Shown: positions 1 through 31,108 of the stretch, one piece after another
Numbering within the stretch: position 1 is the stretch's first letter
Layout of the letters: each line of letters starts with the position of its first letter
IMG/VR virus record: IMGVR_UViG_3300034357_000180
Span: 1-31,108 of that record
Reading direction: 5' to 3' (one strand)
Origin: a virus
Lineage: Duplodnaviria > Caudoviricetes
Length of the DNA: 31,108 bases
The notes under the pieces: model-generated
Database searches by the model: none
The model's input: only the letters and a program-made list of their open reading frames with translations
Told to the model about the DNA's origin: nothing
Position numbers and translations under genes: made by a program

Positions 1-115
1 TGGTAGCTGGGGTTTCCGGCGTCCGATTCGGTTGTGGTTCTCAGAGTGCGTGGCGGTTCGCCTCGAGGATCCATTCAACACCCAGGGGAGGGAGGTGTCG
101 TCGTCGAATCGGGGA

Positions 116-337
116 TCAAGATGGCTCGTCGCTTGGCCCCATCGCCCATGCTTCAGCCTCTGCGACAAGGTCGGCGGGTGTGAGTCCGACAGCGTTCGCA
201 GCGTCTTCAACGGTGAGCGTTTCGGTGACTGCGAGGAGTGTGGCTAGTGCGCCTGTCGGGTCAAGCGGTGTTTGCGGCGGGTCGGGTGTTTCCCACTCGT
301 GGGTCACGCCTTGCGAGTCGGTGTAGTGGTGAATCAT
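116..337 (-). CDS. Small protein downstream of fibre gene (possible fibre chaperone/accessory), allele A
   Basis: TGATG-coupled to the fibre stop codon; homolog at 29935-30144 with many synonymous differences. Confidence 0.7.
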   Translation of the reverse strand: MIHHYTDSQGVTHEWETPDPPQTPLDPTGALATLLAVTETLTVEDAANAVGLTPADLVAEAEAWAMGPSDEPS

Positions 338-1301
338 CAGGTAGCCGCCTTATATCGGAGGTGGATCGGGTTTAACGAACCAGAGTTGCCTGTTCCCCTT
401 TCAGCCCAAGGCAAGGGGCTGGCAGAAAACGCTGCCGCTGTTCGGACGACTTGCGGAGCCGTGATAAACGGGGTGGCCCCGATTGTTTCAATAAGTGACG
501 AGACGCCACCGCGAATAGTTCGGTAGGTGGTCTGAACGGAACTATTTAGACCGATCACATAGTTGCCAGCGGGCAAGGTCACGGGTGTGAACTGGAGGCG
601 ATACAGCCCAACGCCAGCGGTTGATGCGGCGACGGCAGCACTAGCCGTAGCGACGGGAGAACCGACAGGCTGTAAATCATTGTCGGCGTTGTAAACGGCG
701 AGATAGGTCGTGGAGGCCGATGCTGGCCCCGTCGTAACTTCAAAGCCAAACATGTCAACAATGAGCGACTGCGTGATGCGAAACGGGAAGTAAAAGTCCC
801 GATTCGGATTTAAAGACTGAGAGACGACCGATGACCCTTGCATTTCAGGCACCCCATACGAATATCGGGTCGTATTGATGGTGACGGTCGCGGCGTTAAT
901 TGAGGATTCGGTGAACGCCAACGCGTCGGCGGTTTGCGTGGAGAAGTCAGCGTCGAAGACTGCCGATGTTGTGTTGTCGGCGGTGTCATATGCGGACTGA
1001 ACGATGGCGCGATAGACGGTGCCGTCCAAAACGTTATTGCTGCCAAGTGAAACAGAACCAATTTCCAGAGCGGAGGTGCTATCGAAAATACTTGTCGTGC
1101 CAGCAGTCGTAACTGTTGTGCCTAGTTGAGTCCAAGACACTCCGTCATCAGATGTGTAGAACTTGTTCACACGTTGGGACGAACCATTGTTTACTTGCAA
1201 TGTGGCGCGGACCCATTTTGTTGCGCCATCAGCGACACCAGTGGCGACGGTTGAGTCTGTGCCTAACTCCGTTGATCCATCGGCGCTAGTAGTGAGTTTC
1301 A
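144..1301. repeat. Terminal direct repeat, left copy (matches 29951-31108)
   Basis: Ungapped alignment at offset 29,807. By manual comparison, 24 substitutions within 144-543 and none within 544-1301. Positions 1-143 do not match 29808-29950. Confidence 0.95.
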
Positions 1302-2544
1302 ATGTTCCCGTAGTGTTGACGGAAAGAAAATAAGATTTTTGAGAAGCAGTAGCGCGTTTTCCTACAATTATTTGAGCCGCTGCGGGAGTCCAATCAGTCA
1401 TCGACAACTTTACTTTTATATCAATGTCGCCTGTGATCGACAGCGCTGCCGTGTCGGGGGTGCTGGCATAGTTGGCGGTGAGTCCGCTGAGAACCAAGCC
1501 GCTGCCCGACAGATACGCTCCACCAGTCAGTAGCAGACGTGCCGCCGAACCAATCGAAGCCCATTCGGTAGCGTAATTAGTAGCCGAGGTTTTGACTAAC
1601 GCTTGCCCGATTGTGCCGCCGGTAGCGACACCTTCGCCCGTGTCACCCTGCGCACCTTGCGGACCGGTGGCACCCTGCGCACCTTGTGCGCCTTGGAATC
1701 CTTGCGCACCCTGCGCACCTTGTGCGCCTTGTGGGCCGGTAGAACCCTGCGGACCTTGCGCGCCGGTGTCACCTTGTGGGCCTACTGCACCCTGTGAGCC
1801 TTGGAATCCCTGCGGACCCTGCGCGCCGGTTGGGCCTTGTGGGCCTTGTGAACCTACTGCACCTTGTGAGCCTTGTGAGCCTTGCGGGCCAGTCGGGCCA
1901 GTCGGCCCGACCTGCGTATAAGTCACCTGCGTAGCCGTCAAAATAATAGAAGGAACCGCCGGACTAACCGGAGACGTACCAGCCGGTAACGACTCTACTT
2001 GCAAGTCAGTAGACGTACCCGACCACCATACCGCGACCTCATCAGCCGCGACGGCCTCGACAACATAGTTAATAGTTAAAACCTGTCGATTCGGATTACC
2101 GGCCGACTTACGCGCTTGTAAATCTATTTCCGTAGCCGAATCCGGGTAATCGATTCCGTTCAGCTTTAACCAGAAAATAGCTTTTGAAACCGAATTAGCG
2201 TAGTTAGTTATCTGAATCGAGAACGTAATCGAATAAACGCCCGGATACGCGAAACGGATTTTATTGCCGTCGACAATAGAAACGCCGTTACCGTCCGCAG
2301 TCGCACCGATAGAAACAATTTGCGCCGCACTAGTCGAGTTAAGCGGCTGGTCGGTGAGGTCATAGAACGAACCCCAATAGCCGATAGTGCCACCCGCGCC
2401 GGTCGGACCGGTTGCGCCTTGCGGCCCCATAGGACCGGCAGCACCCGCCGCAACGATTGTCGGACCCGCAGAGCGCACAAGCACCGCGCCCGCGTCATAC
2501 CGAACGACTAAATCAGTAACCCGAACAACCGTTTCGCTACTCAT
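337..2544 (-). CDS. Collagen-like fibre / receptor-binding virion protein
   Basis: Short Gly-X-Y run, then a C1q/BclA-like beta domain ([18 protein letters not shown]), 31 Gly-X-Y triplets, then a LamG/ConA-like region ([12 protein letters not shown]...IVGK...[13 protein letters not shown]) and a C-terminal beta domain. Confidence 0.8.
1630..1908 (-). repeat. Collagen Gly-X-Y coding repeat (31 triplets)
   Basis: [12 protein letters not shown]...GAQGDTGEG; 9-bp periodic DNA. Confidence 0.95.
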
Positions 2545-2885
2545 CGCGTAACGTCGTAGTCGATACGAACCGGTCCCGCAAGGATCGTAGTTTTAACGGT
2601 GCCGCCGCCGCTGGTTTCCTGTAAATCCCATACGCCGGTACCGATACTGAGCGCGGCGGTAGTCGCCGCCGAAAGAGTGCAAGCGAACTGCCCGGCAGCT
2701 GCGTTAGTAATCGCACACGTAAACGTAGCAATAGTGCTAGCGGCATCGGCAGTAGCTCGAATCTGCGCAGCATATGTACGCCCGGTGATATCTATAGGCG
2801 TGCCATTAGATTCTTGCAACGTAACCGTAACCGTTTCCGTATCGCCAATACGGACCGAAATCGGATAGTAAGCCGGGGTAGCCAT
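2541..2885 (-). CDS. Ig-like/BppU-N-like virion protein, probable fibre adaptor
   Basis: GDT...PIDITG...AQIR...GVWDLQ...G pattern typical of small beta-sandwich proteins preceding collagen fibres; ATGA-coupled to the fibre gene. Confidence 0.6.
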
Positions 2886-3112
2886 TACTTACCCGACAGA
2901 AGCGAAGCGGAACCTTTAACGCCAAGCGGCGCGGAGATAACCGACGTAAGAACAGACAGAACCGCAGCACCCGCCGCGATACCCGCGACGTTTTGCCAGT
3001 CAGCAGAGAACAGGTTAAAGCCTTGCGACGCGCCTAAAGCGAGTACGATCGCCTGCGCTGCGGATTTAAGCGCGCGTTCGGTAGCGTCGCGTAGCCATTG
3101 AATATTGAACAT
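2885..3112 (-). CDS. Holin, r1t-like
   Basis: WLRDATERALKSAAQA...DWQNVAGIAAGAAVLSVLTSV matches the r1t holin pattern; two hydrophobic segments. Confidence 0.8.
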   Translation of the reverse strand: MFNIQWLRDATERALKSAAQAIVLALGASQGFNLFSADWQNVAGIAAGAAVLSVLTSVISAPLGVKGSASLLSGK

Positions 3113-3231
3113 TAGTTTTCTCCGGGTTTAGTTAAGGGTACTGCGGGTTCGTCTTCGTATTCGTAGTCGTCGTCGTCGTCTAGGTCGTCGTCTAAATCCC
3201 ATTCAGGATGAGGAAACGTTATTACTGCCAC
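3112..3231 (-). CDS. 39-aa highly acidic peptide (not in ORF track)
   Basis: GTG start; MAVITFPHPEWDLDDDLDDDDDYEYEDEPAVPLTKPGEN; stop overlaps the holin start (TAATG); fills an otherwise empty gap. Confidence 0.5.
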   Translation of the reverse strand: MAVITFPHPEWDLDDDLDDDDDYEYEDEPAVPLTKPGEN

Positions 3232-3469
3232 GGTCTAATCTCCATCGGTAAGCGTTTGTTACGTGTACGGCAAGCCATAGAAGCGACAACGCTACGAAAC
3301 CGTAACGCGGTCCGGTCGTAAGCGAATAGGTAAGCCACGGTAGCGACATACAAGCCGCGACGATTAGCCACCCGTACCAGCGTTTAAGTTTCCCGACCAG
3401 CTGCGACATAGCGAATAAGCCGACCAGCTCGAAAGCGAACAGTAGCCACGGCCACGTATCTTCGGTCAT
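3203..3469 (-). CDS. Small 3-TM membrane protein, PnuC-like
   Basis: Likely start MTEDTWPW (ATGA overlap at 3466-3469); three hydrophobic segments; WYGWLI...PWLTYSL...YGF...NAYRW pattern resembles phage PnuC-like half-transporters. Confidence 0.55.
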   Translation of the reverse strand: MTEDTWPWLLFAFELVGLFAMSQLVGKLKRWYGWLIVAACMSLPWLTYSLTTGPRYGFVALSLLWLAVHVTNAYRWRLDRGSNNVSSS

Positions 3470-3810
3470 TCGTCGTAATCGTCTTCGGGTTCGTCTTCGG
3501 GTTCGTAAATCATAATTCCCCATAGCACCTCGGCGTAACCGGCAAGGTCTACTACCGAGTCGCGCACTAGTTCGGCCGGGTGCGTTTGCTCAAGACCGTA
3601 GGCAATGCGCGACAACTTAACCGCCGCCATAAAAAGCGCGCCCTCTTCGGGAGTCATTTCAATATTTGTAATAGCGCGAAAGATATCTACCGTTCGCGTC
3701 CAATCTTCTACCGGGTGCGCGTAGGCAAATTGTCGGTCCCCATACACGAGCTTATGCGCGTCGGCGGTAATCGAGTCCCATTTAATCGTTTCGGGTTCCT
3801 GCGTACCCAT
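3466..3810 (-). CDS. DUF6378-like (all-alpha nucleotide hydrolase-like) protein
   Basis: GDRQxxY.HP.EDW...VKLSR...DSVVDLAGYA motifs. Confidence 0.7.
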   Translation of the reverse strand: MGTQEPETIKWDSITADAHKLVYGDRQFAYAHPVEDWTRTVDIFRAITNIEMTPEEGALFMAAVKLSRIAYGLEQTHPAELVRDSVVDLAGYAEVLWGIMIYEPEDEPEDDYDE

Positions 3811-3813
3811 TGC

Positions 3814-4917
3814 CTACCATCCCTCTTTTTTGCGGTCGGTCACCATGACCGGGGCCGAAAGTGTTATACCGCGCTCCGGGGTCACTAACCATAAAGCCTG
3901 CTGCGCTTGCTCCGGTCGGAAGTTAGAAACCGCTGCGTATTCGTCGTAGCCTTTAAGCGAACCGTTAACTATTAAACCCTGCTCCGGTGCGCTAATTAAC
4001 TGGTGCCAATGGCCCATGACCATAGTGTCGAAGGTTCTACCTTCGGCCGCGTAGCGTTGCGCCTTACGCGCAGACATTCGCATAATCGGAGACCATATAC
4101 CGCCGATACCGCCGCCGCCCGTAGTCTGGTCCCCATGCGTTAGAAGATGCGTTATACCGTAAACCGGTACCCAACAGTCCGTACCGTCTGTAATGTCAAA
4201 CGTTATAGAGTCGCTGCGTAACTGCCGGGCAAGCATATGCCCTAGTAGATAGTCGAGATTATCGCGGGCGCGTTGTTTCGTTCGCGGCTTGCGCGTTAAC
4301 CGACCGTGATTACCGACCACTACGGGTACGTGAAGTCGCCCGAATTCGTCTGCGATCATTTGTAAAGCCGCGGCTATCTGCTCTGACCAGTAGAGAAGCG
4401 AACCGAAAAGAGTATCTTCGTTTGTTTCTGCGAGATCGTGCAGCGTGCCGGTAAACATATCGCCGCCGAGCATCACTACCGCGCCGTCATAAGTGACGCC
4501 GGTAAGATAATGCCTAGCAAGTTTTATAACCCCTTCGGCCCAACGTTCGAGACGCTGCGTAGCTATGACCCGGTTATAGGCGTTCAGTCCGCCTACTTCG
4601 TCCGGGTTAACTACCTCGTCGAAATGGGTGTCGGAAAGAATGGCTACTAGTGTCGCGTGGTGTTTGCCGCGCGGTTTCTTAGGTGTCAACCATTTAGGCG
4701 GTCGCGTATCCGCTGCGGTTATTGCATCGTGAAAATCTAGGAAGCGTGTTAGTTCTTCGGTCTTTGCGTCGGACTGGTCTAGCTGTCGTCGTAGCGTCGA
4801 ATTTTCGCGTCGTAGTTTTGCGTTGCGTCGTGCGAGCGCGTCTACGTCTAAAGCTACTTCGTCTTCGTTTAGTTCGTCACGAAATGACACAACGTAACCG
4901 ATGCTTTCTAACGGCAT
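3814..4917 (-). CDS. Calcineurin-like metallophosphoesterase with N-terminal coiled coil
   Basis: SDTH, GGD, GNHGR, THGD and GHWH motifs in canonical order; the true start may be GTG at 4890. Confidence 0.85.
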   Translation of the reverse strand: MPLESIGYVVSFRDELNEDEVALDVDALARRNAKLRRENSTLRRQLDQSDAKTEELTRFLDFHDAITAADTRPPKWLTPKKPRGKHHATLVAILSDTHFDEVVNPDEVGGLNAYNRVIATQRLERWAEGVIKLARHYLTGVTYDGAVVMLGGDMFTGTLHDLAETNEDTLFGSLLYWSEQIAAALQMIADEFGRLHVPVVVGNHGRLTRKPRTKQRARDNLDYLLGHMLARQLRSDSITFDITDGTDCWVPVYGITHLLTHGDQTTGGGGIGGIWSPIMRMSARKAQRYAAEGRTFDTMVMGHWHQLISAPEQGLIVNGSLKGYDEYAAVSNFRPEQAQQALWLVTPERGITLSAPVMVTDRKKEGW

Positions 4918-5104
4918 TGCCGGAAATATCTAGGCCGCGATTATTTAACGCGCGCGCGATCGGTTCGGTAGGTACTGTTTTATCGGCCATGACCGTAACG
5001 ATTTCTGCGGCTTCGGTCGGGTCTAACTGTTCGAGTAGTTGGCACGTCCGGCAACGTTGCCCGGTTCCGCGGTTCTCTTTTTTTACTTCGTCTGCGAAAC
5101 TCAT
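4877..5104 (-). CDS. Small protein with CxxC and helix-turn-helix-like C-terminus
   Basis: Start MSFADEV after AAAGGGG RBS; CRTC...IARALNNRGLDISGNAVRKHR..C. Confidence 0.6.
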   Translation of the reverse strand: MSFADEVKKENRGTGQRCRTCQLLEQLDPTEAAEIVTVMADKTVPTEPIARALNNRGLDISGNAVRKHRLRCVIS

Positions 5105-5124
5105 ACCGTCCCCTTTAGGCGGGT

Positions 5125-5442
5125 TCACCATTTACGGCGGCCGCGATGGTGAATGTTTTCGTGCCTATGTAGCTCGTCGGTAACTGCGTCGAAACGTGCG
5201 TCTACTTTGTCGTCTATTTTGTTTACTGAAGTGTGAAGGTCTAACAGTCGGTCGCGTACGTCGGTTACCAGTTCGCGCCCTTCGGCGTGTTGCTGAGTGT
5301 TCTCACGACGCAACCTAACTAACTGCACAATAGCGCCAGTAGCGGCACCGATTAGAAGAGTAAGTACCGTCGCTATTCCGATCCATTCGGCTACGCCGAA
5401 ACCCGGACCGTCGCTTATGCTTGTCGAGGCTTGGGCGAGCAT
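5125..5442 (-). CDS. Single-TM coiled-coil protein, putative holin/lysis accessory
   Basis: One TM helix then a coiled coil; directly downstream of the endolysin. Confidence 0.55.
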   Translation of the reverse strand: MLAQASTSISDGPGFGVAEWIGIATVLTLLIGAATGAIVQLVRLRRENTQQHAEGRELVTDVRDRLLDLHTSVNKIDDKVDARFDAVTDELHRHENIHHRGRRKW

Positions 5443-5448
5443 AACAAA

Positions 5449-6213
5449 TTACTTTTTAGATTCGTTGATTGACGGCACAAGACCGAAGTTACCGAGGATG
5501 CCGGGGTCAACGTCGCCGATCATTGTGATGCCAGCCTGCATTGCTGAGGCGTAGGCGTCAGCGTCGAGATGCACGGCAAGGTTGCCCGGCTGAGTAATGC
5601 GGTAAACCGCACCGTCACGGGGATCACGAATAAGAGCGTCTTTCACGTCGTCCTCCTCAGGACTTGGGGTAGGTGTTTTAATTGCGTTTACTAGTTGCTG
5701 GTCGAAGGTCGCGCGGTCCGGGTGTCGGCTCCACGCGTCGGAACGGTCGGCCGGTTGAACGGTGCCGTGGCAGAACAGACCGGCGCGGTTAAGTGCGTCG
5801 GTTCCGACCCATTGCGCCGCGTCGTTTACGTCGATACCTAGCGACTGCCATAGTTCGCGGATAGCTAAACCGGCGCGCGTAATCATGGCTTGCGTATTCG
5901 GGTCGTTAGGCGAAAGGTCCGCAGAGCGACCCGCTAAACATATATGCCACGTACGCGAATTGTAACCGGCACTAGCAACGCTGAACGTCGTAAAATCCGG
6001 CGGCACAAGGTAAACGGTTTCGTCGCTATCGACGATTGCCGCATACGAACCGGGGTCGGAACGTCGCGCAATATACGCCGCTAACGCTTGTGCGCTACCC
6101 GGCCCGGTAGACCCTTCGGAAGTGTGAACGCCTATCGCCCAAGTCGGGCTTGCGTTGCGCGTCGTATAAAACTGACGCGACGCAGGCGGATTATCTAACA
6201 GATAGTAACCCAT
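5449..6213 (-). CDS. Endolysin, N-acetylmuramoyl-L-alanine amidase (Amidase_2-like)
   Basis: IGVHTSEG, SYAAIVD, HICLAG and CHG...D Zn-amidase-type motifs; Pro/acidic linker then C-terminal domain; follows the tail genes. Confidence 0.8.
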   Translation of the reverse strand: MGYYLLDNPPASRQFYTTRNASPTWAIGVHTSEGSTGPGSAQALAAYIARRSDPGSYAAIVDSDETVYLVPPDFTTFSVASAGYNSRTWHICLAGRSADLSPNDPNTQAMITRAGLAIRELWQSLGIDVNDAAQWVGTDALNRAGLFCHGTVQPADRSDAWSRHPDRATFDQQLVNAIKTPTPSPEEDDVKDALIRDPRDGAVYRITQPGNLAVHLDADAYASAMQAGITMIGDVDPGILGNFGLVPSINESKK

Positions 6214-6851
6214 TATGCAGGTGCGCCCGACGGGCCGATATCTTCGATGATGTACGTTGCCGGTCGTGTCGCATCGCAGAAGAACTGGATCGTAGAACTA
6301 GTGCCGTTGACGCGTTCTTGAGTGACTCGACGAGTGAGGGCAGCGGTTGAGGCTGTGGTTTCGTAGTAAGAGAATGAAACGGTGTAGGCGTTGACTGTTC
6401 CGAAGGGCGAAAAGTCGGCTTCCATGAGATCGGTGCCGCCACTAGATCCGGTAACAATTGAAATTCGGCACATGTCGTTAATTGAATTAAAAAACACCAT
6501 TCCCGTAACCGTGTGCTTCAAGATCCGATTCGGGGGGATTGTGCCAGTCGTAATCGTCAGGCCGGTATTGGCTTTTGCTGAAGATGCCGTGGCAGGAGAC
6601 GTTATTTTAGATACGCCAACTTGGCCCCACGGCATAGACCACGACTTCGACCAGTTGGTACCGTTGTAAACCTCGAGACCGTTTAGCGCACTAGCTGCGG
6701 TAATCGCTGAAACCATACCGGCAGTCGGGACGGTAATCGCAGCAGAACGCGCGGCGTCTGACGCAAACGGGTTAACTACTGCGTCTGCTACTTGGTCTCC
6801 CCAACTTTCATCAATAGTTGTTCCTGCTGTAACGTACGGCGGTACTGCCAT
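6213..6851 (-). CDS. Minor tail protein / short tail fibre
   Basis: FASDAARSAAITVPTAGMV...LEVYNGTNW motif typical of phage fibre N-termini; beta-rich C-terminus; position. Confidence 0.7.
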   Translation of the reverse strand: MAVPPYVTAGTTIDESWGDQVADAVVNPFASDAARSAAITVPTAGMVSAITAASALNGLEVYNGTNWSKSWSMPWGQVGVSKITSPATASSAKANTGLTITTGTIPPNRILKHTVTGMVFFNSINDMCRISIVTGSSGGTDLMEADFSPFGTVNAYTVSFSYYETTASTAALTRRVTQERVNGTSSTIQFFCDATRPATYIIEDIGPSGAPA

Positions 6852-6878
6852 TTTTATTCTCCTAAAAAGTTAATACGG

Positions 6879-8183
6879 TTACCACGACCAGCCGGACAAA
6901 CCCCAAACCGCGGTATTCCATAGCGAGTCTTGCAATTTTTGGTAGACGGTAGCGGAAGTAAAATTTAGCGTAACCGTCCAGTCCGTCGGCGTTATGCGAA
7001 CTTGTCGGCCGCGAATAAATAGGTAGCGGTCAACGTTGAAACCCTGCGGCGTTAAATGAGAGAAGTAGACAAGCGAACGAAGCGTAGACCCCTGATCGCT
7101 AATTTTCGTCCAAACGTTATCTACCTGATCTTCGGTCGGTTGTCGCATAGGTTGAAACGTCAGAGACTCTACGCGACGTTCGGGAAACTGACCTAACGCG
7201 ATTGCTTTAGTAGCGAGAACTTTTACGTCGGCGTCTGTGGCGGTGTTGAGACCGCTTACCGAGTCTACGCGATCGCCGTATAGATCACGGCTAGTTTGCG
7301 ACGTTGCCGTTTGAACTGTCCCGCCGTCGCGCTCATAGTTCGCAATATTAATAACCGTAGTCGCATCATAAGCGGTACCGATTGAACCGGACTCGTAAAG
7401 AACATTATTCGCCGCGGTGTCAACATTAGAAAAAATCATTTGCGGAACGCGCGAACGCGTCTTCTCAAGTAAAGAATTCCTACCCTCGCACCGCACCACG
7501 CCCGCGCCGTCTACCCAAACTGCGCCACCCTCAGCGGCAGCGGCGGACTCTAGTAGTGAAACTCCCGACCCGGCAAGGTCGGTAGCTTGCTGCGTTGTTT
7601 CGCCAACATCCACGGCACGCGCTCTAGTCCAGTCGGCAGCGTCAAGGATACGGGTACACCTAGACCCGAAACTTTCGCTAGCGCCGACGGGAGTAATAGC
7701 TAACCCGGTCCACGCCGCAAGATCGGCGTAGTAATCAAGCGCGGTAACTGAGACGGTGCCGCCGGTCATTTCTAGCGACTCATCCCAAGAGTCGATTCGT
7801 CCGGCGAATTCCGGCCACGAAATACCTTTATAGGAAGCGGTAACGCGAATCTCGCGTAGCGGTGCGATCGTTGTCTGACCTAACAACCAGTACGGCGACG
7901 CGGAATTATCGGTAGAAAATTGTCCGTCTTTATTGTCAAGAGTCATAGAGAGTCGGCCGGTCTGATACTTGTCCATTTCGTAACTGAAACTTGCGGACAT
8001 ATCGAGACCTAAAACGTATTCGGTCACGTCTGTAAAAATCGGACCGTCGCCCCAAACATCCGTACCCCAAACGCCGACGCCCCAAATTCCGGTACCTGAC
8101 GAAGGCGATAACGGGTCCGAAGGATTAGCCGAAAACCCAACTTCAACCGTAAGCGTTACGCCGCCCCAACCGGTAACACTCAT
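6879..8183 (-). CDS. Minor tail (tail-tip/hub) protein
   Basis: Immediately follows the tape measure; TDVTEYV...GRLSMTLDNKDGQF...FAGRIDSW pattern; Trp-Gly repeats at both termini. Confidence 0.75.
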   Translation of the reverse strand: MSVTGWGGVTLTVEVGFSANPSDPLSPSSGTGIWGVGVWGTDVWGDGPIFTDVTEYVLGLDMSASFSYEMDKYQTGRLSMTLDNKDGQFSTDNSASPYWLLGQTTIAPLREIRVTASYKGISWPEFAGRIDSWDESLEMTGGTVSVTALDYYADLAAWTGLAITPVGASESFGSRCTRILDAADWTRARAVDVGETTQQATDLAGSGVSLLESAAAAEGGAVWVDGAGVVRCEGRNSLLEKTRSRVPQMIFSNVDTAANNVLYESGSIGTAYDATTVINIANYERDGGTVQTATSQTSRDLYGDRVDSVSGLNTATDADVKVLATKAIALGQFPERRVESLTFQPMRQPTEDQVDNVWTKISDQGSTLRSLVYFSHLTPQGFNVDRYLFIRGRQVRITPTDWTVTLNFTSATVYQKLQDSLWNTAVWGLSGWSW

Positions 8184-10519
8184 GCCGAAACGTATAACGC
8201 GCCGTTAGCGCGCTCATACTGTTTAAGCGCTCGAACAACATCGTCGCCGTTAGCGCCAGCGGGCATATTCACTACCACGTTTGTAGTAACCGAAGACGAT
8301 CCACTAGCGGCAACCATTTTCTTACTATCAGAATTAGAGAAGATGCGTACGCTAGACCCAATTTTATAGCCAAGCTCCGGGCCCTGTTCGCCGACCATAA
8401 ACGGACCGTCTGCAACCATGCCGCCGCGCGCATACATATTTGACGCAGCGTAAATATCGCCTAGCGAAACGTAACCGGTAACCGGGTCCTTAACACTATT
8501 TAGATATTCCAAACGCGCTTTCGCTTGCGCCATATCCAAATTCACGCCGACGTTTACGGTCTTGCCGTCCACGGTATCGGCCGCTGCGCCGACGGCGAGA
8601 ATGTCGTAGCCGACACCGCGCGCCGCTTCGCTAGTCGGATCAAAGCCGAAACGTTTAAGGTCGTCTAATTGCGCGGCTAGTTCGGGTGCGCCTGCGCCGT
8701 CAAGGTTCGCTTGCTTAAGATCAATAAGAGTACCCTTTAAACCGATAGCCGCTTCCGCGTTCGCTAGCGCAGCGTCTTTCGCCTGTTTCGAGTCCGGCCC
8801 GTATTTAGCGGTCGCTTCGTTTAGTTTCGTTTGCGCCTCGGTTACCGCTTGCTGCGATTTATACGCCGCAAACCACGGGTCCGTCTGCGCACGTAATTCG
8901 TCTGCCAATGTTTTAAGCGACTCAATTTGCGCAAGCGTATTATTAGTAGCGTTACCGGTCGCGGTTGCTACGCCATCCTGAACAGTTTTATAAACCGCAG
9001 CTTCTTTCTGTCCTTTATCGTATGCGTCAGAAGTTTGATCTAATCCGACAATTAACGCGGTAAATTCGTCGTTCGTTAACTGTCCGCTATTCCAAACTTT
9101 AATAAGTTCTTGCGCGAGTACGCTACCGCCGCGTGAAGCTTCGTTCATGCGCTCGACAAAACGACCCGGACCGCCAAGAGAATCGGTAGCGTCGTCGGCC
9201 CAACCTTTAATCTTTTCTAGTTCGGTGCCGTTGTTAATAATTGCGTTCGTAAATTTTGCTGCGTCTCCGCCAGCCTTCGCCATAGCGGCACCCGCGCCGC
9301 TGTCGGCTAGTTGCTTTGTAATCACGGCAGCTACGTTCGCTTGAATTGCAGACGTTTCGCTGGTAAGAGCTTCGGTAAAATCTTTAGCGCGTTGTTCGTT
9401 TTCGCGTTGCGCGTTTTGGTACATCGTCCAAATAGCAAAACCAATAGTCGCGGCAGCGGTCACGCCGAGAAGCGCCGGAGTAACCGCACCCGCTAACCCG
9501 GTAGCAAGTTTCGCGCCCATATCCTGCGACGCGCCAAGCTTCGTAGCAAGATTGCCCACACCGAGCGCGACGTTATCGACAACGCCGCGAAACATACCCA
9601 TAGCCGGGCCCACTACATCGCTAAACGTGTCCGCGATTTTCGCGACCAGCGGAATAGCGCCGAGCGCAGCAGTACCGACACCGCCGACAATAACGATAGC
9701 GTTCTTAACGGGATCGGGTAACGCGCTAAACGCGTCCACCGCAACGCCCACCGCATCGGCAATAGCGCCGATAGTCGGCATAAGCGCCGTACCGATACTC
9801 TCCTGCAAATTACCTAGCTTCGTTTGTAAAGCCTCAATAGGTGTCTTAGCGGCTTCCGCAGCTCCGCCGAACTGGTTTTTAAGTTCGCCAAGGATGACCT
9901 TCTGCGCGCCGAGAACATCGCCGGTAGCGACCAGCGTTTTAATCTGTTCCTTCTGCTCAGCAGTAAACGAAACACCTGCACGAGAAAGCGCGGTAATACC
10001 CTTCACCGGATCGTTTAGCGCCTTGCCTAACTGAATAGAAGCGCTCGACGCGTCAGTACCTAACGCTACGGAAAGGTCTAACGAAAGCCCTACGGCTTGG
10101 TCGAAGATATCGTTACCTTCGCCGATTTCGTTACGAACCTTCGCGAACGTAAGTAACAGATTAGCGGAAGACTGAACTAGCTCGTCGTCCTTGCCAGTTA
10201 GGTTAGAAACCGACGTAGATAAATCGGCGATCTGGTCCGCAGTCGTCCACGCGGAAGCGCCGGTAGTTTGGATAACGCGTTCAGTTTCGCGAGCAACTAG
10301 AGCCGATTCGGTAGCCGCGTCGAACGCCGATTTCATAGCGAACCCGACGCCAGCAACTACCGCAGCGGAAGCGGCCGCAACTGCCGGAGAGATTTTAGAA
10401 CCTAACTGCGCAAGTTTAGACCCGGTAGTAGCTGCGGCATCGTCCACGGAACGAAACGCTTTAGTCGCGCCACGATCCTCACCGGTAAAAACGATAGAAA
10501 GATATTTCGTAGATGCCAT
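8180..10519 (-). CDS. Tape measure protein
   Basis: 779 aa, Ala-rich helical; QLGKALNDPVKGITALSRAGV and C-terminal ARGG...VGEQGPEL motifs. Confidence 0.95.
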   Translation of the reverse strand: MASTKYLSIVFTGEDRGATKAFRSVDDAAATTGSKLAQLGSKISPAVAAASAAVVAGVGFAMKSAFDAATESALVARETERVIQTTGASAWTTADQIADLSTSVSNLTGKDDELVQSSANLLLTFAKVRNEIGEGNDIFDQAVGLSLDLSVALGTDASSASIQLGKALNDPVKGITALSRAGVSFTAEQKEQIKTLVATGDVLGAQKVILGELKNQFGGAAEAAKTPIEALQTKLGNLQESIGTALMPTIGAIADAVGVAVDAFSALPDPVKNAIVIVGGVGTAALGAIPLVAKIADTFSDVVGPAMGMFRGVVDNVALGVGNLATKLGASQDMGAKLATGLAGAVTPALLGVTAAATIGFAIWTMYQNAQRENEQRAKDFTEALTSETSAIQANVAAVITKQLADSGAGAAMAKAGGDAAKFTNAIINNGTELEKIKGWADDATDSLGGPGRFVERMNEASRGGSVLAQELIKVWNSGQLTNDEFTALIVGLDQTSDAYDKGQKEAAVYKTVQDGVATATGNATNNTLAQIESLKTLADELRAQTDPWFAAYKSQQAVTEAQTKLNEATAKYGPDSKQAKDAALANAEAAIGLKGTLIDLKQANLDGAGAPELAAQLDDLKRFGFDPTSEAARGVGYDILAVGAAADTVDGKTVNVGVNLDMAQAKARLEYLNSVKDPVTGYVSLGDIYAASNMYARGGMVADGPFMVGEQGPELGYKIGSSVRIFSNSDSKKMVAASGSSSVTTNVVVNMPAGANGDDVVRALKQYERANGALYVSA

Positions 10520-10522
10520 CGC

Positions 10523-10675
10523 TTACCGTCCTTTCATACGTGCGCGGTTTGTTTCTTCGAGATCGTCTAGGTAAACGATTAGTTCAGCGGGCGACAGTCG
10601 CCCAATATCCCACGGTTTAATTCCGTATAGATACGACAAAGCGGGCAAGACTTTTAATAGCCTTGCCCGTACTAT
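10523..10675 (-). CDS. Tail assembly chaperone, -1 frameshift extension (G-T analogue)
   Basis: The -1 frame is open from the chaperone end to TAA at 10523: IVRARLLKVLPALSYLYGIKPWDIGRLSPAELIVYLDDLEETNRARMKGR. Confidence 0.75.
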   Translation of the reverse strand: MVRARLLKVLPALSYLYGIKPWDIGRLSPAELIVYLDDLEETNRARMKGR

Positions 10676-10682
10676 TCCGGGG
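10642..10682 (-). promoter_or_regulatory. Putative -1 frameshift site (CCCCGGAA-UAG) with downstream stimulatory hairpin
   Basis: 11-bp hairpin CGGGCAAGGCU/AGUCUUGCCCG (10642-10669) begins 5 nt after the last sense codon. Confidence 0.6.
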
Positions 10683-11034
10683 TGTCGTCGGTTTCGTTAG
10701 GGTCTTCTATAGCTACTTCAAAATCGGCCGGGTTGAGTACGTCGGGCCATTCGTCCAGTACCGCAGCTAGCGCAAGGTTCGGTTCACCGGATGCGCGACG
10801 CGCAAGCCAGAACATAATCTGTAGCGAGTCAACGCCGACCGTATTCTCTCCACCCCAAAACGCGGAGAACGGTAAACCGCCGCACGCTTTACGTACCGCG
10901 ATTTGTTCGTTAAACGGAATATTATCGGGGCAAAACGTATAGGTCTCGCCTGAGACGGTGATACGTAAAACGCGTTGCGCCTGTTCGGTTGCTTGCTTGC
11001 GTCGCCCGGTACCGGGTCGGGGTGCGTTTGCCAT
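10672..11034 (-). CDS. Tail assembly chaperone
   Basis: Position upstream of the tape measure; acidic C-terminus; GGAGG RBS; overlapping -1 frame ORF. Confidence 0.8.
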   Translation of the reverse strand: MANAPRPGTGRRKQATEQAQRVLRITVSGETYTFCPDNIPFNEQIAVRKACGGLPFSAFWGGENTVGVDSLQIMFWLARRASGEPNLALAAVLDEWPDVLNPADFEVAIEDPNETDDTPE

Positions 11035-11069
11035 AGTTAGAACCCTCCTGCAAGGTTCGGTTATTTCGG

Positions 11070-11612
11070 TTAGTCGGTAAAAGCTGCGGCGGCGAGCCGG
11101 TCAATAGCTGCGCGGTGCGCCGCTACAATGTCGTCTAGGTGACGAGCAAGCGCCGCGTTAATCGCATACGGTCCGCTATTTAGGTCGGCTACTTCCCAAC
11201 GGTTACCGACCCATTCCGGGTGCTGAGGCTTACCCGGCGGTTTTGTTCGATACCAGCCGGTACGTTTCTTAGCTCCCCAAAACGCGGTACGGGCCATAGC
11301 CGTAGGGTTTCGTTTACCCGAAGACGGCTTTACCTGAATTCGAGCTTCTCGCGCATTAGCTGAACCTTTAATAGCAGTAGCGGCGCGCGCCTGAACGCCG
11401 CCCATACGACGGGCTTCGTTTTGGCTGACGCGTTCGCCTATCTTCGCTATTTCACGATTTGCGCGACTTAACTCTTTCGGCCATTCGGGACCGACCGCTT
11501 TAAGTCGCTTACGAAACTCTTTAAGTCCGATAATTTCTACGGCAAACTTCGAACCGGAAGTTTCAGCACCGGCGACAAACGCACCGCTACGCGGACTCCA
11601 GTCGCGCGCCAT
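11070..11612 (-). CDS. Tail completion/neck protein (HK97 gp10-like)
   Basis: VEIIGLKEFRKRLK N-terminal motif; basic; position in the tail operon. Confidence 0.65.
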   Translation of the reverse strand: MARDWSPRSGAFVAGAETSGSKFAVEIIGLKEFRKRLKAVGPEWPKELSRANREIAKIGERVSQNEARRMGGVQARAATAIKGSANAREARIQVKPSSGKRNPTAMARTAFWGAKKRTGWYRTKPPGKPQHPEWVGNRWEVADLNSGPYAINAALARHLDDIVAAHRAAIDRLAAAAFTD

Positions 11613-11615
11613 CGG

Positions 11616-12764
11616 TTACGGCGTAGCGTCGCTATTAACGAGAGCGACAGTAATAGCGGAAGCATCGGTAGACGATGCGACACATTTAAACGGTAGTGAC
11701 TGAACGAGAATTTCGCGCCCGGCTACCATCGGCGTAGAACCGTCTACGCGGATATTTGTCGTGATAGTAACGGAGTCCGTACCGGAAGTGAACGAAGCGA
11801 CTAGCGCAGCTTCCGAACCGGTAACGAAACGGCGGTACTGAGTAAGGTCGGTGAACTCGACTTCAATCGTACCGGAGTATTCGCGAAGGTTAGCTTCGAG
11901 AGGTTCCGAAATACGCTGGTTACCGAGGAAGCGGCGAGCGTCGTCTAGTCCGTTGTTGCCGGAAATGGTAAGGCTCTTAGCGTTAACCGATACGCCGCCG
12001 ATAGAAACGGCCGCATGGTTAAACTTTAGCGGCTTAATTGCTGACGGATACGAGGCGGCGGCGAGAGCGACGCCAAGAGTAAAGGTTACGCCAGTACCCG
12101 ACGCGCTCGCGTTAGCGGAAAGCGTCGCGGCAGTCGCGGAAGTAACCGCGGCGATAGTTGCGCCCGACGGGATACCGGTACCGGAAATCGGGTTGCCAAT
12201 ATCCGAAGCGTTAAACGCTGCGCTAGCCGAGGTGATCGCGGCAGAACCGGAAGTAGTAACGCCGTCGGTTACGGTACGAAAGTCGATTTCACGCGAACCG
12301 ACTACATCCATACCGAGGGTAGCGATTTCACCGGCAGAACACGCGATCTCCCACGATGCGACTTTCATACCCGCATACGTAAACGGGTACGTAGTGCCAT
12401 TCGTAGCCGGGCGTCCGACCTGAATAGTAAGCGCGTCGCCGGTAAGGTCGCCGGGTGTGAACGTATGCGTATACGGTCCCGCACCGGTAGTAGCAACCGA
12501 ACCGAACATAGCGGTAAACAGTTTGCCTAGACCACGGTTATAGAGCTCATGCTGAACAGAACCGGAAACGGTAATATCGCCGCCGTTCCATTGCTGAGAA
12601 GCGAGCACGCGCCGACCGGCAATAATGCCCGTCGACTCTAAGCGCGCGCGCTCTTGCATAAGGCTTTCCGAAACCAAAGGAAGAAACGCGGTAACCGTAA
12701 CCGGTGTACCTACGGTAACCTCAGTCGCGTAACCGATCTGCGCGTCGATACCTGTATAACCCAT
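11616..12764 (-). CDS. Major tail (tube) protein
   Basis: IGYATEVTVGTPV...PYTHTFTP...LTISGNNGL...REYSGTIEVEF tube-protein pattern; internal beta-domain insertion. Confidence 0.85.
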   Translation of the reverse strand: MGYTGIDAQIGYATEVTVGTPVTVTAFLPLVSESLMQERARLESTGIIAGRRVLASQQWNGGDITVSGSVQHELYNRGLGKLFTAMFGSVATTGAGPYTHTFTPGDLTGDALTIQVGRPATNGTTYPFTYAGMKVASWEIACSAGEIATLGMDVVGSREIDFRTVTDGVTTSGSAAITSASAAFNASDIGNPISGTGIPSGATIAAVTSATAATLSANASASGTGVTFTLGVALAAASYPSAIKPLKFNHAAVSIGGVSVNAKSLTISGNNGLDDARRFLGNQRISEPLEANLREYSGTIEVEFTDLTQYRRFVTGSEAALVASFTSGTDSVTITTNIRVDGSTPMVAGREILVQSLPFKCVASSTDASAITVALVNSDATP

Positions 12765-12961
12765 TATTTAACTTCCTTCGTCTCGACCGGTTCGGTCTTG
12801 TCTACGGCTTTAGCCGACGTTTTTAACGGTTTGTTTGTCCAGCCTTGCGCCGTCAAAAGTTCGGCGTAGGTTTCGTCCACGGTGACGGTTTCGCCATCCG
12901 CTACGACAATTTGTAACGCGGCTAAATATAGGTCGCCGCCTGTAGTGTTCGTTACCTGCAT
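12764..12961 (-). CDS. Small hypothetical virion-associated protein
   Basis: AAGGAA RBS; TAATG-coupled to the major tail gene. Confidence 0.65.
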   Translation of the reverse strand: MQVTNTTGGDLYLAALQIVVADGETVTVDETYAELLTAQGWTNKPLKTSAKAVDKTEPVETKEVK

Positions 12962-12974
12962 TGTTTACGTTCCT

Positions 12975-13421
12975 TTATAAAAGGCGGGTAGAAACGGTTA
13001 CGACAACTTCCGCGAAACCGGTAGGTCCTTCGGGAAACATTGCCGAGGTCTGCCGTTCTTCGGTTACTTCTGCGGAAAGAACGCCGTTGAGATCAGCTAG
13101 GGAAGTGTCATCGGCTAGCGTGTCTTCAATCGTTGCGACGATTTGCGTTAACCGGTGCATAGTTTCGGTGAGTGTCCCGTAACCGATTACGCGTATTTGA
13201 AACGGTAGGTTAAAAATGTCGTCGCGTTGTTTACGGCCGCCGGTCATTACCGGAATATTTACGGTGCCGTCGATTTCGTCTAGCCAAATAAGTTCGGCTT
13301 GCGGTACCCGGTCGCCGGGCCAGCCCGGTTCTATACTCACGTTTGCTAGTAGCGGCTCTGCACGTAGTAGAGAAACTACGCGTTCGGCGGCTTGCCAGCG
13401 AATAGACGTAGTAGCGGTCAC
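12975..13421 (-). CDS. Tail terminator-like protein
   Basis: Size, position before the major tail gene, alpha/beta pattern with IEDTLADDTSL. Confidence 0.65.
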   Translation of the reverse strand: MTATTSIRWQAAERVVSLLRAEPLLANVSIEPGWPGDRVPQAELIWLDEIDGTVNIPVMTGGRKQRDDIFNLPFQIRVIGYGTLTETMHRLTQIVATIEDTLADDTSLADLNGVLSAEVTEERQTSAMFPEGPTGFAEVVVTVSTRLL

Positions 13422-13990
13422 GCTAGACCCGGTGCAATGTATTCGCGAAAACTGTTCAGCAGTCGGTCGACCTCGAGATAACCAGTAGGTCGGCCTCTAT
13501 TCCAGTCCGGCGTCGAGTAGCGGGTCATAGACCCGTCGAAGCTCTGAGCGATAACGTCGCGGGATTGTCCCGAACGATCAGCGAACGCCACGGACCGGCA
13601 GTATTCCGCGCAAGCCCGTAGCAACGGTTCCGGCGGTGTCGCGATACCGTAGGTATAGGTCACGGTCAGTACGTCCGCCCCATACCATGCAGGACCGTAA
13701 ATTAAGCCCGTAGCCTTCTCCGTAGTTAGGTCCGTTAGTAGTCCGGCTACGTCGTCCACGGTGAACGCTGAGACGCTAACTACCGGACGGTTTGCGAGCT
13801 GAACCCATTTATTCGGGCGTACCGTTTGTTCAGCGGTCGCGGTACGCGTCTGAAAAGCGGTCTGTAGATACCGTTCGGCGATATCTTCAAACTCGGCCAC
13901 TAGGTTAGTAAGTTCCGTATCGGTGTACGTCGTCTGATTAGATAACGCCGGGATACGTGAACGAACCTGCGCGGGAGTGAGATACGCCAC
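13418..13990 (-). CDS. Head-to-tail adaptor
   Basis: MAYLTPAQVR...RPVVSVS...VTYTYG..PEPLLRAC...LLNSFR pattern of gp6/gp15-like adaptors. Confidence 0.8.
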   Translation of the reverse strand: MAYLTPAQVRSRIPALSNQTTYTDTELTNLVAEFEDIAERYLQTAFQTRTATAEQTVRPNKWVQLANRPVVSVSAFTVDDVAGLLTDLTTEKATGLIYGPAWYGADVLTVTYTYGIATPPEPLLRACAEYCRSVAFADRSGQSRDVIAQSFDGSMTRYSTPDWNRGRPTGYLEVDRLLNSFREYIAPGLA

Positions 13991-13995
13991 GGCGT

Positions 13996-14226
13996 TTATT
14001 CTTTAGCGGCGCGGCGGGCGCGCGGCTTCGGTTCGGCGGCGGTTTCGGTAACCGGGTCTACGGTAGTCGTCTCGACCTTGGCCGTCTTGCGGGTTACTGA
14101 TTCCGCGAAACCGTTTGCAAATAGATCCGCTGCGACGTTTTCGGGTACGTTGAATTCGTTTCCTTTGCCCGGCCAGTCTTGGCCGTCAATGGTTCCCGAA
14201 ATGTCAGCGAGCATACGAATACGCAT
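13996..14226 (-). CDS. Small post-capsid hypothetical protein
   Basis: MRIRML...G....VP...A..L...GFAE pattern with basic tail, common after HK97 capsid genes; AAGGAA RBS. Confidence 0.7.
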   Translation of the reverse strand: MRIRMLADISGTIDGQDWPGKGNEFNVPENVAADLFANGFAESVTRKTAKVETTTVDPVTETAAEPKPRARRAAKE

Positions 14227-14255
14227 AAGAGAAAGTTTCCTTTATAGGTGGTGGC

Positions 14256-14299
14256 GGTTTACGCCGGTTCGGGAAGGGGATACCGAACCGACGTAAACC
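14256..14299 (-). terminator. 17-bp hairpin downstream of the major capsid gene (terminator or mRNA stabiliser)
   Basis: GGUUUACGUCGGUUCGG/CCGAACCGGCGUAAACC with one G-U pair on the minus strand; no U-tract. Confidence 0.55.
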
Positions 14300-14320
14300 A
14301 AACCAAACGGCGAAGCTATA

Positions 14321-15520
14321 TCAGCTTGCGCCGCCGACGAAATGCTTAACCGCGCCGGTCTGGTCAATGAGTAGACCATCGGTACGGAGCTGCACACGGA
14401 ACGTACGAACGCTGTAATCGAACGCGAAATCGTCCGAAACTGCAACGTCGATACCGTTAACTTCGCGGATGTAGTAGCTCGGGAAGTGACCGAAAAGAAC
14501 AGACTTAGCCGAAACTGCCGGGCTAGCCATTGAATCGTTAAGGTACACCGGGAAGCCGAGAAGCGAGTCGGGATCTCCGTTCATGCCGGGAGCAAAAAGG
14601 TAGTGATCGTTTGTTGATCCCTTAAGCTTACGAGCCGCAGCCATAGCGGTATTATTCATCATGAAACCCACGCCCGGTTGTGACGTGTACGCCGAGCCAA
14701 CCGAATAACGAAGGTCGATGAGATTGTCGCCGGTGAAAGCACCGGAAACAGAAGTCGAGCCAGTCTTGCCAGCGGTAGAGCTATTAACGATACCGGTCGG
14801 CTTGCTCGATCCGTCGCCCGTGGTCATATGTCCACGAGTAGCGACACCGATAGCGGTACCGGCCTGACGTGCAAGGAATCCCGCAACGTCTACGGCTCCG
14901 TCACTTGCCAATTCATTAGAGAGCTGCACAAGTACGGTGTACTTGTAAGCTCCGAGCGCGCGGGTAGCAAGAGTCGGATCGGAAGCGGAAGCTTGCGCAG
15001 CTTCGCCAACGATAGACGCGGTACTAAACGCGGTAGACGTAGGAACGTTCAGCGTTTCGCCGGTGTTCGTGGTAACGACAGTAGCGACGTTACGAACCAC
15101 GTTCGTCTGAACGAGATGCTCAACGATGCGATCGTAAACAGAAGTCGGAACCGCACCACCCGAAGACGAAGACGTAATAGCGCGCTTCTCGAAACGTGCG
15201 CTACGAAGCTCGCCGTTCATAAGTGAACGAACGGTATCTTCGTCGCTGTTCTCAACCGAAGCGGTAACGGTTGCGCCAAGATCGGCCGGAACGCCAAGAC
15301 GGGCGCGGCTTTCTTCGATATCACGGTTACGTTGTTCGGCGTCAATGATTGACTTAATACGCGCATCGGCGGTATCAAGCTCTGCGTTAATGCGGTCAAA
15401 CTGCTCTGATTCCTCGGCGGACAGATCGCGTGCTTCGGTAGCGGCGTGGTCAAGTAGACCCTTAGCCTGCTCCCATGCGCGGGCGCGCTGTTCGCTAAGG
15501 TTCTTAATAAACTCCGACAT
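14321..15520 (-). CDS. Major capsid protein, HK97 fold with N-terminal delta domain
   Basis: Coiled-coil N-terminus (~110 aa); GGAVPT, VGEAA, LSNEL..D, TGDGSSKPTGI, LLGFPVY and LFGHF motifs. Confidence 0.97.
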   Translation of the reverse strand: MSEFIKNLSEQRARAWEQAKGLLDHAATEARDLSAEESEQFDRINAELDTADARIKSIIDAEQRNRDIEESRARLGVPADLGATVTASVENSDEDTVRSLMNGELRSARFEKRAITSSSSGGAVPTSVYDRIVEHLVQTNVVRNVATVVTTNTGETLNVPTSTAFSTASIVGEAAQASASDPTLATRALGAYKYTVLVQLSNELASDGAVDVAGFLARQAGTAIGVATRGHMTTGDGSSKPTGIVNSSTAGKTGSTSVSGAFTGDNLIDLRYSVGSAYTSQPGVGFMMNNTAMAAARKLKGSTNDHYLFAPGMNGDPDSLLGFPVYLNDSMASPAVSAKSVLFGHFPSYYIREVNGIDVAVSDDFAFDYSVRTFRVQLRTDGLLIDQTGAVKHFVGGAS

Positions 15521-15616
15521 AGTGGAGTCCTTTCCTTAGTTGGATTTTTATAGGGGTAGCAAGTGAAGAACCGCGGTGGTGCGCATAGCGTCCGGGCGCG
15601 GTTTTCGGGTCGCTGG

Positions 15617-16642
15617 TTACTTACGCTTTCGCGCTAGTTCTAAATACCGTCGAGCAATATCTACAGACCGTCCCGGTTCGGGAGTGTCGGTAGCATCGTC
15701 GGCGGTGCGTACGGTTGCTCCGGTCGTCGCTGCGTACGCGGGCTGACCGGAAACTACCGAAACCTCGTGCAGGCGAATCTCGCGAAGCGTGCGCGCGGAA
15801 CCGTCCGCGCTCCAAACGTCGCCGGATTTCGGAACGGTAAAGCCGAAGCTCATAGAGTGAACCACGCCTTCGCGGAGAAGTACCGAAAGATCACGACCGG
15901 CGGTCGTATCGGGAAGCGTCATATTAACGCGTAGCCCGCGCTCATCCTCTGCGAGCTGTAGCGAACCGTTCTTAGTGGTCGCTAGTGGCATATCAGAATT
16001 ATGGTTTACGTATGCGCGAATTTCCTTACCGGAATTAAGCGAACGCTTAAACGCGCCGGGTGCGATCGTCTCAATAAATGGCAGCGGTTCGCTAGGTGAA
16101 TTGAAGACGGCAGCGTAACCAGTAAACGAACGGGCGAAACCTTCGGCGTCTTCGTCCCCGGCTTCTAACGTCCCTACCTCAACGGTACGAAACTCTACGT
16201 CACGCCCGGCGATACGGCGAGCCTCTACCGGATACGCGGCATAGCGCACCGGTTCCGATTCCGTAACTGTTTCTTCGGTCATGTCTTCCATCGTCTCTAT
16301 GTCTACCGGCGTAACGCCCGACGTTAAACTTTCCGGGATAATCCAAAACTTACATACGCCCATAGGGTCAATATCGCCCGCCACGATTTTGCACGCGCGC
16401 GGACCCTCATAAAAAGAACAGTTAGAACAAACCAAACCTTCACTAGCAAACGGGTTAGCGGCAGCGTCCACGTAATGCGCGCCAGCCTCACCGATGCCAG
16501 TATTAAACTGCCCAAACAATTCGGTAACCGCTTCTAAGTCTTCGTACTGTTTTTGCTGACGCGGCGTAAGCGGGTACATACCGTCGCCGTTGCGGGTTTC
16601 TTCGGTCATAGTGAAAGCTCTTTCGTTCTGTTCGCTTGCCAT
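15617..16642 (-). CDS. HK97-family prohead protease with N-terminal HiPIP-like 4-Cys domain
   Basis: FTGYAAVFN, ETIAPGAF, NH, MSFGF and EVSVV..PAY protease motifs; N-terminal CSNC-x8-C-x12-C-xx-W. Confidence 0.92.
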   Translation of the reverse strand: MASEQNERAFTMTEETRNGDGMYPLTPRQQKQYEDLEAVTELFGQFNTGIGEAGAHYVDAAANPFASEGLVCSNCSFYEGPRACKIVAGDIDPMGVCKFWIIPESLTSGVTPVDIETMEDMTEETVTESEPVRYAAYPVEARRIAGRDVEFRTVEVGTLEAGDEDAEGFARSFTGYAAVFNSPSEPLPFIETIAPGAFKRSLNSGKEIRAYVNHNSDMPLATTKNGSLQLAEDERGLRVNMTLPDTTAGRDLSVLLREGVVHSMSFGFTVPKSGDVWSADGSARTLREIRLHEVSVVSGQPAYAATTGATVRTADDATDTPEPGRSVDIARRYLELARKRK

Positions 16643-17820
16643 TATTCCGGCGGGTCTGCGTCAACGCCGACCGGCGGTAGATCGGGATTCCCACCCGGAC
16701 CGGCCATAGGCGCGCCCGGCAATGCCATAACGAACGCATCGCCGCCGGGGAAATAAGGTTCCATACCCTCAACGTGGCGCGCTTCGTTCGGCGTAATAAA
16801 ACCGGAAGTTATGCCGAGCTGGTGAGCGCGGTATCGGTTAATCGTATCGGCGCGAAGAAACGCGGAAGTATCAAACTCGACGCGCTGCCCGGTAGGCATA
16901 AGGTTAGAAAACGCCGCTTCGATTCTGCGCAACCATGGCAGAAGAGTAAACGTAAGAAAGTTTAAACCGGCCTGTTCGTTATTTGTGTACGTCTGACTAG
17001 CCGATTTTGCGCCGATCATATGCGCCGGAATACGGAAGATGCGCGCGATTTCTGCTACTGCATATTCTCGCGACGCGTTTAATTCCATATCGGCAGCAGA
17101 CGCGCTAATAGGTTTCCACTTAACGCCACCGGAAAGAACGGCGGGACGACGGCGACGGCGGTGCTGCGTCTCCCATGTAGCCTGCAAAACCTTCGCGGCC
17201 TCGACGGTTATATCTCCGTCTACCTCTAGAACCGAAGACGGCGTACCGCCTTCTCCGTACCATTGCGATACGTGACGTTCCACGGCAAGCGCAGAGCCGA
17301 TCGTATTACGTTGCTGATGTAACGGGCTAATACCCTTAGCGGCTTGCGGCGGTGTAAACCATCGCAAGTGCAGAACTTGGTTAGCGTCAATGTCTGAACC
17401 GGCGACCGTGTACGTACGCGAATTTCCTACGATAGTTACATTTACGTTATCGGGATGTAGCGGCACGACCTGAGAAGGAAGCCCGGCAGTACCGCCCGCA
17501 TAGTCAAGCCATAGATACGCGTTGCCGTGAAGCGCCAGCGACGAAACAACCATATGAATAAGTTCGTATTGCGTAACCGTTTCGGCCGGGTCAGTTAAAA
17601 AGCTAGGAGTCTCGATACGTGTATTGCGTTCGCCGGTCTGACTGACCGCACGCAACGGCAACGCCGCTACCGAGTCGGCCAGTAGAGAAACGCACGACAG
17701 AACCGCCGCAACCTCTAGCGCGGTTTCTTCTGTAACGTTCTCGCCTGACCAGTTGTTACCGACAAGGAAACCGGTATTCCGTAACGGCGCGGGCATCGCC
17801 CGCTTAGCAAAAAGACTCAT
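16642..17820 (-). CDS. Portal protein, HK97 family
   Basis: AVLSCVSLLADSVAALPL, HGNAY, GISPL, EIARIFRIPAHMIG and TPNEAR motifs. Confidence 0.97.
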   Translation of the reverse strand: MSLFAKRAMPAPLRNTGFLVGNNWSGENVTEETALEVAAVLSCVSLLADSVAALPLRAVSQTGERNTRIETPSFLTDPAETVTQYELIHMVVSSLALHGNAYLWLDYAGGTAGLPSQVVPLHPDNVNVTIVGNSRTYTVAGSDIDANQVLHLRWFTPPQAAKGISPLHQQRNTIGSALAVERHVSQWYGEGGTPSSVLEVDGDITVEAAKVLQATWETQHRRRRRPAVLSGGVKWKPISASAADMELNASREYAVAEIARIFRIPAHMIGAKSASQTYTNNEQAGLNFLTFTLLPWLRRIEAAFSNLMPTGQRVEFDTSAFLRADTINRYRAHQLGITSGFITPNEARHVEGMEPYFPGGDAFVMALPGAPMAGPGGNPDLPPVGVDADPPE

Positions 17821-17960
17821 CGGGTAGCCGCCAAGTAAGAACCGGCAATAACCAAAACGCCGCCACTAATAAAAGCAAACGGAACCGAAACCATAGCGAT
17901 ACCGCAAACGATCGCCGCGGCCCCGATAATTTCAGCGAAAGTAGTTAAGGCGTTACGCAT
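17817..17960 (-). CDS. 47-aa two-TM protein between TerL and portal (not in ORF track)
   Basis: MRNALTTFAEIIGAAAIVCGIAMVSVPFAFISGGVLVIAGSYLAATR; overlaps both neighbours. Confidence 0.75.
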   Translation of the reverse strand: MRNALTTFAEIIGAAAIVCGIAMVSVPFAFISGGVLVIAGSYLAATR

Positions 17961-19497
17961 CGGTAAAGCTCCACGGGTCGATAATTTGCGGCACCGTAGC
18001 CGGTGTCGGAACGTGCGTAGCGTGCCATACGGCGCGCTCTAATCCTGCGACAGCGCAAACGCCTAAGTCGATATGGCGGGTGCTTTGTTTGTTTTCTTTT
18101 GTAGGGCGCGCGCCGCGGGCGTCAATCTTTAGAACCATATTTTCTACGTGGCGTGCTAGTCGCGGGTCGCCGCTATGGGTAAAGGTTTTATCTAGGACCG
18201 CATCGTAGAAAAGTTTCCACGCGGTAACCATTCGCTGAACCGATCCCATAGGGTATTCAAGCATCGGTAGACCCTCATCTTCGAGAGCCTGCATAGAGCG
18301 TTGCCAGCGGTACGGGTCCATACCGATTTCGGCAACCTGCATAGAACGTGCTGCGTTACGTATAGCGGTTTCTACTTCGCTAATCGGTACGCGCCATTCG
18401 TTAGAGTCGCCGGGCTTTTCCCATAAATCGAGAACGTACATATGCGGCCGTTCCTCAACCGTGACCACGATTACGCCGGTACTGTCACCGGACCAAGAAC
18501 CATCGGCCATAAGCACAACGGGTATAGCCGGATCGGCGATACGGTCCGGGTCGGCAAGCTTTCCCCACGCGCCATGCGGCAGCGCAGCAGACGAACCGAC
18601 TACCCATACGTTCGTTCGTTTCGTACGAAATTCGGATTCAGGGGTACGCACAAGCGTAGAGCGGAAATCTTCGTAACTGTTTAGGTCACCGATACCGGGG
18701 TTAGCTTCGGCCCAAACTTTAGGGTCGGTATGGTCGGAGTCCGAACCGGCTTTCGGTTCCCACCATGCAAAGAAAAACGTAGGGTCGTCTATCTCTTTAG
18801 CGGCAACCTGTTTGCCATGCTGGTAAAGCGAATAGCAGAAAGAATCTCGGCCGTAGTTGTCGGTACGGGAACCGGCAGTAGTGATACCTAACATTAAAGG
18901 TTCGTGCCGAGCGCCAGCGCCGAGCGCCATAACGTCCCATAGTTCGCGGTCCGGCTGAACGTGAACTTCATCAAAAACAACCATTGTCGGAGAGAGACCT
19001 TCGGACGCTCCCGCTTCGCGACTGAGTACCCGATAGACCGAACCGGTTTCAGGAACCTCGATAGCGTCCCGGTAAACTTTAGAAATAGAAGAAAGTTCAG
19101 CGTCAAGCTCAACCATGCGGCGAGCCGAACCAAAAACAATACGAGCCTGCTCACGGGTACCAGCGCAAGAATAAACCTCACCGCCTGCGTCGCCGCAATA
19201 AAGCGACCACAACGCAAGCCCGGCACCTAACGCGCTCTTACCTTGCTTACGTGGCAAGCCGACAAGCGCGGACCGGTGTTTAAGTTTTCCGTCGGCAGTC
19301 TCCGCTAACAAACTGTCTAGTAGTTTTAGCTGCCACGGTCGTAGGCGAATATGATCGCCAGCCGCACCGCCGACCGAAGCCTTAACTACCCGAGCGTAAG
19401 TGTTAATAAATTCGGAAGCCTCATTACCGCGCGTCTTCGTCTTAGCGGTTGCGTTAAACGAAAGCCAACGCGACGGCCAGCCGCTAACCCTCGCCAC
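17953..19497 (-). CDS. terL: Terminase large subunit
   Basis: LRPWQ, Walker A PRKQGKS, Walker B VVFDEVH, ITTAG, ANP and nuclease D...D...HIDL motifs. Confidence 0.97.
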   Translation of the reverse strand: MARVSGWPSRWLSFNATAKTKTRGNEASEFINTYARVVKASVGGAAGDHIRLRPWQLKLLDSLLAETADGKLKHRSALVGLPRKQGKSALGAGLALWSLYCGDAGGEVYSCAGTREQARIVFGSARRMVELDAELSSISKVYRDAIEVPETGSVYRVLSREAGASEGLSPTMVVFDEVHVQPDRELWDVMALGAGARHEPLMLGITTAGSRTDNYGRDSFCYSLYQHGKQVAAKEIDDPTFFFAWWEPKAGSDSDHTDPKVWAEANPGIGDLNSYEDFRSTLVRTPESEFRTKRTNVWVVGSSAALPHGAWGKLADPDRIADPAIPVVLMADGSWSGDSTGVIVVTVEERPHMYVLDLWEKPGDSNEWRVPISEVETAIRNAARSMQVAEIGMDPYRWQRSMQALEDEGLPMLEYPMGSVQRMVTAWKLFYDAVLDKTFTHSGDPRLARHVENMVLKIDARGARPTKENKQSTRHIDLGVCAVAGLERAVWHATHVPTPATVPQIIDPWSFTDA

Positions 19498-19915
19498 GCG
19501 CCCGGCGTAACTGCTCGAGCTTAGTAGCCGATTTCACTTCGGCCAGTCCGAGACGCGACCGGCCCGAAGGATCAAAACCAAGCGTCCCCATTTGCGAAAG
19601 TATTTGCTTATCTAAATCGCGTAAAGCCTTACGCGCTTCGGCCGATTGAGTAGCCATAACCACGGTGCGCAAACTTGCGCGCTCTTCCATTGACTCGCGC
19701 AACATTGCGCAAGCGAGAGTATCGGTCTGAGCTAGCCAAATTTGCCCGGCACTTAGCACGTAATCCAACGCGCTAACCGGATCTAGCTCTACTGGTTCCG
19801 GCATGATGGCGGGAACCGCGGCAAGGTTAGACAAATTAGGAACCCGGTCGCCGCGTGCAGTCCCGCGGCGTTTCTTAACTTCGGTCGGCGTAGGCGGTCT
19901 GCCTCTCGGTGCCAT
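19484..19915 (-). CDS. terS: Terminase small subunit (P27-like)
   Basis: GRPPTPTEVKKRRGT N-terminus and LGFDPSGRSRL C-terminus; adjacent to terL. Confidence 0.9.
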   Translation of the reverse strand: MAPRGRPPTPTEVKKRRGTARGDRVPNLSNLAAVPAIMPEPVELDPVSALDYVLSAGQIWLAQTDTLACAMLRESMEERASLRTVVMATQSAEARKALRDLDKQILSQMGTLGFDPSGRSRLGLAEVKSATKLEQLRRARGEG

Positions 19916-19926
19916 AGATTCCCCTT

Positions 19927-20511
19927 TTACGAAAGCAACTTACGAATAACGCGACCGATCGGTTTAAGGTCGCGCGAAGAATTCAGCGCGGAACCGGTCA
20001 CGGTGAGATAACGACCCGACCCGTAGATTTCAACGGAACCCGGACCATACGAAACAACGCGCCCGCCGAAGCTAAGCGAAGCCGTCCCCCAAATATGTAA
20101 ACCCGTACCCGAAGGCGAAAGCTCTACATAGGTTCCGGCAACGTCGGAAAGTAAATTGCGTACCCATACATCCGGCACGCCATCGGTCACGCAATGATCT
20201 ACGTCTAAACAAACAACGCCGTCGCCGTTCAAAACAAAACCTAAACCGACACCGGCAGTAGAACTAATTACGTCTTCGTAATCAGTCCACGTAAACGGAT
20301 TCACAGACGAAGCCGTACGCCCGTCCGCTTGTAACGGAATCTTTGAAGCAGTGCGCCTAATCCATCGCGCGCGACTGGTTAGCTCAACCGGAAGCACAAG
20401 CCCGCGCCGGGCGAGACGGTGCGCAGCAGTACGGCAGCGAGTCGAGCAATAACGTGCGTCAGCTCGAGCTAAGACGGACAAAGAATCTAAACAGTTAGAA
20501 CAAAAGCGCAT
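19927..20511 (-). CDS. Stand-alone AEP prim-pol domain with N-terminal Zn finger
   Basis: CxxC...YCSTRCR finger; GLGFVL, CLDVDHC (DxD), ELSPSGTGLHIW and VEIYGSGRYLTVTG prim-pol motifs; no helicase domain. Confidence 0.85.
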   Translation of the reverse strand: MRFCSNCLDSLSVLARADARYCSTRCRTAAHRLARRGLVLPVELTSRARWIRRTASKIPLQADGRTASSVNPFTWTDYEDVISSTAGVGLGFVLNGDGVVCLDVDHCVTDGVPDVWVRNLLSDVAGTYVELSPSGTGLHIWGTASLSFGGRVVSYGPGSVEIYGSGRYLTVTGSALNSSRDLKPIGRVIRKLLS

Positions 20512-20560
20512 GACCGAGATAATAGCGTGTAACGGCTACGCGCGCGTGACTAGCGGAAAC
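20512..20560 (-). promoter_or_regulatory. Putative leaderless promoter for the prim-pol gene
   Basis: TATTAT (20519-20524) lies 7 nt before the ATG; no Shine-Dalgarno sequence. Confidence 0.5.
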
Positions 20561-20699
20561 TTGTCGGAGATTTTAAAACTTCGCTTAGGTTGACTGCTAA
20601 CGGGTTGCCAGCACTCGAGACCCGAACCCCTAAGGTCTGCGCAGCTAGCGACGCTCTACGGGCGATCTAGGCGGTTATCGCGACCCTCTGAGGAATTAT

Positions 20700-20790
20700 G
20701 ACAATGCACACAAAAGGGTAGGGCGTGGGTCTTGGCCGCTTGCGTGTTGTGAAAAAACCGGGTGGCCGGGGTGGGGTGCCTGCGCGGGTG
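20700..20790. other. Probable cos/packaging-initiation region
   Basis: Non-coding gap between HNH and terS; G-run clusters; strand composition flips here. Exact ends cannot be determined. Confidence 0.45.
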
Positions 20791-20854
20791 CGTTCGAATC
20801 CGTTCGGATTTGCGCGCGATTTCGTTAGCGATTTGTGTCGCATATGTCTAGCGG

Positions 20855-21166
20855 TCAACCTCTAACGCGTCTGCGCTTCGCACGTTCGTTACATGATCGG
20901 CAAGAGGGTAACCATCCGGCGGACGGGTCTCCGTCTATTACGTGAGCTGCAACCATTTCGCTAGGCGAGACCAGTAGGGTGCCGCATCCGTACCCGCATA
21001 AGGTAGGTAGTTGCGTTAGTAGATCGGCTCTAGCTTGCTTGTGATGTAGGTCGTAGCCGCGTGCGGTTGAGCTTGCGCGTATTCGTCTTCGGTTGCGTAC
21101 CAGTCGGCAGGGGTTACACCTGTCGTCGGCGGTAGGGGTTCCGCAGTCGATACACGGGCGACGCAT
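20855..21166 (-). CDS. HNH endonuclease, terminase-associated (HK97 gp74-like)
   Basis: RRPC..CG, SSTARGY, C...CG, AAHV and SCRSCN motifs; position upstream of terS. Confidence 0.8.
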   Translation of the reverse strand: MRRPCIDCGTPTADDRCNPCRLVRNRRRIRASSTARGYDLHHKQARADLLTQLPTLCGYGCGTLLVSPSEMVAAHVIDGDPSAGWLPSCRSCNERAKRRRVRG

Positions 21167-21213
21167 TTGTTTAAGCGTTACCTAGTTCTTGCATTGTCGC
21201 CGTAGCGTAATCG

Positions 21214-21513
21214 TTAGTTATCCACAAGGCTTAGGTATTCGGGGTCGTCCCACCATAAGCCCCATACGGCTATGGGGTTATAGCCGAGCCGGGTAGCTAA
21301 CTGGTCTGCGTACCGTAACGGTATTCCGTGTTCTGTCCACCGGGTTACTGTCTTGCGGGATACGCCAAGTAGGCGGGCTAGTTCTTCGGCTTTAACGCAT
21401 CCGCTGGTTACTGCCGCGTTGTCTCCGCAATAGCGGCAGGTCTTCGCGTGTAGGGGTTTACCGGCTACGTATGCGGCGGCGTCGTATAGGGGTCGAGAGG
21501 GTAGGCGACTCAT
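21214..21513 (-). CDS. Helix-turn-helix DNA-binding protein
   Basis: Start MSRLPSRP (ATGA overlap); AEELARLLGVSRKTVTRW HTH; ADQLATRLGYNPIAVWG. Confidence 0.7.
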   Translation of the reverse strand: MSRLPSRPLYDAAAYVAGKPLHAKTCRYCGDNAAVTSGCVKAEELARLLGVSRKTVTRWTEHGIPLRYADQLATRLGYNPIAVWGLWWDDPEYLSLVDN

Positions 21514-22109
21514 TCGGGAAACATCGGTTCGGTTCGCGGGTGTGGGCATCGGACGCGCGCGCCGCTGTGATGCTGGTCTAGTTCGTCGGTATTCGGTTTC
21601 GTTCCGGTCTGCGCTACGTGGTCGTAGCACCATCGGCAGAGCCATAGCGGTTCGGGTAGGCGGTCGCCTACGGTGCTACGTTCTTGCGTTAGTGGCGGTT
21701 CCCAGCGTGGGATTCCGTTTGCTACTTCGATTCGTGCGCAGCTCTCGCAATGCGGTTCGTTAGCGTCGGCCATGCGCTGCCGTTCTAGGGCGTTAGGTGG
21801 TCGCGGCGTGTAGGTGTTTACGATTGCTAGGGCGCGGTCTAAGTGTTGTCGGGCTTTAGCTAGGTTCTGTTCTAGGTCGTGCTGGTCGCGTGCTGCGTTG
21901 TCTGGTCTGAGCGCTGCGGCGGCGGTGGGGTCGCTTGTTCCGGTTGCGGTGATTTTGTCGGAGTCGTATCGGATCGCGGACGGTTGGCCGTTGCGGGCGT
22001 CTCGTATGCGGTCGAGTACGGTGCCGCCGTACTGGTCGCGGGTTTGGATTAGGCGCAGGATCGTTAGCGCCGTGGTCGCGGTTTCGTGTGTGTCGCGCGG
22101 TATTGCCAT
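21510..22109 (-). CDS. Hypothetical protein with C-terminal CxxC...CxxC
   Basis: Long ORF in operon; CESC and CRWC pairs; GGAG RBS. Confidence 0.7.
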   Translation of the reverse strand: MAIPRDTHETATTALTILRLIQTRDQYGGTVLDRIRDARNGQPSAIRYDSDKITATGTSDPTAAAALRPDNAARDQHDLEQNLAKARQHLDRALAIVNTYTPRPPNALERQRMADANEPHCESCARIEVANGIPRWEPPLTQERSTVGDRLPEPLWLCRWCYDHVAQTGTKPNTDELDQHHSGARVRCPHPRTEPMFPE

Positions 22110-22161
22110 TGTGCAGGGTCTCCGGTCGTCTGTAGTGGCGTAGGTTCGTTAGTTAAGCGTG

Positions 22162-22863
22162 CTAAGGCGTTGCGGGTTCGTTCGGTAGGCTTTCCCGCTT
22201 AAGTAGTCTTAGGGCGACTGTAGAGCCGTTTAGCGCGGCGGCGATTTGTGAAGTGTTCGCCGTCGGGTACTGCTCAAGTAGGCGCGTTGCTTTCGCTATG
22301 GCGTCTTCGTCGCTGGTCATTTGGTCGCGTACGGTGCGTCGCCATGCTTCCGGGTTTCGTATCCCGGTCGTAGTTGCTTGCCGCTGGCGTACTGCCTCTT
22401 CGATTGCAGCGGTAACGGTTTCGGTTGCTGACGGTTCCGAAGATGGTTTTACGGGTCGGGTCGGGATGGGATGGGTACCTGCTTCGTGCGTTTGCTTCGT
22501 TAGCAAACTGTTTTTGCTTGCGGTTTGCTTTGGCTTTGCTTCGGTTTTGCTTCGTTTTTGACCGGAAACTAGGCCGCCTTTACGTCCGGCTTCGGCTCTG
22601 CGTTCCGATACCGTGAGCGTTTGGTATTCCGTCCAGTTATGGATTCGGTACCCGTCGCCGTCGATAATCCATAGCCCGGCGTCCACTAACGCGGTAGCGT
22701 CTTCGGTCGTGCCGCCGACCATGCGTACGAACGATTCCGGTACAAGGTCGAGACGCTGAGCGCACGACCACGACAACGCGCGCACCCATAACCCGGAAGC
22801 GGCTAGGGGTAGCCCGATAACTTTCGGGTGGCACCAGAACCCGTCGTCTACTTTCGCCCACAC
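22162..22863 (-). CDS. Replication initiator-like protein (actinophage RepA-like)
   Basis: WAKVDDGFWCHPK...GLW...LVDAGLW...GYRIHNWTEYQ N-terminal domain; internal iteron-like repeats. Confidence 0.75.
   Translation of the reverse strand: MWAKVDDGFWCHPKVIGLPLAASGLWVRALSWSCAQRLDLVPESFVRMVGGTTEDATALVDAGLWIIDGDGYRIHNWTEYQTLTVSERRAEAGRKGGLVSGQKRSKTEAKPKQTASKNSLLTKQTHEAGTHPIPTRPVKPSSEPSATETVTAAIEEAVRQRQATTTGIRNPEAWRRTVRDQMTSDEDAIAKATRLLEQYPTANTSQIAAALNGSTVALRLLKRESLPNEPATP
22452..22552. repeat. Iteron-like repeats (putative origin)
   Basis: TTTGCTT at 22491, 22513, 22524, 22535 and 22546 (11-bp phase); (C/T)GGG(T/A) pentamers at 22452-22476. Confidence 0.7.
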
Positions 22864-23075
22864 TAGGCACGCTCCGCAGCTTCGGCGCGCATACGGGAAA
22901 GCTCCGCATTGCGTTCGTTTACGATTTTCTGCGACTGCTCATAGAGCCGACATACGCCGTCGAGAGCTGCGCGTAGTTCGTCTATTTCGCGTACCGCTTG
23001 CCTAAGCCAAATAGGGTCTATGGCGTTCGGTGCTACGGATACGTTACGTAGCCGGGTCAGTTCGTCGCGCGTCAT
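22863..23075 (-). CDS. Hypothetical coiled-coil protein
   Basis: Translationally coupled on both sides. Confidence 0.65.
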   Translation of the reverse strand: MTRDELTRLRNVSVAPNAIDPIWLRQAVREIDELRAALDGVCRLYEQSQKIVNERNAELSRMRAEAAERA

Positions 23076-23281
23076 TGTTCGCCGTCCTCGCGGGTTTCGT
23101 ATGCCATCGGTCGGCCGTCGTGACCGATAAGAACCATTACTTCAATAACGTGAGACGTAACTACCCGCCGACCGTTACCCATACACCCGCCGCACCACCA
23201 TATAGCCCCGGTATTCTGCGTACACGGTGCATCTATAAAACAGTCTGAGATAGGCGCTAACGCCCATACTTCACTTTCCAT
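23072..23281 (-). CDS. Hypothetical Cys-containing protein
   Basis: AAGGGG RBS; C..CxxCxGxG-like pattern. Confidence 0.6.
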   Translation of the reverse strand: MESEVWALAPISDCFIDAPCTQNTGAIWWCGGCMGNGRRVVTSHVIEVMVLIGHDGRPMAYETREDGEQ

Positions 23282-23432
23282 AACTGACCCCTTCGCGAAT
23301 TGTGTCTAGTTGCTCTACTAACAGTCGTGCCGCTTCGAGAAGGTACACGTAGTCGAATAGGTCGTCGGTTTTTGCCGATATCGCCATAAGGCGCGCGGCG
23401 ATCTTCTCTACGGTGCACCCGGTGTAGTGCAT
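23271..23432 (-). CDS. 53-aa hypothetical protein (not in ORF track)
   Basis: AAGGGGAACCT-ATG; MHYTGCTVEKIAARLMAISAKTDDLFDYVYLLEAARLLVEQLDTIREGVSYGK. Confidence 0.65.
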   Translation of the reverse strand: MHYTGCTVEKIAARLMAISAKTDDLFDYVYLLEAARLLVEQLDTIREGVSYGK

Positions 23433-23445
23433 AGGTTCCCCTTCG

Positions 23446-24477
23446 TTATAGGTCTAGCGTTTGCTGGTTATCTTCGTTCGTTCTGCGTACCGCCTTCGCC
23501 CATTGCCCGGACTCGAATACGCGCCACTTCGCTAACTTTAGATAGTCGGTAGATAGGTCTACGTGCAAGGCTTCGCGTCCGAGCGCACGAGCGACCATTG
23601 CTACGGTTCCGGTACCGCCGAACGGGTCGAGAACTAGACCGCCTTCGGGACACCAGCCGCTAATAAGTTTGCGCGGCCATTCAGTAGGAAACGCTGCGAA
23701 ATGATCTACGCCTAACCAGTCAGGAACGCGCAGCGGCTCTAACGCCATAGACCAAACAGAACCCGGCAACTTACCGAGCGGATTAGGCGCGAAATTTCCG
23801 TCTGTGGCCGGTTGTTTTTGTATATTTATCCCACGAGTCGCGCCTTTAAAACCTAAAGCTTTGCGTTGTTCCCACGATAGACCTTCGGCGCTAGTTGTCG
23901 ATTCGCGAATTTCGTCTACTCCGGAAAAGTACGAACCCTCCCGCGTGAAATGGAACCATTGTTCGTGATTACGTCGCACTCGATCGGTAACCGATTCCGG
24001 TAACCCGTTCAGTTTGTGCCAAATAATTTCGGCCCGCAAAATCAGCGGGTCGCCAACTCTACCGTCAATACATCCGAGCGCATAACGCCACGGCAAACCC
24101 ATAAGCGATTTATTACGTACCGACGCGTTTTTATTGTACGAAGACGGGTCGCGATGCTCACCGCCTATATTCGAATTGTTATTACCGCCGGAACCGGCGT
24201 ACTTGTCGCCCAAGTTTATAAACATAGAACCCGACGGTTTAAGCACCCGCGCGCATTGCTCCGTTACCGTCCACAACGCCTCTAAAAACTGTTCGGGCGT
24301 ATCTTCGCTACCAATCTGCCCGCCGTAATGCTCGCCGCCATCCTGATAGCTGCGCAAAGCGAAATACGGCGGGCTAGTAACGATTAGGTCTACTGATTCC
24401 GGTTCTACGTATTCGGTTAGGCGGGTAGCGTCGCCGTGTATCAGCGTCGCACCCGGACCCTTATAAAAGACTGTCAT
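23446..24477 (-). CDS. Orphan DNA methyltransferase, beta class (N4-C/N6-A)
   Basis: Catalytic TSPPY precedes SAM-binding VLDPFGGTGT; HFAAFP motif. SPPY favours N4-cytosine. Confidence 0.93.
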   Translation of the reverse strand: MTVFYKGPGATLIHGDATRLTEYVEPESVDLIVTSPPYFALRSYQDGGEHYGGQIGSEDTPEQFLEALWTVTEQCARVLKPSGSMFINLGDKYAGSGGNNNSNIGGEHRDPSSYNKNASVRNKSLMGLPWRYALGCIDGRVGDPLILRAEIIWHKLNGLPESVTDRVRRNHEQWFHFTREGSYFSGVDEIRESTTSAEGLSWEQRKALGFKGATRGINIQKQPATDGNFAPNPLGKLPGSVWSMALEPLRVPDWLGVDHFAAFPTEWPRKLISGWCPEGGLVLDPFGGTGTVAMVARALGREALHVDLSTDYLKLAKWRVFESGQWAKAVRRTNEDNQQTLDL

Positions 24478-24493
24478 AGGTTCCCCTTGCTAG

Positions 24494-24976
24494 TTAGTTA
24501 AAGCCGAGCTTCGCCCTACAACCTGGCCACGGTTGCCAGCCGCGTACACGCCATAAACGTAACGCTATTTCGATTTGCTGCGCCCGTGAAGCTTGCCACG
24601 CTTGCGGTGCGTACTCTTGTCCGCCGTACCCGTTCCACGTTGCGTAATGGAACATCAGTAGCCCGGAGAAACCGCCCTTTACCGGCGGGTAGTCGTGCCG
24701 GTTACTCGACTCGCAATAGGCGAGCGCGTTCCATTGTTCGGCGGTCGGTTCTTCGGTTTGCGGTTGAACTGTCACCGTACGCGGTGCCGGTTGCGGTTTC
24801 GGTTGCGTCGTCGTCGTCGTATTCAAAAACGAAAGGTCCGGTAACGTCGTCGGCGGTAACGGTGCGCCTACTAGCTCGTTCGTAGGTGTAGGCGACACTC
24901 CCGGCGCGTCAGCTTGCGCGACACCGCAACCAGTCAGCAACAACAAAAGCACCGTTAACGTAAGTTTCTTTTTCAT
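24494..24976 (-). CDS. Lipoprotein with Rpf-like lytic transglycosylase domain
   Basis: MKKK-hydrophobic-LTGC lipobox; Pro/Thr linker; WNALAYCESS...GLLMF...TW..YGG..YAP.A.QASRAQQIEIA...GWQPWPGC. Confidence 0.88.
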   Translation of the reverse strand: MKKKLTLTVLLLLLTGCGVAQADAPGVSPTPTNELVGAPLPPTTLPDLSFLNTTTTTQPKPQPAPRTVTVQPQTEEPTAEQWNALAYCESSNRHDYPPVKGGFSGLLMFHYATWNGYGGQEYAPQAWQASRAQQIEIALRLWRVRGWQPWPGCRAKLGFN

Positions 24977-25119
24977 TTCGTAACCTCTTTCGGTTTCATC
25001 CAGTAATCACGGTTCGCACGTTTCGAACATCCGCACCGCACCGCCGTAACGGGTAGCGGAGAAACGTAATCGGTATCGCATTTAGGGCAATGCCATTCGG
25101 TAACCGGTTCGGGTCGCAT
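24973..25119 (-). CDS. 48-aa Zn-ribbon-like protein (not in ORF track)
   Basis: MRPEPVTEWHCPKCDTDYVSPLPVTAVRCGCSKRANRDYWMKPKEVTK; coupled on both sides. Confidence 0.7.
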   Translation of the reverse strand: MRPEPVTEWHCPKCDTDYVSPLPVTAVRCGCSKRANRDYWMKPKEVTK

Positions 25120-25526
25120 CAGATAAAATCCTCTTGCGCGGCGAGTAGCTCTAGCTCTGGGTCGGAAAGTTTACGTAAGTGTTTACGGGTTTCCGATCCT
25201 TCGCCGGACCGGGAGAATACGCGGCGGTATGCCTCACGTATCCGCGGGTCGTTTAAACCTTCTAGGCGGTCGGTGTGCTGCGGGTGATACCAGTCCGCAA
25301 AGCTCACGCCGCCCCATATGCCATGCTTTTCTTCGGTCTCGAAAGCGTGCTTACGGCAGTCGTAGGCGACCGGGCAGCGGTCGCATACTTCGCGCGCCTG
25401 AGACGTGGCCGAATAAAACGTTTCGGTCGGTACGTTCTCGATTCGGCAGAGCGCGTCGGTCATCCAGTCGGTTACGCCTTGCTTGCGGTGTCGCGCCCTA
25501 AACCATGCTAGACGGGTGTCAGTCAT
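25119..25526 (-). CDS. whiB: WhiB-family Fe-S transcription factor
   Basis: W...ALC...FY...AREVCDRCPVAYDC...HGIWGG; likely start MTDTRL. Confidence 0.92.
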   Translation of the reverse strand: MTDTRLAWFRARHRKQGVTDWMTDALCRIENVPTETFYSATSQAREVCDRCPVAYDCRKHAFETEEKHGIWGGVSFADWYHPQHTDRLEGLNDPRIREAYRRVFSRSGEGSETRKHLRKLSDPELELLAAQEDFI

Positions 25527-26055
25527 TAGACGCCGCCCACCTAACCGAATCCACGCCATAAGATCGACAGAGAGCGCGCACGTCAATTAGGGCTATCTTT
25601 GTATAGTAATGCGCGCGATCGTTGCCGCGTCTTTTGAACGTTTTTATAGCTGTGAGTAGTTCTACTAGTTCGTCTATTTCGTCTTCCTGCTGAACGGAAA
25701 GAAGCGCAACCGTTTCGCGTGGCGACACAATAAACCGCGGTTCTTTGCGCTTCTGCTCTTTTCTTTTCTGCCATGAGACCCGGACCGCTTCGGCGTGCTT
25801 ATCCGTCTCGGCAATATTGAAACCCGGCGAGCGGTTAGCGATTACGCGCGATTCCTGCTCTTTAGCTTCGTCCCGCGACGCGTAAAAAGTGTGCCTAACT
25901 TCCGTTTGCTGACTCCACCATTTAGCGGACCGACGGTGTTCGTTCAATCGTCGCTTTAGATCGTTGGTTATACCAACGTAAAGCAAATTACCGAACGCGT
26001 CGTATGCTTCGTATAGGTAGGTTTGCTCCGTGTAGTTTCTAGTTCCTGTTTTCAT
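25519..26055 (-). CDS. GIY-YIG domain protein
   Basis: YLY...LLYVGITNDLKRRLNEH...E..VI....PGFN. Confidence 0.85.
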   Translation of the reverse strand: MKTGTRNYTEQTYLYEAYDAFGNLLYVGITNDLKRRLNEHRRSAKWWSQQTEVRHTFYASRDEAKEQESRVIANRSPGFNIAETDKHAEAVRVSWQKRKEQKRKEPRFIVSPRETVALLSVQQEDEIDELVELLTAIKTFKRRGNDRAHYYTKIALIDVRALCRSYGVDSVRWAASND

Positions 26056-26420
26056 AGTTTCCCCTTACGTATGTCTTCGATAACTTGCCCGAACGTACCA
26101 CTAAACCAGTCTGTACCGTGACCCGGTAGCCATCGCGCAGACCATTGCGCCACGTCCGGTACACCACGGGTCCGACGTACCACGATAGGCAGTCGGTCCG
26201 GTCCCGCTTGCGTTTCCGCTTGTCGGCACCATGACGGCCACGCCGACGCGGCCACGTCTTTAACCTCAATCACTACGCCCGGTATAGCGTCTATGTCGCC
26301 CGGTTGCCGTCCGTCGCCAGCTAAATAGCGTCGCGCGTCCGGGTAGCCGTTGTCACGTAACCAGTTAACTACCTTGCGTTCCGCATCGGCACCACGCCGC
26401 CGAGACGCCGCGCCCGTCAT
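26052..26420 (-). CDS. Holliday junction resolvase, PD-(D/E)XK (Hjc-like)
   Basis: RRGADAERKVVNWL...GDI...IEVK; likely start MTGAAS. Confidence 0.85.
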   Translation of the reverse strand: MTGAASRRRGADAERKVVNWLRDNGYPDARRYLAGDGRQPGDIDAIPGVVIEVKDVAASAWPSWCRQAETQAGPDRLPIVVRRTRGVPDVAQWSARWLPGHGTDWFSGTFGQVIEDIRKGKL

Positions 26421-26512
26421 AGTTTCCCGGCCACGATTAAATAAACAAAAAACATAAACGCCCATACGATCGCGCATACCGCGACCATCGGCCATACCGG
26501 TTCTCTATCCAT
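26417..26512 (-). CDS. 31-aa single-TM peptide (not in ORF track)
   Basis: MDREPVWPMVAVCAIVWAFMFFVYLIVAGKL; AAGGG RBS; ATGA overlap with the resolvase. Confidence 0.6.
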   Translation of the reverse strand: MDREPVWPMVAVCAIVWAFMFFVYLIVAGKL

Positions 26513-26834
26513 TGTCTACCCTTCGTACTAGCAGACCGTACGCGTATGCGTCGGCCGGGTTCTCATGCGTCCACGTATGATGCCCACGACAGATAGCAAT
26601 AACTACCGTCGGGTCTAGGTGCGCTCCCGGATGCGTAGCCCGTGGCGTAATCTCATGCGCGTCGAGACCGCCGAAACAAACGACCTGCGGAACTATCGCA
26701 GCGGCTTCGCAACGGTAGTCGGCTTTCTCGAATACGTCGCGCCGAAGATTCATACGCTCCGCATATTCGGCCCGTCGCTTTTTAGACATTTTCGCTAGCG
26801 GTTTGTTCCTGCGTAACGGTCCCGAACGTTTCAT
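26505..26834 (-). CDS. HNH-type nuclease (Ref/NinG-like)
   Basis: MKRSGPLRR basic N-terminus; RCE...C...DAHEITPR...ICRGHHTWTHENP..A...GLL. Confidence 0.75.
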   Translation of the reverse strand: MKRSGPLRRNKPLAKMSKKRRAEYAERMNLRRDVFEKADYRCEAAAIVPQVVCFGGLDAHEITPRATHPGAHLDPTVVIAICRGHHTWTHENPADAYAYGLLVRRVDNG

Positions 26835-27024
26835 ATTCACCCGCCCCAATTAGTTCTAGATCGAAATACGGTAGACGAATACGCCGACCGCCGACCACGA
26901 CAGTAGCGATAAGCGACCGCGGCGTAACATACTGCATACGCCCTAGACGACCATCCGGTAACCGGACAAGCTGCCGGTTATGCGCTTCCCATTGCGAAAC
27001 CGTTAAGCGTTTGCGTTTAGCCAT
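26782..27024 (-). CDS. Hypothetical protein
   Basis: Fills the gap between erf and the HNH gene; beta-rich. Confidence 0.55.
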   Translation of the reverse strand: MAKRKRLTVSQWEAHNRQLVRLPDGRLGRMQYVTPRSLIATVVVGGRRIRLPYFDLELIGAGEYETFGTVTQEQTASENV

Positions 27025-27647
27025 GTAACGACCGCTTCGGCTTGCTTAACCGTCAAAGATTCGGAAAGCTTCGGAATATTAGTAGTTGCGCGCCATTGCC
27101 CGTACTGGTCGAGAATGTCGGCGGGTAGTGACGCTAACCGGGTATGTAGTTCGTCCACGGTTGCGCGCGTAGCAGTCGGTTCGCCGGATGGTTTCGCTAC
27201 GGGCTGGCGTTTCGGTTTCGGTGCGGCCTCGAATACTTCCGCGTCCGGGTCCGGGTCGTCGGTCGGAATAGTGAGGGTCTGTAGTAGGCACGTCCGATAC
27301 GCGACGCTATACGCCTTCGCTAAAGCTTTGTCGCCCATGTCGAAAGACTCGCCGTATACGACCGCTGCGAGTGAGTCCCCTTCGGGACCGTAAAATACGT
27401 ACCGGATTTTCACGACCACGCGCGTAGCCGTCTTACCGCTAGCAAGCTGCATAGGCTCAAATTGAACGTCTTCGGTTTGCGGTATACAAATAATGCCATG
27501 CTTCCGAAACGCCGGACCGCACGCATTCATAACCGCATCGATACCGCGAAAGTTAAACCGCTGCGCTTCGTTCTTACTGTCCTTGCGTACGCTACGTACG
27601 TCTTCGGATGCGGCCGCGAGAGCCTGCACAACACTTAGCGTAGTCAT
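27003..27647 (-). CDS. erf: ERF-family single-strand annealing protein
   Basis: KDSKN..QRFNFRGIDAV...GESFDMGDKALAKAYSVAYR..L..IPTDDPDPD. Confidence 0.9.
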   Translation of the reverse strand: MTTLSVVQALAAASEDVRSVRKDSKNEAQRFNFRGIDAVMNACGPAFRKHGIICIPQTEDVQFEPMQLASGKTATRVVVKIRYVFYGPEGDSLAAVVYGESFDMGDKALAKAYSVAYRTCLLQTLTIPTDDPDPDAEVFEAAPKPKRQPVAKPSGEPTATRATVDELHTRLASLPADILDQYGQWRATTNIPKLSESLTVKQAEAVVTWLNANA

Positions 27648-27817
27648 TCGTTCCCCTTATCGTTGCCACGTCGAGCCAAATAAACGCCCCAACAATTAGG
27701 GCTACAAAGAAGATTTGATTTCCCGGCGTCGATACGTTCTGCGCCTTCCATGCTGACCGGTAGCGTGTATTCGCCACAAGCGCAAGGTCGAGTAGTTTGC
27801 TCCGCTTCTAGTTCCAT
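27644..27817 (-). CDS. 57-aa Cys-containing protein (not in ORF track)
   Basis: MELEAEQTTRPCACGE...LLCSPNCWG...; GGGAG RBS; ATGA overlap with erf. Confidence 0.6.
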   Translation of the reverse strand: MELEAEQTTRPCACGEYTLPVSMEGAERIDAGKSNLLCSPNCWGVYLARRGNDKGNE

Positions 27818-28089
27818 TCGGTACGCTCCCGCTGCCAGTTGTGGCTCTCTTCCATTATGCGCGATCGTTCCTCTAAAGCCCGGTAACGGCGTTCGCGAGC
27901 CTGTTCGCGTTTCGTTTCTGAACGATCATGCAGAATTAGCAGACCGATACCGACCGTAAAAGTTATTAGCGTAAACAACGCTGAGACGATCGTCCCGGCC
28001 GCTATAGAAGTTTCTATAAACCAGTTCAGCGTAAACAACGCGAACCCGGTAAACGCAAAACCGGCACCGTACTTCGCTGCGCTATTCAT
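27808..28089 (-). CDS. Two-TM membrane protein
   Basis: Two hydrophobic helices and a charged tail. Confidence 0.7.
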   Translation of the reverse strand: MNSAAKYGAGFAFTGFALFTLNWFIETSIAAGTIVSALFTLITFTVGIGLLILHDRSETKREQARERRYRALEERSRIMEESHNWQRERTEWN

Positions 28090-28277
28090 ACGTCACGATC
28101 ACTAAGTAGAGCGTTTAACTGGTTAACTGCGTCGCGTAACTTGTCTAGTAGTTGTTGCGGTAGTTCGGTCATTATCTTTACGCCGCCAAGATCGACTACG
28201 TAAAGATCTTCGTTATGCGGTGAGCAGTCGTAAACCGAAACCCGCTCCCGAAGCTGCCCGGTAGTTGTGTATTGCAT
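28086..28277 (-). CDS. Hypothetical protein
   Basis: AGGGG RBS; ATGA coupling to the next gene. Confidence 0.65.
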   Translation of the reverse strand: MQYTTTGQLRERVSVYDCSPHNEDLYVVDLGGVKIMTELPQQLLDKLRDAVNQLNALLSDRDV

Positions 28278-28319
28278 TTTGTCCCCTATCTGTTTGGTTA
28301 GTGGTCTACTAACGGTTAT

Positions 28320-28450
28320 GGCCCGTAGTATTCCGATAGTTGTACCGGTGACGGGTGGCGGTACCCGGAATCGCGCGCTTTCCCAAGTAACGCGACTCGC
28401 CGCTATTTATAAAGCGACCACCGATACAACTACCGCAATACTACGCGGCC
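28320..28450 (-). ncRNA. Candidate structured RNA: ~30-bp stem capped by a four-way junction
   Basis: Arms 28320-28350 and 28419-28450 enclose three abutting hairpins; five G-U pairs form only on the minus strand. Confidence 0.7.
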
Positions 28451-28453
28451 TAC

Positions 28454-28789
28454 TTACTCTCTCCGTAGTGTACGTGTCTCGAATAGGTCGGTAAATTCCG
28501 GGCGACGATTAACCAGTAGTCGGGCGTAGCGGGAAGTAAAATCGTTATCAATTCGGAACGGTTGCCCGGTCGTGGCACGTCGGTAGTTCCATCGCAGCAC
28601 CTCTATTAGATATTTAATGCCTATGCGGCCGTCGCCGTGGCGGTATTCCACGTCTGCGAGCTTCTCTAGCTCATCGGCTACCCACGGGTTTGCGTCGTGA
28701 AAGGCGCGAAACTTGTCGTCTATGGTCTCAAATTTTCCGGTAGTTGTTTGCCATGCCGGAAAGAGTGTAGGTGCTTCGTAGGTGGTCAT
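28454..28789 (-). CDS. Hypothetical phage protein (FxxFHxxNP type)
   Basis: AAGGGG RBS before MTTYEAP; FRAFHDANP...IEVLRW...FRIDNDF..RYARL....PE..DLFETR. Confidence 0.75.
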   Translation of the reverse strand: MTTYEAPTLFPAWQTTTGKFETIDDKFRAFHDANPWVADELEKLADVEYRHGDGRIGIKYLIEVLRWNYRRATTGQPFRIDNDFTSRYARLLVNRRPEFTDLFETRTLRRE

Positions 28790-28849
28790 TCGGTCCCCTT
28801 GCTTAGTGTTGGATAGTTTGCCGCGTCCGTGTGACACTCACGCGGATAG

Positions 28850-29056
28850 TTACATTTCGTCACGGCTAGTAGTGGCGCGGTAATACGTTCTAGCGCGCTG
28901 AGCCAAGACGGCACGACATAAAGAGCAGACCGGTTCACCTCTGCGGCGGTGTCGGACCGCTGCGGCGTACGTTCCGCAAGGCTGTAGCTCCCGTGGCGGT
29001 CGGCCCCGGCGGCGGTCTCGATATTCGCGGGCGCGTTGTGCATCATTCTTCGCCAT
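28850..29056 (-). CDS. Small basic Zn-binding protein, putative DNA binding
   Basis: AQRAREYRDRRR basic helix plus CGT.AA..RH.RRGE.VC..CR motif. Confidence 0.65.
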   Translation of the reverse strand: MAKNDAQRAREYRDRRRGRPPRELQPCGTYAAAVRHRRRGEPVCSLCRAVLAQRARTYYRATTSRDEM

Positions 29057-29264
29057 CGGTTAGGACCGCACCGCCTGTAGTACGGATGTAGTCGGTAAGG
29101 ATTTCGGCGTGTAGGTCTCGTATTACGGCGGCGTCTGCGGCGTACTGATCGTTATTCTCGACCGCTAAAGAATGTACGTAGCCGAGTAGGTGCGAACGGT
29201 ACTGCAATAGCGCAGCGATCAGTAGCCGCCGATCGCCTTCGGTTAGTTCAATAGCTCCGGTCAT
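29043..29264 (-). CDS. Hypothetical protein
   Basis: ATGA-coupled start MTGAIEL. Confidence 0.6.
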   Translation of the reverse strand: MTGAIELTEGDRRLLIAALLQYRSHLLGYVHSLAVENNDQYAADAAVIRDLHAEILTDYIRTTGGAVLTDGEE

Positions 29265-29488
29265 AACGATGCGTCCCATTCTGCTAATTCTTTCGCGTAT
29301 GCAAACGTCCCGGCAGACTCTACGTTTTGCAATTCAAGAGCCTCATAACCAAAACCCGTAACCATTGTCCAACGGCTAACAATCCACCGTCCCGGAAAAT
29401 CGTTACTAAGAACGTACGCGCCTTCGATTTCGTTACCGGTCTCATACCATCCGGCGCGGACCCGCTGCCACTTAAGTTCGGTACTCAT
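29261..29488 (-). CDS. Hypothetical protein
   Basis: ATGA-coupled start MSTELKWQR. Confidence 0.6.
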   Translation of the reverse strand: MSTELKWQRVRAGWYETGNEIEGAYVLSNDFPGRWIVSRWTMVTGFGYEALELQNVESAGTFAYAKELAEWDASL

Positions 29489-29631
29489 GATGCCAAGAAC
29501 CCCCAATAGACGAGAGCTGTGCGAAGGTTGTTTCCGTCGTGCTTTTGGGTCAGTTCGTTTAGAAGTTTTGCGCCTTCGTTCCGGTTGCCGCCTTTGTTGC
29601 TGTACCGGTCTAACATTCTTTCGGTATTCAT
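29485..29631 (-). CDS. Hypothetical protein, first gene of the early operon
   Basis: AAGGGGAG RBS before MNTERML. Confidence 0.6.
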   Translation of the reverse strand: MNTERMLDRYSNKGGNRNEGAKLLNELTQKHDGNNLRTALVYWGFLAS

Positions 29632-29669
29632 TGTCTCCCCTTCGGAGCTGCGGAACGCTTGCCGTCCCG

Positions 29670-29740
29670 ATATGGATATCCAATCACAAACCGTCACGGT
29701 CTGTCAAGCCTTTACTTTTCGGGCCTCTGACGTGGGGAAA
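29670..29740 (-). promoter_or_regulatory. Putative early promoter/operator
   Basis: TTGACA at 29702-29707; palindromes ACCGT-C-ACGGT (29690-29700) and TGGATATCCA (29673-29682); the -10 element is not clear. Confidence 0.5.
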
Positions 29741-29748
29741 TGCACCGG

Positions 29749-29794
29749 AAAACGCAAAATGGCCCGGCCACCCGTAAAGGATGACCGGGCCATT
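29749..29794 (-). terminator. Rho-independent terminator ending the late operon
   Basis: AUGGCCCGGUCAUCC-UUUAC-GGGUGGCCGGGCCAU followed by UUUGCGUUUU. Confidence 0.8.
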
Positions 29795-29934
29795 CGCGAC
29801 CGGCTCTAATGGTATTAGTGACTGGTTGCCCCATACGGTGCAAACCGTCTATTCGGCGCGTGCAGGAATACGCGCCGTCGCTGAGCCGGAGAGCTAAAAC
29901 ACCGCGGCGGCGGCGGTGCTGCCGTAGCGGTCGG

Positions 29935-30144
29935 TCATAACGTCACCGCTGCCCATGCTTTAGCCTCTGCCACAAGGTCGGCGGGTGTGAGTCCGACTGC
30001 GTTTGCGGCGTCTTCGACGGTGAGTACTTCGGTGACTGCGAGGAGTGTGGCTAGTGCGCCTGTCGGGTCAAGCGGTGTTTGCGGCGGGTCGGGTGTCTCC
30101 CAAGTGTGAGTCACACCTTGCGGGTCGGTGAAATGGTGAATCAT
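29935..30144 (-). CDS. Small protein downstream of fibre gene, allele B
   Basis: Homolog of 116-337 with a different C-terminus. Confidence 0.7.
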   Translation of the reverse strand: MIHHFTDPQGVTHTWETPDPPQTPLDPTGALATLLAVTEVLTVEDAANAVGLTPADLVAEAKAWAAVTL

Positions 30145-31108
30145 CAGGTGGCCGCCTTATATCGGAGGTGGATCGGGTTCAACGAACCAGAGTTGCCTGT
30201 TCCCCTTTCAACCCAAGGCAAGGGGCTGGCAGAAAACGCTGCCGCTGTTCGGACGACTTGCGGAGCCGTGATAAACGGGGTGGCCCCGATTGTTTCAACA
30301 AGTGAAGAGACGCCACCGCGAATAGTTCGGTAGGTGGTCTGAACGGAACAATTTAGACCGATCACATAGTTGCCAGCGGGCAAGGTCACGGGTGTGAACT
30401 GGAGGCGATACAGCCCAACGCCAGCGGTTGATGCGGCGACGGCAGCACTAGCCGTAGCGACGGGAGAACCGACAGGCTGTAAATCATTGTCGGCGTTGTA
30501 AACGGCGAGATAGGTCGTGGAGGCCGATGCTGGCCCCGTCGTAACTTCAAAGCCAAACATGTCAACAATGAGCGACTGCGTGATGCGAAACGGGAAGTAA
30601 AAGTCCCGATTCGGATTTAAAGACTGAGAGACGACCGATGACCCTTGCATTTCAGGCACCCCATACGAATATCGGGTCGTATTGATGGTGACGGTCGCGG
30701 CGTTAATTGAGGATTCGGTGAACGCCAACGCGTCGGCGGTTTGCGTGGAGAAGTCAGCGTCGAAGACTGCCGATGTTGTGTTGTCGGCGGTGTCATATGC
30801 GGACTGAACGATGGCGCGATAGACGGTGCCGTCCAAAACGTTATTGCTGCCAAGTGAAACAGAACCAATTTCCAGAGCGGAGGTGCTATCGAAAATACTT
30901 GTCGTGCCAGCAGTCGTAACTGTTGTGCCTAGTTGAGTCCAAGACACTCCGTCATCAGATGTGTAGAACTTGTTCACACGTTGGGACGAACCATTGTTTA
31001 CTTGCAATGTGGCGCGGACCCATTTTGTTGCGCCATCAGCGACACCAGTGGCGACGGTTGAGTCTGTGCCTAACTCCGTTGATCCATCGGCGCTAGTAGT
31101 GAGTTTCA
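29951..31108. repeat. Terminal direct repeat, right copy (matches 144-1301)
   Basis: See left copy. Confidence 0.95.
30144..31108 (-). CDS. Collagen-like fibre, C-terminal part (truncated by window end), allele B
   Basis: Same frame and sequence as 337-1301 except three amino-acid changes near the C-terminus (S/C, I/V, A/V). Confidence 0.9.
   Translation of the reverse strand, partial: KLTTSADGSTELGTDSTVATGVADGATKWVRATLQVNNGSSQRVNKFYTSDDGVSWTQLGTTVTTAGTTSIFDSTSALEIGSVSLGSNNVLDGTVYRAIVQSAYDTADNTTSAVFDADFSTQTADALAFTESSINAATVTINTTRYSYGVPEMQGSSVVSQSLNPNRDFYFPFRITQSLIVDMFGFEVTTGPASASTTYLAVYNADNDLQPVGSPVATASAAVAASTAGVGLYRLQFTPVTLPAGNYVIGLNCSVQTTYRTIRGGVSSLVETIGATPFITAPQVVRTAAAFSASPLPWVERGTGNSGSLNPIHLRYKAAT

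Follow-up and report, generated by a model that had tools for sequence, protein, structure and literature searches.

An optional HiPIP-related cassette on a phage prohead protease, predicted to be released as head cargo

What might a domain resembling high-potential iron-sulfur proteins (HiPIPs), which are periplasmic electron carriers, do on the prohead protease of a phage? The question arises from a first-pass annotation of the window, by which we mean the whole stretch analysed here, a virus record of 31,108 bases that is 95% complete. That annotation proposed that capsid maturation could be gated by redox, oxygen or iron status, or alternatively that the virion could package iron-sulfur cargo. 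We consider it probable (roughly 60%) that an optional HiPIP-related cassette with a predicted [4Fe-4S] cluster enters the prohead on the protease and is freed at [ED]-x-R sites as a small acidic internal head protein. A known fold has likely been put to new use here as head cargo, and not as a gate on the protease.

All long ORFs of the window lie on the minus strand, and the head genes follow the order terminase, portal, protease, HK97-type capsid. The portal gene (16642..17820, minus strand) is directly upstream of a 341-aa prohead-protease polyprotein (15617..16642, minus strand), whose ATG overlaps the portal stop codon (TAATG); the HK97-type major capsid protein (14321..15520, minus strand) has its scaffold in aa 1-113. 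Elsewhere in the window, a small primase-polymerase-like gene (19927-20511, minus strand) is found within the packaging region, directly upstream of the small terminase, and a 735-aa protein with collagen repeats (337-2544, minus strand) is probably a tail fibre. No tRNA was found in the 31,108-base window. A WhiB gene is present at 25119-25586 and near it, in the early region, is a gene for a transglycosylase-like (PF06737) protein in which a lipoprotein signal was matched weakly (24494-24976, minus strand). The presence of WhiB and a Transglycosylas-family protein in the window suggests an actinobacterial host. Among the rows of sequencing runs containing window DNA, 22 of 24 have a lake-water or freshwater metagenome label (the best of them may be the source). 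In RNA runs, contigs of a 90-95% identical relative span the protease gene, although contigs cannot prove transcription.

The protease moiety is complete, as first described: a Peptidase S78 (HK97-type) core was matched at aa 163-312 (15707..16156, minus strand; E=3e-39), its catalytic H214 and S265 are invariant across 48 aligned proteases, and the gene is located between those for portal and capsid. A predicted basic helix at the C-terminus (aa 327-341; 15620..15664, minus strand) is a candidate capsid-targeting tail, by analogy with HK97. The cysteine-rich core reported initially (16343..16480, minus strand) corresponds exactly to A55-W100 of the ORF, with Y57, C72, C75, C84, C97 and W100 as predicted [4Fe-4S] ligands and shielding aromatics, and the sequence quoted for it is correct to the letter. 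The domain is therefore present, but the span given for it was too short; the conserved unit is a cassette of about aa 25-103 (16334..16570, minus strand), consisting of a helix at 27-43 and the HiPIP-like core. The dN/dS values from 14 close sequences were 0.15 (helix part), 0.16 (Cys core) and 0.14 (protease), as against 0.53 in the linker. Purifying selection thus acts on the helix to the same extent as on the Cys core; the helix has no counterpart in the matched part of HiPIPs. The acidic linker noted after the Cys domain was also recovered, with nine D/E and a single R in aa 104-133; the region as a whole (16214..16333, minus strand) is predicted to be disordered at aa 108-138 and has VR133|Y and EAR142|R at its end as candidate C-side cleavage sites. 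On the N-terminal side, a disordered leader contains a predicted maturation cleavage site, E15-T-R17|N18 (16589..16600, minus strand), which would form the boundary of the cassette and whose motif was derived from the capsid scaffold as described below. The full-length structural model had two folded parts separated by a low-confidence stretch at aa 108-138 (pTM 0.49).

The likeness to HiPIPs was evaluated by sequence profile and by fold, and in both rankings HiPIPs came out on top, weakly, in agreement with the first-pass annotation. The Pfam HIPIP match of the window copy (E=0.025 and 15.3 bits for the whole protein, E=0.0022 and 18.7 bits for the domain alone) is in both forms below the gathering cut-off of PF01355 (22 bits), which only the two-copy relatives P0212, P0213 and P0312 exceed. 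A profile of 26 sequences compared with the PDB gave HiPIPs first (3h31, E=1e-4; 1hpi, 1.4e-3; 1isu, 4.5e-3; 1hlq, 0.013; PioC, 0.014). Judged by these scores, the match is weak for the window copy alone and above chance at the family level. The AlphaFold model of the domain reached a pLDDT of 95.8 (130 sequences). When it was used as a Foldseek query, HiPIPs accounted for every match listed (ranks 1-17), with a best E of 0.037 and none at 0.001; in VIA, all 15 entries among the matches listed were HiPIPs, and the alignment with PioC (6xyv) had a Z of 5.7, in a range (below 8) that is common according to the tool, and an rmsd of 2.5 A over 54 residues. The fold ranking and the independent sequence profile thus agree on HiPIPs, although the fold scores are modest. 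No zinc-finger matches were found with the domain among the matches listed in either the profile or the fold searches. Matches of the short Cys motif to disintegrins were dismissed as chance, as they cover part of the motif only and rank below HiPIPs when the profile is used. PHROGs has no family for the domain core, and the viral clusters found in the ESM Atlas at 0.86-0.91 are treated as leads only.

All four Cys are present in 362 of 362 copies, a count that is partly circular because the copies were found by profile. Their spacing is that of HiPIPs, with C72, C75, C84 and C97 aligning to 3h31, 1hpi, 1isu and 1hlq. The aromatic shell of HiPIPs (PROSITE pattern) comprises an upstream Tyr, an aromatic residue after the second Cys, and G-[YW]-C-x2-[FYW]. 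In the phage family Y57 and W100 are each conserved at 99%, and F77 and Y78 are mostly aromatic, but position 96, the residue before the last Cys, is aliphatic (I/V/L in 95% of copies) rather than the W/Y of HiPIPs. In summary, the domain shares with the short members of PF01355 (PioC 6xyv, 1isu, 3h31) the pattern C-x2-C-x8-C-x12-C, the C-x-N-C, the upstream Tyr and the terminal C-x2-W. It differs from them in its extra conserved N-terminal helix, its aliphatic residue before the last Cys, its score below the Pfam cut-off, its place in a head polyprotein, its cluster, which is a prediction, and its lack of a Tat signal; the absence of a signal peptide, remarked on at the outset, extends across the family, a regular expression for the Tat motif having matched 0 of 359 proteins. 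By homology, then, the domain is a HiPIP relative and not a textbook member, and it is predicted that it likely binds a [4Fe-4S] cluster.

The family comprises 1,011 clusters at 50% identity (E<=0.001), or 501 at 1e-10. The domain was present in 90 of 94 candidates of similar length, in 667 of 774 candidates no longer than 151 aa, which may include fragments, and in at least 582 of at least 599 viral stretches scanned. Carriers are almost exclusively uncultured aquatic phages. When 185,579 species genomes were scanned, 15 loci were matched: 11 strong matches on short MAG contigs, three cellular HiPIPs and one spurious locus; the MAGs with matches were mostly aquatic. The cellular HiPIPs align with the family at HH probabilities of 91-93%, and one of them (L209) has a TAT_signal. 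A tblastn search of 50,697 GenBank phages with the window domain matched DSL-LC01 alone, itself a metagenome assembly. A portal match in Geobacillus PK5.2 was spurious, with a single Cys in the matched stretch. Two genes upstream of the DSL-LC01 protease, which has a type-B copy, is a gene labelled high potential iron-sulfur protein in GenBank (L045:3143-3877); it has another Cys spacing and no Pfam HIPIP match. Stand-alone HiPIP-like genes were also seen in a huge phage (LR756508, 484 kb; L215:1291-1686; Pfam E=1.4e-5, above the cut-off) and in the cultured cyanophage S-SRM01 (MW015081:47328-47459).

The survey of domain-bearing phage proteins that had been suggested showed S78, XkdF, S49, ClpP, zeta, ART, HAD and portal partners as well as stand-alone copies. 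Among the best 150 representatives of the family, S78 is the partner in 35 (the domain being N-terminal in 21 and C-terminal in 14), followed by XkdF (11), zeta (6), ART (5), S49 (4), ClpP (3), HAD (2) and portal (1). The domain is linked to a protease in 53 of the 150, at distances of 31-259 aa. No protease family was detected in the other 97, among which 27 proteins are no longer than 170 aa. Some copies are on toxin-like polyproteins or occur alone. Protease-capsid polyproteins with lambda-like portals also carry the domain (L100, L108), with module order shuffled and boundaries kept, as does a portal-MuF giant (L044); tandem type A and type B copies occur in L029, L041 and L043. In L104, L107, L110 and L195 the domain is a separate gene within the head module. 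In two of these (L107:720-1378, L110:3038-3361) it comes right after a cassette-less protease and has a basic tail resembling that of the protease; in L107 the next gene encodes another cassette, Y (described below), by itself.

Many of the stand-alone copies found in large phages are located outside the head module (L038, L041-L043; also the L029 polyprotein), and these may not be packaged. They count against universal packaging unless the [YT]WL[SA][ED] peptide at the start of 88 of 120 such copies is a targeting tag; when stand-alone copies were scored with a profile of the protease tail, the result hardly differed from that of reversed controls. In L041:5552-6255 and L043:5567-6255, neighbouring type B and type A paralogues, each stand-alone, have in common an N-terminal WL[AS][ED] peptide and an acidic tail, and the shared peptide is possibly a capsid-targeting tag or a sign of a heterodimer. 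These copies outside head modules, together with descriptions of scaffold fragments leaving proheads (PMC12749128, PMC9958956), are what one would expect if the cassette worked in the producing cell late in infection, as an electron or iron sink, with fusion serving only for late high expression and the product then being discarded. We regard this as very unlikely, given the repeated fusion to head-entering proteins (portal, protease, capsid polyproteins) and the shuffling of modules with conserved boundaries in L100 and L108.

The boundaries of the cassette were compared with those of the capsid scaffold. In the window capsid, six copies of [ED]-x-R-[ADSNE] are found in the 113-aa scaffold and none in the mature part, and one of the six is at the scaffold end, FEKR|A (R113|A114; 15179-15190, minus strand). 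Across 56 unique major capsid proteins (MCPs), scaffolds contained 326 copies in 6,393 aa, compared with 83 expected by shuffling, and mature capsids contained 0 in 16,074 aa, compared with 18 expected; the motif letters were picked after the sequences had been viewed, and the sequences are related. Since the motif is dense in the disposable scaffold and absent from the mature capsid, we infer that [ED]-x-R is the cleavage site of the protease. The same pattern, seen in the window (15179-15520, minus strand) and in the MCPs of L119-L196, gives the protease specificity of a phage group from sequence alone.

Of 32 unique carriers (the 43 carriers described below, minus duplicates and those with too-short leaders), 31 have a copy of this motif within the 16 residues that precede the domain; shuffling gave a mean of 4.3 and a maximum of 11. 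Comparison of L160 with L167 shows the motif arriving together with the cassette. Inside the domain the motif was found 0 times versus 3.1 expected, a difference that is weak by itself; in the protease core it was found 47 times versus 24 expected, and in cassette Y about as often as by chance. Flanks of the domain in S78 polyproteins have the R-type motif in 30 of 34 cases and a K-type motif in 12 of 34, while in XkdF polyproteins the K-type is found in 10 of 11 and the R-type in 5 of 11. Because the motif at the cassette boundary is the scaffold motif, the protease likely frees an acidic Fe-S protein of about 12.6 kDa, and this release is predicted to take place inside the prohead. With the [ED]-x-R rule, the ends of the fragment can be predicted exactly, and the rule also defines neighbouring uncharacterised cassettes.

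To determine how closely domain and protease are associated, the best 80 of 576 protease relatives were scored; four were dropped as 5'-truncated, leaving 76. The domain is present in 43 of these and absent from 33, none of which contains a CxxC. Carriers and non-carriers differ by a clean indel of about 90 aa, and protease cores can be 100% identical across this divide (L160 vs L169; L139 and L143 vs L155). On a tree of 59 rows there were 10 changes between presence and absence, at least five of them forced by well-supported branches, and one 96%-complete record is without the domain anywhere. By these comparisons the domain is non-essential for head assembly.

These results bear directly on the proposal of a redox, oxygen or iron gate, in which the state of the cluster would control the activity or timing of the protease and make maturation condition-dependent. 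A covalent link to a protease, as seen in the 53 representatives above, is what such a gate would need, and there is a possible parallel in BSS-beta, a cytoplasmic HiPIP-like subunit that has been proposed to gate benzylsuccinate synthase (PMC12590467). However, obligate and fixed coupling of a sensor domain to its protease was not found: protease cores are the same with and without the domain, the domain is N- or C-terminal at widely varying distances, on unrelated protease families, on portals or in a gene of its own, most of the best 150 representatives have no detected protease, the linker is predicted to be disordered with a pTM of 0.49 for the whole model, and a probable cleavage site flanks the domain. 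We therefore consider gating highly improbable. The idea that domain and WhiB form two Fe-S modules, one for transcription and one for assembly, fared no better. WhiB was sought in 50 of roughly 200 loci, most of whose records are fragments, and was found in 20 of the 50 and in 5 of 8 near-complete records; G018 (96% complete) has WhiB and no domain, while the domain occurs without WhiB in G045 (100%) and G036 (97%). Gating and WhiB pairing are thus both unsupported, since the domain is optional, the cores are identical, the linker is disordered and WhiB occurs independently.

A divergent, helix-less HiPIP-like subtype occupies the same slot in phiPsal1 (MG835450; L214:2306-2491), a phage seen in a Pontimonas culture and then lost (PMC6106888). 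This subtype keeps the aromatic residue before the last Cys and is bounded by STR|D and EEAR|Q, the scaffold of the phage ending in FERR|D. Both HiPIP-like subtypes are carried by P0312. The recruitment of HiPIP folds to head polyproteins as several divergent subtypes at the same place suggests selection on the cofactor. Other cassettes occur in these polyproteins. Cassette Y, of about 100 aa (L001:5632-5970 and many relatives), is part of phrog_2859 and has no Pfam match; it is also found in head proteins of cultured Roseobacter CRP and Synechococcus S-CBS1/3 phages (86 GenBank records). Cassette X, a Cys/His cassette of about 50 aa, shuffles with Y in the same polyproteins, and both are gained and lost independently of the HiPIP-like domain. 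The window contains neither, although 99% identical relatives carry Y. L127, L128 and L006 are 99% identical to the window in the domain and 93% in the protease core, and other relatives show the reverse; as judged from these discordant identities, there is recombination inside the protease gene.

The same data can be used to weigh a structural reading, in which a cluster or Zn would stabilise a small fold whose surface binds a capsid or host partner, with no electron transfer. The loss of the shielding aromatic, the added helix and the conservation of the non-ligand residues Q29, G44, H56, N63-P-F65, E85, K98 and I102-P103 are in its favour, as are the HiPIP-like gamma subunits of glycyl radical enzymes, which are thought to aid solubility (PMC13450708), and the tail-tip Fe-S clusters described as required for assembly (PMC10276861). 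It is weakened by fold matches to HiPIPs only, with no zinc fingers among the matches listed, by the dispensability of the domain for assembly and by the filling of the same slot with helix-less subtypes, and we judge it rather unlikely.

The reading we prefer, that of a cassette carried into the head as cargo, had been raised as a secondary idea in the first-pass annotation; as a prediction it is supported by the boundary motif, the dispensability and the promiscuous fusion. Under this scheme the polyprotein would be synthesized late, coupled to the portal gene through the TAATG overlap, and its cluster would be loaded in the host cytoplasm. It would enter the prohead attached to the protease, perhaps by means of the basic C-terminal helix, and co-assemble in roughly 60-90 copies per head, a figure taken from HK97 and D3, for which about 60 and about 90 protease copies per prohead are given (PMC12749128). 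Cuts at R17 and in the linker, at the same sites that would destroy the capsid scaffold, would then release a fragment of about aa 18-133 (12.6 kDa, pI 4.05; 20 D/E and 6 K/R), which would be folded and survive in the mature head. Thereafter, in the course we favour, the fragment would be ejected together with the DNA and act at an early stage of the following infection, either as a one-electron redox protein or as a stable Fe-S binding module directed at host defence. A similar fate has been proposed for ART, kinase and phosphatase domains present in the same polyproteins. Ejection and early action in the next host is the least supported step and, even granting the rest, is put forward tentatively, at somewhat less than even odds.

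A variant differs in this last step only: the freed [4Fe-4S]2+ protein would stay in the head and, as a sacrificial electron donor, lessen the damage that photo-oxidation does to the packaged DNA in sunlit, oxic water. The occurrence of window DNA in lake-water metagenomes, the mostly aquatic MAGs and the several divergent HiPIP subtypes recruited to the same place would fit such a function. It nevertheless appears decidedly unlikely, as the fragment is so strongly acidic that tight DNA binding is unlikely, and some 60-90 electrons per head would be a small reserve.

Internal head cargo has precedents among characterized phages. In T4, IPI, IPII, IPIII and Alt are non-essential, are carried into the prohead and are trimmed by gp21, and two of them, IPI and Alt, are injected (PMC9958956). 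Packaging and injection have been proposed (PMC5512222, PMC9503650) for ART, Nudix and other domains when these are fused to portal, MuF or capsid protease. The phage cassette resembles the T4 internal proteins in being non-essential and in its predicted prohead entry and trimming by the protease, but it differs from them and from MuF-fused effectors in being carried by the protease and in that it would constitute a metalloprotein cargo. Iron-sulfur clusters have been described in phage particles as structural cofactors of the tail tip (PMC10276861). These lambda gpL-like, R4C and RcGTA hub proteins likewise have a four-Cys cluster, which in our case is predicted; as described there, however, they are essential, are part of the tail tip and do not have a HiPIP fold, whereas the cassette is optional and head-linked. 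Another example of a cytoplasmic HiPIP fold that has a [4Fe-4S] cluster and works outside respiratory electron transfer is provided by accessory subunits in glycyl radical enzymes (BSS beta/gamma, HPAD gamma, MASS beta/gamma; PMC13450708, PMC12590467), which are a precedent for structural as well as regulatory use. Each is fixed to one enzyme, in contrast to a mobile and dispensable cassette with many unrelated partners, and none matched the domain model among the Foldseek matches listed.

The nearest named relatives are proteins whose HiPIP name is an automatic UniProt label. A0A6J5M9J5 of an uncultured Caudovirales phage ('HiPIP profile domain') belongs to the family described here (Foldseek E=4e-11 at 50% identity), while A0A879R316 of Synechococcus phage S-SRM01 is a more distant, stand-alone form of 67 aa; no description of function was found for phage proteins so labelled. 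A literature search judged by titles and abstract openings, in which few subscription journals were covered, found no paper on phage HiPIPs and, as had been supposed initially, no characterised example. HiPIP and iron-sulfur terms are absent from the main text of two effector surveys (PMC5512222, PMC9503650), and the word 'iron' from that of the DSL-LC01 paper (PMC10611076). The domain family is real and widespread, and apparently undescribed.

If shuffled HiPIP-derived cassettes are indeed carried in head polyproteins, they would add metalloproteins to the known kinds of phage internal protein, and the cargo reading would be relevant to the iron contained in the virions of aquatic phages and to the ways in which phages withstand or exploit redox stress. 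A stronger version, which we think possible but doubtful, is that many aquatic phages load a true high-potential [4Fe-4S] protein, in tens of copies per head and released by the protease, for redox purposes: as a store of electrons it would protect the genome in sunlit water, or else it would be ejected to blunt the oxidative defence of the host. Were this so, a redox-active cofactor would for the first time be known as cargo of a phage capsid, and the virions of lakes and oceans would represent a new pool of iron.

Follow-up and report, generated by a model that had tools for sequence, protein, structure and literature searches.

A covarying RNA structure in a narrow phage clade

The window analysed here, a linear virus record of 31,108 nucleotides that is 95% complete, carries on its minus strand (28320-28450) a real, covarying RNA structure that is not catalogued and has so far been seen only in one narrow clade of phages. 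Its conserved core of 131 bases is predicted to form a 30-pair stalk capped by three hairpins. As WhiB and Rpf-like transglycosylase genes are present in the window, the host is likely an actinobacterium, and the element would represent a covariation-supported RNA, missing from Rfam, in a phage of that bacterial group.

The original prediction was of a long stem enclosing three abutting hairpins with one unpaired junction base. This was confirmed by folding the minus strand of 28296-28450, for which the minimum free energy and centroid structures were identical (-87.1 kcal/mol, z -8.66); none of 200 shuffles was as stable. The plus strand of the same interval gave -68.5 kcal/mol (z -4.78). A tile over most of the element ranked second in a genome-wide scan (443 tiles, 12 shuffles each), and the element is the window's sole tight four-way junction on a helix of at least 12 contiguous bp. 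The stalk, made of a 32-nt 5' strand (28419-28450) and a 31-nt 3' strand (28320-28350), contains 30 pairs, two of them G-U, together with one G bulge and one G.G mismatch; the whole fold has five G-U pairs in the window. It begins 3 nt past the stop codon of the upstream gene (28454-28789, minus strand), exactly where it had been placed. Then follow, still on the minus strand, hairpins H1 (28399-28418), H2 (28368-28398) and H3 (28352-28367) and a single unpaired U at 28351, which is invariant in all 12 sequences described below. All helices abut and could fold in order as the nascent RNA emerges.

Neither the element nor six related loci matched an Rfam family at E values up to 5, in agreement with the novelty that had been claimed for it. 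No description of the element was found in the literature searched, including PMC10690425, the most extensive catalogue of candidate phage RNAs, part of which was compared.

Compensatory changes in two groups of relatives

Searches with the upstream protein retrieved 14 close loci, whose proteins are 81-100% identical. Three of them (L005, L092 and L099), on contigs that stop before or within the element, were dropped, and the element was carried, with the same stalk and junction, by all 11 remaining relatives. Including the window, the 12 sequences form a group A (the window, L001-L003 and L093-L095) and a group B (L004, L096-L098 and L100), between which identity is 57-62% at third codon positions of the upstream gene and 71-75% in the stalk arms. 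The alignment comprised nine distinct rows, L093, L095 and L097 being omitted as core duplicates. Over 40 pairs, 98.3% of the cells pair, compared with 92.6% in shuffles, none of which (0/500) was as high. Double-sided changes affect 9 of the 40 pairs, a number reached by 4 of 500 shuffles, and controls in which the pairing was slid gave 26-54% pairing with at most one double-changed pair. Between the window and L004, 9 and 10 changes occurred on the two sides, 7 of them at the same pairs (hypergeometric p 2e-4). Seven of the 26 stalk pairs are double-changed, with stalk length and mismatch position kept constant. As there are two sequence groups and nine distinct rows, most of these double changes represent one event on the branch between A and B; two further ones lie on separate branches, one distinguishing the window from the rest of group A and the other L096 from the rest of group B.

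No reading frame across the core is open in all 12 sequences, so that a conserved ORF does not explain the element. Along with the covariation and the empty Rfam search, this upholds the earlier proposal that a structured RNA is under selection. The fold prediction, the covariation, the position and the lack of a shared frame all come from sequence comparison. As to the strand, G-U occurs in six of the 40 aligned pair columns and A-C in two, favouring the minus strand as the sense strand. Selection on the transcribed strand had previously been deduced from the G-U pairs of the window; by folding energy this holds in group A, but not in the five loci of group B, where both strands fold about equally well.

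Position of the element among the early genes

All assigned genes of the window are on the minus strand. The element is intergenic and sits amid small early genes, upstream of Erf, HNH, RusA and WhiB and downstream of a conserved promoter-like cassette (29660-29707, minus strand), which lies about 1.3 kb upstream and contains TTGACA at 29707-29702 followed by a palindromic spacer. This cassette is kept 1.1-1.6 kb upstream of the element in all eight sequences examined. A consensus scan did not call this cassette, whose -10 region is poor; of terminator-like sites, the scan reported one directly ahead of the cassette (29795-29757) but none in the stretch from the cassette to the element. The cassette is likely to be the source of the element's transcript. 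L093 and L094 have two copies of it, located between variable first genes. Its palindromic spacer is intact in 7 of 10 copies, and the cassette is a possible operator and shuffling point.

The upstream gene (28454-28789, minus strand) encodes a 111-residue protein of PHROG 13625, which we treat as context rather than as a part of the element. A confident model predicts a helical fold that weakly resembles winged-helix domains, and no Pfam family was found for it. The original prediction had suggested that the RNA might be a partner of this protein. The protein belongs to a very large phage family (7140 representatives), and the element is absent from all 76 loci with distant homologs, which makes the protein a poor dedicated partner. 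Nor was the element found at three loci in bacterial genomes. Further upstream, 28850-29056 (minus strand) encodes a 68-residue protein, arginine-rich at its N-terminus and containing Cys/His residues, that is kept in close relatives; it overlaps a second ORF (28786-29046) in another frame.

On the other side, the next gene (28086-28277, with its ribosome-binding site at 28282-28287 on the minus strand) encodes 63 residues in the window and in L001, whereas the other relatives have a different gene of 139-140 residues. All 11 relatives (L001-L004, L093-L098 and L100) have 33-38 extra bases between the stalk and the ribosome-binding site, which form two short hairpins with a double change at 1 of 16 predicted pairs. 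The window lost this two-hairpin module, and the small hairpin that had been noted there (28297-28313, minus strand) does exist but arises across the deletion and is specific to this genome, all relatives differing at that place.

We considered the possibility that the conserved symmetry belongs to the DNA, as a cruciform, a single-stranded DNA signal or a recombination site between swappable early genes, palindrome correction keeping the two arms alike. The swapped next gene, the doubled cassette of L093 and L094, the presence of Erf and RusA downstream and the folding of both strands in group B would all suit such a feature, and the pattern of genes and cassettes is as in the shuffling by PeSLs of T4-type phages, as far as PMC2839356 was drawn upon. 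Yet mechanical correction would erase the six G-U columns (as against two A-C columns), the invariant U.G and the invariant G.G, all of which persist, and the fold is about half as stable when computed as DNA (-43 versus -82 kcal/mol). Moreover, the element occurs once per genome, whereas PeSLs repeat. We therefore regard a DNA-level feature as very unlikely.

A PeSL cassette, in which a terminator stem-loop is attached to a promoter and which recurs in many copies, was also assessed as a candidate identity. According to the portion of PMC2839356 compared, a PeSL resembles the element as a stem-loop bordering swappable early genes, with repeated cassettes in two of our relatives, and differs from it in that the element is single-copy and multibranched, is not joined to a promoter and has no U-tract. 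This identity was rejected on the single copy, the lack of a terminator call and the distance of 1.1-1.6 kb to the promoter-like cassette.

Conservation of the junction and exchange of loop words

In all 12 sequences the stalk consists, counted from the junction, of 17 contiguous pairs, the G.G mismatch (28436 with 28333), 9 pairs and a last segment of 3-4 pairs. The 10 nt around the mismatch (28429-28438) are invariant; the distal end is weaker in group B. The junction is conserved more strongly than the stalk, since 10 of the 14 basal hairpin pairs never vary. These include the four basal pairs of H1, one of them a U.G. The 5-bp stem of H3 is nearly invariant and its loop ends in CCGCC in all 12 sequences. 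H2 is wholly different in its distal sequence between the groups, yet its length is fixed at 31 nt in every sequence. The loop of H1 is an 8-nt YUAUAAMU in group A and a 5-nt CCGCC in group B, which therefore has a second CCGCC besides that of H3, and the tip of H2 in group B bears an 8-nt CUAUAAMY loop. Thus the YUAUAAMY loop belongs to H1 in one group and to the tip of H2 in the other. The loops appear to behave like modules in these two lineages, CCGCC and YUAUAAM being kept while the hairpin that carries them changes. The strong conservation of the junction and of the loop words indicates that the head has a role beyond closing the stalk.

The loops bear on the idea of a decoy that mimics a tRNA, a Y RNA or rRNA. 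A long stem with three hairpins is the outline of YrlA (PMC4201824, in the part compared), and the motif GNCGAAN0-1G is found in H2 of L004 and L098. This motif is, however, missing from the other 10 sequences, the loops swap between groups, no linker separates the stalk from the first hairpin, and Ro60 was not found among the ORFs scanned. The T- and D-loop consensus is absent, as the original prediction had stated, and ARAGORN called no gene in the element, in line with the Rfam result. A comparison with rRNA gave p below 0.06 in 6 of 128 tests, at scattered places, which is the chance level. With the defining features missing, a decoy of any of these kinds seems the most improbable of the roles weighed here.

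Two identities of this type were rejected. For a tRNA or tmRNA there was no ARAGORN or Rfam call, and the CC after the stalk is paired, leaving no NCCA overhang. For YrlA, which according to the portion of PMC4201824 used also has a long terminal stem and three hairpins, Y RNAs being known in phages, the element differs in having no T/D stem-loop consensus and no conserved GNCGAAN0-1G (2 of 12 sequences, inside H2). No Ro60/Rsr gene was found beside it, the flanking ORFs (63-111 aa) having no such match.

We also considered that the head acts through base pairing. The CI RNA of phage P4 is formed by stem-loops within a longer phage transcript, is probably processed out and carries short loop words. 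A processed cloverleaf of the C4/CI type, as had been proposed, would here pair its CCGCC loop with GGCGG in the same operon and so damp early expression. A GGCGG stands 19-15 nt before the start of 28850-29056 (29071-29075 in the window) in all 14 loci, and no site gives the window's H3 loop a better duplex (-17.2 kcal/mol). The C4 antisense RNA of P1 and P7 likewise has three stem-loops, with loops that pair near ribosome-binding sites; it resembles the element in its short loop words and in its several stem-loops, borne on a longer phage transcript from which they are probably excised (PMC5320573, as far as it was consulted). Against this, the GGCGG site spells two glycine codons in the gene that overlaps it, and the word is found 71 times on the minus strand, a chance-level frequency. 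Of the 7 loci tested for H3, only 2 have this site as the top duplex. Loop and site are both invariant and the flanking bases do not covary. A search for complements of the loops, suggested with the original prediction, returned none of at least 10 nt common to both groups across five genomes. The element is also longer than C4 (about 131 rather than about 77 nt in the part of PMC5320573 compared), has a 30-bp stalk and, like the six related loci, matches none of the Rfam covariance models at E up to 5. The 58 ORFs compared with PHROGs, in a record that is 95% complete, yielded neither an integrase nor a CI-type repressor. With neither an Rfam match nor a covarying target nor an integrase, an immunity RNA of this type appears unlikely.

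A putative RNase III stalk

Of the functions listed with the original prediction, an RNase III site fits best, and the element would work most like such a site, being a candidate member of that class; its location between two early genes also suits this reading. Our tentative model, possible though short of probable, is that the stalk in the early transcript is cut by host RNase III, freeing a junction head of about 100 nt. The element is likely transcribed within an early polycistronic message, which would start from the cassette at 29707. A cut by host RNase III in the 30-pair stalk, close to the invariant G.G mismatch, would divide the message between two early genes and release the four-way-junction head, about 100 nt long, as a small RNA whose loops would likely be binding sites. 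In the relatives, the two hairpins right after the stalk could protect the new 5' end. Transcription, cleavage, release and binding are steps that we infer.

According to the sections of PMC8708148 used here, E. coli RNase III needs no more than a 12-bp stem and is guided more by structure than by sequence, with no strong consensus, and the T7 pre-mRNA is matured by this enzyme at stems such as R1.1. The stalk has 17 + 9 + 3-4 pairs in all 12 sequences, corresponding to an A-form helix of at least 12 bp with room for boxes on both sides; this agreement concerns geometry only, and any long stem would pass, as there is no strong consensus. The likeness to T7 R1.1 lies in a long imperfect intergenic helix, in a phage polycistronic message, that is kept by structure. 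R1.1, as described in the same sections, is a simple 49-nt stem, whereas the element's stalk, for which cleavage is only predicted, bears a conserved four-way junction and loop words. A processing site needs no junction, so that half of the explanation is carried by conservation alone. The two downstream hairpins missing in the window and the equal folding of both strands in group B also count against the RNase III reading. The comparisons with rRNA, loop complements and duplexes identified no ligand or target of the element.

The same position and fold could serve an element that stays uncut. Antitermination elements are typically promoter-proximal; binding to RNA polymerase and suppression of termination characterise put-type antitermination RNA. 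We considered an action in cis on the nascent early transcript, by binding of polymerase or of a protein, as in put-like antitermination, in pausing or in a barrier that stabilises the message. Processive elongation would matter here, as the assigned genes lie on one strand and would be read from one upstream cassette; the abutting helices can fold in order during transcription, the junction is the most conserved part, and the arginine-rich product of 28850-29056 and the winged-helix-like protein are kept just upstream in close relatives. On the other hand, the element stands 1.1-1.6 kb from the promoter-like cassette, unlike typical antitermination elements, such a role does not require a 30-bp stalk, and a match was missing from all three records, at least 90% complete, of more distant relatives that share the capsid gene. 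We consider an uncut cis element rather unlikely, though more likely than the other rivals of the RNase III reading.

No further instance of the element turned up outside the clade. A single weak match (16.7 bits) was obtained in 25 capsid-related records, none of the three that are at least 90% complete matched, and four pattern scans, two of them of partial coverage, yielded no new member; the search model, built from nine close sequences, would miss diverged relatives. Should the element turn out to be no more than a processing or stability signal, it would add only modestly to what is known, and to date from a single narrow clade. A head that is set free and binds a protein would offer a compact route to a small RNA from an early message, and the loop swap between lineages would amount to natural mutagenesis. 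By extension, and with low expectation, phages could possess a class of small RNAs, represented by the element, that lack their own promoter and terminator and in which an RNase III stalk frees a four-way scaffold with interchangeable loop modules that titrates a host or phage RNA-binding protein in early infection.

Loop words in late-gene leaders and other observations

The leaders of two late genes also contain CCGCC and YUAUAAM, with sense and order retained, just before the ribosome-binding sites (14241-14257 and 12974-12987, minus strand); the pair was not found on the plus strand. Of 80 capsid loci, 19 keep these words, and all 19 are from close relatives. The finding is only a lead, since such leaders are generally C/A-rich.

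A long hairpin (14268-14310, minus strand; tile z -7.8) follows the major capsid gene at a position where, as judged by eye, more distant relatives carry a hairpin that differs in sequence. Roughly 30-45 nt upstream of the capsid start codon (about 15555-15570, minus strand) lies a CACCTG-like word that recurs upstream of the capsid gene in most distant relatives among those listed (L273-L330); it is a possible late-expression signal. Lastly, long inverted repeats with short tandem units around a G/C-rich core were observed in more distant relatives, among the matches listed (G013:C1 about 400-570, G015:C1 about 19570-19760 and G016:C1 about 28370-28540), and are possibly replication origins.
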